Shown here: piece by piece, positions 1 to 64,000 of the stretch | Layout: each line of letters opens with the position of its first letter | Numbering within the stretch: the first letter of the stretch is position 1 | Assembly: GCA_038496445.1 (NCBI GenBank) | Contig: JALMLS010000626.1 | Coordinates: forward strand, 1-64,000 | Source of the DNA: Trichosphaerium sp. ATCC 40318 | Taxonomy: Eukaryota; Protista; Tubulinea | DNA: 64,000 nt | Direction of reading: 5' to 3' | Notes under the pieces: model-generated | Databases searched by the model: none | The model's input: only the letters and a program-made list of their open reading frames with translations | Told to the model about the DNA's origin: nothing | Position numbers and translations under genes: made by a program

Positions 1-1421
1 TTTGAAAAGGGATAAGGATAAGTTCTCTTCAGATGATTATATGGGTGAAGCAATCCTTGACATTTCAGAGTTTATCAAAGAACGTTTTGAAAAATTTGAT
101 ACCTACTCAAATTTGCATGGAGCTCTATCTGGTGGCCATCGACCACCTCCTGTAGTACTCGAGTTAGTTCCGCGTACGGGATACAAAGGAGAAGTATGTG
201 GAACGATAAGCATTGACTTTCACATTGACATCACGGCGTACAACAAAGCGGCTGTCAAAGAAAGGACGACTATAGCGAAGAATCTTCAGCTGAAAAATGA
301 AGCAAGAAAGAAGGAACAAGAGCGTCTCAAACAAATCGAAAAAGAAAAACTTGATAAAAAAAAGAAGAAACAAGAAAGAGTTTTTAATGAATCCTTTGAA
401 GCTGAAAAGAAGAACTTAGATGAAGCATTAGAAAAAGTAAATGAACAAGAAGACTTGTCTTCATTCGACATTAAGTCTTTAATACCAAAGAAATGTTCAT
501 CTAAAGTACGTGCCAAGCTTGTTAAGGATAACTTCAAAAGGATCATTATCAGATTTAAAGACCCTGTCATTGAAGAATGCAAAAAGAATAAAGAGGAAGA
601 GAAAATTTGTAAACTTGTGAAGTCGTTCATCAAGTTTTTGACTTCCGATATTAAAGACAATGGTAAAGAGCTCAAAGACGTCATCACATCTGAAGACATC
701 GATATTATCATCCAAACTAAGGCCATAGAACTATATGAAAAGAAGATAATATCACGTGCCATGAAATCAAACGGTGTAGCTCTTGGCGCTCCAACAGAAG
801 AGTTTTTGAAGTCTATATTATGGCCAGGACAGATTGGAGATACGGGTGCTGCTAAAATCAACAGCTGGACTAAAGCTTCGCCTCCAAGTAACTTCGACTT
901 GGAAGTTACAATCAGCAACTTGACCCATCAGTTTAAACTGATAACAGAATTCCAACAAGAACATGCTGATGTTCTTAAAAAATGGGGATCTTTCATGATG
1001 GCTCTTGACCTCAAATTGCAGACAAAGACAGCTGATATGTTTGCTTCTTGTCCAGAAAGGGCGTGGTCTACGTTTGCTGAACTTGTTTATAATCTGATAC
1101 ATGGTCCAGCTAAGATACATCAACAAGAGGTTCTCAAAAAGTACGTGTTGTTTCTAACTTTTTGTTGAAATCCCATTTTTTCCTCTCTTTTTAGTCTTCC
1201 GTTGTTTCTAATTTTTTATTTTTGTTAGGTTCTTTACTGGTAGGGATGGATATCTTTTAGTGTCAGGCATAGGCCAAAATATTCGTAACATGCGCGTGTT
1301 GGAACCTGAGAAGAATGTGCACACTTTTAAGTTACTTTATGCTACATATTTTGAATATCTTTCAATACTGTTAAACGGAAACTTGTATTGTATGATATGC
1401 TTTATTCTTTGGATAACTTGA
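1..1421 (+). CDS. C2-domain protein with coiled-coil, 5' truncated by window
   Basis: RDKDKFSSDDYMGEAILDIS is a typical C2 loop-3 motif. A K/E-rich coiled-coil follows. Intron gtacgt..ttag at ~1141-1229, and the frame continues to TGA at ~1421. Confidence 0.65.
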
Positions 1422-1470
1422 CTTTCACAAGCACTTCATGGTGGTGTAAAAGGAGGATATTACATTATTC

Positions 1471-2026
1471 TCACCTTAAAACAAACTTGACAGTACAGTT
1501 GTCGCCTCCTCCTTGGATTACCAAAACGGTGGATGGCTCGGCTTGACTGTGATTGGATCCAGAATAAGGATTTGAAGTTGTTAGAACATACTCTTTTCCT
1601 GTTTTCACATCCTTGTACCACGCTTTGGCGAGAGTCACACCAGTCATGAATCCATTACTTTCGCATCCGTAAGCTTCTTCAGTGTTTGACTTGATATCAG
1701 AAGGAGGAAGAATCGAGCTACTCCACACACCTAGAAGTGTAAGAAATGTCGAAGATTGCGTTTTGTAGTTTGTACCTGAGCCACCTGAGTTATCTTTTGG
1801 TTGGGGCGCTTTCACAAGCGTGAGATCGTTTCCTGTCTTATTAACGACAATAACATCAATACTTCGGGTAGCTCTACCATCTCCAAACAGGTTTTTCTTT
1901 AACCTATCCATGAGAGTAGTGCCAATATCGACGGCTATTTAACACGTGCTGTTAGTGTAATAATTTAATAGTTTTGGCGTTACCTTGCTCAGTCGCGAAT
2001 GCTATTGCTGCTGCTTTAAATGCCAT
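1471..2026 (-). CDS. Aegerolysin/Cry34(Gpp34)-like beta-sandwich protein, ~150 aa, 2 introns
   Basis: Exons 2026-1984, 1934-1776, 1730-1471. Motifs RSIDVIVVNKTG, GVWS..PP..I, ESNGFMTG and NPYSGSN match the aegerolysin/ET79-like pattern. Confidence 0.7.
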
Positions 2027-2245
2027 TTATTTCAAATTGATGAGGTGCTTTGTTGGTTGTTGTGGTTATATTATGATACCTTCAAAAAGTTCACAAGAAA
2101 AACGGAAGTGAAGTGTTTAACTGAAAAACAAGCGGTTTTTTGGTACAGTATGATGTAGCCTTGTAATAGTGTTTAAAAAACACAGGTTTGTCAAGTATTA
2201 CATTGTTGAAAGGTGACGTGAGAGGCAACTAAAAAAGAACGCTAC

Positions 2246-2687
2246 TGACAAGTGACATGTGAACTTAAAAATAAAATGATGACTTTTTATCAAAACGTAG
2301 TATTACCTTACCAATATCACGTGCTTTCAAAATACATCTACTTGGAATGTACAAAAGTTTGTAGTTTATAAAACGAATTCTTTTTAAAACGAAACCTGGA
2401 TTGCTCTAGAAATACCGCCAAAAGCTTCAATCCAATCTCGCAGTTTTTTTTGTTTGAAAGAAAACTACAAACAATTTGATACAAAGGACAATAGCTGTGT
2501 GTACCAGACAGTTCATGATTTAGAACGCCATTATTACAGGTTCTAGATAAGTGCTTGACGTATCTTGTAACTATCCAGAATAATACTACATATCTTCTCT
2601 ATTTGAATGCACGTGACATTGGTAAGGTAATACTACGTTTTGATAAAAAGTCATCATTTCATGGTCAAGTTCTCATGTCACTTGTCA
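2246..2687. repeat. Imperfect inverted repeat, ~85-bp arms (2246-2331 / 2601-2687)
   Basis: atgatgactttttatcaaaacgtagtattaccttaccaat..tcacgtgc is the reverse complement of gcacgtga..attggtaaggtaatactacgttttgataaaaagtcatcat. Confidence 0.95.
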
Positions 2688-2791
2688 ACAAGGTGTTGTT
2701 TACAATACTAGTTTATTATCACGATTAAACAGTTACATAAGTAGTACAGTAGTTTTTCAGTAAAATAGTTCATTGAGGTTTTGAGCGGTGT

Positions 2792-2857
2792 GTTTTGACA
2801 ACTTCAAGCCCACAGGAGTAATCAGCTGAGCCGCCACTGTTTTGGTCATTCAAGGAG
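2792..2857 (+). pseudogene. Decayed inverted copy of the 3' end of the aegerolysin-like gene
   Basis: gttttgacaacttca..gctgagccgccactgttttggtcattcaaggag matches gttctaacaacttca..gccgagccatccaccgttttggtaatccaaggag (VLTTS..AEPSTVLVIQG), with indels and a stop. Confidence 0.75.
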
Positions 2858-3489
2858 AATTGGATGTGATGCACTACTTTACCTCACATGAAGTGGGCTT
2901 GTGAAAGACCGAGCAGTCCAAGCCTTTGGATACTATGCTTTTGTTAGTAAGCGACTACACGAATGAAGTATACAGCTAGAAGTGCTTACTTAGCTGTTTA
3001 AACAACTCTTTGTTAGACTAGTGGAGTATATCTGGTATCATTTGACCCTTAGCTTTCTTTCAAGTCAGGACATTACTATTGCTGTCAGAAATTGTGATTC
3101 TGTGTCAAGAAAGTGAAAACAAATAATCTGTCGCTTTGTTACCGCATTCAATTGTAAATTGCCACATCAAAAGAGCTGCGCTAGAGCCACTAGACATTGA
3201 TATGTTGAGATACTGTTAAGAACAAGAGATCTACTAGCAAGAGGGAGATAAAACCGACAGCCTCAAAGCATGGTACAATACCAAAAGGATTGCTTGTAGT
3301 GTACTTTACTGTACTCGTCTTAACTATGTAACAATCCCTTAATAATATCGGTTAACACTGCTAAAACTATCTGCTGTTCATCTCCATTACGTACTTTTAC
3401 TTCATGTAAGCCTAAGCGCAACTGTAGAAAGAAAACACCAGATTCAGAGTAGCACTTTGGGAGAAAATTAACTATTGTTCAAGATGCTC

Positions 3490-3622
3490 ACTGCCTTCGA
3501 ATGTTGTGGGTTTGTGTTGTATAAGCCATTGACGCATTTGCATGTAAGAGCAATTCAAGCTTCGAGAAGCATCTAACTCGTTTTAATATCTCTTCTAGTA
3601 TCTCAACGGGACAATGTTCCAT
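3490..3622 (-). pseudogene. Possible frameshifted F-box gene remnant
   Basis: MEHCPVEILEEILKRV is followed in another frame by IALTCK, resembling the F-box consensus. No continuing ORF. Confidence 0.3.
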
Positions 3623-3900
3623 ACAATAACAATTTTAACACAATTTTTAAACTGTGCCTTAGACGGCAAAGCTTGGATAAGTACCTAATTACTAAACGAC
3701 ACTATTGGGGCTATCTGAAAACCAAACTCAGCTGATAAGGAAACCATAACTAGCGATGACAGCACTAAACTATACGCAACTCTGGGCGGTAACGAAACAA
3801 ACTACTAAGATATTGTAATGTACAACTTTTTGTTTATTTTGTTTTCTTTCTTCCTCATGCGTTTATCTAAAAAATGAGGCTACGCTAGCTAGCATACTTA

Positions 3901-5553
3901 TTAGTCAATCACAACCAACTTCTCGAACTCCTCAGTATCGATTGCTTTTTGAATCATAAGCCAAGGTGTTAGTTCAACACCATCCAAGAATAAGTTCAAC
4001 ATAGCAGGTGAAAAACCGGATACCATTGCTACGCCAGGCTCTTCCTTTGTTACAGGAATAGAGCTAGAATGACGCAAGTTCCAGTAAACGATTTGAGGCA
4101 TATCGAATCCCATGGCTCTAAACTTAGACTTGATATCTTCGTGGCTTGTTCTGAAGGCACCAGTTTGAGCAGCGTCGAATTCCATGTCACTAAAGACAAA
4201 GATTGTTTCTGGCATGTCGTCAGCGTCGACTTTTCCGGTCTTGGCGAAATCAAGTAGTAGATCAAACACAGCAGCGAAGTTTGTGTTCATGCCCCAAGGC
4301 ATATTTTTGATAGAGGTAACACGGTCTCTTAGGCTTTTTCCTTGTACTTTGAAGAAAGAAGGAGTACTGTGGAAAGTAATAACGTGATTTTTGAATGGAC
4401 CCTCTGTGACCTCGCTCAAGATAAGACCAAGAGCGATAGCTACTTGCATAGGTATACCGCTCATAGATCCAGATACGTCTACGACAGAAAGGCACTTTGG
4501 TAAGTTCGAGGCAGCCTTGATTTTGTTGACTTTGTCGGTCCATTGGAGTTCTAGGGCTTGACCGTCTGCGACATTTCCGGCCAATAGCTTCTCGATGATA
4601 ACATGCGGCAAGATAGCTCCAGATGCGATTGTGGCTGTTCCAGCTTTGACTGCATCCAAGTACGCTTGATAACGCTCTTCGTCGTGTTTAGCGAAGATTT
4701 TTCTGTTATTCGCCATACACACAGAAGGGACACGTGTGTATACGATTTTCTTCCATTGATTCGCAGACATATGTACTTCAGGGACGCATGTGTACTTTCT
4801 CATTGCCGTGAGCGCTTTACGGTATTTATAGAGGCACGCTGGTTCTACGTAAGGTGCACCTTCTTCTCTTTTCTTTGGCTCAGGACAGTCAGGGAACATG
4901 AGCATAGCGATTTTTTGGGCGAGTTTAAACTTCTTGTCGTGTTTCTTGCCTGGAGAAGGCGCCCATTTGGCGCAAAGTGAGATTTTCGCTTTTTGCTCCA
5001 TTAGGTCGAAGTCCTCCTTGAGTTGTGTGGCGAATAGTTGTACTACAGCTTCGATTACGCGAGGAAAGTTTTTATCGTTTGAAATATCTTCGCCTTCTCC
5101 CTTTAGGGTTTTTCCAGAGCGTTCTGTAGGTTTAAGGAGTAGTTCGAGTAAATCCTTCCAGTAGCCAAACATAGGAACGCATTTGAGGTTGGCGATGAAA
5201 GTGTCTGGGTGAGTAGCCAAGAGCCACGTTAGGCAGGTGTAAAAGCATTTTCGCTCGTTCTTTCCGTTTCTTACATCACGTAGCTGAAATATGAGCTTGA
5301 GTGTATCTAAACGGCATTCATCCCACGATTTCTAATGTTGTAGTTAGTACAAAGTAATTTTACTTCATTTATCATTAAAACAAGTAAAACTGTATATGCG
5401 TACCTTAACAAGGTCGCAGATTGCGTCTGCTGGTGATGACGGTACAACTTGGAAGAAAAAGTCTACGCGGGCAGAAGATGATGTAGCGTGTGTGAGAGCG
5501 CCATTTTCAGTAACGGTAGTATTGGCAGGAGGTGTTGGCTTTGTGTTAGACAT
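3901..5553 (-). CDS. DUF2828 (TROVE-like) + vWA domain protein, 526 aa, one intron (5403-5332)
   Basis: Motifs TENGA.T, LKLIFQLRDVR.GK.ER, GYWKDL, SLCAKWAP, Y.RVPS, the vWA MIDAS DVSGSM, FVFSDMEFD and IVYWNLR. Confidence 0.9.
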
Positions 5554-5671
5554 CGCAGTAATAGTGATATTCTAAAGTTTACGAAAACTGGAAATTTCGA
5601 TTTTTTCGTCTTTCTCTACGAATTTTATCTTAACCGCGGGCGTGCTTGCTAGTTCACTTGACACGCTTAGA

Positions 5672-6428
5672 TAGAGGTGGCAAATACCGGTCCGATACCG
5701 GTCCGGTTTCAATATATCGGTTTTCGGTCTGTAACCGGTCCGTGATTTAGAACAAGAGCAGTATGCATTCAGTGAACACCAGTTAGTTGTTTCGTAAGTG
5801 GCTTCTTTTTGAACCACCAGCCACTTTATTTTGAATAAAAGTGGCCTGAAACGCCTTAAAATTGAGAGTTCTACACATAGAGTGGTTGAAAGCCCTCAAT
5901 CAGCCCATTTTAACAAAATTACTGTTTAGCGTGGTAAAACAAGGTCACGCTGGCCTAACCGCTACTTTTTTTGTCAAAATGTGCCTGTGGTGATGTTATT
6001 TTGACATTTGGAACAAAATCACGTGCTGTTAGCTACTTTCTACACTTTTGCCCAAACATCTTTTTATCACTTTGTGCCCGTAGAGCAACATATCAAGTGC
6101 ATTACTTACGCGAAAAATAGTATCTTTAGGTATGAATTAAAAAAAGTGGTGATATTCAAACCTGCCACAAAAAGTGTACAGCCACCTTATGTGCATGCAC
6201 ACAGTGAGTAGGTCAATGGGTGGATGCCTCTGAGATTTTGTGACAGGGACCGTTTGGACCGATAAAAATCCAAGGGAGTAGTACCCTTTGACAAAAATTC
6301 CTTTTTCGGCTATTTTTCCGATTTTCCAAGGGTACTCCCTCTGACAGCGGACCGTTTGGACCGTTTACGGACCGGTCTTTTGCGTTTTGGTCCGGAACTG
6401 GTTCGGACCAGTATTTCTGCCATCTCTA
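5672..6428. mobile_element. Non-autonomous hAT-type DNA transposon (MITE-like), 757 bp
   Basis: TIRs TAGAGGTGGCA-AATACCGGTCCGA / TAGAGATGGCAGAAATACTGGTCCGA. Perfect 8-bp TSD CGCTTAGA at 5664-5671 and 6429-6436. Subterminal CGGTCC/GGACCG repeats. No transposase ORF. Confidence 0.92.
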
Positions 6429-7131
6429 CGCTTAGAATAGTTATATACACTACTAATACACTATATTATATTGCTTTACAAAGTTTTAATTTCGCTTCAT
6501 TTGTACTTCTTCATCAGACTCATACCACTATCATTTTTAGGGCGTATAAACGCGTTTCTGTTTTTGTTTCTCGAAACCAGAATTTGATTTCTTCGGTTTT
6601 GGGTTTGGACGAAGTGTAGCGCTTGGTTTTTCATTGATCTTGTTACACAGTGTATCCACAAGGATATTTGTATCCTGTGGCGCGATTTAACTTGGCCATA
6701 TAATGATAAAGAGCACACAATTGCTTTCTTCTTTCTTCAAAACATACCTTTTTTTTTTCTTCGGTTAGATTCACGTGTACAACGTTAGTATTCCTGGACG
6801 TACGGTTTGAACCTTATTTCGTGTGTCTTGAGTATAGTTTTCTTTGTGAAGAGCAATAATTGAAGTTCTAATGTTTTCTTCATTTTTGATTGTAAGGCTA
6901 GTTTGTTTGCTAGCTGTCGAAGTTTCTTTAGTACATCAGTGTGTGCTTTTCTATAGTGAATATGGTTAGAAACTTGTTCGGTACAGTGAGATGGGTGTGT
7001 GGCGTACTCGTTCAAAGGTAAGTTAATTCGCTTACATTCTTCATCACGTGGCGTGCAATTGTGCCGTCAATACGTCAATCAAATTCTCATAAGCCTTTTG
7101 TTTGCTATATTTAGTTTTAAAAACTTATTTT

Positions 7132-8330
7132 TTATTTCTTTCTCAGTGGTACAAGCTTATTTGAAAACCACAAACTGTACATTACATCCACAATAGGTTT
7201 ATGAAGATAGTTTCCAGTAGTGGAATTGATTAAAAGTAGGTTATTCTCTTGCTTGCCGTTGTTATTTAGTACAACAGGCTTTAGAACTGCAAAGTGCCCA
7301 AGCAACTTTAAATGAAGTCAGAACGAAATCTACTTGTAACTGATACGTACATCTATGATAAAAGTGATATTCATATCACCTCTCGTATCTATACTGAAGC
7401 GTTTTTGCCATTCAGGTGGTGTAAGAAGTACTGTGCCACCTTCCTTTTCATCTTGAACTTCAAAAAAGAACCGAAACTTTTCAAAAGGCACCTCCTCTGA
7501 AAAGCGCTCCTTCTCTTCATGTTTTAGTGTTTCTACACGTTCTATAAACATAAATGATTCGTTTTAAATATCAACCTGGATGTGGCTCCACGTGTCTAAT
7601 AAATTGGACGTTGGCATTAGGATTTTTGATCATCCAATCCGAGATTTCATAGTTTGCCACCCAATCGCTTATATAATCTTCTTTCTTTGCTTTATCCACA
7701 AATGCTTTCTCATGCTTTTTAACGTATTCATTACGATCACCTTGTATAAATGTCATTACCTTAATTAGAAATGAGCTAAGTCAACACAGCAACGTTATTC
7801 TTATTTCTACCTCCTCCACCTTTGGTAGCAACGTTTTCTCATCATTTAGCTTTGAGAGTACATTGTTAACATGCTCAATGGTAGTTTCGTAGGGTATTGT
7901 ATCTTTAGAAACCAAATACGCAGTTGCAACTGAAATATACCCGCATGACGCTGAAGGCGCGCTATGCTTCTTGATGCTATCCCTAGTGAGCCAAAAAGGC
8001 GGTCTGAAAATGGCCAAGCATACATTGGTTTGTATAACGGTCCAAACTGATCAATTGACTTCAATTCGCGTATGAAACCACCCTGCTTTGCTAGAGAGGT
8101 GCTTTCCTTACTAAAAATAGGCAAACCACGCTTTGGTACTACCTTCGTTACTACGCGCCATGGGTCATGTATGGCGTACACGTTCCGGCTTGGTGGTCCT
8201 TGTAGCACTTAGAACACATATCGTTCTGCTCCGGCGTCCTACTATGCGTTAAACCGACTATCTTTGTAAAGTAGTATTACCCACAGAAGCCACATCCGGC
8301 AGTACATAGTTTAGGTGCAGGAGTGCTCAT
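7132..8330 (-). CDS. A20-type zinc finger fused to a putative papain-like cysteine protease domain
   Basis: Spliced N-terminus [32 protein letters not shown] (zf-A20). Later exons give DQF..SASCGYISVA, IIDLLGHFAVL and LLLINST. Confidence 0.7.
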
Positions 8331-8602
8331 GATGTGTTCGAACTTTTTGAAAAAACAGTTGCTTTTCCTTTCTGTGATTGGAAAGACAATGACTGCAATG
8401 GTCTTGGTTATCACATCTAACATACTATCGGTCTTAAATTATCCACAAACCTATCCTAAAGCAAATATGAAGCCTATTTATAGCACGCACGTGTCAAACG
8501 AGGAACATTGCTTTATATTGTGGCGCGCTGCAAAGATGCTGCAGTATCTACAGGTTGCACAGATAGTACGAAACATAAGAAACGTGATTACATTTAAGAG
8601 GT

Positions 8603-9360
8603 TTATTGTACTACAGTTAACAGCTTTAGCCTTTCTCGCCAACTTTTGTCTTTTTTAGACTTGGGCTGTACAACACGTTTAGCCTTTCGCTTTGGTTTAC
8701 GTGTAGTTTTGTTGTACTTTAGCAGCTCCTGGCGTAAGTCATTTGGAATTTTTTCGATGCGTATCTCAGTATTATACAAAACAATCTTGTTCAGCTTCAA
8801 CAAAAGTACCTCTTGAGAAACTATCATAGTTATCTTTTATGAACTTTATATAACGCCCTTTATCTGTAAGTGAGAATTCGCGAAGAACCCAACATACAAT
8901 AAAATAGTACGCACGTGATCAAAACATACAATAGTAATTGCAAGCAAAAAAGAAAAAAGATATGTACCCATTGCGAGCTGTACGAAACGTTCAAGGTGTT
9001 GAACACGTTGTACAAATGTCATATATAATGTCGTCATGCTCTCCATGCCTCTCTAGTGTACAAAAGACACTATTCTCATCAATTAAGAGATGTTAACAAA
9101 ACTACACTCACCAAGAAGACGAATGGCCATAATGATCAATTTGAAACTCGGTTTGGGCTAACAGAATTGGCAAAAATGAGACGTAATTGTTCATTGACAA
9201 TGCACAGGCACTCAAAATTATATTCGCTAGAAGTGGCCTTTCGCCGAGTTGAAAGGATCGCAGACTTCCACCAGTCTTCAGAACAGTAAAGTTCATCCGA
9301 ACAAAGTGTCGTCTGCCAGCATCAAACAGTATACTCTATTAGGAGCTGGCTTAGGACCCT
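8603..9360 (-). other. Exon-like fragments of a hypothetical or degenerate gene
   Basis: Short ORFs bounded by GT/AG, but I could not join them into one clean frame. Confidence 0.25.
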
Positions 9361-9736
9361 GGTAAAAGGAGTCAATTTGAAAAGAGAACAAATCCAAAAA
9401 ATAAACTTTTGTTTTATTTCGCTTGTAAACTCTCAAAAAAAAACTATCGCTACTACTATGTCATCGAGCAAAATGATTTCATAAACTATTAAAGAATATC
9501 TGACATAAAGAAAATGAGAGAAACAGGAGGTCAGATTAGGCGTACAGTTCCCTTTTTCGACAAAAGAATTGGGCTAACTTTGTTTCCTTCACAAAAAATA
9601 TTTTGGAAAAGAAGAAAATAATATTGCAATGTTTAATTCAAAAGAGGGACGCTTTTAATTATTTGTGTTTGTATGTCGTGCGTACAATTTGGCTATTATT
9701 TTTTGGTCGGTTTTTCAAGCTCGCTTTGTAATGCCA

Positions 9737-11838
9737 CTATTGTGCAAGACATTTTTTGAAGTCAGCTTCAAATTCTTCCTTGTTAAGGTTTGTGCCAATA
9801 AATACGAGTCTGTTGATTCGTTTCTCTTTTGGACCCCAAGGAGATATTGGATTACCATCAAAGAGCATATGTACTCCTTGAAACACAAATTTTTCTTTCA
9901 TTCCTTTGATACCTATCGATAAAAAGATAAATAAAAGATAACTTCGCAATCAAAAAAAAAGAATCACGTACTCAAGATACCCTTCATTCTGAAAATATCA
10001 TTTCCACTCTTCTGCAATAGCCCTGACATCCATGTATTCAGTTTGGTCATATCCAAGTCGCCAGGCATCTCTATAGAGACAGATGTGACAAGATCCTGAG
10101 AAAAATATAAGATTCGGTTTTTAACAATAACGATCGTACAGAGTGTTCGTGTTCGTCTCCGGAAACTAAAAAGTCTTCCTCATTTTCTAATATCGCTTCC
10201 AAAGAGAATTTCTGAATGTTCATGATCTCATCAAGGTCTACTTTAGAGTGTAAAGTTGGGATTACCTTACAAAACAATAAGTTGTTGAAGACAATGTATG
10301 TAAAAAAAAAGTTGCTGTTACCTTTACACCTGAGTTAAGGCTTGATATACGTTTCTGTATAGTTTTCATCTCTTCTTCGTTGACTTTAAAGACAATAAGC
10401 TTCACGGAAAACCGGTAAACATTAAAACAACAAAAGTGTACCTAAATCTGTCTTGTTAAGGAGTACAACATCCGCAAATGCAATTTGTTCAACTGCCTCA
10501 TTCTCAACATCTGGATTTTCGTATTCTTGGTCCAAGTGTTGAATAATATGCTTGGCATCAACAACAGTGACAACACCTAAAAGAGATGGTGTTAAACAAC
10601 ACAAACAACAAATATCCCTTTCGAAAAAAAAAAAAAACAAACCAAACTTACCATCAAGTTTAAAGCGAGTGCTGAACTCTGGTACTGTAAAAAACGTCTG
10701 AATAATAGGCGCTGGATCAGCCACTAGATGAAAAACCGAGTTAGCACATGTTTTAGAGAGGGAGGTAACCCAAAGGCAAAGGCAATTGGTAGAGCGTACA
10801 TCCTGTTGTTTCTATCATAATGTAGTCAAATTCTGATTTCCTCTTTACCAAGTCTCCAAGAATTTTAATTAAATCACCACGAACAGTACAACAGATACAA
10901 CCGTTGTTCATTACTAGAATCTAATATAGCGTGAGAAATAAACGGAAAAACTCAGAAAAAACAAAGTTTTTTTTTCTCCTCCTCACCTCTTCAGCTTTAT
11001 TAAACTTTCCTTTTACAAGAGCATCATCGATTCCTATTTTACCGAATTCGTTCTCAATAACTACGCAAAACGTTACTACGCACGTACACGGAAAAGAATG
11101 TGGCGTACCGGCAATTCGTTTGCCATGGTTTTCTTCTAGTACGTAGTTGAGGAGTGTCGTTTTACCACTTCCCAAGAATCCTAAAGAAGAACAAAAAAGG
11201 TGAGGGACGCTAGTTTTTCTCACATTCGGTACCTGTGATTACAGTAACCGGAATGGTGGCATTTGCTACGTTAATCGCTGCTCCTTGGGTACAAAGTGCC
11301 TCACATAATTCGTAGACAATACGAGTTTGATCGTGTAGGAGCTCGATTGTGGTTTTTAACAGTTGAAGAGGATCTTCGTCGACCTTCTTTGGTCCTATAA
11401 CAATAGCGCGGCAGTAACTATTGACTATTAGGTTTGTCACGAAGCAAAATAAAGACATGTGTACCCTCCAGCTTGAACTATAAGGTTTCTGATTGTTCTA
11501 TTACAATTGTAAGCGTAGGTAGGAGTACACAACTGATTTGTACCCAACCCAGTTGTTTAATGTTTCCTTTGACGCTGCACTGGATACAATGAGCGATGCT
11601 ACGTGGTCTTTGATAGCTTTGTAAACTAAAAACATCAACGAGGTGTCGTATAATACTAATACGTACCTATACTAACCTCAGATACCACTGCTGCTAATTT
11701 AGGTTTGTTTTCTTCAGCAGGTTCTTTAACGCTATTCGCCAAATTGATGAATACTGTGGATGCAGAAAGGAGTTCAAAGACAAGTGCTTGCATGAGTTTC
11801 GAGCTGTAAGACAAATGGTGAATCTTTTTGAAAAGCAT
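9737..11838 (-). CDS. COG0523 CobW/CBWD (ZNG1-like) metal-chaperone GTPase with N-terminal extension
   Basis: IPVTVIT|GFLGSGKTT, IENEFG, NNGCICCTVRGDL, IETTG|LADPAP, VVDAKH, EQIAFAD, LNKTD, FRMKG, FQGVH, RLVFIG. Confidence 0.92.
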
Positions 11839-12255
11839 TTTTCGCCAGGGCGATCAAAAAAACCCTGGAATAGTTTTATACCGCCACAAGGTATTTTTTT
11901 TGAGATAATTCAAATTAAAATAAAGACAATACAAGGTTCGAATGCGTTTGTTTAGAATTTATTCAAAATGAAGCAGTCGCTCATTATTACAAGGTCATTA
12001 ACCCAACAAGTTTGGAAAACGCAACTCCAATGTGGTACCATCAGAGAATTGAGTGTTTTGGCGGACAGTAGCGTTTGGGTCGAGCTTATGTTTCTTTCCG
12101 CTACGGTGACAGTGAATAAAGCGAAATATATGCGTTTGGAGGTGAAAAAAAAAAAACCAAAGCATTTCTGTTTTAGTTTAAATAACGCGTTTTTGGGATT
12201 TTTGAAGTCACGTGCTCATAAAAAAAAGGAAAAACCACCAATCCGTACTTTTTGT

Positions 12256-12962
12256 CTACGCCGTAGATCTTGTCTGCTTTGGATTGAGGACCAGCTTGAG
12301 ATTTCAAGTCATCAATAACGACTTGAAATTTTTCTTCTGCGCCTACGTCAACGACATATTTCGAGGTAGCGGTCCATCTAATAGGCTTAGAACAATACCA
12401 ATACCTTTATTTACCTTCCAGTAGTGGAGAAACCCTACGAGAAGTGTTAGAAGCAAGTTTTTCTGTTCAAACAAAATTCTTGAGAGTAACATACCTGTAC
12501 CCATCCACAAGTGATTTCTAGACGAATCTCGTCAGTACCGTCTCTTCTACACGAGTTCAGTTAGCAAATTTAGACCAACGAGTGGTGAGAGGTATGTATG
12601 TACCTGTAACTTGCGTTAAATGCCATTGAAAGCGAATAGGTGTTGTATGTGTTGTTATGTATTTGAAGCTAAGGCTGGTGAACGACGCACATGTCGTCCA
12701 GTTATTTCGCGAGATAGCCTCATAGTACCTTTAAAACACTTACACACGCGTATTCACTGAGTTACACGCCCTTTCTGTAGTAACCGACAATACTACATGC
12801 TTTCACAGGCAGCATTCTTGCGTAGAACGTAATGACAGCGGTCAAACCCAGACCTCTTTTGGCTTTTAGGGATGGTGTATAAGCGTGTTTTTGCCGCATT
12901 CGCATTCAGCAGGTGTAGTTCTGCTGTTTACGAAGTATAATACTGCAAATTTGTCGGTTCAT
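12256..12962 (-). CDS. Hypothetical multi-exon protein
   Basis: Open exon-like stretches with GT/AG ends (YYEAISRNNWTTCASF.., RDGTDEIRLEITCGWVQ, ..KADKIYGV*). Start uncertain. Confidence 0.35.
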
Positions 12963-13345
12963 AGTAATATTACTCAATATCACGTGATTCCGCTATTATG
13001 ATAACATGGTGACATCTACGAAGGAAGCGCTATAAAAATACGAGCAGTTTGCAGCATATTCACAAAAGGTTGTTCCTTATCTCGTTGCAGCCTACTTGCT
13101 CATCTCATCTTTAGTACTCTTTGATTTCTTAGTCTTTTTGATTATCGGAGGTTTCTCAATTCTGGAAAAGGGTAGAACAACTTAGGATTGAGAGTAGTTT
13201 CTCCAGAGAGTGTGCACTCTCTAAAAATGACGTTATACTGCTTACAACATTAAAAGGGTTGTCAAGTATTTTACACTACGTATGGCGTCATATTTTTAGG
13301 AGATTTACACGCTTCCTTGAATCACAAGCCAAAAAACGCCACAGG

Positions 13346-14388
13346 ATGGAGAGCATCTCATCAAACTCTTTTTCAAGTGTTTATAGAATAGGATGTTCTA
13401 TAGGTATTGGTGCTACGTCGCAAGTATACAAGGCAGAAGAGAAACGAAGCAAAAAAAAACTTGCGCTCAAAATAATTTACCCACATTTCTTTCGTGATCA
13501 CGAGGACCTAGTACAGGCTGAAATAGAGGTTTTAAGCAATTTTAGACACAATAATATTGTTCGACTTGTAGACGCACACTGCCACAAAGGTACACGCCTA
13601 CCTGCGCTAGTATATTATTAATTACTTTCCTTTAACATAACATTGTCTTTTTTAGATGTAGTAATGCTTGTACTCGATCGCGCTTTGCTTAGTCTTGATG
13701 CATTCTCAGCGACTTATAAACTACCCACAATACGCATAAAGTCTATTATGATGCAATGTTTAGAAGGATTACGATATATGCATGGCTTGGGTTATGTACA
13801 CAATGGTAAGCGTTTCACATCTTCCGATGTTTCTGAATAACATCCGAGAAATTTCTACGTTGTTGTCATCCTTGCTAAACGTTATGTCTAGACGTTAAGA
13901 TGGGTAACATTCTTATTGGCGCCAATGGAACTATAAAATTGACAGACTTTGGGAACTGTTCTTTGATTTCAGATGCTCAAGAAGGAAAAGTAAGACGAAG
14001 AGGAACACTTGAGTATTTGGCGCCTGAAATTTTTATTCACAAAAGATGGTCTGATAAACGTGATATATGGAGCCTTGGTCTGACATGTTTTCGATTGGTT
14101 ACAGGGAATCTTCCTTTTAAAATATTGGATAATGATTTACCATCTTTTGTCATGGGGTTGACGTTATTATACAAGACAAAGACATACGATTGGGATTCTT
14201 TTCAAAACCAATACAAAAACTTAAAAGATGATCTTGTTTTATTTTTACAACATTTACTTCATCCCGTACCTGAGAGGCGTGCTTCAGCGGAAGAGTGCCT
14301 CGATATGGCTTGGCTTGGGGTGTCGTTAGACAGGGTAAAGGATAGACATTGGTTTAAAAAACGAGCTGTACATAAATTGACGAAATAA
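13346..14388 (+). CDS. Ser/Thr protein kinase (non-RD), 2 introns
   Basis: IGIGATSQV, ALK, HN|DVKMGNIL, DFG, GTLEYLAPE, DIWSLG. Confidence 0.92.
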
Positions 14389-14558
14389 CTAAAAGACAAT
14401 CCTGTTTTTTTTCTTCCTTTTTGACTTGAAGTCAGCCATGTTAAACTGTAATCCAACTAAAATAATGCCACTGAGCTATTAGTTGATCTGGAGAGTATAT
14501 AACAGCATTGGTAGCGCCTGTAAGGCATATGTATGATTTATAAACTGCAATGTGGTAA

Positions 14559-17202
14559 ATGCTGTTTAAAGTAGTTCATGGGCACCAACGTGCGTAGAGA
14601 TTAGTAAATACGCGCTTTCTGTATGTAAATAAGGTAGTGTGCCCAAAGAAGCGTCAATACTCGTACAAGCCAACTGTAGCGTTGTATTTGGTGAATCAAA
14701 GGAGTTTCTTCGATATGACACTTGGGGCGTCGTTAAAAGTATACACACTCGATGACTGGTACGGCATTTCTAATGAGAAAATAAACCGACATGGCGCAAG
14801 ACCAATCCTTGAAAAGTAAGCAAATGCAAGCGATTGAGCTTGGCTTGAAAGTAATTTTTTTCAAAAATATAGATATGATCATTGTCTTCCTACTTGTCTT
14901 CAAACTTTATACAACGATTATGAATGGCAATCCTGGGAGTTCTTGTACGAAAGTGTTTACACCTATTTTGTATAAGTGTTTTGTCCGTGTTGACACGCAG
15001 CAGGCACGTGCCTGACGGATTTTGGGATAAAAGAGATCACGAGATTGGTAAATTTAACTCAATGGCTAAGACGATTGGCGTTAAGACTATGGATGATTGG
15101 TATCATGTAAAAAAAAGAGAAGTGCAGCTATTAGGTGCCAGTGGAGTGATACAAGTAAAGTACATGTCGAGAACCATTTTTCTCATCTTGTCTTGTACTA
15201 ACATTATCTTTTTTTTTCACAGTTACAAAGGATCGTATGTTCTGGCGTTGACAAGCATATTTTCAAATTTTGATTGGGAGCCATGGAAGTTCGCGTGCGT
15301 AGTTTTTGGCACTTTTCGCCTGGTCTATAAAAATGAGACATCATTACCACATGTGTTATTGAAAGCTGAACAACTAGTAATACTGAATTTTGCCTTAGAA
15401 ATAACAATAAGTTGTGGTGGCTTCAAGCAGCTGTAGAGATGAGAATCCAACCTGTGGCAAAAGAATTACGTGTTTTTATACTAGAAGATTGGTATAAAAT
15501 TAAAGATGAACAGGTTGCTATAATCGCACCTGACTTGATGCACAAGTACTATTTTTTTTTTAAGTGTCTTTTTTATTTTTTTTACGTTTATCCAATAGAC
15601 ACAATACGTTACAGGGTTTAGTATCAAATACATTCAAACACTATGATTTTAAGGAATGGGGAGCGAGGTAATTCATTGGTATTTAAACACCCAAGCTTTT
15701 TTTTGGATTGAAATGTAAATCGAATTTTTTTTTTGCTTTTTGTTGGTCAGTACTTCTTCTTTCTTCTTGGACATCTGACCATGGTTTTCAAACGCGAATG
15801 AGGGTAAAAATTAATCTATTTGCTATTTAACTTTGGTTCAGGCAAGTACCTCATAGTTACTGGCATTCACTTTCAAATAAGCGCGAGCATGTTGAAAGGA
15901 TTGGTGAAAAATTGTATCTAACAACTCTTGATGATTGGGTTGGTATACCAATAAAATTATTGATGTCTCATGGAGCATCAGCATCTATATCGAGCATGCT
16001 CAGATCCATATATCCTGAATTTGAGTGGGATGATATGTACGGAGAGGAACCTTTAAATTTTCAAAAAAGTGGAACATTTTATTCTTGGTTTTTTGACCTA
16101 ACTTGCAAACAGCGAGCCAAGGTTCAAACATCAATCTGGATTTTGGCGGAATACATCAAATCAATTAAAGTATTTGACAGAATTAAAAGACAAACTGCAA
16201 TTGACAAATCCAGCTAGATGGTAAGTACTGCTTTTTTGAACAAATCAAGATTTATTTCTGCCTGAGTTGCCGTATTTGTGTTTTATTGACAACAGTAAAT
16301 AGGTACACACTATCCAAGGAACAAATAGCTGGTGGGGGAGGCTCAGGGATCCTTAAATTTTTCCCTAGATTCGTCACGTTACTTCATCCAAACTACAACT
16401 GGAATTGGCCTGCCTTTTCAACTAAATTCAAAACAGCTAGCCAAAAGCACGTTAACACTCATTTTCACTATATCCTTATGGGAGCACGTGATATAACTTA
16501 CTCATCTTAGTTGGCTTTTACAATGTACTCAGTGGCTATTTGAAGGTTATGAGGTACATCAAGAGCACTGCGTAGGCTCCAGAAGGTCTTCTGGTGTTCA
16601 AGTGACTGTTGATGTATTTGTGTCTGCTTTTAATGTTGGCTTAGAATACCAAGGTAATTTCTTGCTTACCTTTAAAACCACCTTGGCTCATGTCAACTTT
16701 TAGGAGAACATCATTACGAAGACTTACATTGTAAAGGATCTGTTACGGCTTACGAAGCCAGAGACTTTGAGAAACTTGAACTTTGTAAAAAATCAGGTAG
16801 CTCCAAAGAAATAAGACTGGCTTCACTATTCTGACGCTCATTGTTACAACTGTAGGAATAACTATTGTACCTGTACCATACTGGTATGTTTTAATCGAAA
16901 AGATTTCAGTCACGTGACTTTTTTTAGGTGGAAAGGTGATATGGAATCTCTGGCTGCAACAATTGTATTTTATAAACCTAGTGTTCCACTTAAATATCCT
17001 AAAGGTGTTAAACCTCTTGTAGATTTACCACAAGAGTTATTTCGCCCTTCAAAGAGTAAGAACACTCAAAAGCATGTTTGTACTCAGCTAATGTTTTTTT
17101 TTTTAAGCTATGATGGCACCTTCTATAGAAGGATCTAGAGTGGTACACATAAACACAGAACAGCAATGGCGACCACTATCATTCACACGAAAACCAGTAT
17201 GA
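14559..17202 (+). CDS. Tandem Trp-rich repeat protein (5 repeats) with C-terminal Vsr/DUF559/RAP-like nuclease domain, copy 1
   Basis: Repeats P.GFW..(x)..LGVK..DDWY..G...L.KY..S....L..IYP...W..WKF. C-terminus QEH..VDVF..GLEYQG|EHHY..RD.EK..C..G|ITIVPVPYW|WKG..ESLAATI. Last exon ambiguous (stop ~17152 or 17202). Confidence 0.8.
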
Positions 17203-17341
17203 TTGACATATTTGTGATAAAGTAATATTAAATAAACGCAACTTGCTAAACCTAACAAGCCACGCCTCATTACTTTTTTTCAAAACAAAACGTAAAAATA
17301 ATAAAACAAAAACTTATATTTACATGAGGTCCTAAACCCCT

Positions 17342-20300
17342 TTAGTATGAAGATTCATCATCCTGCTTCATATAGTCCAGAATTGTTCTCTTAGGAGGTT
17401 CTTTTGTTTTAGGTTTTGTCTTTGTTTTATGTGATGTTTTACGCTTTGGTTTTGTTGAACTATAATATTCTAGTTTTTCTGTCTTTTCTCTTGGCAGATA
17501 TGGTTTGTGTTTTGGCTTTTGTTGGGGTTTTGGTTTTGGCTTTTCAGCGATTACCCACTGGCTTAGAGTATCTTGCTTGAGCGGATGAGCTTTTATCTTA
17601 GACGATTCTCCATCAAAACCTTTAAAAGACTTGTTAGTGATGAGGTATGAACACTGTCTTTTCAATAAAACTTACTTTTTGAAAAAGCATAAAAAAATAG
17701 AGATACAACTTGACAAGAAAAGGCTTTGCCAAGTAATCTTCTTGCTTCCTTTACTGTAATCATATGACGTTCTACACCTAATTTCTTTCTTTTCATTGAA
17801 TAAGACATATTAGGATCAACAGATTGACCTATCCATTCTGCATCGAACCCTTGAATACTACAACGTATAAGTTTACAAAAAAAAAAAGCAAAAAAAAGTC
17901 TTTACTCCAAAACTGTGGTTGTGTTGCTGTTCTTGTTGTCTGAAAGATAAAATGTGTATAAACAAGTTTTTCATAACAAAATAACATGCGCACATTTCCA
18001 CGTGCTTGATTTTCAAACACTCAACCTTTCCTGTTTTTGTTAAAACTGGGTTATATCGACCGAGTTTATTTCTGGCTTCATCAGTCATCACTTCTGCAGC
18101 AGTTATTCCTGTCCATTTTAGATAGTTCCCTGTTGTTATAGCATAAGCCTTACTACCATCCATGTATTTACCCTAGGGGTCAAATATTTTAGAAAAGAAG
18201 TGAGCAACAAAAAAAAAAACAAGTTGTAATTTTGGCTCTAAAAACTCAACCCACATGTCTTCGCTCTAGTTAAATGATAACACAAACATAGTTTTAAACT
18301 TTTCTTAAATACAAGTACAGTAAATAATATTTTGAAATACTGAAAGCCATGAATGGCTATACTGAACCAAAAAAAAAAAGAGTTACCTGTGATAGAATGT
18401 CGTTGATCTCAAGAATTGCATTATCTACACCACTACTTGCGTCGAGTCGGATATTACTCCAGTAATAGCGATTACGTCTAGCAGCGCTGTAGTGCTTGGC
18501 ATCAAGCTTAACTGGGGGAACACCCAAGATGTCAGTTATCTTTTGTTTTGAAGCCTTGGACACTAATTCAAAGAGTTGGTGATGGCGAACTGGATGGTTT
18601 GCAGACAAACTTACTGCTTGCTACGTTTTCTACCAAGAAGTATGGAAATCCAGAAATACTTGCTATCCAGCCTATTATAACTCTCACGTGAGCAAAGTTG
18701 GCTTTCGTGTCTGCATCACCAAACCCCTTTTTTTGCTACAAAATATCTTAACAAAAAAGAAAAGAGATTCTTTTAGCGACGCACACCAAGGCAAGATAGT
18801 GCCGAACAAGGAGGGGACGCTATGACAATATCTATATCTTCTTTATACTTTACTTTTAAATCCTGTAAGACTTGTTGTGTTATCTCTGTGACGTCATTCT
18901 TTACCTTTACGAAAACGTCCTTCTCGTATCCACTAAGAAAAATAAACATCAAATAATTAACTATAAATCCATGACATACTATACCAAACACGCCTTCTCT
19001 ATGGCCCTATTCATAACCACATGACACGCTGGGTCAATTTCAGAATAATAAAACCGCTTGATCTGTGTAACAATGAGAACGACAAGCAAATGACGGAGAA
19101 CAATATGGTTTAAGAAAAAAAAAACGTACAAGTACATCCGCTCTTATAAGTGACATTAGTGCGCCACCCATGCCATCAAATAATGATAATATTACATAAC
19201 CCTCTTTAGATTGAAGAGATCGTTGTGGTTGGTCACGACTTATGTACCCCTGACTAGGAGTAACATCTTCTGGCTGCAAAACAAATTCTACTTCTTCGAA
19301 ATCGAAGGTCTCCATTTTCACTGCACTCTGAGTTGCTGCAACATCTCCTTCATCTTCTTTGTCTTTGTCTTCTTTTTCTTCTTCTTTGTTATCACCGTTT
19401 TCAATATTCCTTTTATTTTCCATAATTACTTCGTCTACAACAATATCTTCAAGTGTATCAGAGTTATGTCTTTTTGGAGGCGGAGGAATTGGCTTTGATA
19501 CTTTTCTTCTTTTTTTCTTTTTTTTGTTTATACAAGCAGTTGGTGCCTATAACTTTATCAACAATAAATGGCAGTGAAATCAATATACCTTTCGTTTTGT
19601 TGACTGAGATACTGCTGTAAATAAATGTGGCCAGTCACCTTCTAATATTTTAAAGTCATGAGGACGAGTACGTTTAGTTTCTTCATCCCAAATATGTGTA
19701 CAAAAATATCCCTCTCCGTTTGATTTTTTTTTAGTCTCAGCTTCTTCCTTTGAAGATGCCAAATAAACTATTTCGTGCATGTGACTTAACGAGTAATGAG
19801 TAGAATCAAACTCGCCAATGATTAGTTCAGTCACATCATCTTATAGAAGACAGAGTAAGCCACGTGTTAACAAGGATAAAAATCCAAAAAAAAAACGTAC
19901 TTTCTGGAGTTTTCATTTTTGGCGTTATTTGGTCTGTAGTGTACATTTTACGTATTTTAACATAAGGATCCTCGTTAACGGCCAACGGATTTATTATTTC
20001 CGCTACGAACCGTCGGTTTAAACGAATTTTAAACTTGTTTATGTAAATTTCGTTCAAAACGTACTGATTACGCCAAAAATCGGTCTACGTCCTCTAATAG
20101 ATATCGTTGCTCTATTAAAAAGTTATTAATTGTTAGTGTGCTAAAAAAGAAATCCCGCGCGTTATAAAATTATATATCGCTATCTGTATAGCGTTGAACA
20201 ACTGACGTACACATTATATGCTCGAAAAACAGTGTTTGTGTCAAGATTTTTAAAAGACGCATGATACGTGTGTCCTACGTTCTGAGGATGTAACCAGTGG

Positions 20301-20353
20301 CTTTTAGGCACTAATTTATCGCCTAGCTTAAATTCAGCCTCCCACTCAGCCAT
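17342..20353 (-). CDS. C5-cytosine DNA methyltransferase, DNMT3-like catalytic domain with BAH-like N-terminus
   Basis: Motif I LSLFDGMGG, II SEID, III NDV, IV ASPPC, VI LVENVAS, VIII SAARRNRYYWSNI, X RRLLGKAFSCQVV. Confidence 0.88.
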
Positions 20354-20663
20354 ACCACAATATTAGTTCACAACGGGCGAAAAAACACCTAAGTGTGGCC
20401 ATCAAAACAACATTCAACGAGTTTTGATTTTTTTTGACATTTCTACCAACTTGTAACGGAGTTGAATTATGTGATTGCACACAATGTACAACAATAAACA
20501 CGACTTTATTACGATGTTTTACACATTTGTAAGTGAAGCACATGGAGGAAAAACAATGGAATTTTTCGACATTTGTTGCAAGTGCTTTCGACCCCTTGAC
20601 TTTTTTTTTTCATTTAATACATTTACTAAACATTCTTACCATGTTCTTGCCCTATTCGACATT

Positions 20664-22450
20664 TTACTTTCTAAAAATCACGTGAGTAGAAGTCAAATAA
20701 ATGCGATAACGGAAAAAAAACGTACAGAATTTTCTTCCAAAACTTTGGTGGATTCTCCTTTTTCTGTTGAATGTGAGGCTTCAAAAATAGTTGTATCTTT
20801 TTGAAACCATCATATAGCTCACGAATACGTTTATCCCTGTACTGAAGCTTTTTCTTAAGAGCATCATTTATGACAGGTTTATCACCTCCTTTTCTATTAT
20901 TCCATGGCTTTGTCAAGTCTATGTAATGCATACTAAACTCCTTATCTACTATAACAGGTAACATCATAAAGCAATACGAGAATATATCTTCATTATTTTG
21001 AACACGTGTTGCATATCTATGCCTACAGAGCAAAATTAAAAGGCTATTCAAAAAAAAAGACCAATCAATAACAAAAGTACCTAAACAGCATCCAATCGTA
21101 CACTATTACCAAGTACAACATTTCAATAGCAGATAAAGAAGTATGTACTAACCCATCTGCCCAAAGTGACATACGCACTAAAGAAACAAACAAAGGTGTC
21201 CTTAGGTAACATGTGAGCAAAAAAAAAAAAAAAAAAAGTTGTCACCAAAAAAAACACTTTATGACTTTACCTATCCCAACCCATTACGCAATGAATAAGT
21301 ATTCCATAATTTTCTTTAGATAACGTATGCAGTAACTAATGCAATTAAATCACTAAGAAAAATACTTTAGGAGCTAAAAACAACATACCCGAAGAAGATG
21401 GTTTTTTGTCAATGGAACTATTTGTACACATGTTTTATCAACTATTAAACCTATAGAAACAAACTATTGAATATGGTGATTTATGATAAAGACAAAATCA
21501 ATTGAAAAAAAAAAGTGTTATGAGTGCTAACCATCAAACAAATCTTGTAAGTTTTTTTTTCCAAAGAATGAAACCCCTGGATATGGCATCGCCATTACAT
21601 CGAACCCAGCATAAGCACCAGTGCTATCAGTTTGTTCACTTGTACCCATCTTAACACCGAATAGTTTAAATGTATTCTCCGTCATCAAATCCGCAATAGC
21701 CCTTTTATTATGAGTCAACACAAGAAACCACTTGGTAACTGAAAAAACAAAAAAAAAAATACCCAACTCCAAGTGACAATAATAAATTAGCTTCATCCTT
21801 TCTGTGGAGAGATATACTTGATGAAAACCGCTTTTGTTGATCTGCATCATCAACATCTAGAGCTGTGAGTCGATTTTATGGTAGTCGCATTGTACCTGGT
21901 GCGTTTTTTTTTGATTTTGTTCCAACTACACCTTTCAGTTTATTGAAATTAGCTTGTACTGATCCTTCTAGTTTCTGAGCCAAACTTGCACTTCGACAAA
22001 TGTACTTGTTACCAAAAAGCAATACAGGTGTGGCAAAACGGCAGCGAGTCTACTATGGAGTCAGGCGGTGCGTAGTTTGTATGTGTTTACGCACTCTAGC
22101 GAATCTGGTGCCTATAATTTGATTGCGGAGCTTTAACGCCTCATCTTCGCTTGAATCCACCTCTTTTTGCCGCGGTACTATGATTGCGAGTGGATAAGTA
22201 CCGCACAGTTTCCCGTCTCTGTTACTAACTATATCGCACTGGTAATCGCGAGAAAATAGCTCAACACAATACTGGTTGGCTTCTAGAATCTGTTTACACA
22301 AATAAGTTAAAAATATCAATGTTAATTTGTTGCCGGTACTTCAACGTTGCTGCCATTCCAATTTGTCATAACATTCTTGTTGTACCCCAAAAAATAAAGC
22401 AGTACGTCTTCCAACCTCTGTCCCCATATATTACTTTTGTTTGGTTCCAT
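20664..22450 (-). CDS. MTMR14: Myotubularin-related protein 14 (Jumpy)-like phosphoinositide phosphatase
   Basis: LFSRDY, LCGTYP, FARVR|RCRFATPV, ICRSASL, MPYPG, catalytic HCVMGWDR|TPLFVSL.R.SLWADG, YDWMLF. Confidence 0.85.
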
Positions 22451-22582
22451 TGCCACTATATGAGCGTACTTGATAAGCGTAGTAAATAGTACAGCTGATT
22501 GTCTTCACTGAAAAAACCAAAAAAGTCAAGGTTATTAACTCAGCACCTGTAAAAGACAACCCCTTACATTACAACTTATAGC

Positions 22583-24268
22583 ATGTCACTTTCTTTGTTC
22601 TTGTTGAAGAACGCTGGAGCCAGCGACAAAGCAGAAGAGTCATGGACAGAAAAATTGGGAATAAAAGAGTTACGTACTCCAATGGCTTGGACGCCTAAAG
22701 ATCAAGCCAACCAGATGGAAGAGTTCTTCGAGATAGATGTTTTAGCTGAGGAAGAGAAAATGAGGAAAAAGAAGATGAAAAGGCCTCGAGTTAACTACGA
22801 GGAGGATATTGACGCGCTTAACCTAATTCCACCAAAGAGAAAGCTTGAAGAAACTCAAAATGCTCAAGACGACGCTAAGACGCCACAAATCGATACACCA
22901 CCGGCAAAAAAACAAAAATTAAACCCAGTAGAAGAAGAAAGAATGTTAAAAGCTATGGCAGTCCTTGAACGCGCAGAGGAAATAAAAATGATGCCAGAGG
23001 ACACCCAAGCAGCAGCTACAAAGAAGGATCGAGACAAGCGCAGTTTATTCGTTGGTAATGTACCATATCACACCAGAATTGGCGAATTAAAGAGTGTACT
23101 GGATAAGTATGGACAAATTGAGAATATTAAATTTATAAACGTCCCATTCTTCCACTCACGCGAAATTCAAAAGTACGTCCAACCAATGCAATAACGAGCA
23201 CCTCTTGTTCAAAAAAATGCTTACAATTTTTTGTAGAGTTGATGCTGAGCTTAAAAAGTCAGTTACAAAAGATGCTATTGTGCGATACTATGAAGAAGAA
23301 GCAGCATTAAAGACTGTTGGTACATCAAAGCCTTTCTTTGTAAACAAAGAGAAATTGAGATTGGATAAAGCAGTACCAGACGTATGATTCGTCGTTATGC
23401 GTTTTTTTTGATGTGCTAACATTGTACTAGACAAAATCGTTTAGATGCGCTGTATTCATTGGTGGTCTACCACCACAAGCATCAGAGACAGTAGTACACT
23501 CTTTATTCACTCAATGTGGTAAGGTTAGTGAGGTTAAACTAAAGCGTGATAAAAGATACCGCGTTTGTGATGGATATGGACATATCATCTTCAAGGTAAT
23601 TAGGAAAAAAAACTTTGAAAAAAAAAAAAAACTAAAACCTCCACGACGCATACCTATCCATCTAAGTACTAAAACCATTTTAGAAAAAGACATCGGTTGA
23701 AAAAGCTTTAGATCTACATATGGAGTACGTATATACACATACACATTAGAAACACGCTAGTGTGGTTCAAGATCTTTTTTTTGTTCATTTTTTTTTTTTA
23801 GACTTGAGTATCCGGGAACAAGATACAGATTACGTATATCTCGATACAAGCAATCCCCAGCAGCTGCTTTAAGTGGTAGAAATATGAAAAACATGACTAA
23901 AAATGAAAGAAGACAGATTAATGAATTAACAGGCAAAGGACCACAAAGACAATCACGTACGACTTTTCTTCGGAGTTTTTTTTTGCTTCACGTTTTTGAG
24001 TTAACGGACTTTTTTAGGGTGGACGCCTGGAGATGGTAAAAATGCCCGCGACGCCGGTAAAGGACACTACGAAAAGTGGTATGGTGCAAAGAAGAGAAAC
24101 CATAATAATTCAGGTACAGAAATGGTTTTTTGTTTCCTCATTTCATACCACCTTTGTTCTTGCCTGTTGTTAACCAATGGTTTATTAGGAGGACAAGATA
24201 GAAGAAGAGGTAGTGGTCCTAGAAAATACAAGGGTAAACGTAGGCTCAATAACCCAGTGGTCTTGTAG
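22583..24268 (+). CDS. Nucleolar two-RRM protein, RBM34/Nop12-like
   Basis: RSLFVGNVP, CVFIGGLP, GYGHIIFK (RNP1), basic C-terminal tail. Confidence 0.75.
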
Positions 24269-24457
24269 AAACAAAAAATATGACAATACAAAATACTTTA
24301 ATTGTATTTCCTTGTTATTAGTGTCTTGCTACATGAAGTTTACAAAGATTCATCGCCATCATGCACTACCAATTCGAACTTTTACTGGTTAAATCTCCAA
24401 CTGTGAGGGGCATCAGGGTACTCAGAAAGGTATTTTTTTTGTTCCTTGTTGTTTATT

Positions 24458-25955
24458 TTACAGTGAAAAGTTAAGCAATTTTGTTAATTGCTCGTTATGG
24501 TAAGGAACAAACTGATGACAAGGTGTTATCAAGTAGTTCTCGTAAATACAATTAATAGCCTCAAACTGGCAATATGCAGCTGAACAGACACATAAGTGCC
24601 AAATTTGGTGAGAGTTGAACTACAAACAAAACTTAGCAAAAAGATGACATGCGAAAGTTGAGCGTACAAAGTAATCAAAGTTACCAGGATAAAATCTTTC
24701 AGGTATATGAAGGAGGTATAATACAACACCTCCACCATAAAATAAGTACATTAACCCAAAATAACCTCCACCACTCATGTGACCACTTGGGAACAAAACA
24801 TAAGCGTGCACCATAACTAGCACTCCTTAAACAAAAATAAGCTTCACGTGCGCTGTTGTCAAAAGCAATAAACAAGAAGAGTATCGTTACCTGACGCGCC
24901 GTGGAATATGTTTAAACCCATCCTAATCCCAGCGTATTTGCCAGTGCTAAAAATTGGGAAAAAAGGCCTAAAAAAAAGAAAATTGATTTAGCGTTAAAGA
25001 TGACTATATGGCATTGTTTGGTACACTATAATAGAGGCAAGGCCAATTGATGAGAACATAATCGTGTAGAACACTGTAAAAGTGGTAAGTAACAGCAACC
25101 TTTTATGGCAAACAAAACAATTTTATAAACAAAATGCTGGCACTTTGGGATTTCCCAAAAGCTCATACTATACCGAGAATGTATTACAACAACTCAATAA
25201 AATGTGTTCATACGTACTCATCCAGTTTGGAATGCAATGAAAGCCAAAATATACAGGTGGATAAAAACTTGCTGAAACTAGACGAAGAAAGAAGTTAGAC
25301 AAAAGCTTCTTGTTAGGGTTCATGGGTACGTACCCAGAACGCCAATACCACAATAATCCAATGTAGCCGTTGTCTTAAAAATGTGTTTGGAGTGACAGTG
25401 GAAAGTATGATACAACACGGAACAGCAAAGTGTCACCTTGAAAGTAAATGAGAAAAAATTCAAAAGTAACGTTTTGACATGCGTCACTTACCATTGTCCC
25501 GGATAAATATATTGCGTATAGACCTCTTGTAATGGCGTTCGCACCAACCAATTGAGTATTAAACACGTGCCATGCAAGCACAGAAAAAAATAAAATACCG
25601 CCCAAATGTGTCCATATGTTGCCCGTTTCATTGTGTATTCTGAATATCGACTGCAAACAAAGTTTGAAGCTAAAATAGCGGCGATAACCTGTAAAAGTAC
25701 TTAGTCGCGTATACTATGTATGAAATGGTTGTAATACACCTCTTATCGCTAAGGAATAGGTTTTTACGCTTGTTACGTACCTGTAAGAATATGTTCATAG
25801 CGGCAACCAGGAGGCACTTGCCAGTACGTGTGTAGTTCGAATTTAGATGTTTTTCCTTCCTTTTGAGGATCAAAGTCGCTACACGCGCACTGAATATTGC
25901 TAATCGCCGGCCCATGTTGTTGTAAACGCGTTCGCGTTGTTTTACGATTTTTCAT
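24458..25955 (-). CDS. PAQR/adiponectin-receptor (HlyIII) family membrane protein
   Basis: HILTG, SIFRIHNETGNIWTH, YHTF, HIPERFYPGNFDY, NSHQIWH. Confidence 0.92.
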
Positions 25956-26574
25956 AGCTCACCAAAGTGTTAATTATTAATTTTGAATATTTTTCAATTT
26001 TTTCAGTTTGATGCTGTGTGCAAAAAAAAGTATCAGAGGCTTTTCGCGGCATGGTAAACATTCTGTAACGATACACCTAGTACTGTTAAACGATAGCCGA
26101 CGTATAAACACAGTATAACGTTATCGACCCTAATTACGACCGCGTATTCCGGTGACATTTTAATAAAGTTCTCTACCGTCTTTTAATGTTGGTTGTACGG
26201 AATATTGTGGAATGTCATCGGAGCACACGGTCCTTTTCAGATTAAAATTAGGGGCTGAAAAAAACACTTGACCAAATTAGTACAAGCAAATCGTACTGGG
26301 GTGTTATCTTCTAGTATAATCATATTACATCATTTAGAACCGAAAACATCGGAGTCTACGATTGTAATCGTACGTTTTTGTTTTGAAATAAAAAAACGTT
26401 AAGAAAAGTGCTTCTAGCGCTCTACTAGACCACTAAAATACAACCCAATCACTTTTAGTGAACCAAAAAAAAAGCAAAAAAAACGGCCATTTGATTTTAA
26501 AATTAATGTAATTTCGTACATATTTTTTTTACAGCAAAGGAAGAAACGGAGTTACTTCGGTTCCGGTCTGTTTC

Positions 26575-28522
26575 ATGGCTTCCTCTATTGAAAGCTTGGG
26601 TAACAGATTGTTATATCCTCAAACCTCTAGTTCGGAGCGGCGCAATAGCCTAGTGTTAATACCAGGTTTGTTAACGGGTGTATACGATAGCCATCTAAAT
26701 ACTTTAGCTCCATGTAAGCCAACGCCAGCTACTTCCTCGCAGATCGTAGCCCCAGGCTCACCACAAATACAAAAAGCGCAACCTACGCAACCTAAAGAAA
26801 GTTCTAGCAGTCGGCATGTCACACAAATCAATTTAAAACAAAAACAAACAAAACAATTCTTGCTTTACTAATTTTTTCATCACGTTACCGGTTTCTAACT
26901 ACCCTATAGCTCTAGAAGTACCAAGGAGACTACAACGAAAAAACGCAAACAAGTTCGGAAAGCTTGCGTGCCTTGTCGAAGAGCGCATGCAGGTTGTGAT
27001 GAAACTAGACCTTGTAAGCGATGCGTAAGGTTAGGTGTACAAGACTGCGTCGACCACGTCCGGAAAAAGCGGAGATACTTTCGTTGTCAACCTACACCAC
27101 AGGAGAAGCATTCAGCGTTCAGTGCGTGGAAGAACAAAAACGTTTTTTTATTTTCTTTCCGAATGGAGGCATCAATGTTTTTTTGATAATACTTCTACGT
27201 CTTCTCATTCGCGTTTTATACGTCCGTAACGCACGGACGCCAATTTTCCGGTATCGCCTTGGGCTTGATTTTTTTCGAAATTCGCTCCAATTTATTCTAA
27301 AATGCGAATCTACGCAAAAAATGCTATTATGTGCCGTTTTATCACTTGCTAGCATTTCTATGACTGACCACTAACAAAAAATCTTAGAACCTCCTCCATT
27401 TGACCCTAACAGCGTTCAAGATGCTGGAAGACCAAGGAACTATGGGGACAGCGGCTTTCTACCAACACCACAGACCTTTACAGCAGCACAACTCAAAGAA
27501 ATCATAGATCCTATAAACGCAAAAGTGCAAACTATATATCGTGATTTAATGACATTAAAGACCGAATTACAACGCGAAAGACAAAAGTCACATCAACTCG
27601 AGCTAAAAGTTCTTGACCTGGAAGAAAGGAGTTTTAACGCTCCAGAGGATCGTACGTTAACCTATTTACGCTTTATTCTTCTCGTTATTATAATTCTTGA
27701 CGCATTGATTCGTGAATCGTGATCATACGCTTCGTTTTGTACTATGTATGCGCTGTATAAGCTAATTCTTTTATTTATTAGTCGCTAAAGCAAAATGGAG
27801 AATATCAAATAGAATGCTTGTCGAGTATACCCCTAAATTCAAGTCTATGCTTGGTTACTCTAAAGAACGCTTAGATAATTTTAGTTGCCACGATCTTTTT
27901 CCACCGTACGTTATTATAAAGAAGGCCAGGCCGGGGTTTTTTTTATCGCATTTTTTTTTCGCTTCAGTTGTTCTTTTTGGGATGTTTTTCCGCTTTGGTG
28001 GCCACTTGTTTTAGCTAACTCGTGAATATAGAGATTTTCAACCGTTTGCGGATCGTTGCTATCAGCAAATGAGAAATATGTTAGAGCAAGGTATTCCAGC
28101 AACATTAACAACAGAAATGCTGTTTGTCACGAGTAAAGGTGATATTGTTCATGTACGCTTTAGGATACTAACCAGATGTGTTTTTTTTTCTTTTTTTCAA
28201 ATCTCAGAAAATTTTTATTTGTCAATAGAGACTTTTTCTGTTTTTTGTTTCTTTTGCCCTTGCTCTTTCTCATTTTTTAAAATAGGTTGGTGTAACATGT
28301 AACATCGAGAATCAGGATGGCGTACCAGTTTATTACGTTATGACTATTAAATTTATTGGCTTGCCAAATGCAGCAGTAAGATTTTTTTGAAGTTTTTTTT
28401 TTGTAACATTTTGTTGTTAAAATTTTTATCAGCAAGTCAACCGTATTGTCGCCGGAGAAGCGGATATTTTCAGACAGTATTTAATGGAAGGCGATACACC
28501 CACTCTTCCTGGTGCCTTGTAA
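26575..28522 (+). CDS. Zn(II)2Cys6 transcription factor with coiled-coil and C-terminal PAS-like domain (ERT1/RDS2-like cluster)
   Basis: KACVPCRRAHAGCDETRPCKRCVRLGVQDCVD. PAS-like FKSMLGYSKERL..SCHDLFP and FVTSKGDIVH. Confidence 0.85.
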
Positions 28523-29060
28523 ATTAAAAAGTGTAAAATAAGATAATTAGACTTCAACGCTCAACAACAAACATAACGCATTTCTTAATCAACTCCGAAC
28601 AATTGACTTATTTGTTCTTTGCTAAAGTACAACATACTCTATGTTTACACTTATTCCTTACATTATAATCACGTGCGCTGAGCAGTTTGGTATTTCTCCG
28701 TGTGACACGGCTGCCTGATCTACCGTATACGTAGGTATAGCTTTAGATTACACCTTTTAGTGGTACAGACAAAAATGGAGGCCAAACTGCGAACTTGTTT
28801 CATAGTAACATGAAATTTGTTACTCAGCAAAAGTTCTTGAAAGGTCAGGTTTTTTTAGTTCTGTTACTATAAAACTACCAATGGAGTCAGCAGGGAAGAA
28901 AAGAAAGATAGATTGTACGCGCGAAAGGTTTCTGTGCTCACCATTACTGAAAATAGCGAAAAATGCGCGTTTAATAGCTGCTTGTATCTATTTGTAACTG
29001 TTGTATACGATATTGTCGCACTACACTACAAAATACCCTTAACTATTATTAGTGGCATCT

Positions 29061-29402
29061 ATGCATGATAAAATGCACATTGAAGGTAGCATAACTACCA
29101 TTTCTGCTGATGTAACAAATTACGTTTATATTTCACTCAAATCAGGTGAAACCCTCGGTACGCGTTATTATAGATTGTGTTTTGGCGTCGTAGATCGTCA
29201 AACATCAAAAAAGCACAATTGTAAAACAAGAACTAAGTTTTGGACTTTAGGCTTTCGAGGAGACATAAACAAGCAGCTTGCACGTATTGTATACAAAGCC
29301 TTTGAAAAAGGATGGCGTGCAACTTTTCTCATAAAACAACCACCTGTCAACACCCACGGCAAAGATTATTATCCTCTGTTGAGTATTGCTTTACAAAGAT
29401 AA
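29061..29402 (+). CDS. Hypothetical intronless protein, ~113 aa
   Basis: Single ORF with protein-like composition; no motif recognised. Confidence 0.45.
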   Translation: MHDKMHIEGSITTISADVTNYVYISLKSGETLGTRYYRLCFGVVDRQTSKKHNCKTRTKFWTLGFRGDINKQLARIVYKAFEKGWRATFLIKQPPVNTHGKDYYPLLSIALQR

Positions 29403-29500
29403 AATGTACAAAGTTTTTGTAAAATTGGTGCTGTACATGCCAGCCTTAACATGTTACGAAGTTAAGTTGTACTTGTGGATAAACTCAGAAAATTACAACA

Positions 29501-30165
29501 ATGCTTAGTAGACTAGCGTGGAGAGCAAATATAGCGTCAAGCAGTCGTACCAATTTGTAAGAGTTAATACAAACAAAAAGTGGCTACAATTCGATTTTAA
29601 CCTCGTACTTTGCATTTTATAAGCTAATTAAGCTATACTGCCGACGTAATAACATAAAATTAGGCGTAGAAAGCAAACCCACAAAACTCAAACAAAACGC
29701 GTTGTTACCCTACGATTACCTGCTCGTGATTATTGTCTTGCGCATGGCACGCCTATTCCAGAGGTTAATGGTATAGTGACATGTAGATGTAAACACAGCT
29801 TCCCAGGCGAAGGACAGATGTGGGTAACAGCCCCAATGAACATGTGTGGCGCGCCTGGATGCCCTAATCCGAATTATTTTATCGATGAATCAATTAAAAA
29901 GCATGGTTCACTTGCAGCAGCTCGTCAAGCAGTGTTTATTGAAGGTAATGCCTCAAAGAAAAAAGAAGAAACAAAAGCATTGGGCAAAGGTGGAGACAAT
30001 GTAATAAGTATTGGTGAAGCTACTGAGGAGGAAAAGATACAAATTAGAAAACAAGCCTTGGAAGCAGAGGCAAAGGAAAAAGCAAGTTTAGATGCTGTTG
30101 TTGTAAAAAAGAAGAAGAAAGTCAAGAAGAAAAAAATAAGAAAATTAAAAGATTCAAACGTGTAG
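29501..30165 (+). CDS. Small Cys-rich basic protein, probable mitochondrial presequence
   Basis: MLSRLAWRANIASSSRTNL, then an intron, then ..YCLAHG..TCRCKH..MCGAPGCPNP.., then a Lys-rich tail. Confidence 0.55.
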
Positions 30166-30393
30166 AAAAAAACAAAGTGTCAGTGTGCGTGAGCACCTCT
30201 TTTTTAGTTATTTTATTGATAACTTTTCTCAGAGTGAGAATTGACATTAGTGAATTTCTCATATACTAACATAGTGTTGATGTATAAAGCATTTATTGAA
30301 TTGCTTACAGGTTATTTCTTGCAAGCACAACTACAACATTGTTGTACAACTTTTCCGTAAAAGGGCCTGTTGTGGAAACAAGTGTTTTCAATT

Positions 30394-32426
30394 TTACTCT
30401 GCTTTATTGTAGATCCAAGCGCGGCTTTCAATTGCTTCCTCACGTGCAGGAGAAGCAGTTATCTCTGTAATAAGTGATTTTACCTCGTCTCCTGTCATGG
30501 TTTTTTTGATTGTAGCGTGAGCTTTAATCTTTGGGAATATCCTTTTTTGTAACGTTAGTGTGATGTGACAGGGAGTGACAAAAAACGCCAGAAACAGGGT
30601 GAAGTTTTTTCTTCTTCTTCGTTTTCTACTTCACAAAAAACCCAAATTGAGTTCTAGTGACGCCATAGAGATAAGAAGACATATGAAGTGTTTTAAATGA
30701 TAATGGCGAGAAAATTTCTTCAGGAGATAAAAACCCCACTCAGTTAAAATGAACGCACCTGACTAAATCCATCTTCCTTGGAATCTTGCTCTTATCTATG
30801 ACAATAATACGTTTTCCGTTAAATTTACTGACTTCTGATGGTACACCATCGTCCCATAGCCAATGTGAGGCGCCTTTATTGTCTCTAGACATAACATTAA
30901 GATAATTCTGTATGCCTTTTTTTTTGATTTTTTTCATTCAAACAAAAGCAATGGATATGACGTACAGTGGGAAGATTGTAGTTTTTTGAAGAATTGTCCA
31001 GTTAGCCATAGTAAGTGAGTATATGTAGAATAAGCCTGGTATTTTCTGAGGACCTTCTCCTTGTAAAACCTAATAAAGAAAATTAGTATTTCTGTACAAA
31101 GCTTAGAGCTTAAGGTGACGTGCCTTCACACCGCGTGCAGGTATCAATGGACCACCAATGGATTTGTCAGCAGTTTGTATAGCATTGGTAATCAGGGCAT
31201 AGAGTTGTCCGTTTGTTGCAATACCACTGATATCGATATTCCAACCTTGGTGAGGACTACTGTAAGCAACAAGTACTGACGTGGCACATGTGCAAAAAAA
31301 AAATCAAGTTTTTTTTACCTTTGTTTTGTGCAGGGTATAATACGGTTATTTCTTCATCTAAGATATTGGCCAATTGGTATATCATAGCAGTCTTTTTTAG
31401 AAATCTCATAGGACGTGCGCAGTTCTGTATTTCTTCATCTCTAAAAAAACACGAAGAAATCAGTTAAAATGAACAAAAAAAAAAAAAAAGAAAAAAAAGA
31501 AGCTCGAATTCGATTTTTTCCTACAGCCCCACACTACCAAACAACGCTGTTACTACCACAAGCGTATGTAATAAACCCATATATACACCACAGTACCATA
31601 TATATATGGTAGTACGACGTAGGGAATAGTAGATCAGTAAACTGTTGAAAAAATGTCTACAAAAAAAAAAGTTTTACTAACGTACCCACGAATTATCTTA
31701 CGAGCCATAGGGCTCTCTAAAATAGCAGCTGTTGGAGCTGACATACCAAACAAGAATTCGCTGACACCCTCAGCGAGGTCTATGCCGTAGTTTGTACATA
31801 GTTCCTTGTATTTGTCATAAAGGGTCTTTGGTGCTTCGTTTAATGCTTGCGTAGACTCCGTTAGTACAAAGCGAAGCAACTCAGCGTATTCGTTTGCAAG
31901 TTCTACTGGAACCTCAGCGTTTTCTAATAGTTTTTAGCTAAAGAGCGCTGTTGTAGGTTAAATAATACTAAAGGAGTAAAGGAGCGCTAGGACTACCTTT
32001 GTGTTCATGTTTAAACAATACACTGAAGGGTTTGAGGAAAAAAGGAAAAATTCTCCGTTTGGCAAAATTTTTTACAATTTTCTCGAGTCTGCAGTTCGCC
32101 TATGCTATAAAAATGCTTTGGCGTAGTAGTACCATTGCCTCGCCCTTTGGTAAACTGCCCATACCTCGTTGAATGCAAGCCCCCATCATGTCCAACGTTG
32201 ACAAGCAAAATCGCGTAAATTGCTGTACGACAACGCCAAAGTCCATTCCTTTTAAGTACAAGCTACTAAGTGTCAATTTTTTGTCATTGTTTTTGTCTCG
32301 CTGCGCGTACAGTTTTTTGATAGTGCGTGCAGCGACTATAGGCAAATAGTGTGGAGAATCAGGCTTCGGTAACTCCTCAGCACGTAGATCTTCGAAAAGC
32401 GAATAAATCTGTTGTAACAATGCCAT
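30394..32426 (-). CDS. Uncharacterised protein resembling a bacterial hypothetical family
   Basis: Multi-exon ORF: LDEEITVLYP..QGWNIDISGIATNGQLYALI..HWLWDDGVPSEVSKFNGKRIIVI..RIFPKIKA. Confidence 0.65.
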
Positions 32427-33499
32427 TGTTGTTGTCCAGTTGAACCTTAGTACGTATGAGGTTATTCGACGCATTTTGTCTTTTGGTGTACCTTGGGTCC
32501 TTTGCAGGCTGCTCTACAAGCTTGCATATTTGTTCCCATTTGTTCCCACTCATAGTTCACCGTTAAAAGTTGCGATTAAGACTGCTGCACCTAAGTTGGG
32601 TTTTTAGTCTGCAAGTCATCGTGTCTAACCCGAACAATAATTCTCATGCTATGTGGTGTTGGGTATGATACATTAGGGTCTTGTAATAGTTCGCATTTGT
32701 TCACATTTGTTTCGAAAATATGGGAGTGGGAGCGAGTAGAGGCCCCTTGTTCGCTTTCGGTGGGGCCCGTCGCTTCCCTCGGGACAAGAATCCGACCTGC
32801 GCTCACAAACTATCAGCCATTGGTGGGTGTGACGTGAAATTTTGTAAAAAAATTCGAACTAAACGCCAACAAAATATGCGAACAATCCCGGTTTACCATT
32901 TAATTCGAATACGTTTTAAAATGCAGTTTTTTGTTGTGAGCAAGTTATTTCTTGCAAGCACGAGACAAACTCGTGATTGTTTTGAGATAAAAGGAAAAAA
33001 CCGAGAAATGTACTGAAATATACAGAAATTGAGAATCGAGAACAAATAGTCTATGACCTCTGAGAATGTAACTCGGCATGTATTATCTCGTCTTCGACCA
33101 CAGATCCAAAGAGTCTCACAACATCAAAATCGTTAGTGTTTCAAACAAAGAATAGTATTTAGCCATTGCAGGTTGGGTGATCTAGGTATTCTATTTCTGT
33201 ACTTGTGTTTGTGTGTTTTTTTCCAATAAATACAGCAATGATGAATACAAGGTGTTTGAATTCAAACTTACCTAATGTTTTTGACCCAAATAAGTTTGGA
33301 TTTGTCATGACAATATGATGAAGCTTTTTTCGTTCAAGGTGAGCGTACAAGTCCGACACTTTGTCATATTTATCCTTTGAATTCAATTAAAGAGCGTGTT
33401 TTGTAAGCCTTGATATTAAACAGGGCAACATCCACTTTTGTTTTGGTGTTGATTTTATTATTCATTTTGTACAGTTGTGTTTTTTTTTTTAAGTACAAG

Positions 33500-36400
33500 T
33501 TATTTTTTTTTGATTTTTGCCAGCAAAGCAGCACCTTTACATAGAATGTCAGTAAAAAATATCCAGAAACAAAATTAAGTTACAAGAAAAAAAACTTACG
33601 CGCTCTAAAAACTTTGGATTGAAGGTAGTAGGAGCCGCCTTTTTCAGGGTCGTTTTTAGAATACAATTCAGTGTATCTCTGCAATAAAGATTAGTTAAAG
33701 TGTAACAACAACAAAATCCAACAAACAATGATACTCGTAGTTTTAAAGGTTGAAAAAAAAACCCTACAGTTCTTTGGGGCACAAAGGATTCACGAACTTC
33801 GTTTAACATAGATGAACGTGCATCAGGTTTTTCCAGAAAAAAAAAAGGAAATGCATTGAATTAACGTTTCCAACGAACCTTTTTAAGCAGTTCCTCTGTG
33901 ATTTCTTCTCCAGGCTCAATACCCAGAATAGACATGGCATCATTAGGCTTCATCTCTTCACCTTTAAGTAAGCCATCAGCTTCTTCTTCTTCAGGTGCGT
34001 CTTCAGCCGCTTCACCAGCTGCAGTATCAGCAGTGGCGGCTTCAGGCTCGTCTATTTCAACCTCGACTTCTTGTTCCTATTGAAGAAAAAAAAGATTAGA
34101 TTTAAGACCAAACATAAATGAACAAAGCGATTATCACCAAAGAAAGAAAAAAATAAGAATACTTACCACTTCTTCCCACTCATATTCTCCTTCTTCAAGC
34201 TCATCCTCTTCGACAACAATGTCATCGATATTGATCTCTTCAAGCTCTATTTCTTCTTCAACTTCAATAGCAATCTTTTCTTCATTGTCTGCCTTGTCAG
34301 CCTCTGGCTTAATCTTAACTCTGAATAAAGGATCTTTGGCTTCTAGATCAGCAAGCACCTCATCTACTGTCCGTTTAGTGTCTCCACTGGCTATCCGTTT
34401 AAATCTTGTTCTTTCATCCGCAGGATCTGGCCTTACCAGGGCTCCAAACCACATAATGATAGAGAAAGAAAACCTTTCAAACAATGATCCAAAAGTATTT
34501 GTAATTTGTGCCACTTGAAGGTCCTTCTTTTTCTCAGGTAGCTTTGTCTCATTCTCTGATGATACAACACCAGTTGGTGCCTGTGTAGATGCTGATGCAG
34601 TTTTGGTTTCAGGTTCAGAATCTGCAGCAGGAGTTTGATCTGAAGGCTTGTCAGACTTGTCTTCAGACTTCTTTTCAGCCGGTTTGTCACCTTCAGGCGC
34701 AGGTTGTTTAGGTTCTTCAGCTGCTACAGAAGGCTCAGATCCCTTGCCATCAGCTTTAGGAGGCGATGACACAACTGTTTCTGCCTTATCTTCAGGTGTA
34801 GCTACATCATGTTTGGGCGTCTCGGGTTTAGGTGCCTTAGTTGCACTCTTTGATGTTTTTGGCTCGGTAGGAGCTTCCGCCTTTGTTTCCACCTTTGTAT
34901 CAGTCTTTGTTTCAGTTTTGGGCGTAGGAGTAACCTTAGGCTTGTCTGGCTTGGCTTTATCTTCAGTTTGCTTTGAAGGTTCATCAGGTTTTGACTCTTC
35001 TTCCTTGCCTTCTTTCGGTTTTTCTTCTGACTTTTCACCGACATCGTCAACAGATTCTTCAGGTTTTGCTTCTTTTGCCTTGGCCTCTGCCTTAGCATGT
35101 TTTTGCCAGTCCGGTAGGTCTGCTTCAGCTTTTGCCTCAGCAGCTGCATTAGCCTGTTTTTGCCATTCTGGAATTTCTTCTTCCTTTTCTTCCTCTTCAG
35201 GTAGATCAGGAAGGCCCATACGTTTCCGTTTAGCTCTAATCTTCTCCTTGTATACTTTTTCAGCTTTTTTCTTTAATTTCTCAAACATCATCTGGCGACC
35301 TATTCAAGGAAAGTGTCAGTTTTGAAATGAAAACTTTGGCTTTTTTTCTTTGTTCGTACGGGCTTCAAGTAACTCTTTCTTTTTGAGTTCCTTTTCCATT
35401 TTTTCTTGCTCTTTTGCTTTCTTTCTATCCTCTATTTCTTTACGCAATAACTCAAGCTCCATTTGTCTCTCTTCTATACGACGTTGCCTTAAAAGAAAAA
35501 AAAATTAGCCAAAAAAAAAAACAAACACAAAACGAAGAACTCTCTAAACCCAAACTTACTGAAAAGCTTCTTTTTCTTTCTCCGCTTGTTCAGCTTGCTT
35601 CCTAGCAAGTTCATCGATTATTTCATCTTCGGTCTTCTCTTCTTTACGTTGTTGAGCCTTCAGCTAAAGAAAAAGAAATTAAAAAAAAACCAACTTATGA
35701 AAGAATTTGAAAAAAAAACTACTAAACACGTACTGCGTCTTCCTTGGCTTGTTTCTCTTTAGCTTCCTTTTCCTTTTTTAGTTCCTTGTTAACTCTCTTA
35801 TAAATACGATCCACCCTAAGCTCTGGGCTTTTAAGTGCTTTCTTTGCATCTTCAAGACGTTGCTGTTCTCTAGCCCGTTCGTCTTGCACCTTTTGATATG
35901 CCTTCACTAATTCTTCGTTCTGTTGGTCCTCTGGATCCTCTTCCAAACCTTTTCCATGTTCACGTTGCTCTTTAATAGCATCAAGTTGACTTTGGTTGCG
36001 TTTTGCCAATATTCGCTTGACCTAAATTTACTACAATCAATACTGCATATTTACAGTAAAAAAAGCGTACCATCTTTTCTTTGAGCCTGACTTGTCTATA
36101 AGAAAAATCTTCACGCTCAAGTAGTTCTTCTAGCTGACTAGTAGCATCATGTCTAAACAAAAATTAACAACAATCAAATAAAGAGAGAAAAAAAATTAAC
36201 TAAAACCATTTATCAAGCAATACGTACCGCATGTCAGCTATGTCTCCAGTCAAATCAGACTTGTTGAGTATTTCTTCTAATTTTACAATCTCGTCTCCGA
36301 GCCTTGGGTAGATATTATTACGATAACATGAAAAGATAAAGCACTTGGCGTCAAGTCATGTTTTTTTGTTTGAAAACACAAAAAAAAAGTAAGATAAATT

Positions 36401-38948
36401 TCAGCGTACCCAACCCTGCCAAGGCCAGAAACAACAGCTGTTAACTTTGGTCCAAGATAGCGATTTACTTTTGTTTCAATATCTTGACATAGCGTAGCCT
36501 GAAGTTCAATAATCTTACTTTGCAATTCACTCATCTTTTTACTCAATTCATTAATCTCATTCTCAGTTTTGTTCAAATCAGAGGACGAACTCTTCAAGTT
36601 CAAAAATGTGGACGTCAATGCTTGTGTTTTCTTCATGAATTGTTGCTTCTCTTCATAAATGACTAAAATCTCCTTGTACGTAGGATGTGATAGAAATTCA
36701 GATACAGATTCAGCTGGGAGTGATTGCATAATAGATACAAAGTCGTGTTTGGTCTCAAGGTGAGATACTTGTTGCTGTATTTCTCTAAGGCGCAGGTACT
36801 CATTTTTTAAAATTTGGCCATCTAGAATAACATACTATTAGGATAAACATAATATAATAAAAACAAAGTGTAACTGGTTCGAAGTCTTTTTTTTTTCCCT
36901 TCAAAAAAGTTTGCAAGTACTAACCGTTTGCAGTAGAATACGAGGTAGAGAAGAGCGTAGTTTTAATATTTCTCCACATCGCTTTGGCCACTTTAGTTGT
37001 ACCTTGCTCAAATGGAAAAAATCCTGTAAAAGAAATAAGAAAGAGCATGTGAGAGCAGAGAGATATATACAAAAAATGAAGTAAAAGTGGCTCCTTGTAT
37101 TGGTTTGCAGCGCACACACCTCACACGCATGTGCAATTTGATGCTGCTGCTGCAGGAAGCATATTGCTTAATCAGTAAACGTACCGCTGTGTGACATTTT
37201 ATCGTCTGCTTCTTTTTTGGCAAAACTAGCAGCTGTACGTGCTCTGCTGTTTTCAAGAGTTTTCTCATATCCAACCTTTGCAACAGATGGTGCTGTACAC
37301 TCTTCAACAAAAAACTGAAAAAGCTGCCATGCAGTCTTTTTCTTAAGGTTTGTGTCAATGAACTTATCTGCCTCTAAATCGCTTATACGTCTAAGTTCTG
37401 ATCTTCGATTTTCAATAGAGTCAAGAGTTTTAAGTACACCGCTCAAGTTTCCACCATTTTCTTTCAATATCTTGTACATTTTCTTTGCTCTTGTTTCTCT
37501 GTCAAGCATTTCTTTGTACTCTTCCATATTTTCCGTGAATGTATCAAAAGCAGGTTCTTTATAACTGCTACGAATCTAAAAAATTGTGAAAAAAAATTGA
37601 TTGTATTCAAAAAAAGAAAAATAAAGCACGTACCAATTCAAGTAGTGTTGATCTGAAAAAGCCTTGTTCTACTGGTTGTGAAGCATAGTTTTTTGGTTTG
37701 TTTAAATAATGGGATTCAATAACTTTATCTACCCACTGGTCTAGATACTTGTCATCATTCAATAACTTTTCTGCTTCAGCTTCAAGCTTTTCATGAATCA
37801 ATTTTGACAACACAGACTTTCTATTATACAATGAAGCTCCTTCATACATCTTGAGCTTTTTTGTGGCTTTTTCGATACCTAAAATAAAATTAAAAATTGA
37901 ATCTCTAGATAACTAACATTGCAAATGACAACGTTTGTTTAAACTTTCAATACGGAAAAAAAATCCAAAAAAAAAATAAGATTTAAACAACAAACCTTCT
38001 TCCAACTCATTGAGCTTATAACTTTCCGTCATTGAAAGCTTTTGTATGTTCGCTACGATACACGTCAATATAAGGCAAGCTTAAAAAAGAAAAATGATTT
38101 GACGTACGTCGGTCATTATAATCAGGAATTTCGTTTGGGAGGAAATCTACGCTATTAATCTCAGGATCATATGTTTTGAACCCTTTTAAATGATGCTCCA
38201 GCACCGACCTTTCATTAACCTGAAGGAGAAAAAAAAAATCAATACAGTGACATATTTTTTGACTGAAGACAAGGTTTTCTGCATACTTCTGAACCCAGTG
38301 ATCTAAAGTCTTGTCTCTTGTTAACAAGCTTTTCGTTTATAGCTTGCCACATCTTATTACGATCGGGAGAAAGACCATTCTTGAGTATGACGTAAGAACC
38401 AAAAGAAGAAATAATTCGTCTTTTACGCACGATTCTTTGTTTTGAAAGTATTGCGTCTCTTTCAGCGTTTAGCGAAATGATTTGGTTGGACACTTCTGCA
38501 ATCTTGGTATTGATTTCATCCTCTACAAGGTTTGTTTGTGCAACCCATGATTCTTTCATAATACTGATGAAGCCATTGCTTTTTTCAGAACCAATGCGTT
38601 TCACTACCCTTAGCTTAGCGTTTTGTAGCGTAAATTGTTGTAATCGCTACCTTTCCGCAACAATCGCGTCCTAACCCTCCATTTACTCGGTGGAAGACCT
38701 ATGCGAGTGCCAATGTTGAGCGGCACGGCGTATTTGTATGCTTCGATTGGAAACGCATCTAAAACTCGTCAAAATTGATACTACAATAATACAACGCACC
38801 CTTCGCAGCTGTTTCTGAAAAAAATGTTCTGTTTGGGTTATCACGACTTTTGTTATTGTGGTAGTCGCGCAGCCTGCTTCCCGCTGACCGAAATACGCGC
38901 TAAAGCGTCAGTAAAGTTTTAATGGCCAAAATATCGTACCAAGAACAT
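33500..38948 (-). CDS. Very large coiled-coil/low-complexity protein with C-terminal Pam16-like J-like domain and N-terminal mitochondrial presequence
   Basis: C-terminus MKPNDAMSILGI..ELLKK|RYTELYSKNDPEKGGSYYLQSKVFRA. N-terminus MFL|RVFRSAGSRLR. The exon junctions I checked join in frame. Confidence 0.7.
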
Positions 38949-39075
38949 CCAGTCAGCGTACTTTGTCACCCAGGTATCACGGCATGAAATACGTGAGATG
39001 AACTCAAAATCCGCTTGGCATTCGCTTAAAATATTTGAAAGCAACTTAAGAAAACAAAAAAACCGAACCCCAACC

Positions 39076-39705
39076 ATGTCAGAGCCATCATCCAATAAGC
39101 CGGCTGTAAAGTCCATTCTCAAAACAAAAAAAGAGAAGCAACCAAAGAAGTACGTAAATTGAGGCTGCCAAAAACACCTCCAAGCGTAGCTAGTTACCGA
39201 TCAAACTTAAATTTTGCCCAAAACATTACATAACGTAACTTACCGTTTTATTGGTTAATTTGCTGTAAAAATCGCTAACACGCTAGGCCTGGTATAGTTT
39301 GGGATGAAGAAAACCTCACAGTAAACGAAGCCAACAAAAGTGCCACAATGAAAATTGATGAACCAGAAACACCATACCATTACTTGTCTGAATCTGAAGA
39401 AGATGAACTCGAGGAGGATCAAGAAAAAGAACAGGTGCCCAAATTCCACTAGTTTTAGTTATGCCGGCTGACGTTAACGACCTTAGGGCGAATTGAACGT
39501 TGACGCATTGCAAGCAAAGCTCATGGTAGCTGCAGAAGCGCAACAGAAAGGAGAAGAACTTGCTGGTGAGGAAGCAAACATGAAAAAAGAAGCAGTAAAA
39601 CGTGATGAATTCGAACGCAAGCGCAAAGCCCATTATCGCTTAGAGCCTGGTGTATTAACAAAAAAAGCAACAAAAGACAACACCAAGCATAACAAAAACT
39701 TGTAG
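39076..39705 (+). CDS. PPP1R2: Protein phosphatase 1 inhibitor-2
   Basis: KSILK, VWDEENL, MKIDEPETPY, FERKRKAHY. Confidence 0.92.
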
Positions 39706-39955
39706 AAATACTCCTTACCACCTCACTACTTCCAATAATGCTGCTGGGTACAAAATGAGTTCAAGAGGCATTCTTGTTGCACGTGAGTTAACCTTGTAGC
39801 CTATACACCAACAAGCGCATTCTATTATACGGCCTTGTTTATCGTAGCTTCGTGTACATAGTTGTAGAAGGCCATTCAATAAAAACGAAAACTGTTTTAA
39901 GTTATTTGATTTGTATTGACTGTATCTTAGAATTCTGTACAATCGATAAGCAAAT

Positions 39956-40992
39956 ATGACTGAGACCACTGAAGCATCCTTGAAGGTTCAAATACAACTT
40001 TTGTTTAATTTTTGCTTACATTTTATCTAGATACGCCTGTTTAATGGTAAAACGCACTCAGAGACCCTACGGTCTGATGATACTCTACTTGTACAGTGAT
40101 TATTATTGTGTAGCTGATTAATTGAATCTAGGTAGTAAAAACACTTGTCGAGAGCCTTATTGGTACTGATGGTACAATAATTGCAAATTTGTAAACGAAC
40201 AAGACGTTAATTTTATCTCTTTTCTTCAGACTTCATGATATCGGTCCCATACCCACGCCGTATATTCGCCAATGAAGAGTTAGCCACCACAACGTTAAAA
40301 CAAGCCGGACTAGCACCAAAAGGCATGGTAATCATCCAAAAAGGCGCGCAAGCACACCGCTCTTACAATGACAACTATCTAATACCTCAACAGGAATTAC
40401 CACTGACATAGTGAAAGGAAAAGGAGCTCATATCCCTCCAGGCGTGAAGCACATCCATAGTGAGGTACTAAACGCCATTTGAAAGATAAAGATAACGCTG
40501 TAATTGTTGAAATGTCATTAAAATGGTAAAAAGTATTAATCCACTTTATAGCAAGAGTATAACAAATATAAGAGCACACCAAATAGATTGATAGTTGTAG
40601 ATTTCTCTGCTGTATGGTGTGGACCTTGTAAAGCAATTGCGCCAGTATTTGAGTCGCTAGCGAAGGAATACACAGGGTACTAATACTTTTTTTTTTTGAA
40701 TGTTTTTTTTTATGTTCTATTCTTTCTCCGACCCACCAGCTTCTTACCTGTTACTATTTAGTGTCACCTTTCTTCATGTTGATGTTGATCAAAACAAGGG
40801 CCTTCCTGACGCGAGTGACGTTAGGTAACTAAACAACAACCTAAAACAATTTGTATAAAATTGAGTTACTAATTTTTTTTTTGCAAAAGGGGCATTCCTA
40901 CGTTTAAATTCTTCAAGAATAATTCAATGATTACAACATTTTCTGGCGCAGATGCAAACCGTTTAAAAAATGAAGTAAAGAGACTTGCGTAG
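39956..40992 (+). CDS. UBX domain + thioredoxin (WCGPC) fusion
   Basis: [27 protein letters not shown] (UBX), then [35 protein letters not shown]. The fusion requires a GC-AG intron at 40344. Confidence 0.75.
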
Positions 40993-41252
40993 ATGTACTA
41001 GCTTTGCAGTAAAAAAGCACTAAAACAAACGATTATAAATTGTACTAAAAAATCTGCTATCAGTTTCTCCTTTTTTTTTTGTAGACACAATGACACGCTA
41101 CCCGGTAAAAGCATATTCGAACACTTGAGACCACAACACGTGTTACAGCAGTGCGAAAAAATTGTGATAGATTGGAATAGCAATTATTTTGACCGACACA
41201 TCAATATTGACCAAAACGCATTTAATAACGTACCTTTGTATCTTTCATCAAT

Positions 41253-42296
41253 ATGCTCTTAAAGCGCTCGATGGCACGTGTAACGAGTGTAAAGACCATC
41301 AAAAAAGCTTCAAGTAGGACTAGAGGCGTGCGTAATATGACTGTGACAGAGTTTAAGGACAAGGTTGTGAAAATACCACCGGGTACGCAAATCGACTGGC
41401 CTACAGATCTCGCCAAACCTTCTGGAGACAGAATTAACGCCATAATGCAATATTGGTTTGGCAAAGACGAAACAGGAGCAGAGCAGCTAAAACAAGGCTT
41501 GTGGTTCACAAAAAGTGATAAAGTTGACAAGTACGCGTTATACCAAGTTATATTGATTCAACTACGCGAAAACAAGCGTTTAAACTACTTTTCGTTTGTT
41601 AACCTATCAATGTTTAGAGAAATAACTGAAAACTTCCTGTATGATGTTGTAGAACTGTGCAAAAAGGATTCCACGTTCAAATTTGACACACCTAGAACAT
41701 CTCTAGCACGAGTGCGTATACTAGTTTTTTCAGACACAAAAAGTTACACGTCCATCACTAATGAGGCCATAAGATTGTTCTTTTCGATCAGTTCACTAGG
41801 AATATATTTAGAGGAGATAGAAAATCATTTTATTTCGATGGTATAGCATTGATTAATGCTAGACACGTACGTTGTTTGTTCATTGTGCTTTCTTCAAAAA
41901 CCCAAAAACATAAAAAAATTGACAAGATGATTATTATATCAAGGCCCTCGATAAAAATGCAGATGATAGTGTTCCACCATTACAAAAATCTTTCTTCTAT
42001 ATGCCCTTTATGCACTCAGAAGATTTGGGTAACCAAGAGCATTGCGTAGAGTTGTTTCAAAAGGTACATACTTTTTGAGGTTTTTCCCTTTGTTTTTTAA
42101 CTCAGAGCAGGCTGCAGACAAACACGCAAGTGATGAGGATTTAAGAAAATATTTTATGAACTCTCACTCATTTGCGGTAAAACATCATGAAATTATAGAA
42201 AAATTTAGCCGCTTTCCACACAGGAATGAAATCTTGGGCAGGGAGTCAACACCTGAAGAAATAGAGTTCTTGAAACAACCAGGAAGCAGCTTCTGA
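41253..42296 (+). CDS. DUF924 family protein, possible organellar presequence
   Basis: YWFG..LWF, DQFTRNIFR, FFYMPFMHSED, H..II.KFSRFPHRNEILGRESTPEE. Confidence 0.9.
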
Positions 42297-42548
42297 GAAC
42301 AAACAAAATTTTACTTACAAATCATCATAATAAAAAAGAAGAAAATTTTGAGAAAGCAAAGGAAGCATAACAAAACATCCAACAATTTTTTTATTTATTG
42401 TTACTATTTAGTTAGTCAAACAAGTTTTTAACAACTTGATACTTACCACTAAAGCTGTACATGGCCCAAAACTGAGAGAGCGTTGGGGTTTTTTCATAAA
42501 ATGTTAAAAAGAAACTAGGTGCCAACAGTAGTTTCTGTAGGAGGCGTA

Positions 42549-44596
42549 CTATTGTACCATTACAGCTAAAGGATAAGTGCCAATTGGTTGGTTTTTTAGT
42601 GTAACCAACATTTTATATTGGCCTGGCGAACTAGGCGTAAATACGATTTGATACTGTCCATTACCTAAACAACAAAAAAGTCAACAAAAAAAAATTAAAA
42701 AAACCAAGTATTGGTTGTGTACCCATATTTTGAAAGCGGGTATTGTAATAATTAGCACCAATGGGTGACTCCATATTAACATCAAAACGAGCTACAGCAT
42801 CTGTCATATTGCCCATCTTGTTTTTGGCAAAAATATTGACAGTAACAGGGTTCTGACTCCTGGCTGCACTAGCAACCTCAGCTGTACAACTAGCTGGATC
42901 AACACCTACATTAAACATCAACTTTAAACGTAAAAACCCCAAAAAACAATTTAAGTAAGTACCATCAAAGATTTGAATAGGGAATGTAAAGTGATCCTTA
43001 GAATAGATTCTAATCTTAACTTGGTGCTCTCCTTTGTCAACAGGAACAAATTGAATATTGTATAAACCAACACCAATAGGCTAATGTAAAACAACTTAAT
43101 TAACGATTGATGAACAATGTTGTAAACAACAAACAAGAAAAAAAACAGAAGAAAAAAATACCTCAATTCCGATGTCTTGAATGCGTTCACCACCTGGTCT
43201 GATGATAGTAGGTGTAATGTCTTGTTTACGACGTAGATTCGTTGCAACTTTTTGAGGATCTTTTACTGTGAGCTTAATTTCGTAAAGCTCACCGACAGCA
43301 CCTTACAAAAAGAGTTAGCTTTTTTCAAAATTTTGAAAATTAATAGCAAAAAGTACCTGATGGACTGGCTTGAAGGTTAAAATCGAGGTCAAGTCTAGGA
43401 ACAGTCTACAAAAGCATTCAGTTATAATTACCACAGTTATCAACAAACCGTACATCTTCCCAATCTGGACGACTAACATTTTTTTCGTCGTTCAAGTTAG
43501 CGAATCCTTGTCCTACTTTAGCCAATAAATTCTCTAAATCAGCTGCATCTGCATCAGCGCTTCTACAAATTTGATAACGTGAGTAATTCATAAATAGGTA
43601 ATAAGAATAGTATGAGATACCTTGCTGGCTGTTTAATTTTATGAACTGGCTCCTTTGGCATCCTTGCTTCTGGTTGTGCCTGTATTCAGCATTTAACAAA
43701 AAAAACTAGCTCCGAAAGCATGAGATTCTAAATGTACCTTCACTGGTTCCATCAATTGACTCATTAGATCTTCTAACTCGTCTCCTGCGGTGGCATCCTT
43801 ACCTTGCTACAATGAATGTTAGCTTAGAAGTGTCTAGCTGTTTCTCGCACTCGCGAAGGAGGCACCATAACAACGCTTGCGCGTTGTGGTTGTGGTTGGT
43901 GTACTTGTACAATGCTAGCTCTTTGTGCTCCGCCATTGTGTTGGGTATATTGCTGTGGTCCTGGATTGATACTGTATTGTTGTGCAGCTGGATTATGTTG
44001 CGTGAATTGCTGAGGTTGGACTACAGTGTATTGTTGTGCAGCTGGATTATGTTGCGTAAATTGTTGAGGTTGGCCAGCAGCGTAATGCGATGCTTGTCCT
44101 CCACTGTGAGAAAAAAAGCGTTAGCCACTAGCGGAAATTGCTTTTCTTATTGTCTTTTTTGGACAAATTGTGACATACTGCATCGATTGTTGATGTTGAA
44201 AGCGCGGAGACTGATTTGCAAGGTCACCCAATAGTTGGTCGTTCAGCTCGCTCTTTTGTTGACCGTGTGAGGCCAAAACATCGGTACGACGCCGTTCTGT
44301 AATGTTTTAGGAGATACAAACCAGCTTACAGGGACTTACCTTCTACAACTTCTCTTGGAGGTCTAGTTCGCTGCTTTGAGTAGTGTTAGTTGCGTGGAAC
44401 GTAGGTAAGCAGAGATACAAAACTATACGGCAATTCGAACGTTTAAAAGCTGATCAAAGGTGATCAGAGCAACAGTAGCTCTAAGAGAACCCAAGATGCG
44501 CATTTAACGCAAGCAATCCAAAGTAGTACTTACCACAGGTGCTGCAGGCTCTTCTAGAGCGAGACTAGCAAGAAGATCATCTAATTCGTCAGTCAT
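42549..44596 (-). CDS. LD-motif/Gln-rich protein with two C-terminal filamin-type Ig repeats
   Basis: MTDELDDLLASL and DLENLLAKV. Filamin signatures G.YNIQFVP..KGEHQVKI and GNGQYQIVFTPSSPGQYKMLV. Confidence 0.75.
43973..44073. repeat. Two-copy 54-bp coding tandem repeat (QPQQFTQHNPAAQQY on minus strand)
   Basis: tgtattgttgtgcagctggattatgttgcgt(g/a)aattg(c/t)tgaggttgg occurs twice. Confidence 0.9.
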
Positions 44597-44739
44597 TGTT
44601 ACAAATTTAGTTGTTGGGCGAAGTTAAGTTCCGTTTAAAGTACTTTACTCAAAAAAGTCTTTTTTGAATTGAAAATAATTTTTATTGGCATTTTTTTCTT
44701 CACCACAATATGTGGTCTGTAAGCGAAAACACATTTATT

Positions 44740-47700
44740 CTATTGTAGTGCTTCGAAATTCTTGCGTTGTTTGGTTGTGTTCTCGAGTTCTTTCGTCAAA
44801 TCCTCCAGCTAAAACAAACGCCGTTAGTTTTGACTCTTTACTACTAAATGTAACCATTACCTTTTTATTGTCGTTGTCTTTGACTCTTTGTGGAACTCTG
44901 TCGATGTAGTTCTGAGATGATTGCTTCTTCTTGATTCCATCAACTTGCTTTTGAACTTTTTGCAATATCTTATCAATACGCTTTAGTTCACCTTCAAGGT
45001 TAACTAGACCCTTCAAAACAACACAAAGATCGAGATCAGGGTTAGGAACAGTGACAGCAGCACCGGCAGGGACAGCTGCATCGAGTGCAATAGTAATATC
45101 TGCACTGTATGATAGGACTTGGACGATGTCATGGAACTGCTCGTACTTTGTCTTAATTTCCTCAGAATGGCACGAGATGACAAGTGGTGTCGCTGGTTTA
45201 CGGAGCTAGTAGTTACAAGTCAATTTTACACTCTGGATTTATGTCAAAAAGGCTACATACCTTTAAGCCGTACTCAGCTCTCAATGCGCGAACAGCAACA
45301 ACTGACTCCATGATGTGTTTCATGGATGCTTCGATTTCAGGTTGAGCACGTTCTTTGATGTAAATTGGGTAAGCAGCAACAGAGATTGAAACGCTCTTCT
45401 CGGTGGAACGCTTAGGTAGGCGTTGCCTAGAAAAACGATTAGAAAGACATAATGAGGCCCTAGAAGAGTCGAAAAAATAGAAATAACTACATACCATAGC
45501 TCTTCAGTGACGAAAGGCATGAATGGATGGAACAAGCGCAAGGCTTCTTCCATGCAAGTGTACAACGTTTGCTTTGTCTCATTTTGTGCTTCAGCATCCT
45601 TTGCATCCTTACTGTACATAAGAGGCTTGATTGCTTCGAGGTAGATTCCACAGAACTCGTAAAGCCAGAAGTTGTATGAAGCAGTTGTAGCTTGAGGGAA
45701 CTCGTATGACTTCCATCCTTCCCCAGCTTCTTGTGCGGCGTTATTGAGCTTGGACATGATCCACTTGTTGATGAGAGTGTTGGCAGTTGTAGGTGCACTG
45801 TCGCTAGGTTTGAAATCTGCTCCACAAAATTCGAGACCAAGCTTGACAGAATTCCAGATTTTGTTGCAAAAGTTTCTGTAGGCAACAACACGCTTAATAT
45901 CAAGGTTGATAGCACGACCTTTAAGTAATAATTAATAACGTGATTGATCTCATAATCAATATTACCTTGGCTAGTGTATGCACATAAAGCAAAACGAAGA
46001 GCGTCTGTACCACACTCGCTGATACCTTTTGGGTAAGATTTTTTTTGACCTTCCTTTGCGATTTTAATTTCTTTCTCTGGTAGATTACCGTTGTTCAACG
46101 TATCGTGCAATCCTTGTAACGTGATACCTTTTTTAATTCAATTAGTGTCAGAACATACGTATTGTCGCTAAGGAAGCCTAAAAAGTGTACCTTCAATAAC
46201 GTCGATAGGATCTATAACATTACCAAGACTCTTACTCATTTTACGACCTTGAGCGTCACGAACCATAGCGTGCAAATAGATTTGCTTAAAAGGCAATTGG
46301 CCAGTAAGCTTTTGACCCATCATTACCATTCTAGCGACCCAGAAGAATAAAATATCGTGACCAGTCTCAAGCAACTGTGTTGGGTAGAACTCCTGAAGCT
46401 TCATGTCAACAACAAAGAACTAAGACTATGTATAATTTTCCGTACCTCCAAATCCTTTGTTTTTTCTGGCCATCCTAGTGTTGAGAATGGGAATAATCCA
46501 GAAGAGAACCATGTGTCCAATACATCAGGATCTTGTTCAAGTTTCAATTTGTCAGTTCCGAATTTCTTGACAGCTTTAGCTGTAGCTTCTTCAAGCGATC
46601 TTCCAGAAACCCAGTTTTCGCCGTTAGTAGCCTATAATAATGCGTTAAGATTGGGTATATATACCAACAATAAAACATACGTCAGGGGCATCTTTTCCCT
46701 CAACAGTAACTAAATAGGCAGGAATTCTATGTCCCTAATAAAGTCATAAATAAGAATGTTAAAACGAGTCGAGTGAATAAATACTGTTCCAAGTACGTAC
46801 CCACCACAATTGTCTTGAAATACACCAATCGCGAATATCACCTAACCAACGGTTCCTAAAATAATTATAAATAAAACACATCAAGAGAAAAATGGTACCA
46901 TGTAGCAACGTGGTTTGGAGGCAAAATCTCGAGATCACCGTTTTCAACAGCGTCAACAGCATCCTTAGCCATTTTCTTACAGTTAACCCACCATTGAGGT
47001 TTTAGTAAAGGCTCAATGTAATCACCTGACCTTGAACATTTTTTCAAAATCATCTTATGTGGCTTGACACCTAAAAAAAATAATCAAAAGTTTTGTTTCA
47101 TTATCAAAACCAAAAAAACCCACAAAGACACATACCTTTGTAAAGACCAAGCTCGTCAAGAGCCTTTATAACAGCCTTACGTGCTTCCAATCTAGGCATA
47201 CCAGAGAATTGGGCGCAAAGCTCGTTGAGGGTACCATCATCGTTTAGGATGTTCAAATCGCATTTTAAACCATTACGTTTACCACAAGAGAAATCGTTGA
47301 AATCGTGAGCAGGTGTAATCTTAACAGCACCAGTTCCTTTTGTTTTATCAACAAGGATGCCATCGCCAATAATTGGCATTTCGTGTCCAGGGAGGAATGG
47401 ATGGACGAGCGTTTTGCCAATAAGGTGCTTGAATTTATCATCAGGATGAACAGCAACAGCAACATCTCCAAGCATGGTTTCTGGGCGTGTTGTAGCAACA
47501 ACTATTTCTTCGTCTAAAACATAAAACATAAGAATAACTGTTTTTGGAAACGGACAACAATTGCTCTTTGATTTTGATTCAAAAGGTAATAAAAGAGTGT
47601 AACTTGCCTGAGTCTTTTACTTTGTAAGCAAACTCCCAAATAGCACCAACTTGGATTGGATATTTGGTGCCAGGGAATGACTTCTTGGTGATTTCTTCAA

Positions 47701-48848
47701 TTGACTCTTCATCGACTTCAACATCAGAGATTGCAGTGTTTAGCGCACAACTCCAGTTGACGAGTCTCAAATCTCTGTAAATGATACCTTCGTCATGGAA
47801 TCTAACGAAAGCTTCTTGAACAGCCTTTGATAATTTCTACAGAACCAAGAGTAAGCACAATAAAAAATAAACATCGAAACTCGAAAATTATGTTGTTGGT
47901 TTTTTTTTGTCACTGCAATGTTTTTGCTGTACAACAACGTACATCGCTCATGGTGAATTCTTCACGGTCCCAATCAAGAGACGAACCAAGACGCTTCAAC
48001 TGCGTGGTAATACGATCACCATACTTTTGTTTCCATTCCCAAACTTTCTTTACAAACTCTTCTCTACCGAGATCATGGCGCGTTTTCTTTTCTTCTCTCA
48101 TGAGCTTCTTTTCAACAACAGTCTACAAAGAAATTATTACTACAGCCTCAAGTGACAGTTGTATTTTTTTTGCCATTACCTGCGTTGCAATACCGGCGTG
48201 ATCAGTACCAGGTACCCAAAGTACACGTCTGCCGCTCATACGGTGCCAGCGACATAGAGCATCTTGTACAGCATTGGTAAGCGCATGACCAATGTGGAGC
48301 GAGCCAGTGACGTTAGGTGGTGGAATAACCATAACAAATTGTCCAGTTGGTTCTTTTCTAAGCTGCGTAAGCGTATTCCAAGGCGAACAGAAAGCGTACA
48401 TGTATTCTGGTTTGAATACGCCTAGTTTTTGCCACCAATCATACCACGCGGATTCTACTTGAGGTGGGTCGTACGTGTCAGGGAAATCAGTCAAATCTAG
48501 GACATATTAAACGAGAAAATAATTTTTTTATTTTATTACCTTTTTTCTCTCCTGGTACAGTCTTGTTAATGTATTCGCGGCGTAATCGGATAGCATCTTC
48601 CTTCTTCTACAAAAAGAAATCACAAACAGAAAAAAAAAAGGTTCGAATCGCACCTTCTTTGTCTTATTAGCAGCAGCTAGCTTCTTGGCCTCGGCTGCTT
48701 TTTTTTTAGCTTCAGCTTTCTTCTTTTTGGCTAATTGTTGTTGCTTTTTGCGTTCTTTACGCTGTTTATCCAACTCGAGCTGTTCAGGAGTCTTCTCTGG
48801 AGCCTTTTGAGGCTCCCCTTCAGGCTTCTTCTCTTTGGTGTCCGACAT
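44740..48848 (-). CDS. VARS1: Valyl-tRNA synthetase
   Basis: [66 protein letters not shown]. Confidence 0.97.
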
Positions 48849-49154
48849 CTGTTTGATTTGAACAAGCTATCAACCTCCCAGAGAATTCTGCGTAATTTCC
48901 TTGTTGTACACAAATTCTTTCAAAGTCTTCCACTACTGAGATATTGTTTAGAAAGTATTCACTGATGCAATGCCTAACTGTGACCACTGTCGTTAAGGCT
49001 GGAAGTTCAAATTTTACCAAGAAGCTGAGCTGACACTGAGAGTACAACAAAACAGCGGAGTTTACTTTACAAGATCAAGTACTTTTTTTTTCTTTTCTGC
49101 GTCACGTGAAAACGTTGACCGGGCAAACTCTTGAGAGCAGGTAATAAAGCTTGA

Positions 49155-49814
49155 TCAAAGAAGAGCAGCGCCCATACACATAAGAGCACCACATACATAG
49201 GTACCAAGTGCCCCCAAAGCACGGCCAATCGGTGGAACTTTTCCTTCCTCTTGTTCTTGACGTATTCGTTAGCTAAAGACACCAATGTATTTTGTAAGCA
49301 TTACCTAGGATAGCTTTGACATGAATAAATCTGCAGGTGGTAAATAAAGCAATTACACCACTCAGCCAAGCCTAATCAATGTCAGCGAAGTTGCTTTTTT
49401 TGTTTGATTTGGGCCTAGAACGGTGAATAAAAGTGTCACGTACTGTTGGTCGTGACTTGGTTTTAATATCTATGTAGAGCATCTATTGCTTGTCAAGGAG
49501 CTTTTGTATAGCGACAAAAAGAACTAGTAAAGACGTGTAATGCGGTTTCACGCCGAAAAGGATACAATTGCCGTAAAGACACCAGCATACTCAACGAAAT
49601 TGCCGTGAGCTCTAACTGCTTTAAACACCGGATCTCCTTCTGGCATAGTTTCGTCACTGGTGGCGTGAAAGTTTTGGTACTGTAAGCTGCATACAAATTT
49701 GTAAGGCTTGCAAATTACGCGCTGTACGTACCGTTTTAGAGTACAGTTCAGTCCGAGGCCTACTGTGCCTAAGCCCAGCAGCGTGGCACAAAATTGCGCA
49801 ATACTCCATGACAT
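49155..49814 (-). CDS. MAPEG family membrane protein
   Basis: VRAHGNFVEY, CRFIH, four hydrophobic segments. Confidence 0.85.
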
Positions 49815-49960
49815 GTGAGGTTATGGCATCCGTGGAGTTCACTCGCATTAACGGCAAAAAGAAATACGAAGACGTTTCGTAGCAGGTCTTTTTTTTTTTT
49901 TTTTCACAAACAAAAGTTTCAAATAAAGGTCCAATAATAAGTAACTAGCGCAAGAGGCCA

Positions 49961-52900
49961 ATGGAATACTTTAAGGACCGTAACGCCAACAACCCTGAGT
50001 CTTTAATAGACATTACAACTCGGCGTGCGTTTTCTTATTGACATTAATAGTCACAAAACGTTTAAATAACACCTTAGGCATCCTCAAGGAGATTATTATC
50101 GATACCAAAACTGCAGATGATTTTGCTGTACTTGTACTAGACTCAGTAACGACGCCAATAGTCTCTGCTTGCTGTAACATGAAAGAGGTAACGAGGGCGG
50201 GTATCGCAGGTCCGTGTGGTTAACTAATTTACTTTTTTTTGTTTTCGGTTTACACGTTGCTCAGACATTTGCCCATGCGCACCTTCGTCGTTTTATTGCA
50301 ACAGCGATTGTTAATTCTTCCGTAGTTATCGAAAGTATTGATAAGAAGCGCCAACCACTTCCTCGTGATGCCATATACTTTGTGGCGCCTACCAAAGCGA
50401 CCATTGATAGTATAAACAAGGATTTCGAAAACGCATCTCGTCCACTCTACAAAAAGATACATGTCTACTTTACAGCGCGTACGGTGCAACAAAACCAATT
50501 GTACCCTAATTACTGACATGAATGCATTTAGATCTAAGCGAAAGTTTGTTAAATGTCCTCAGTCAATCTCGTGCAATGGCATACATTAAGACTTTCAAGG
50601 TTTGTAGCTCTTACAGCTTTACAATCAAAGTTGTCACCTGTTCTTATTCTCTTTATTTTTGTAAACGTCTAACACAACAATATGTAGGAGGTAAATATGG
50701 AGTACTTGGCGGTAGAAAGACAAGTCTTTCATTTGAATATGGACAATAGTTTTTTTAACATATTTTCTCAAGTACCATCGCAAGCTGAACGCAAACAAAC
50801 GTACACAACAATAGCTACACGTGTAAGTTAACCTAATTCTTTTTTTTTTTGCAACAAAAACTGAACATATTTCGTTGCTAACAATCCATTACATAGCTTG
50901 CTTCTGCATGTGCCAGTTTGAGTGAATTTCCGTCTATTCGTCATTCTAAGTCTACTGCTGCTTCTAGTATAGCCAGTCAGGTACGTTATTACTAAATCCT
51001 TGTGATGTCCTTCACTCACGGTTTTTTTTAGGTATCTAAGAGCTTGGAGACTATGAAAAATACTATTGATAAACCTCTTTCGACTAAGTCTACAATGCTC
51101 ATTCTAGATCGTACTGAGGATCTTGTAGCACCATTGGTAGGGTTTTTTACGCTTTTTCTTCTCGTTGTTGTAATAAGGTTAACACTTTTCAGATACATGA
51201 CTTTACTTTACAAGCGATGGCAATGGATCTATTACCAATAGAAAAGAATATCATTCAATGGTCTTACAATGCTCAAAACGGTGAGGAGGTAGTGAAAGAG
51301 TCTATTCTAGATGAAAAGGATCCTTTATGGACTAACATAAGGTAATGTATTATTCTCCAAGCGAGTTTTTTTGTTGACATTTTTTGTTGTATTTTAGACA
51401 CCTCCACATTTCTCAGACTAGTAAGTTCCTTGAGGAAAAGATTATGCCTTTGATTGTCAACAATGCTGTAATGAATAGAAGAAAAAATAAGCAAAAAGAA
51501 TCGATCACTGGCGAGGTACGTTTGAACTAGTTACTTCAAAAAAAAAAGTTTTTGACAGTGTTGTTCAGAAAGGAAAGGTATCTGCAAGCGAACTGGAACA
51601 AATTCTTCGTTTTTCTGCAAAGTACAACAAGTACTCTGAAAAGGTAATTTATTTGGTCTCTTCTATTTTTAATGGCTGTTTTTGGGCGTTTTGACGCTGG
51701 TTTTTATTAATTTGTTTTTGTTTAGTATACTCAACATAAAGAACTTGCACGTCAGTGTATGTCAAGTTATAAAGAAAAACAGCTTAGTGCTGTTGGTAAA
51801 CTTGAGCAAAATCTTGCAACTGGACAACGTGTTGATAATAATAAGCTAAGCACGTTTAACGTAGAAAGAGATGGTAAATTTGAAGATGCATTAATTAATG
51901 TTGATATCTCGTACGTGTTGTTTCGAGGCGCCACTCAACATTATAACAATGTGAATAATTTTTTTTTAACTTTTTTTAGGCAATCTGACAAGTTGCGATT
52001 ATTACTCTTACTCCACATAACTGTGGATGATAAACTCACTGTCAACCAAATTATGGAAGATACAAAGAGCTCATCTCAAACCAAGGCGCTCATAAAGAGC
52101 ATCACAGCATTGAAGCGTTTATCCAAAATAAAGGTATGTGTAGACTTACCTAAAATTTTATTCTCAGTCATCAACATAAACTGGCAGCTGCCTTTTTTTT
52201 TATCCAAAGCTTGTGCACTTTTTAGGCCATTTGTGTGAGTGGTGAACAACTTTTTTAGTTCTTTTTTTTGTACAATAGAAGACGCTAAAACTTATATGTA
52301 TTATTAAAGGATCACAAAAGAAAGACAGGAAACAATTGGCAGTATGTTCTCTCAAGATTTCGTCCAGCTGTTTATGATATATTAAACGACCTTGCGGATG
52401 ATAATTTAGATACACGTTTGTACCCTGGTCTCAATAATTTCATACCAACAAGAAATGAAGGTAAACGAACAAATTCCGATGTCACTTTTCAAGATTGTCT
52501 ATTTTTACATTAATCTAGGTGCCAAGGCACAGAAAAAAAGTAATACTGGTGGCGGTAAGAGCAAGCGTTCTAAAAAGCTTGGTGGAAAATATGACACTGA
52601 AGAGAAGGTTGACGTGCGTTCAGATTATGTTTTGTTCAAACCAAACGTCTTTTCACAATCACAAAAAAAAAGCCTGCTTTATTATTGCTTCTCACACTAT
52701 CCTTTCACTAGTCAACCTTCAAGAGTGATGCACCACGTATTATATGCTTTGTAGCTGGTGGTATCACATACGGTGAGATACGTTCTGTTTATGAACTATC
52801 CAAGCGTCACAGCATTCCTATTTTTATTGGTACACGTTTTTTTTTTCTTGTTTCTTCAAAAAAAAATCTGAAATGCTGACTCCAAACTTAGGTTCAACAG

Positions 52901-53028
52901 AAATAATAACCCCAAAAAGGTTTGTAAACCTTCTTGAGTCACTACAAAAGGATGCGCCAGTGGGAGAACGCGCGACACCACATACTGTGCCAGAATCTTC
53001 CGAGTCATTTACAAGCGACTTTAACTAA
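49961..53028 (+). CDS. Sec1/Munc18 (SM) family protein
   Basis: VLVLD, RQPLP.DAIYF..PT, LILDRTEDLVAPL|IHDFTLQAM..DLL, LEQNLATG, DKLRLLLL, GGITYGE.R, GSTEIITP. Confidence 0.95.
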
Positions 53029-53441
53029 ACAAGGTAACAGCTAAAGGCAAATGTAGACTATCAATTTTTTTTGGATTAAACTTGAATAAAAAGTGGATAC
53101 GAAAAGTTACATAGTTCGTGTTTTTTACGATAAACCGAAAATAGGTTATTCACAACTAGCGTGATAGTTCCTTTCAGTAGCGAAGGTGTGATTTACAACA
53201 AACAATTTGTTCCATAATGATATCATTTTAAGCTGTCAATTTTTTTTCCAAGTAGTCTGCAGTATTTTGTGGTTTAAAACAACGCCAGCCTAGTTTTTAG
53301 TAGTGGCGCTATTATTCAGGGAACATATTTGTGTTCGTTAGGGCTCAGTTTGTTTGTGTTTACAGCCTTGTTTCAATTGTAATTTTATTTATTCAATTTT
53401 GGGTTTTTTAGAGTGATGAAAGTTGAAAAAATTTATTTGTG

Positions 53442-54911
53442 CTACTGCAATGTACAGGCCCATGCTACAGCGTCTATACAGATAGCAAAAGTTCGTGATT
53501 TCAGTGCCATTGTTTCTTTAAAACCATTACATGTCCACTCCCATTCAACGAGGCGTTCAATAGCTAACATGTTTCTAACCTCCTTTGTTACAGCTGCCCA
53601 ACGAGCCTTTTCGTTGGCACGAACGGTAAACCGCCAAGCTCTCCCTTTTTTTCTCGTGTCCAGCATCTTTACCCATCTGTAAACTCCATTAGGAGAATGA
53701 AGCGTAGAACTAAAATATTGCTGTGCACACATAAAGTGATTTTATGTTTTTACATTTTTTCACACACTTGATCTCGCTTACCTCGAGAGTGATCTATATG
53801 TGGAGTAAGCGTTCGTTGGTCTCTTTCGTTTTTCGCTTGAAAATACGTTCAGGGCTAACATAAACGATTCGTGATTGCTACAAGCGCGTAAGCATAATGG
53901 TGACTTTGCTATTACCGTTACGTTACTTGAAACAATTGCTCATGAAAGCAAATTTCTCTTACAGGTAAAACGCCAAGTTGTAATACTGTAGCCATGCACA
54001 GAGCGTAAAGCACTGGTCGAGTATTCTTACCGCAAAACTTTCTCAAACACTCGTCATACTCCAAATTGAAGAGCTCCAGTGGATCCTAGATTACAAAACA
54101 TGAAGGTTAGCCTCCGCTGTTTGCCGTAAAAACATTCACTTTGGAATTAAAAAAAAGCGAACAAAAAAAGATATGTGTCGTTTCGGAAACGGAGGGATCC
54201 ATCACGTGATTAAAAACTATGCATAGTTTGCTTTTTTTGTTTTGTTTTGTTTCGTTTTTTTTTGTACCAAACTTCGTACGGTTGGTTTCTGTTCTTTGTT
54301 CTTTTTTTCGTTACACGTGTCTAGATGTATTTTAGTCATGGTGCTCAGCTCAGGTACGCCCAAGGAAGTAGGATGTAAAACCGTTTCGAAAGGATTCATT
54401 GGTGGTTTAGTTGGCTGAAAAGACAAAATTTTGATTGGAAATGAGTTGGTTAACTTAATGGTCTCGACACGTGGTTGTTCTCTTGTTTTCATTATTTTTA
54501 AACAGTACCATTGTTTAAGGTTAAATAATAGTACCTAGCACAAGCAGTCAAAGAAGGAGGTAAAAAGATTTTGTTTTGCCAGCCAATTTTCGTTGTACAC
54601 AATAAATTGTGATTCTTTTTTTTTCACTAGTTGTGTGGAGAATCTCTGCGATTTGAAACAACGTTTAAGGTCATAATACGATACCTGATAGATGGGAGAC
54701 CCCTATAGGAGCGTTATCTAGCTCACAAAAGCACCTCAGTTCGATTCTTGTTTAAATTAGCTGGCCCTTCCTGTCCGGAGAGCTTTTTCACGAAACACTT
54801 TGCCCTAGCGCGTCTACGACGCCTCTGTGGTTAAATAAGCGCTGCCCTCACTACTTTGAATCGATGGGTGCTTCCTTTACCAAGCGGGTGGCGAGTTACA
54901 TTGTCAGCCAT
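53442..54911 (-). CDS. Hypothetical multi-exon protein
   Basis: Series of GT/AG-bounded open exons ending in ORF 53442-53732; no motif recognised. Confidence 0.4.
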
Positions 54912-55368
54912 AAGATAAACACTATGCTTACAAGTACGGCAAAATTTATTTTTCAATAATAGAAAAACGATAAAAAGGTAAAAGGCTACACGATTCTTTT
55001 TAATATCACGTGCCTTGAGCGTGTATCTATCGTTTTTTCAACGTATGAGGGCGACTTGAATACATGAAGGATTCGGAGTGTTTTTAGCCCGTTAACTTAT
55101 GATACAAGTTGTTTAGCCTTTTGGGGAGCTATCTACGGAGAGGTATTCTTGCCGTGATGCCAAAGGTGAAGTAGAAACGCAATAATGAAAAAAATTAAAT
55201 CAGCGCAATGTGTATTGGTGTATTGAATCATCAACAAAAAATACAATTGCAACTTGCGTTAACGGGATTAATTCAAAACTAGTATTTTTTTTTTGTTTTT
55301 GTTGTCCAAGCGTTCACATTATCTGTGAACTATATTTTGGTTGTATTTACTAAGTATATAGCTAGTAT

Positions 55369-58056
55369 CTACACAATATCTATCGCTGTCGCTGGGGCCA
55401 TTAGGTGCTTTGTTGATCCCACCCCTAAAACCGATTAATATTAAAAACAGCCTGAGCACACTTTTTTTTTGCTAATGATTACCTAGCGCTTCGAGAGGGT
55501 CCACTGTTGTCAAGGGGGTTGTGCCAATACCTTCAACCAACCTCATTGATGTATCAACAGCATTGATCGTTGCAGCTAGCTGCTCTGGTGTACCATCCCA
55601 CCAATAAGGTATTAACACGAGCTTGATACCTACGAGATTACTCTTAGTAATTTTCGTTTTACTAATATTTTCCGTACCTCTATCTGTGCATACTTGTAAC
55701 TTCTCTGCGTCTCTACAAACTTGAAGAGCTAGAGGAGGGCTGTGTGGGGTCACTTGATCAAGAAAATGTTGTTCACCTGTACAAAATGAATAAACTGAAC
55801 TAGTAAAAGACTCTTACCTTGATACTCCAATGCAATATCGTATGTTGGTATAAACACATCCACAGATAGTGAGCGCCCTGTAGAAGGTCTGATACCGATA
55901 ATATGTTCTTCTAGAATCGCTAAAGGAGCTAGCAAGCGACGGACGCACTGAACCATGTACCTGTCATAATTTTAATCAAATTAGAAAAAAAACAGTCGGA
56001 AAAGAAAAAAAAAGGTGAACTGTACCTCTGCTTTGATTTTTTGTTAAACACGCTGAATTTATCCCATTCCCAATCATGATTCATGCCAGAGAATCGTAGC
56101 ATCCTTGGAAAGTATCTCCGAACGCCTGCACCGCCAACACTTACAATGTCTTGCTCTGACACTCGATACCTTAAAAAGCTATGAGACTTCTTTGTTTTGC
56201 TGCCATTCGCTGTACCATGCTTCTGGGCTATCAATTCTTAGTTGCTTTTTAGCTCTCGTGAAGAAATTCTCGAAAGATCCAGCTCGCAACCAGTAGTCCG
56301 TTTGGTGTTTTTTACTATTAAATAAATTTATGTGTCAGTTTTGTTTTACTTTTAAAGCGGTATGCTTCGTAACGCACGCAAAATTCCATGAGTATCTATG
56401 GTAAACAATACGTAGAGCATTTTGAAATGATGATCCAACGCTAAAATATGTTGTCAGTGACTATAGGTAACGAAAGCTAAAGAGGCACAAAACTTACGCT
56501 TTTATGGTATTAAACATAGGTGCGACATCATTGGACGTAGCGTTGTACCACCCACTGAGATCTTTTATATCCAGTTTATATGCTAGAGTATCGAATTCCT
56601 TGCGCGCTTGAGATATCCAGACGCTCTGGGTAGGCGTACTAAGAGGAAAAAGGCAAGTCAGCAAATAGGTTAACAGAACTAGGTAGTTTTCCCAAAAAAA
56701 ACGTGTACATAAACTTTTCACGTTGCCAAGCTTCTTTTGGGTAGATTGTTTTCAATGCACTGTATATGGAGCGGTCATATCTGAATAATAAACAACGTCA
56801 ATAGGGTAGTTCAAGATTGTTAAAAACCAAGAGATTCCAATGAAAAACCTTACTTTTCTAAAACAGGTTTTCCTCCTACAGCATTTATATCTTGTGGTAA
56901 CAAGTTATACCACCCTTCAATATTACTTATATCCAAAGTTTGTTTAATGTCATCAAAGAGCGCTTTTTGGTTTTTCTTATCGTCCCAGTAACCACGTGCG
57001 TTACGTCTAAACAACATCAAAAAATGCAGGAAAAAAAAAAGCAAAGTAACATACGCAAATTTATGTTCTTTCCAATCAAGCTCAGGGTAAAGATTTGACA
57101 ATGTCAAGAATATAGAGTCATCATATCTGGCGAGGACGGATTGACCACCTCGTTTGGTAATATCTGCATGGAGTATATTATACCAGTCTGTGAGTACTTT
57201 GACGCCAAGTTCTTGACCTATTTGTTGCATCTTTTTTTTCCGCAAGCCCTCGTCATCCCAAAAACCACGTGGGGAATTACTGAAATAATCAGAACGTTGT
57301 ATGCAAAAATGGTTCATTTTGTTGCCAACAATAAAAAATATTGACAAGAAAACAGTAATGTTACTTCATATTAATTAAAATCACGTGCCTGAACATATCG
57401 ATAATCCATTTCTTTCTTGGATACATAGCACACAGTGTTCTGTAGATTGATCCTTGGTATCTATCAAACACTGTAAGAACATCTCAGGTCAGTGCTTTTA
57501 ATCTATTTGCACCTGTTTGTCAAGATGCTTTGTGCACCGTGTTCGGTTAGATTTTTATAGGTTACACTGTACCAATCATCTAGTTCTTTAACGCCAAGGC
57601 TCTGTCCAATACTGTCAAATTTATCTCGTTGGTTTTTAATACTATTCCAGTGGTATTGAGGAACATTCCTGGTGCGTTGTTAGCATCTTTTAAGGTGTCA
57701 AGCGAAAAACGAACTTGAATTTCCATGCCCAAGAGTGAAGTGGGTACAAGTGTAATAAGACTCGAGATATGGAACCATTGTACCTACACAGTTACCATTA
57801 GCGTCTTGCTGTGTAGAAAAACTATAAAATGACATACTTAGTTGCTAGGACAGCCCCATGCTGCGCAAATCGCTCAGTTGATACGCTGTACCACTCATCT
57901 AGGTGCTTTACGTCCAACCGTTCGCCAATTGCATCTAATTTCGCTCGTTGATTTGTTTTACTATCCCAAAAACGATTTCTGGCGCGCCTGGGCGCGAATT
58001 AGCATATACATAAGATAATAAGTTACAAATACGCTTACGTACCCTACTGTACGCAT
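55369..58056 (-). CDS. Tandem Trp-rich repeat protein (6 repeats) with C-terminal Vsr/DUF559/RAP-like nuclease domain, copy 2
   Basis: Repeats such as NSPRGFWDDEGLRKKKMQQIGQELGVKVLTDWYNI..GGQSVLARYDDSIFLTLSNLYPELDWKEHKF. C-terminus EEH..VDVFIP..ALEYQG|EQHF..RDAEK..C..G|IKLVLIPYWWDG..EQLAATI. Confidence 0.85.
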
Positions 58057-58303
58057 GCTTGCGCGTCATGACCACGTTACCTAACAATGCGAAGATATTT
58101 TAGCACGTGTGGCAAAATAAAACTAGTAACACGGCTGATGGTACTTTTTTGGGCGCACACTTAACTTATTGCACGTGCACGTGCAATCAAACACACTTTG
58201 CTTTCGCTAATGAAAAAGATTTACAGTAAACAAACGCTTTTTCGCGTGCTTAAGTGTTTATTGTTAAAAAAACAACGCAAACACGCACGCACCACGTAAT
58301 ACA

Positions 58304-60327
58304 ATGGAAGTGGTACAACAAAAAGGTACAATAGCAAAAGTGGTTGGTTCCACTAATATTTTATACAGAGGTAAGTATGCTTGAGCGTTTCGTGGCATCT
58401 ATTGTATTGGCGGGCGTAGGAGATGCTATAGGTGCGTTATTACTCGGTTTTACGATTGTTATTTATGACAACCGCTACAGGGTATCACAATGGCGCCTGG
58501 GAGTTTGAATATTCAGGTACTTTGATTTAATACAAACATAAACAATTAATTTAATAACGGCGCCAGGCATCCAGGTTCACAAGGAGTTGAAGCGTAAGTA
58601 CGGCACAACTGATGATATAGAAGTCGAATCTCTAACGGTATCCGATGATCAGGTAACATCACAAACCTGTAATTACAACTCATTGAATGGTTTTTTGTCC
58701 TCCTAGGTGATGCACCTAGCAACTGCAGAAGCTCTTGTTGGTGCGATTTTTAAGAAAATGTTGGCTGACAGGACGTGTAGAGTCACAAAATGCTGAAGAA
58801 AGAGAAGACGTTTACAAGGCATTAGCACGTCACTATGTGCTTAGTTTCGATGATATGGGAGGTCGTGCACCAGGTACGCCATCACGAGAACAGTGTTAAA
58901 TTGACATAATGCAGGCCCAACTACAGGTTTGTCAGTGAGTCAATTACAACGGGATACATGGGACAGTGCGCTTTTTTTCTTTCTTTAATTCTCTCCTTAC
59001 GTGCTATTTCAAATACGTCGGTAGGTATACGGTATAGCCCCAGTGGTGGAGGATGTGGCGCATCTATGAGATCTATGTGCATCGGCTTGTTTTACTGTGG
59101 TGAAGCACAGGTATCAATTCTTTCTTGAAGACTCCATTTTATCTCACTCTTTTAACAGCGTGATCAATTGATAGCTGTAGCTATTGAAAGCGGTCGACTA
59201 ACACATAACCACCCTACTGGATTCTTTGGCTCATTAGTATCGTAAGTACATACAGGCTCTAACGAGATGTATAAAGAAGCTAACTGATTTTTTCTATCAA
59301 GTGCCTTATTCACTTCATATGCTATTGAGGGTATTCCTGTTGTAGGTGCGGTTTTTCTCATGTTTTCTTGAAATGGAGTTGACACGTTATATTGTTTAGA
59401 ATGGGGAAGATGCTTATTACGTTTGTTGCCAAGGGCATACGCATATTTGAAAACAATGGAGAGAGATTGGGGTGAATACCAAAAAGACTTACGTGTCTTT
59501 GAAAGGTACTGGATAGAATACCTCAATCTCCGATGTATTGCTAAAGATGTAAGTTGAAAGTACTACTTACGTGCTTATCTATACTTACAAAACCTGCCTA
59601 AGAACGAAAATGTCCCTAAGTTTCCAGAAGCTTATGGTGTAAAGGAACGAGACGCTTATTACAAATCTATCTCATATGCAGGCTGGGGTGGTATGTATAC
59701 TCAAAACACATGTCTTCTTTTACATAGTACTAATACTTGGAAATAAATAGGTGCTTCAGGACATGATAGTGTCATAATTGCATACGATGCTTTGTTAGGA
59801 GCTGGAAATGATTTTGGAGAATTGCTTAAACGAGGTGCTTTGCATGGAGGTGATAGTGATTCTACTGGGTACCCTTTTGTGGCAGTCTTTTTTGAACTAA
59901 CTGATATTAAAGTGTCATCGCTTGTAGCTGGTGGGGAGCTATACATGGTTTTAAAGGCAAGTCGAAAAAAGCAAAAAAAAACAACAAGTTGTTGAAGTCT
60001 GCTGTTGACTTGTATCCGTAGGTGTCTCAGGGAAAAATTATAAGAAGCTTGAGTATCGATACAGAGCACAAGAGGTACTGCCAATAAGATTAGATAACTG
60101 TTTTTGTATTAATGGCTTCGCAGTTGGGAATCTTGTTTTACAAGAGACATGCTGAGCGTCTTGGTTGTAATAAAGATGATAAGCTTCCAGAAGATTTAAT
60201 TGCTTTGCCTCCAAAGCGAGGACAAGATGCTGATCTCGACGTTTTGATGAGCGAAGATTCAATAGACTCAGATAAGACTGAAGAAATCAATAAAACATCA
60301 ACTGGAGATAAAAAAGAAGAACATTAG
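58304..60327 (+). CDS. ADPRH: ADP-ribosylarginine hydrolase (ARH1-like)
   Basis: GDAIG|Y..G.WEF, VSDD, DM.GRAP|[31 protein letters not shown]|[15 protein letters not shown]. Confidence 0.93.
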
Positions 60328-60676
60328 CTTGTTTGCAAGAATTACAGTAAATAAACCTTTCGTGTTCAAAGACTGAAACCGCTCGAACTTGAGTTCTTTG
60401 TTCGTCGTGCGGTTGCTAAATAAACAACAAGTTGTACATACTAGGAACTCGTTTTACGTTTTTAGTTTTTGAAGGCAAGACCAAATTGGGCGCGTCGTTA
60501 TCAGTGCTACAACCTTCTACGCATAATGCTATGTTACCCAATGGCGTACGATTAGAGTATAACTCGTTAAGCGACATTTGTATTCTTTTGTTTTGTTTCA
60601 GTGTTGGGAAATGTGATTATTTATTACAAAAAAGAAACCTTACAACGCGTTTACACATGTACAAAGACTTAGTGCG

Positions 60677-63580
60677 ATGACAGAACCTCCATCCCAAGCA
60701 TACACAATAGTTACAACCATTGGGCTAGCCTGGGAAATAGTTTTCTCGTTAATTGCTTGCGCATGCGTCGTTTGTAACACTTTACGTACAAAATACGATG
60801 GAAAGTGGTGGGAGGTTTTTTTCTACGCGCTGGTTGCCGCCCACGCAATTTGTACGTCACCTAGCAGCTACATTTTCACTTTTCTTGTCACGCAAATTTC
60901 CAGTTTTACTCTATTTCTCTCGTTATGCGCCACACCGCGTTAATACCATGTAATACTTGGTAACAATAACCGTCTGAATATCCTTTAGTAAATTCTGTCT
61001 TCTTATTCTTGTCACGAGACAATTTAGAAGCAGATATACTGTCTCTACTACCACCAGCCATATGGGTGGCGATTTGTATCATATTTATAAATTACTGGTA
61101 CGTTTTTCTGTTTTTTTATGAAATGTTTTTGGCCTTTTTGTAGGTTCTTTCTTTTTTTGTTTTTCTCTACGTACAGACACATGGATAACAAGATGACTCC
61201 CTTATTTTTTTTATTCTTTTAGGGCCAGGATTAAATTTGAATCAATACGTAAGCAAAGGTGGTTTTACGCCACAGCAGCGACTTCTTTAGTAACAGTATT
61301 GATAGTGATTGGCGTACAGGTTCGCCAAAACAAAAAAAACTCTTTGAAAAAACTTAAGATCAACAAAGTCTTTAGGTACTCATTTTCGAGTTACTACACG
61401 ACGAGGAGAATACAAGTATGATTTACAGCGTATCAGCCGGCTTTCTAGCCGTTTTTTATTGTATTATCGCTGCAATCACCCTCACATTTGCTGTTATTGT
61501 TTGGCCGCTTTTGAATGTCTCTATACATGGAAAATCAGCGGTGAGTAACTCCTCGCTTTTTTTTACCTTGACGCTGCTCTATGAGCGTAGCACGACAATT
61601 CCGATTTTTTTCCAAATGTGTCAAGTGTCATCCACATTTTGTTGTTTTATAAACTTACAAATTGATTGTAGTGGATCACTCTCACATGTTTGTTCTTTTT
61701 GTGTACATTATTCCGTGCTATAAATGATTTCTTGGGCGGTGTAATAAAGCTGCAGTATCCACTAAATCCAACAAACTCAAACGCAGCTCTTTTAATCCAA
61801 GAAGGTGCAAATCATTTACAACAAGAAAAAAGAAAAAAATTACTAGAGGTAATACTGATATCATTGCTGTAGGAATACCCCAGATGTGCCTTATTATACT
61901 AAGATCCTCGTATATATTTAATATGGCAACTATTGGCGGAGATGAAGCACAAAATTCACGTGTACCTTCAGTAAACAGTTACGGGAATGGTACGAACGGT
62001 ACATCTATTATTTCATCGTCGAAAAAGATGCCCTTAACAATTGTTTTGCCTTATGTACTTGTAGATATTATCTCCCTCAGAAACTCCATGAACGGTGATG
62101 GCAAACATACTAGTCAACGCGCAGGACCTCATAATCCAAAATACGACGAAAAAGATTACTTGCTAGGACCTGATGACAATACATCAAAACTCGTTGTTGG
62201 TACGGAATTCGTAAGTAACTGAAGGCGTTTAAACTCAATTTTTCAGCACTACGCGATGATCCTAGTGTAGGATTCATAGATATGGACAGTCTCAAACTAG
62301 TCAAGAAAGTTGGGAAAGGAGCTACTGGCCAAGTGCGTCTCATTGTTCTAACCAATACCCAAAAAACTTGTTTAACTCTTTACTAGGTGTGGGAGGGCGT
62401 ATGGGATGATACCACACGCGTGGCTATTAAAACATTAATGGAGAGGTCCAAGAGGTATGAAAAATTCGGTTTGAGATTTTCTAAATAAACTGGCAGTCGA
62501 ATGAAAGAAAAGGATGCAAGAAGTCTCATCAAAGAAATAAAATTATTGAGCAGTGTACAACATAATAACATAATACGATGCTTTGGAGCATCTGCTCAAG
62601 CTGAAACAGTATATCTAGTAATGGAATTCGCACCAGGTCAGTTCTACAGCCCTTTAGGAGCTTTTTTTGTTGAATTTTGAAAAAAACTTTATGCCCTATA
62701 CCTACGTAGCTTACACGTGATTTTCTAACATGAATTTTAATACTTGCTGTAATCAATACTTACCCCACATAGGAGGTAGCCTTGGACAACTATTGGATAA
62801 GAAAAATAAACTCCCTAGAGAAGCTATTGTACAAATTGCTTATCAGACAGCTTCGGGCTTGAGTTATCTCCATTCTCCTAAAATAAGCATCATTCATCGC
62901 GATTTGAAGCCTGATAATCTACTTGTACGCACAGGAGGCACTCACATCCCATCTATAACTCACATCGCTTTAGTTTGGTGCAAACAACGAAATTAAAATA
63001 GCAGATTTTGGAAGTGCCAAACTTGAAAGAAATACAAAGCGCTTCACGCTAAATCCTGGATTTACGCCAATCTACACAGCGCCTGAAATGGGTAGAGAGT
63101 TTAGTGAAGATGGCGTACAGCCTGATTACGGCTTTGCTGTTGATGTTTATTGTACGTTTGCCCATTTTGAGAAAAGAGCAGTAGGAGCTTACTTTTCCAA
63201 AGCGTTTGGAGTTATATTGTACCAAATGATAACAGGCAAGGAGCCCTTTGAAGGAAGGCAATTTTTAGAGGTAAGACAAACCACGTAGAATGTAAGGAAA
63301 TTTAATAGGGATTAGGTTTTTGTGGCTATGGTCAATAACAACCTCAAACTACTTGATGAATTTGTTATCCCAGATGAATTCCCAGAGCTTGGTGAATTAA
63401 CTCAAAGGTACCATTGGTTTTATTAGCTAGCATACCATTCTTTGTTTTTCGGTTGGGTGCTTACCTAAGATTATTAGCTGTATAGATCCCGATCCAAATG
63501 TTCGAATGACAAGTAAAGCTATTGCTTTATCTCTTCAAGAAGATTATAAACAAGCAAAGTCCTTTGTTATAGAATTGTAA
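60677..63580 (+). CDS. Seven-transmembrane domain fused to a TKL-type protein kinase
   Basis: Seven hydrophobic segments in the N-terminal exons. Kinase motifs VGKGATGQ|VWEG, VAIK, HRDLKPDNLL, DFG, TPIYTAPE, DVY. Confidence 0.8.
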
Positions 63581-63639
63581 ATAGAAAAAAACAAAATAAC
63601 AATTTTGATTACCACGCTTCACGTTCATTTATTGTCGTA

Positions 63640-64000
63640 TCTATAAGCCACTGCGCCAAAAGCGTATTAACTCACTCGCTATCGGAATGAGGTGAACCCT
63701 TATACTACATTATGTATGCAATCAAACGCATTCTGCAATCACGATTATTGCTTTAACAAGATAAACTAAGCTGTAAAACACTCATGTTAAATCAACAGTA
63801 GAATAAGCATTAAACCTGGAATGGTGCATTGGACAATTGTCCACTTGCACTAGAATGACTACTCGAGCTGGTTGGTAATCCAATTACTAGACATTTATGC
63901 AGAAAACTGATTTTAATCAATTGATTTATTACTTCATTTTATCCATGAACTGTTGAGCAACCTTTGTTGCTGTAGCAGCATCAGCTGCTTCAGCAATTAC
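63640..64000 (-). CDS. 3' end of an unidentified gene (runs off window)
   Basis: Short GT/AG-bounded exon-like segments only. Confidence 0.3.

What the first reader, a model, noticed from the sequence alone, without database searches (positions are those of the whole stretch)
14559..17202. Modular tandem-repeat + PD-(D/E)xK nuclease family (copy 1): candidate repeat-programmed nuclease
Seen: manual splicing gives five ~75-aa repeats with a fixed scaffold (P.GFW; LG(V/I)K..DDWY; GG..L.KY..S; L..IYP...W..WKF) and variable positions between. These are followed by a domain with E..D..EYQG.E.H and RD.EK..C..GI.L..PYWW. Known: this C-terminal pattern fits the Vsr/DUF559/RAP branch of PD-(D/E)xK folds, and helical repeats plus RAP is the architecture of FASTK/OPR-RAP organellar RNA-processing proteins. 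The repeat does not look like PPR, OPR or TALE. Inference: a repeat array that reads nucleic-acid sequence and positions a nuclease. The N-terminus (..KKRQYS) could be a mitochondrial presequence.
Basis: partly seen in the sequence, partly recalled or inferred. Interest (0 to 1): 0.85.

Follow-up and report, generated by a model that had tools for sequence, protein, structure and literature searches.

The report
Helical-repeat array fused to Vsr-like nuclease
This is a real, spliced and transcribed gene for a protein with five ~75-residue tryptophan-rich helical modules and a Vsr/DUF559/RAP-type nuclease domain; it belongs to a very large family of amoebae, giant viruses and bacteria for which I found no published study, so its target and role are still inferred.

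Summary
A 14-exon gene at 14637-17202 (+), probably starting at a mini-exon at 14559, encodes about 545 aa: five ~75-aa repeats and a 117-aa C-terminal domain. RNA contigs confirm six 3' splice junctions, one of them a GC-AG intron.

The gene is not an orphan. One repeat finds 3,993 cluster representatives with 4-25 repeats each, and 87 of the best 150 carry the same C-terminal domain. Sources include Amoebozoa, Heterolobosea, a giant-virus-like contig and bacteria. All are labelled hypothetical, and no paper was found. First readers of this scan noted further paralogues on other pieces of this genome.

The C-terminal domain folds as alpha-beta-beta-beta-alpha-beta-alpha. It aligns at Z 8-10 with DUF559, I-Bth0305I, Vsr and RAP domains, and 27 of 79 homologous domains hit Pfam DUF2726. 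Copy 1 keeps seven of the eight near-invariant positions.

The repeat is a five-helix module with no significant solved relative. It matches DUF4046-type models, and it is not PPR, OPR or TALE.

Several relatives add a LigE-type DNA ligase, and many carry presequence-like leaders.

Best reading: a nucleic-acid-binding array that delivers an active endonuclease, probably in mitochondria, with DNA slightly favoured over RNA. A per-repeat recognition code is untested. Verdict: new variant of a known kind.

The parts
14559..14570 (+). Putative first mini-exon (ATG, MLFK), followed by a putative 63-nt GT..AG intron at 14571-14633
   Evidence: Read from the sequence. It is the only upstream ATG that can be spliced in frame: read through, the ATG frame meets TAG at 14595. 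No RNA cover.
14634..14815 (+). Exon with the short basic leader and the first half of repeat 1 (repeat 1 = 14685-14942)
   Evidence: Frame and junction enumeration; repeat profile E 2e-20.
14873..14944 (+). Exon: second half of repeat 1 (ends W..WEF)
15001..15159 (+). Exon: first half of repeat 2 (repeat 2 = 14943-15292). Donor 15159/15160 was chosen over the alternative at 15165.
   Evidence: E 2e-24; one-residue insertion relative to the profile.
15223..15294 (+). Exon: second half of repeat 2
15399..15545 (+). Exon: first half of the degenerate repeat 3 (repeat 3 = 15400-15662)
   Evidence: E 1.5e-8.
15599..15667 (+). Exon: second half of repeat 3
15842..16036 (+). Exon: repeat 4, almost all in this exon
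   Evidence: E 1.8e-16; 3' junction 16036/16113 seen in RNA.
16113..16220 (+). Exon: first half of repeat 5 (repeat 5 = 16120-16417)
   Evidence: Both junctions seen in an RNA contig; (E 4.6e-17).
16303..16446 (+). Exon: second half of repeat 5 and start of the nuclease domain. It is followed by a GC-AG intron (16447-16510).
   Evidence: GC..AG joint seen in contigs of two runs.
16511..16653 (+). Exon: nuclease domain helix 1 and strands 1-3, with the conserved Asp (VTVD, 16602-16613) and LEYQG
16704..16796 (+). Exon: the conserved His of E(H)HY, and the helix carrying RDFEK (16757-16774)
16856..16883 (+). Micro-exon: the last core strand (GITIVPVPYW)
   Evidence: the 16-nt loose end of an RNA contig at 16927 matches this exon's 3' end.
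16928..17055 (+). Exon: end of the nuclease domain (W of PYWW and the last helix; the domain ends near 16994) and start of the non-conserved tail
17108..17202 (+). Last exon: tail and TGA stop
   Evidence: Junction 17055/17108 seen in RNA.

Best explanation
The gene encodes a basic protein (pI about 8.9) with two parts.

Part 1 is five concatenated five-helix, Trp-rich modules of 75-78 aa. This is the DUF4046-type module, which occurs 4-25 times per protein across the family. The modules follow one another almost without linkers. I infer that they lie along a nucleic acid and give affinity and site selectivity.

Part 2 is a C-terminal PD-(D/E)xK domain of the Vsr/DUF559/DUF2726/RAP branch. In copy 1 the family's near-invariant Asp, Glu-Tyr-x-Gly, His, Asp and Lys are intact. 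I infer that it is an active metal-dependent endonuclease that nicks or cuts where the array docks.

The likely place of action is the mitochondrion, and the substrate is slightly more likely DNA than RNA.

Shown: the gene structure, transcription and splicing of the 3' half, the repeat count, family membership, the fold class of the C-terminal domain, and conservation of its signature.

Inferred: nucleic-acid binding by the repeats, catalysis, the substrate, the compartment and the biological role.
For: - Gene and splicing.
- Five repeats.
- Family size and conserved architecture: 3,993 representatives at E<=1e-3; 87 of the best 150 carry the same C-terminal domain, placed directly after the last repeat.
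- Nuclease fold: a confident model of the closest homologue (pLDDT 86.6) with the alpha-beta-beta-beta-alpha-beta-alpha core. It aligns at Z 10.2 to DUF559 (3hrl), 10.1 to I-Bth0305I, 9.0-9.6 to Vsr, and 8.3-10.2 to RAP domains of mitoribosomal proteins and FASTKD4.
- Pfam: DUF2726 hits in 27 of 79 domains, plus DUF559 and PvuRts1I_N.
- Signature: near-invariant D, P, E, Y, G, H, D, K columns. Copy 1 keeps all but the Pro.
- Charge: family median pI 9.05, and 76% of members are above pI 8.
- DNA lean: LigE-type ATP-dependent DNA ligase fused after the nuclease domain in P0049, P0065 and P0107. The family is also present on a giant-virus-like contig and in bacteria. Viral proteins whose models match this nuclease domain are annotated as homing or restriction endonucleases.
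- Mitochondrial lean: 34 of 80 homologues with a leader of 20 aa or more have no acidic residue in the first 20 aa, against about 8% expected; 59 of 80 have net charge of +2 or more.
Against: - No binding or cleavage data exist for any member; no paper was found.
- The repeat has no significant solved relative (best Z 4.5), so nucleic-acid binding rests on charge, architecture and faint likeness to HTH/SAM-like DNA-binding domains.
- The canonical Lys of (D/E)xK is Gln in EYQG, so the active site is non-canonical.
- Copy 1 has almost no room for a presequence, and I could not run a targeting predictor.
- The 5' half has no RNA support.
- The structural evidence comes from a homologue (P0022, 28% identical overall), not from copy 1 itself, because a spliced protein could not be handed to the remote tools.
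Confidence: 0.55

Rival explanations
1. Organellar RNA-binding or RNA-processing protein of the helical-repeat + RAP type, an analogue of FASTK, OPR-RAP and HPR-RAP proteins. The array binds a specific mitochondrial transcript or rRNA piece. The RAP-like domain cleaves RNA, or merely binds it.
For: - The best structural matches include RAP domains of Toxoplasma and Tetrahymena mitoribosomal proteins, Polytomella ASA2 and human FASTKD4 (Z 8.3-10.2).
- UniProt names some family members 'RAP domain-containing protein'.
- Homologues have presequence-like leaders.
- First readers note many paralogues in this genome, as is typical of organellar RNA-binding families (unchecked notes).
- A published survey found Amoebozoa and Excavata depleted in Pfam-RAP proteins, which leaves such a niche open (PMC8190603).
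Against: - None of 79 C-terminal domains hits Pfam RAP at E<=0.01, while 27 hit DUF2726.
- Relatives are fused to a DNA ligase, not an RNA ligase.
- The family also occurs in bacteria and on a giant-virus-like contig.
- The repeat is not an alpha-solenoid of 34-40 aa.
Confidence: 0.28
2. Homing-endonuclease-like or conflict-related DNA nuclease. This would be a selfish or defensive family exchanged among amoebae, their giant viruses and bacteria, with the repeats serving as modular DNA-binding domains comparable to NUMODs.
For: - The nuclease domain matches I-Bth0305I, and phage and giant-virus proteins annotated as homing or restriction endonucleases.
- P0004 lies on a giant-virus-like contig.
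- The bacterial member P0177 sits beside an HNH fragment and a PIN toxin-antitoxin pair.
- The taxonomic spread is patchy and paralogues are only about 28% identical.
Against: - Copy 1 has 13-14 spliceosomal introns and ordinary neighbours, so it is a long-resident host gene.
- There is no association with an intron, intein or transposon here.
- No meaningful PADLOC match: only two weak hits, mREase_II to the nuclease domain of P0104 and PDC-S37 to P0004.
- Many homologues have presequence-like leaders.
Confidence: 0.1
3. Eukaryotic Vsr/Dcm-like pair. The nuclease would nick T:G mismatches that arise from deamination of 5-methylcytosine made by the C5 DNA methyltransferase encoded tail-to-tail about 140 bp downstream.
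For: - The fold is Vsr-like.
- The neighbour at 17342-20353 (-) shows methyltransferase motifs FDGMGG, SPPCS and RNRYYWSN.
- There are weak hits to the methyl-directed PvuRts1I-type nuclease family.
- An earlier first-reader note (s1-372711) raised this idea.
Against: - The second copy in this window (55.4-58.1 kb) is far from this methyltransferase gene.
- Two eukaryotic homologue loci have no methyltransferase Pfam among their called neighbours.
- The Vsr motif FxHGCxWH is absent from copy 1.
- Five sequence-diverse repeats are not needed for a mismatch-specific nickase.
- With many paralogues in a gene-dense genome, one adjacency is expected by chance.
Confidence: 0.04
4. Catalytically dead scaffold. 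The repeats mediate protein-protein contacts and the nuclease fold is only structural, as in ASA2 of the Polytomella ATP synthase.
For: A RAP-like fold is used structurally in ATP synthase and in mitoribosomes. The repeat has no proven nucleic-acid-binding relative.
Against: The D, E, H, D, K signature is near-invariant across 79 very divergent domains, and copy 1 keeps it. The family is basic overall. Relatives are fused to a ligase.
Confidence: 0.03

Closest known systems
Helical-repeat + RAP proteins (human FASTK/FASTKD family, Chlamydomonas OPR-RAP, apicomplexan HPR/RAP mitoribosomal proteins)
   Same: An N-terminal array of helical repeats is followed by a C-terminal Vsr-like PD-(D/E)xK fold. 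The structural match to their RAP domains is Z 8.3-10.2. Many homologues have leaders that look organelle-targeting.
   Different: The repeat unit is a 75-78-aa five-helix module, not a 34-40-aa helical hairpin. Pfam RAP does not hit this C-terminal domain (0 of 79). The family extends to bacteria and a giant-virus-like contig. Some members carry a DNA ligase.
DUF559 / DUF2726 / Vsr endonuclease clade, including the homing endonuclease I-Bth0305I (PDB 3hrl, 1vsr, 1cw0, 3r3p)
   Same: Same core fold (Z 9.0-10.2, rmsd 2.6-3.5 A over about 91-105 residues; 1cw0 aligns more loosely at rmsd 6.2 A). Same motif layout: Asp on strand 2, E-x-x-G-x-x-H after strand 3, and a helix with D/K before the last strand. 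DUF2726 passes its Pfam cut-off in some homologues (P0104 29.6 bits, P0187 27.9 bits).
   Different: Those are mostly stand-alone bacterial or phage domains, or are joined to other DNA-binding modules. Here the partner is a tandem Trp-rich repeat array in an intron-rich eukaryotic gene. The Vsr motif FxHGCxWH is absent.
Pfam DUF4046 (PF13255), uncharacterised, mainly Bacillota
   Same: The repeat model superposes on a Bacillota DUF4046 cluster model (TM 0.75, 79 residues, rmsd 2.6 A). Precomputed PF13255 hits are listed for six family members. The language-model search points the same way.
   Different: My own hmmscan never returned PF13255, so sequence-level membership is unconfirmed. DUF4046 has no known function.
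TALE, PPR and PUF programmable repeat proteins
   Same: Tandem modules with a fixed scaffold and variable surface positions; some (TALEN-like designs, PPR-SMR/DYW) deliver an enzyme.
   Different: No evidence for one-module-one-base reading. The unit is twice as long, and the variable positions are scattered with no evident specificity residues.

Membership tests
PD-(D/E)xK superfamily, Vsr/DUF559/DUF2726 branch | alpha-beta-beta-beta-alpha-beta core fold | tested here: met
   The AF2 model of homologue P0022:388-660 (pLDDT 86.6) has H149-163, E170-178, E184-191, E196-201, H217-233, E237-242 and H249-259. It aligns at Z 10.2 to 3hrl, 10.1 to 3r3p and 9.0-9.6 to Vsr. The test was on the homologue, not on copy 1 itself.
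PD-(D/E)xK superfamily, Vsr/DUF559/DUF2726 branch | Conserved acidic and His signature (Asp on strand 2; E-x-x-G-x-x-H) | tested here: met
   Near-invariant D, E, Y, G, H, D, K in 79 domains. Copy 1 has VTVD, LEYQGEHH and RDFEK. The classical Lys position is Gln.
PD-(D/E)xK superfamily, Vsr/DUF559/DUF2726 branch | Pfam model match above the curated cut-off | tested here: inconclusive
   27 of 79 homologous domains hit DUF2726 at E<=0.01. P0104 and P0187 exceed the 24.7-bit cut-off. Copy 1's exons searched separately give nothing, and the spliced protein could not be submitted.
RAP domain (PF08373) | Match to the Pfam RAP model | tested here: not met
   0 of 79 domains of this type match at E<=0.01. 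Only a second C-terminal type in other family members gives sub-threshold RAP hits (19.6 bits against a cut-off of 24.2).
RAP domain (PF08373) | Structural equivalence to solved RAP domains | tested here: met
   Z 10.2 (9i05_Xr), 8.9 (6rd4_2), 8.7 (FASTKD4, 9gek) and 8.3 (6z1p_AS).
FASTK / OPR / HPR / PPR helical-repeat families | 34-40-aa helix-turn-helix repeats forming an alpha-solenoid | tested here: not met
   The unit is 75-78 aa with five short helices. There are no Pfam PPR, OPR or FAST hits.
DUF4046 (PF13255) | Match to the family model or fold | tested here: inconclusive
   Fold match TM 0.75 to a DUF4046 cluster, and precomputed PF13255 hits on six homologues. There were no PF13255 hits in my hmmscans.
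Homing endonucleases (I-Bth0305I-like) | Gene embedded in a self-splicing intron, intein or other mobile element | tested here: not met
   This is a nuclear-type gene with 13-14 spliceosomal introns between a kinase gene and a methyltransferase gene.
Vsr proper (T:G mismatch endonuclease) | FxHGCxWH motif; mismatch-specific nicking | tested here: not met
   The motif is absent from copy 1; a related YEFHGDYWHG motif occurs only in the family's other C-terminal type. Activity is not testable here.
TALE/PPR-like programmable readers | A few hypervariable specificity positions per repeat that correlate with the target bases | tested here: inconclusive
   Column entropies show about 30 variable positions spread through the module and no evident pair. 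No targets are known, so no correlation could be tested.

The most novel reading that the evidence does not exclude
The 75-78-aa Trp-rich module is a new modular nucleic-acid-reading unit, with each module contacting a defined stretch of bases. The family would then be a natural set of programmable nucleases. In the ligase-bearing paralogues it would be a cut-and-reseal enzyme acting on mitochondrial genomes of amoebae, and borrowed by giant viruses and bacteria.
Probability: 0.12. Interest if true: 0.9.

Novelty: new variant of a known kind. Interest (0 to 1): 0.6.

Why it matters
If the inferred function holds, this is a fourth kind of repeat array joined to a RAP/Vsr-like nuclease fold, beside the FAST, OPR and HPR types. 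It is built from a different and much larger module. It is abundant in the lineages (Amoebozoa, Heterolobosea) that a published survey found depleted in RAP proteins (PMC8190603).

The family is very large: about 4,000 clusters at 50% identity. I found no published study of it. Its nuclease signature is nearly invariant, and in some members a DNA ligase follows the nuclease. That makes the idea of a recognise-cut-reseal enzyme directly testable at the bench.

If the modules turn out to read sequence, the family would be a new scaffold for designed nucleic-acid-binding proteins.

For genome annotation, the result gives a gene model, a verified GC-AG intron and a family assignment for proteins now labelled hypothetical.

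Tried and rejected
- Pfam on single exons of copy 1 and copy 2 gave nothing useful. Exons are too short, and a spliced protein cannot be passed to the remote tools by reference. I therefore worked through homologues found with the one uninterrupted repeat (window:57057-57296:-).
- Sequence-profile searches of the Protein Data Bank with the repeat (A1) and with the C-terminal domain (A2) found nothing.
- Foldseek and VIA-align on the single-repeat model gave only weak matches: SAM, TetR HTH and Slx4 CCD, with Z no higher than 4.5. I do not assign a known fold.
- The word-index homologue search with P0022 returned only two proteins. The profile search with A3 worked.
- hhalign between the two C-terminal domain types (A2 against A4) aligns the equivalent motifs but is not significant (probability 1.6%).
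- PADLOC gave only two weak hits (mREase_II on P0104, PDC-S37 on P0004). NCBIfam named only the ligase tail of P0065.
- I tried to identify the organism from a neighbouring conserved gene. The best hits are only 44-45% identical (liverworts, an aphelid), so the organism stays unidentified.
- Literature searches for DUF4046, DUF2726, DUF559 plus mitochondria, and RAP plus Amoebozoa found no paper on this family.
- The Vsr/Dcm-pair idea is rated unlikely, for the reasons given under the rivals.
Full report
**1. The gene**

The window is eukaryotic: 35-40% G+C, with many short introns. I enumerated every in-frame GT..AG pair between the coding cores. This gave a 14-exon model from 14637 to the TGA at 17200-17202, encoding 543 aa.

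One junction (16446/16511) had no GT..AG solution, and I proposed a GC-AG intron. Contigs of two public RNA runs then showed exactly that GC..AG joint. They also showed joints 16036/16113, 16220/16303, 16653/16704 and 17055/17108. A 16-nt loose end at 16927 matches the end of the 28-nt micro-exon 16856-16883. The 3' half is therefore transcribed and spliced as modelled.

The 5' half has no RNA cover. There each chosen junction restores the family repeat profile, for example WEF|FRHVPDGFW.

The frame is closed upstream by TAG at 14595. The alternative is an internal ATG at 14715.

**2. The repeats**

The paralogue on the minus strand (about 55.4-58.1 kb) contains one repeat uninterrupted by introns (window:57057-57296:-). 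I used it for the exhaustive search.

- It found 3,993 cluster representatives at E<=1e-3, 1,927 at E<=1e-10 and 279 at E<=1e-30.
- Each of the best 150 proteins has 4-25 matching units.
- A profile built from 1,021 units finds five units in copy 1, with E-values from 2e-24 to 1.5e-8. The third unit is degenerate, and the first has lost its N-terminal Trp.
- The nearly invariant residues are three Trp, the Tyr of DWY and the final Phe.
- About thirty other columns are variable. They are scattered through the module, with no evident pair of specificity positions.

AlphaFold2 folds the unit with confidence (pLDDT 89.7) into five short helices, followed by an aromatic, extended YP..W..WKF segment.

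No solved structure matches significantly. Foldseek finds nothing below E = 3.7. VIA-align against 48,161 chains reaches at best Z 4.5, on TetR HTH, Slx4 CCD and similar small helical domains.

Among predicted structures the unit superposes at:
- TM 0.83 on clusters from Tubulinea and Nucleocytoviricota;
- TM 0.75 on a Bacillota DUF4046 cluster;
- TM 0.48 on phage-integrase SAM-like domains.

The language-model search also pointed to DUF4046. Precomputed PF13255 hits are listed for six homologues. My own hmmscans never returned PF13255.

**3. The C-terminal domain**

87 of the best 150 repeat proteins carry the same 117-residue domain, placed 0-12 residues after the last repeat in the 44 proteins examined for this. 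In 79 aligned domains the nearly invariant residues are an Asp, a Pro, Glu-Tyr-x-Gly-x-x-His, and Asp-x-x-Lys. Copy 1 keeps all but the Pro: VTVD, LEYQGEHH, RDFEK and PYWW.

Pfam results for the 79 domains:
- DUF2726 is hit by 27 of 79, and above its cut-off in P0104 and P0187.
- DUF559 is hit by one, and PvuRts1I_N by two.
- RAP is hit by none.

A model of the closest homologue (P0022:388-660: two repeats plus the domain; pLDDT 86.6) shows the alpha-beta-beta-beta-alpha-beta-alpha core. VIA-align gives:
- Z 10.2 to DUF559 protein 3hrl (rmsd 2.6 A over 91 of 94 residues) and to the RAP domain of a Toxoplasma mitoribosomal protein;
- Z 10.1 to I-Bth0305I, and 9.0-9.6 to Vsr;
- Z 8.9 to Polytomella ASA2, 8.7 to FASTKD4 and 8.3 to Tetrahymena 6z1p chain AS;
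- Z 5-7 for generic PD-(D/E)xK enzymes.

Foldseek agrees. In AlphaFold DB the nearest clusters are family members that UniProt names 'RAP domain-containing protein (Fragment)' or 'DUF559 domain-containing protein'.

**4. Who has it, and with what**

Named sources are:
- Amoebozoa: Cavostelium, Physarum and Trichosphaerium;
- a heterolobosean;
- bacteria: Candidatus Vecturithrix and a planctomycete;
- many metagenomic contigs.

P0004 lies on a densely packed contig whose neighbours carry Pfam families suggestive of a giant virus. The bacterial gene P0177 is a singleton beside an HNH fragment and a PIN toxin-antitoxin pair. Two long eukaryotic contigs show ordinary neighbours. All members are labelled hypothetical. 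Four literature searches found no paper on the family.

Three variations in architecture are informative:

(a) P0049, P0065 and P0107 add an ATP-dependent DNA ligase domain after the nuclease. In P0065 it is of the minimal LigE type: PDB 6gdr at E 6e-25 and NCBIfam NF006592 at E 1.6e-45. I did not check that locus.

(b) P0104 and P0126 have two nuclease domains.

(c) Some members, including P0004 on the giant-virus-like contig, end instead in a different Vsr-like domain with YEFHGDYWHG. It gives sub-threshold RAP and REase_MTES_1575 hits. hhalign aligns the equivalent motifs of the two types, but not significantly.

The repeat array therefore travels with several nucleases of one fold clade.

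**5. Compartment and substrate**

The family is basic: median pI 9.05.

Of 80 homologues that start with Met and have at least 20 residues before the first repeat:
- 34 have no Asp or Glu in the first 20 residues, against about 8% expected from family composition;
- 59 have a net charge of +2 or more;
- several read like textbook mitochondrial presequences.

This is a crude count, not a predictor. Copy 1 has only about 12 residues before a degenerate first repeat, so its own targeting cannot be decided.

For DNA:
- the nearest sequence families are DNA nucleases;
- relatives are fused to a DNA ligase;
- the family has bacterial members and a member on a giant-virus-like contig;
- the repeat's faint structural neighbours are DNA-binding domains.

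For RNA:
- the architecture parallels repeat + RAP proteins, which decorate mitoribosomes and process organellar RNA (PMC11652630; PMC8190603);
- first readers report many paralogues in this genome.

I lean slightly towards DNA.

**6. The methyltransferase neighbour**

The gene ends about 140 bp from the 3' end of a convergent gene whose ORFs show FDGMGG, SPPCS and RNRYYWSN. These are motifs of a C5 DNA methyltransferase of the DNMT3 type, by my reading of the motifs.

A Vsr/Dcm-like partnership is conceivable. However, the window's other copy is far from this gene. Two eukaryotic homologue loci have no methyltransferase Pfam among their neighbours. The Vsr-specific motif is also absent from copy 1. 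I rate this idea at a few per cent.

**7. Verdict**

The gene is one member of a very large, conserved family on which I found no published study: DUF4046-type five-helix repeat arrays fused to Vsr/DUF559/DUF2726/RAP-branch nucleases. It is a new variant of the known 'helical repeats + RAP-like nuclease fold' kind. It is not a member of the FASTK, OPR, HPR or PPR families, and it does not meet Pfam RAP.

The mechanism (array binds, nuclease cuts, probably in mitochondria) is inferred from anatomy and relatives. A per-module recognition code is possible but untested.

**Limits**

The structural evidence comes from a 28%-identical homologue and from the paralogue's repeat. The N-terminus and the 5' junctions lack RNA support. 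No targeting predictor, HHpred database or model coordinates were available. The organism could not be identified.

Noticed in passing
window 16447-16510: A GC-AG intron (donor GCACGT). I predicted it because no GT..AG pair keeps the frame. Spliced RNA contigs from two runs then confirmed it.
   Followed up: yes
window about 55370-58060, minus strand: A second paralogue, only about 30% identical to copy 1. It has several repeats, one of them uninterrupted (57057-57296), and the same EYQG / PYWW C-terminal domain. ORF 55472-55753 appears to run through an intron.
   Followed up: partly
window 17342-20353, minus strand: A convergent neighbour with C5 DNA methyltransferase motifs in separate exon ORFs: FDGMGG (motif I), SPPCS (motif IV) and RNRYYWSN. 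Its 3' end lies about 140 bp from the stop codon of copy 1.
   Followed up: partly
window 13259-14388, plus strand: An upstream Ser/Thr protein-kinase-like gene, read from motifs in the ORF translations. It ends only about 170 bp before the putative start of copy 1, so the intergenic and promoter space is very small.
   Followed up: no
window 16165: T>C in the RNA contig of run X1 (TTA to CTA, synonymous Leu). It is probably a strain or allele difference.
   Followed up: partly
window 3901-5220, minus strand: A long exon of a DUF2828/DUF7788 (TROVE/vWA-like) protein. The best relatives are only 44-45% identical (liverworts, an aphelid), so the source organism has no close sequenced relative in the collection.
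   Followed up: partly
P0049, P0065, P0107 (homologues from Cavostelium and metagenomes): Repeat array + nuclease + LigE-type ATP-dependent DNA ligase in one polypeptide, with basic leaders that look like presequences.
   Followed up: partly
L002 (Logan contig, 41.8 kb), gene at 10001-12529: A nine-repeat family member (P0004) on a densely packed contig whose neighbours (RNA_pol_L, P9_TM, DUF5899) suggest a giant virus. It ends in a different Vsr-like domain (YEFHGDYWHG).
   Followed up: partly
P0104, P0126: Family members with two copies of the C-terminal nuclease domain in tandem. This might mimic a dimeric nuclease.
   Followed up: no

Follow-up and report, generated by a model that had tools for sequence, protein, structure and literature searches.

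The gene on the minus strand at positions 58056-55369 of the window, that is, of the whole 64,000-nt stretch of Trichosphaerium sp. ATCC 40318 DNA analysed here, is a genuine, expressed protist gene that encodes six 74-residue helical repeats joined to a Vsr-type nuclease. This gene, referred to below as copy 2, belongs to a large, uncharacterized family whose repeat lacks a Pfam model, and no published description of the family was found in literature on DUF4046, on DUF2726 (represented by titles and abstracts), or on RAP, helical-repeat, and giant-virus themes. In our judgment, the chances are about even that the following reading is right as a whole: in copy 2, an expressed nuclear gene of an intron-rich protist, a repeat array would aim DNA nicking or cutting by a Vsr-type nuclease, and the regularly placed introns would date from an ancient duplication.

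Rebuilt from three-frame translations and splice sites, copy 2 consists of 16 exons, with 1803 nt of coding sequence (600 aa) and introns of 41-109 nt, and its protein carries six tandem repeats of ~74 aa followed by a C-terminal PD-(D/E)XK nuclease. A hyphen within a motif marks the position of an intron in the features below and hereafter.

14560..17202, plus strand: copy 1, a five-repeat paralogue that shares the nuclease, ~29% identical to copy 2; three-frame translations and splice sites
58043..58056, minus strand: exon 1 of copy 2, 14 nt, with its ATG at 58056 (the first in-frame ATG after a stop), ending in phase 2
57715..57987, minus strand: repeat 1, exon 2 (57987-57838) plus exon 3 (57783-57715); phase-2 intron 2 confirmed by RNA, both exons matched by the family HMM
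57389..57668, minus strand: repeat 2, exon 4 (57668-57513) plus exon 5 (57460-57389); introns 3 and 4 confirmed by RNA
57280..57388, minus strand: intron 5, GC-AG with donor GCACGT, 109 nt, phase 2; a spliced contig omits exactly 57280-57388
57055..57279, minus strand: repeat 3, a lone 225-nt exon without an intra-repeat intron, unbroken in the spliced contig
56709..57006, minus strand: repeat 4, exon 7 (57006-56854) plus exon 8 (56780-56709); introns 6 and 7 confirmed by RNA
56378..56638, minus strand: repeat 5, degenerate, exon 9 (56638-56498) plus exon 10 (56440-56378)
56026..56314, minus strand: repeat 6, a distinct terminal repeat, exons 11 and 12, split within W-Y
55483..55960, minus strand: Vsr/DUF2726-like PD-(D/E)XK nuclease domain, encoded by exons 13-15 and interrupted in phase 1 at EYQ-G and CTDR-G
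55369..55424, minus strand: exon 16, the C-terminal tail and stop, with compatible splice sites; outside RNA coverage

An earlier note on this DNA had described copy 2 as the second paralogue of a repeat-plus-nuclease protein, with the two genes on opposite strands and possessing six versus five repeats, and both rebuilt gene models confirm this description (copy 1 vs copy 2, BLASTP 2e-74). The exon boundaries are also borne out by RNA: public runs contain spliced contigs that verify 7 of the 15 copy 2 introns, among them the GC-AG intron, whose ends read CT..GC on the plus strand. An 808-nt spliced contig from run X2, with zero mismatches, confirms introns 2-6 exactly, while run X1 confirms intron 7 and supports intron 8, and with it the join of exons 8 and 9, through a loose end. 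The RNA basis thus comprises three contigs from two runs and spans exons 2-9, with the 3′ half of the gene lying outside it; runs X3 and X4, which bear the same species label, yielded no contig on copy 2. At the two ends of the gene, the frame from exon 1 into exon 2 is predicted from a strong GTACGT donor and a CAG acceptor outside RNA coverage, and exon 16 encodes an LMAP motif that recurs in the last exon of copy 1 and in the tail of P0024, the closest homologue.

Introns recur at two points of the repeat, as had been claimed, and the recurrence is exact in both copies. The first position, two bases into the codon after the terminal W..W.F motif, is occupied at 9/9 internal repeat boundaries, and the second, two bases into the codon before the conserved Y of Y..S, is occupied in seven of the nine non-terminal repeats. 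In copy 2, repeats 1, 2, 4, and 5 therefore each consist of an ‘a’ exon of 141-156 nt and a ‘b’ exon of 63-72 nt. The phase of these introns is equally regular, with phase 2 found for all of introns 1-12 of copy 2 (12/12), which lie in and adjoining the repeat region, and for 9/9 repeat-region introns of copy 1. Every one of exons 2-12 in copy 2 is phase 2-2 and has a length divisible by 3; in the nuclease part, the phase changes to 1 (introns 13-15). The four intron sites previously noted as common to the two genes were all recovered, namely W-Y of the last repeat (phase 2), S.Q- just before the nuclease (phase 2), EYQ-G (phase 1, within the Gly codon), and C..(R/S)-G (phase 1). Copy 1 alone has an additional intron in PY-WW, its last intron is placed differently from that of copy 2, and it, too, appears to contain a GC-AG intron. 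Under an assumption of intron independence, the phase pattern lies far past chance, but the introns are not independent, as only two or three distinct positions repeat.

The simplest reading, and the one that best explains the recurring introns, is that they were inherited from a duplicated two-exon unit. An ancient tandem duplication of such a repeat unit would have passed on its regular phase-2 introns, and later intron losses, one in repeat 3 of copy 2 and one in repeat 4 of copy 1, would account for the gaps. The introns probably do not serve to diversify isoforms, and exon-cassette structure alone is an ordinary by-product of repeat duplication. The earlier note had gone further, proposing that exon skipping, or the gain, loss, or shuffling of same-phase cassettes, could diversify target specificity; that the cassettes actually serve to generate differing repeat sets in this way, through skipping or continuing turnover, we consider quite improbable. 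Part of it stands, in that every repeat exon is symmetric (phase 2-2, a multiple of 3) and its loss or duplication would leave the reading frame intact, and repeat number does vary, from six versus five between the paralogues to 4-24 across the family. Repeats 1 and 2 (44% identity) and repeats 3 and 4 (39%) form weak sister pairs in the repeat tree, which hints at past local duplication, and the repeat score matrix places adjacent repeats of copy 2 closer to each other than to any repeat of copy 1. However, no skipped or shuffled isoform of copy 2 was seen in the contigs over exons 2-9, where all junctions are constitutive, with the proviso that the contigs are few and that contigs hide rare forms. 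Moreover, the ‘b’ exons are not folding units. In an AlphaFold2 (AF2) model of P0024, read together with the repeat alignment, a ‘b’ exon codes only for helix 5 and the Trp-rich tail of a five-helix unit, so skipping one exon would break a domain. A family-wide repeat HMM from other species gives the same division, with all ‘a’ exons corresponding to profile positions 1-51 and most ‘b’ exons to positions 49-75; the ‘b’ exon of repeat 5 falls below detection by this HMM, and repeat 3 is its top match within the window (1.3e-24).

Evidence from DNA likewise argues against recent cassette turnover. Similarity between cassettes in blastn is limited to one 87-nt stretch at 70% identity, none was found between the cassette introns, and Tandem Repeats Finder detected no tandem DNA repeats in the array; with DNA similarity so nearly absent, the array must be old and bears no sign of recent turnover. 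The ~29% identity of the paralogues also marks them as old and stable. Furthermore, all five homologues checked at the DNA level (5/5) are uninterrupted ORFs, and these intronless homologues range from 5 to 24 repeats, so the gain and loss of repeats does not need introns. The repeat phylogeny gave a clear answer for the terminal repeats, with repeat 6 grouping with repeat 5 of copy 1 and repeat 7 of P0024 (support 99/97), but no resolution beyond these apart from the weak sister pairs, and it does not single out the ‘extra’ repeat of copy 2. The colinear BLAST alignment would pair repeat 1 of copy 1 with repeat 2 of copy 2, a correspondence that receives no backing from the repeat score matrix. 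Finally, the hypervariable specificity positions that had been anticipated did not materialize: column entropies over 956 repeats revealed ~25 variable positions distributed along amphipathic helices and no isolated hypervariable pair.

The C-terminal domain of copy 2 is, judging from its sequence and from a model of its closest homologue, a predicted Vsr/I-Bth0305I-like fold that keeps the catalytic residues. Local phmmer searches matched it to homologues at values down to 2.8e-28, the family profile matches both ORF pieces, and exon 13 is 49% identical to P0024. In a 65-sequence alignment, conservation is 90% or higher at residues D40, E51, H57, D76, and K79, and the near-invariant motifs are D, E-Y-x-G-x-x-H, D-x-x-K, and P-x-x-W (hyphens here only separate residues). 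These motifs, and all five residues, are kept in both window copies, just as had been noted, whereas the repeats have diverged to a mutual identity of 24-44%. On the basis of motif order, not superposition, we infer that the nuclease residues are equivalent to Vsr D51/H69/D97; in both Vsr and I-Bth0305I, the corresponding Asp, His, and Asp take part in catalysis (PMC3239194). Structures were predicted for P0024, a contiguous homologue standing in for the window protein, with a pTM of 0.60 that makes the geometry between repeats uncertain. Its nuclease domain (AF2 pLDDT 86) matches I-Bth0305I (3r3p), Vsr (1vsr/1cw0), and NGO0050 (3hrl), with 3r3p and 1vsr at the top of Foldseek (probability 1.00) and VIA Z-scores of 9.2-9.5 to 3hrl, 1cw0, and 3r3p. 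In addition, nuclease domains of homologues match phage families named homing endonuclease, intron-encoded nuclease, and HNH endonuclease, at values down to 7.6e-16. The window nuclease is split over three exons, and scores for Pfam DUF2726 (PF10881) come from homologues, where it matches weakly in 28/68 at E<=0.1 and reaches 32.3 bits in P0082 against a cut-off of 24.7; DUF559 also matches homologues weakly. No relative turned up among PDB sequences when these were searched with a profile of the nuclease alignment, and NCBIfam has no family for this nuclease.

The repeat has a period of 74-75 aa, and each unit is modelled in P0024 as five short helices. The arrays are basic, with a pI of 9.7 in copy 2, 9.2 in copy 1, and a family median of 8.9. 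The first repeat starts at residue 5 in copy 2 and at about residue 12 in copy 1 (both with predicted 5′ ends), and within residues 1-50 in most homologues, so near the N-terminus that there is little room for a transit peptide. Pfam has no model for the repeat beyond a faint DUF4046 signal, and it returned nothing meaningful on the window ORF pieces. No NUMOD or HTH family of Pfam matches the repeats (only marginal Myb_Rap1 and SAM-like signals appear), and neither NCBIfam nor PHROGs has a corresponding repeat family. A model of three repeats plus the nuclease, submitted to Foldseek and VIA, was matched in its nuclease part only, leaving the repeat with no structural analogue in these searches. 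The likeness to DUF4046 (PF13255) is that the alignment of a whole repeat covers positions 14-87 of the 90-position profile, yet the best direct match, which spans the full repeat unit, scores 15.6 bits and lies below the 22.8 cut-off. There are also faint precomputed matches in P0001 and P0015, and, for the repeat region, one Atlas neighbour resembles DUF4046 clusters with a TM of 0.77. To our knowledge DUF4046 has no known function, and it received no mention in the literature searched.

At the level of the family, 3,872 cluster representatives (E<1e-3) were found in amoebozoan and marine protist transcriptomes, giant-virus contigs, and metagenomes. The same nuclease occurs in 79 of the 150 top representatives, mostly at the C-terminus. 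In four homologues, the nuclease is followed by a ligase domain, with PF01068 above its gathering score in three, and P0068 matches the NCBIfam DNA ligase PRK09125 at 1.6e-45.

The best reading of the protein, drawn from sequence, models, and analogy, is that of a DNA endonuclease or nickase that its basic repeat array directs to particular sites. The array would bind to a defined nucleic-acid segment, most probably of double-stranded DNA, and would position a Mg-dependent nuclease to nick or cut beside the bound site, while the DNA ligase appended in some relatives could reseal the cut. That the substrate is DNA, that the array binds it sequence-specifically, and that the nuclease is catalytically active are thus predictions. 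The proposed action resembles that of phage EDxHD homing endonucleases, where N-terminal tandem nucleic-acid-binding modules of helix-turn-helix type aim the nuclease. Their prototype, I-Bth0305I (PDB 3r3p; PMC3239194), has a C-terminal Vsr-fold nuclease with conserved residues of the Asp/His/Asp type, is the best or near-best structural match, and shares its domain with phage homing-endonuclease families. In contrast to the two NUMOD/HTH motifs of these enzymes, the family has 4-24 copies of a 74-aa five-helix repeat, and the motif of its putatively active nuclease is D...E-Y-Q-G-x-Q-H...D-x-x-K. Moreover, copy 2 is nuclear, carries 15 spliceosomal introns, and is spliced in RNA; it is neither an ORF of a group I intron or intein nor a free-standing phage gene, and the window genes are deeply diverged paralogues. 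The Vsr, DUF559, and DUF2726 nicking endonucleases (E. coli Vsr, V.NaeI, NGO0050) have the same fold and catalytic layout, but they are single-domain bacterial proteins, and the domain of this family instead follows a long array of repeats. For the recognition of its T:G mismatch, Vsr uses intercalating Trp residues together with a zinc site.

The main rival to a DNA endonuclease is a RAP-like organellar RNA factor, in which the array would bind a particular organellar transcript or rRNA fragment and the Vsr-fold domain would serve as an RNA endonuclease or binding module; we regard this as somewhat unlikely. The architecture of repeats followed by a C-terminal Vsr-fold domain is indeed the same as in the expanded RAP repeat families (Chlamydomonas OPR-RAP, Apicomplexa HPR-RAP, and FASTK), although the repeats here are 74-aa five-helix units and not 35-40-aa hairpins, and differ in both length and fold. 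The P0024 nuclease matches RAP-domain RNA-binding proteins almost as well as it does Vsr, with Z-scores of 8.5-8.6 to proteins of the Toxoplasma gondii mitoribosome (9i05_Xr, 9g6k_Li) and to the RAP module of FASTKD4 (9gek). In FASTKD4, however, an Asn replaces the catalytic His and the protein is inactive (PMC11879112), whereas the His is near-invariant in the family described here. UniProt and AFDB automatically name some relatives ‘RAP domain-containing protein’, and the divergent tails of two members, P0004 and P0078, give weak Pfam RAP matches (0.0009-0.0013, below the cut-off), but Pfam RAP (PF08373) has no match to the window pieces, to P0024, or to 68 homologues at E<=0.1-1. Like the NCL/OPR-RAP genes of Chlamydomonas (PMC13126933), the family has multiple copies in the genome. 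Against this stand the DNA ligase fusions, the homology of the nuclease to phage homing endonucleases, the giant-virus members, and, in both window copies as modelled, a nearly absent N-terminal extension with no evident transit peptide.

Giant viruses also suggest another possibility, which we think unlikely, namely that copy 2 is a domesticated or still selfish homing-endonuclease-like gene of giant-virus origin, any cellular role of which would lie in genome defence or conflict and not in housekeeping. One family member lies on a giant-virus contig with Pox_VLTF3, and another on a contig without known neighbours save a weak, possibly viral DUF5899 match. Atlas neighbours are mostly from Nucleocytoviricota and Amoebozoa, the distribution of the family is patchy with large expansions (e.g., in Cavostelium), and the nuclease is common to phage homing-endonuclease families. 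However, spliceosomal introns number 13-15 in the window copies, which are expressed, and the deep divergence of the paralogues together with their conserved catalytic residues points to long residence in the host under selection. No flanking mobile-element features were noticed on non-systematic inspection.

A bolder version of the DNA-endonuclease reading, which we consider unlikely, is that the family comprises natural, widespread, modular DNA-targeting nucleases, in which each 74-aa repeat would read a few base pairs, repeat number and order would set a long target site, members with a ligase would cut and reseal, and two-exon cassettes would offer a route to new specificities. By analogy with TALE, PPR, and PUF proteins, the number and order of units in a tandem array could set the length and sequence of a target, and an effector domain is fused to the array here. 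TALE, PPR, and PUF units are 33-36 aa long, with one or two defined code residues on scaffolds that are often near-identical. The 74-aa units of this family, on the other hand, are 24-44% identical, lack discrete hypervariable positions, and show no one-unit-per-base rule.

Proteins that aim a nuclease through tandem modules, including TALENs, zinc-finger nucleases, PPR/PUF designs, and homing endonucleases, are biologically important and useful as tools. Members of the present family number in the thousands across protists and giant viruses; they have a Vsr-type active site that appears intact from its motifs, and some carry a DNA ligase as well. Should the array of this family read sequence modularly, the family would supply targetable nucleases of a new class and bring a new participant into virus-host or genome-maintenance biology; should it instead prove to be an organellar RNA factor, its repeat would be a fourth type beside PPR, OPR, and HPR. 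As a minor observation on its surroundings, copy 2 has the start of a neighbouring gene, on the opposite strand, ~250 bp upstream.

Copy 2 is a member of an uncharacterised family in which tandem repeats are joined to a Vsr-like nuclease. In a gene model put together by translating three frames and placing the splice sites, it runs on the minus strand from 58056 to 55369 and comprises 16 exons, introns of 41-109 nt and a CDS of 1803 nt (600 codons). Its protein consists, almost from the N-terminal start, of six ~74-aa tandem repeats (R1-R6) matching the family consensus P..(F/Y)W...NQR.F...L...LGI....DWY.V......GG..LL..Y.GS...AL...YPE..W..WKF, followed by a C-terminal domain of ~150 aa with D...E-Y-Q-G-E-Q-H-F...R-D-x-E-K...P-Y-W-W. 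Its paralogue, copy 1 (14560-17202, plus strand), encodes five repeats and the same kind of C-terminal domain, and the two proteins share ~29% identity. The rebuilt models thus bear out the earlier note's counts of six and five repeats on opposite strands, as well as its claim that the nuclease residues are retained, the D/E/H/D/K motifs being present in both. When all six frames of the window were scanned with profiles of the family, no further copies appeared.

The family was collected by a full-library search with a 171-aa ORF spanning R3 and the first ('a') exon of R4, which matched 3,872 cluster representatives at E<1e-3, 1,738 of them also passing E<1e-10; even the best matches are only 26-37% identical. 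The best 150 of the 3,872 possess 4-24 contiguous repeats, most commonly 5 or 6, beginning near the N-terminus, and 79 of these 150 carry the same nuclease, C-terminal in most. Sources include marine protist transcriptomes (MMETSP), many paralogues of the amoebozoan Cavostelium, metagenomes and one 'bacterium' MAG. All five homologues examined at the DNA level are uninterrupted ORFs. Members from three contigs are as follows:

L004, 8001-9515: family member on a contig with Pox_VLTF3, eIF-1a, GIY-YIG and DUF5871
L002, 5001-7529: family member whose neighbours lack known families, except for a weak DUF5899 match
L001, 3001-9375: 24-repeat homologue of 2124 aa, a single uninterrupted ORF, on a ~1.37-Mb eukaryote-like contig

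The poxvirus-type late transcription factor VLTF3 and the other neighbours mark L004 as a giant virus, and L002 may also be viral; the tails of both members give a weak RAP/MTES_1575 match, not DUF2726. The split TIM gene next to the L001 homologue suggests an intron-bearing eukaryote. Domain order also varies, with two nuclease domains (internal and C-terminal) in P0082 of Cavostelium and, in P0120, a nuclease that interrupts the array, with repeats on either side.

In copy 2, introns 1-12 are in phase 2 throughout, and each of exons 2-12 is a multiple of three. One recurring intron site, found at all internal repeat boundaries of both genes, splits the codon that follows the terminal W..W.F after its second base, and a second splits the codon ahead of the conserved Tyr of Y..S, likewise after two bases. 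This second intron is present in seven of the nine non-terminal repeats and missing from R3 of copy 2 and R4 of copy 1; in the last repeat of both genes, an intron falls inside W|Y instead. Both genes also have introns after S.Q (phase 2) and two in phase 1, within the EYQG Gly codon and at C..(R/S)|G, and copy 1 has an extra one at PY|WW. Recurrence at two points of the repeat in phase 2, together with the sites shared by the paralogues, had been described from the sequence alone, and both gene models agree, now with exact codon positions. One intron per paralogue has a GC donor (GCACGT):

57280-57388, minus strand: GC-AG intron of copy 2, confirmed by a spliced contig
16447-16510, plus strand: GC-AG intron of copy 1, predicted for want of a GT donor compatible with the frame

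Public RNA runs compared with 55300-58200 consisted of assembler contigs from small runs that left the 3′ half of the gene uncovered. An 808-nt contig with zero mismatches shows exons 2-7 spliced as modelled, including removal of the GC-AG intron 57388-57280, and a second run contains the exon 7-8 join and a loose end consistent with the exon 8-9 join. As spliced contigs confirm seven of its 15 introns, copy 2 is expressed. The modelled boundaries agree with the RNA at these seven, and no alternative junctions were seen in these small-run contigs over the 5′ half.

The earlier note had proposed that same-phase exon cassettes allow repeats to be gained, lost, shuffled or skipped, thereby diversifying target specificity. 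The observation is confirmed and its interpretation partly supported: the exons are indeed frame-neutral, but no skipped junctions appeared in the few spliced contigs, and intronless homologues vary in repeat number too. Those examined at the DNA level range from 5 to 24 repeats, which shows that repeat number can change in the absence of introns. In an AF2 model of three repeats plus nuclease of P0024, the closest homologue (pLDDT 86.8, pTM 0.60), each unit has five short helices; the 'a' exons correspond to helices 1-4 and the second ('b') exons to helix 5 and the Trp-rich tail only, and folded units would survive only if an a+b pair were removed together. The claimed strong divergence of the repeats holds. 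In copy 2, cassettes still resemble each other in their DNA over a single stretch, 87 nt at 70% (R1 versus R2), and the introns share none. A repeat tree resolved only the terminal repeat as orthologous among copy 1, copy 2 and P0024 (99/97) and weakly paired R1 with R2 and R3 with R4. The pattern therefore fits a unit of two exons that was duplicated long ago, its copies then diverging over a long time and losing two introns; spliced contigs, cassette DNA and the tree give no sign of present-day shuffling or skipping. Discrete hypervariable positions did not emerge either: by column entropies over 956 repeats, hydrophobic residues and Trp form a conserved skeleton, many positions on the surface vary, and no isolated hypervariable pair stands out.

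Structure searches matched no solved structures to the repeat part of the P0024 model, and no Pfam model exceeded its threshold for the repeat. DUF4046 aligns weakly with one whole repeat unit (15.6 bits, cut-off 22.8) and has faint precomputed matches in two homologues. In a protein atlas, the repeat region adjoins DUF4046 clusters, although the TM of 0.77 belongs to an atlas neighbour of the query and not to the query. The arrays are basic (pI 9.7 in copy 2; family median 8.9), consistent with nucleic-acid binding.

In a 65-domain alignment of the nuclease, D, E, Y, G, H, D, K, P and W are near-invariant. The P0024 nuclease model (AF2, pLDDT 86) resembles the I-Bth0305I catalytic domain, Vsr, NGO0050 (DUF559-type) and AbaSI/PvuRts1I, and also the RAP modules of Toxoplasma mitoribosomal proteins and FASTKD4. 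Pfam DUF2726 matches 28 of 68 homologues weakly, and PHROGs group the domain with phage homing endonuclease, intron-encoded nuclease and HNH endonuclease families (best 7.6e-16). The corresponding Asp, His and Asp form the catalytic set of Vsr and I-Bth0305I (PMC3239194). In the inactive RAP domain of FASTKD4, Asn replaces that His (PMC11879112), whereas the repeat-nuclease family retains it. We place the family, as a variant, among known proteins in which a Vsr-fold nuclease is directed by binding modules arranged in tandem.

The homologues P0049, P0068, P0100 and P0134, of which three come from Cavostelium and the other from a Logan-assembled public run, bear an ATP-dependent DNA ligase C-terminal of the nuclease. 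In three of these four proteins PF01068 is above its gathering score, and the P0068 ligase matches PHROG 'ATP-dependent DNA ligase' (6e-22) and NCBIfam PRK09125 'DNA ligase' (1.6e-45). The order repeat array, Vsr-like nuclease, ligase could possibly make a cut-and-seal enzyme. We give DNA about an even chance of being the substrate. Organellar RNA, the target of a RAP-like factor, seems rather unlikely, as DNA is favoured over it by the fusions to a ligase, the kinship with homing endonucleases, the occurrence of members in giant viruses and the apparent lack of space for a presequence. What probability remains is shared between diversification through exon cassettes and readings of the selfish or defence type.

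No gene resembling a cytosine-5 DNA methyltransferase adjoins copy 2, so pairing of the Dcm/Vsr type is not general in the family. Upstream of copy 2, ~250 bp of intergenic DNA (58057-58304) separates it from a divergent ORF starting at 58305. CACGTG palindromes occur several times in this interval, among them a tandem gcacgtgcacgtgc near 58170-58185, and the interval may act as a bidirectional promoter common to both genes, the palindromes being E-box-like sites.
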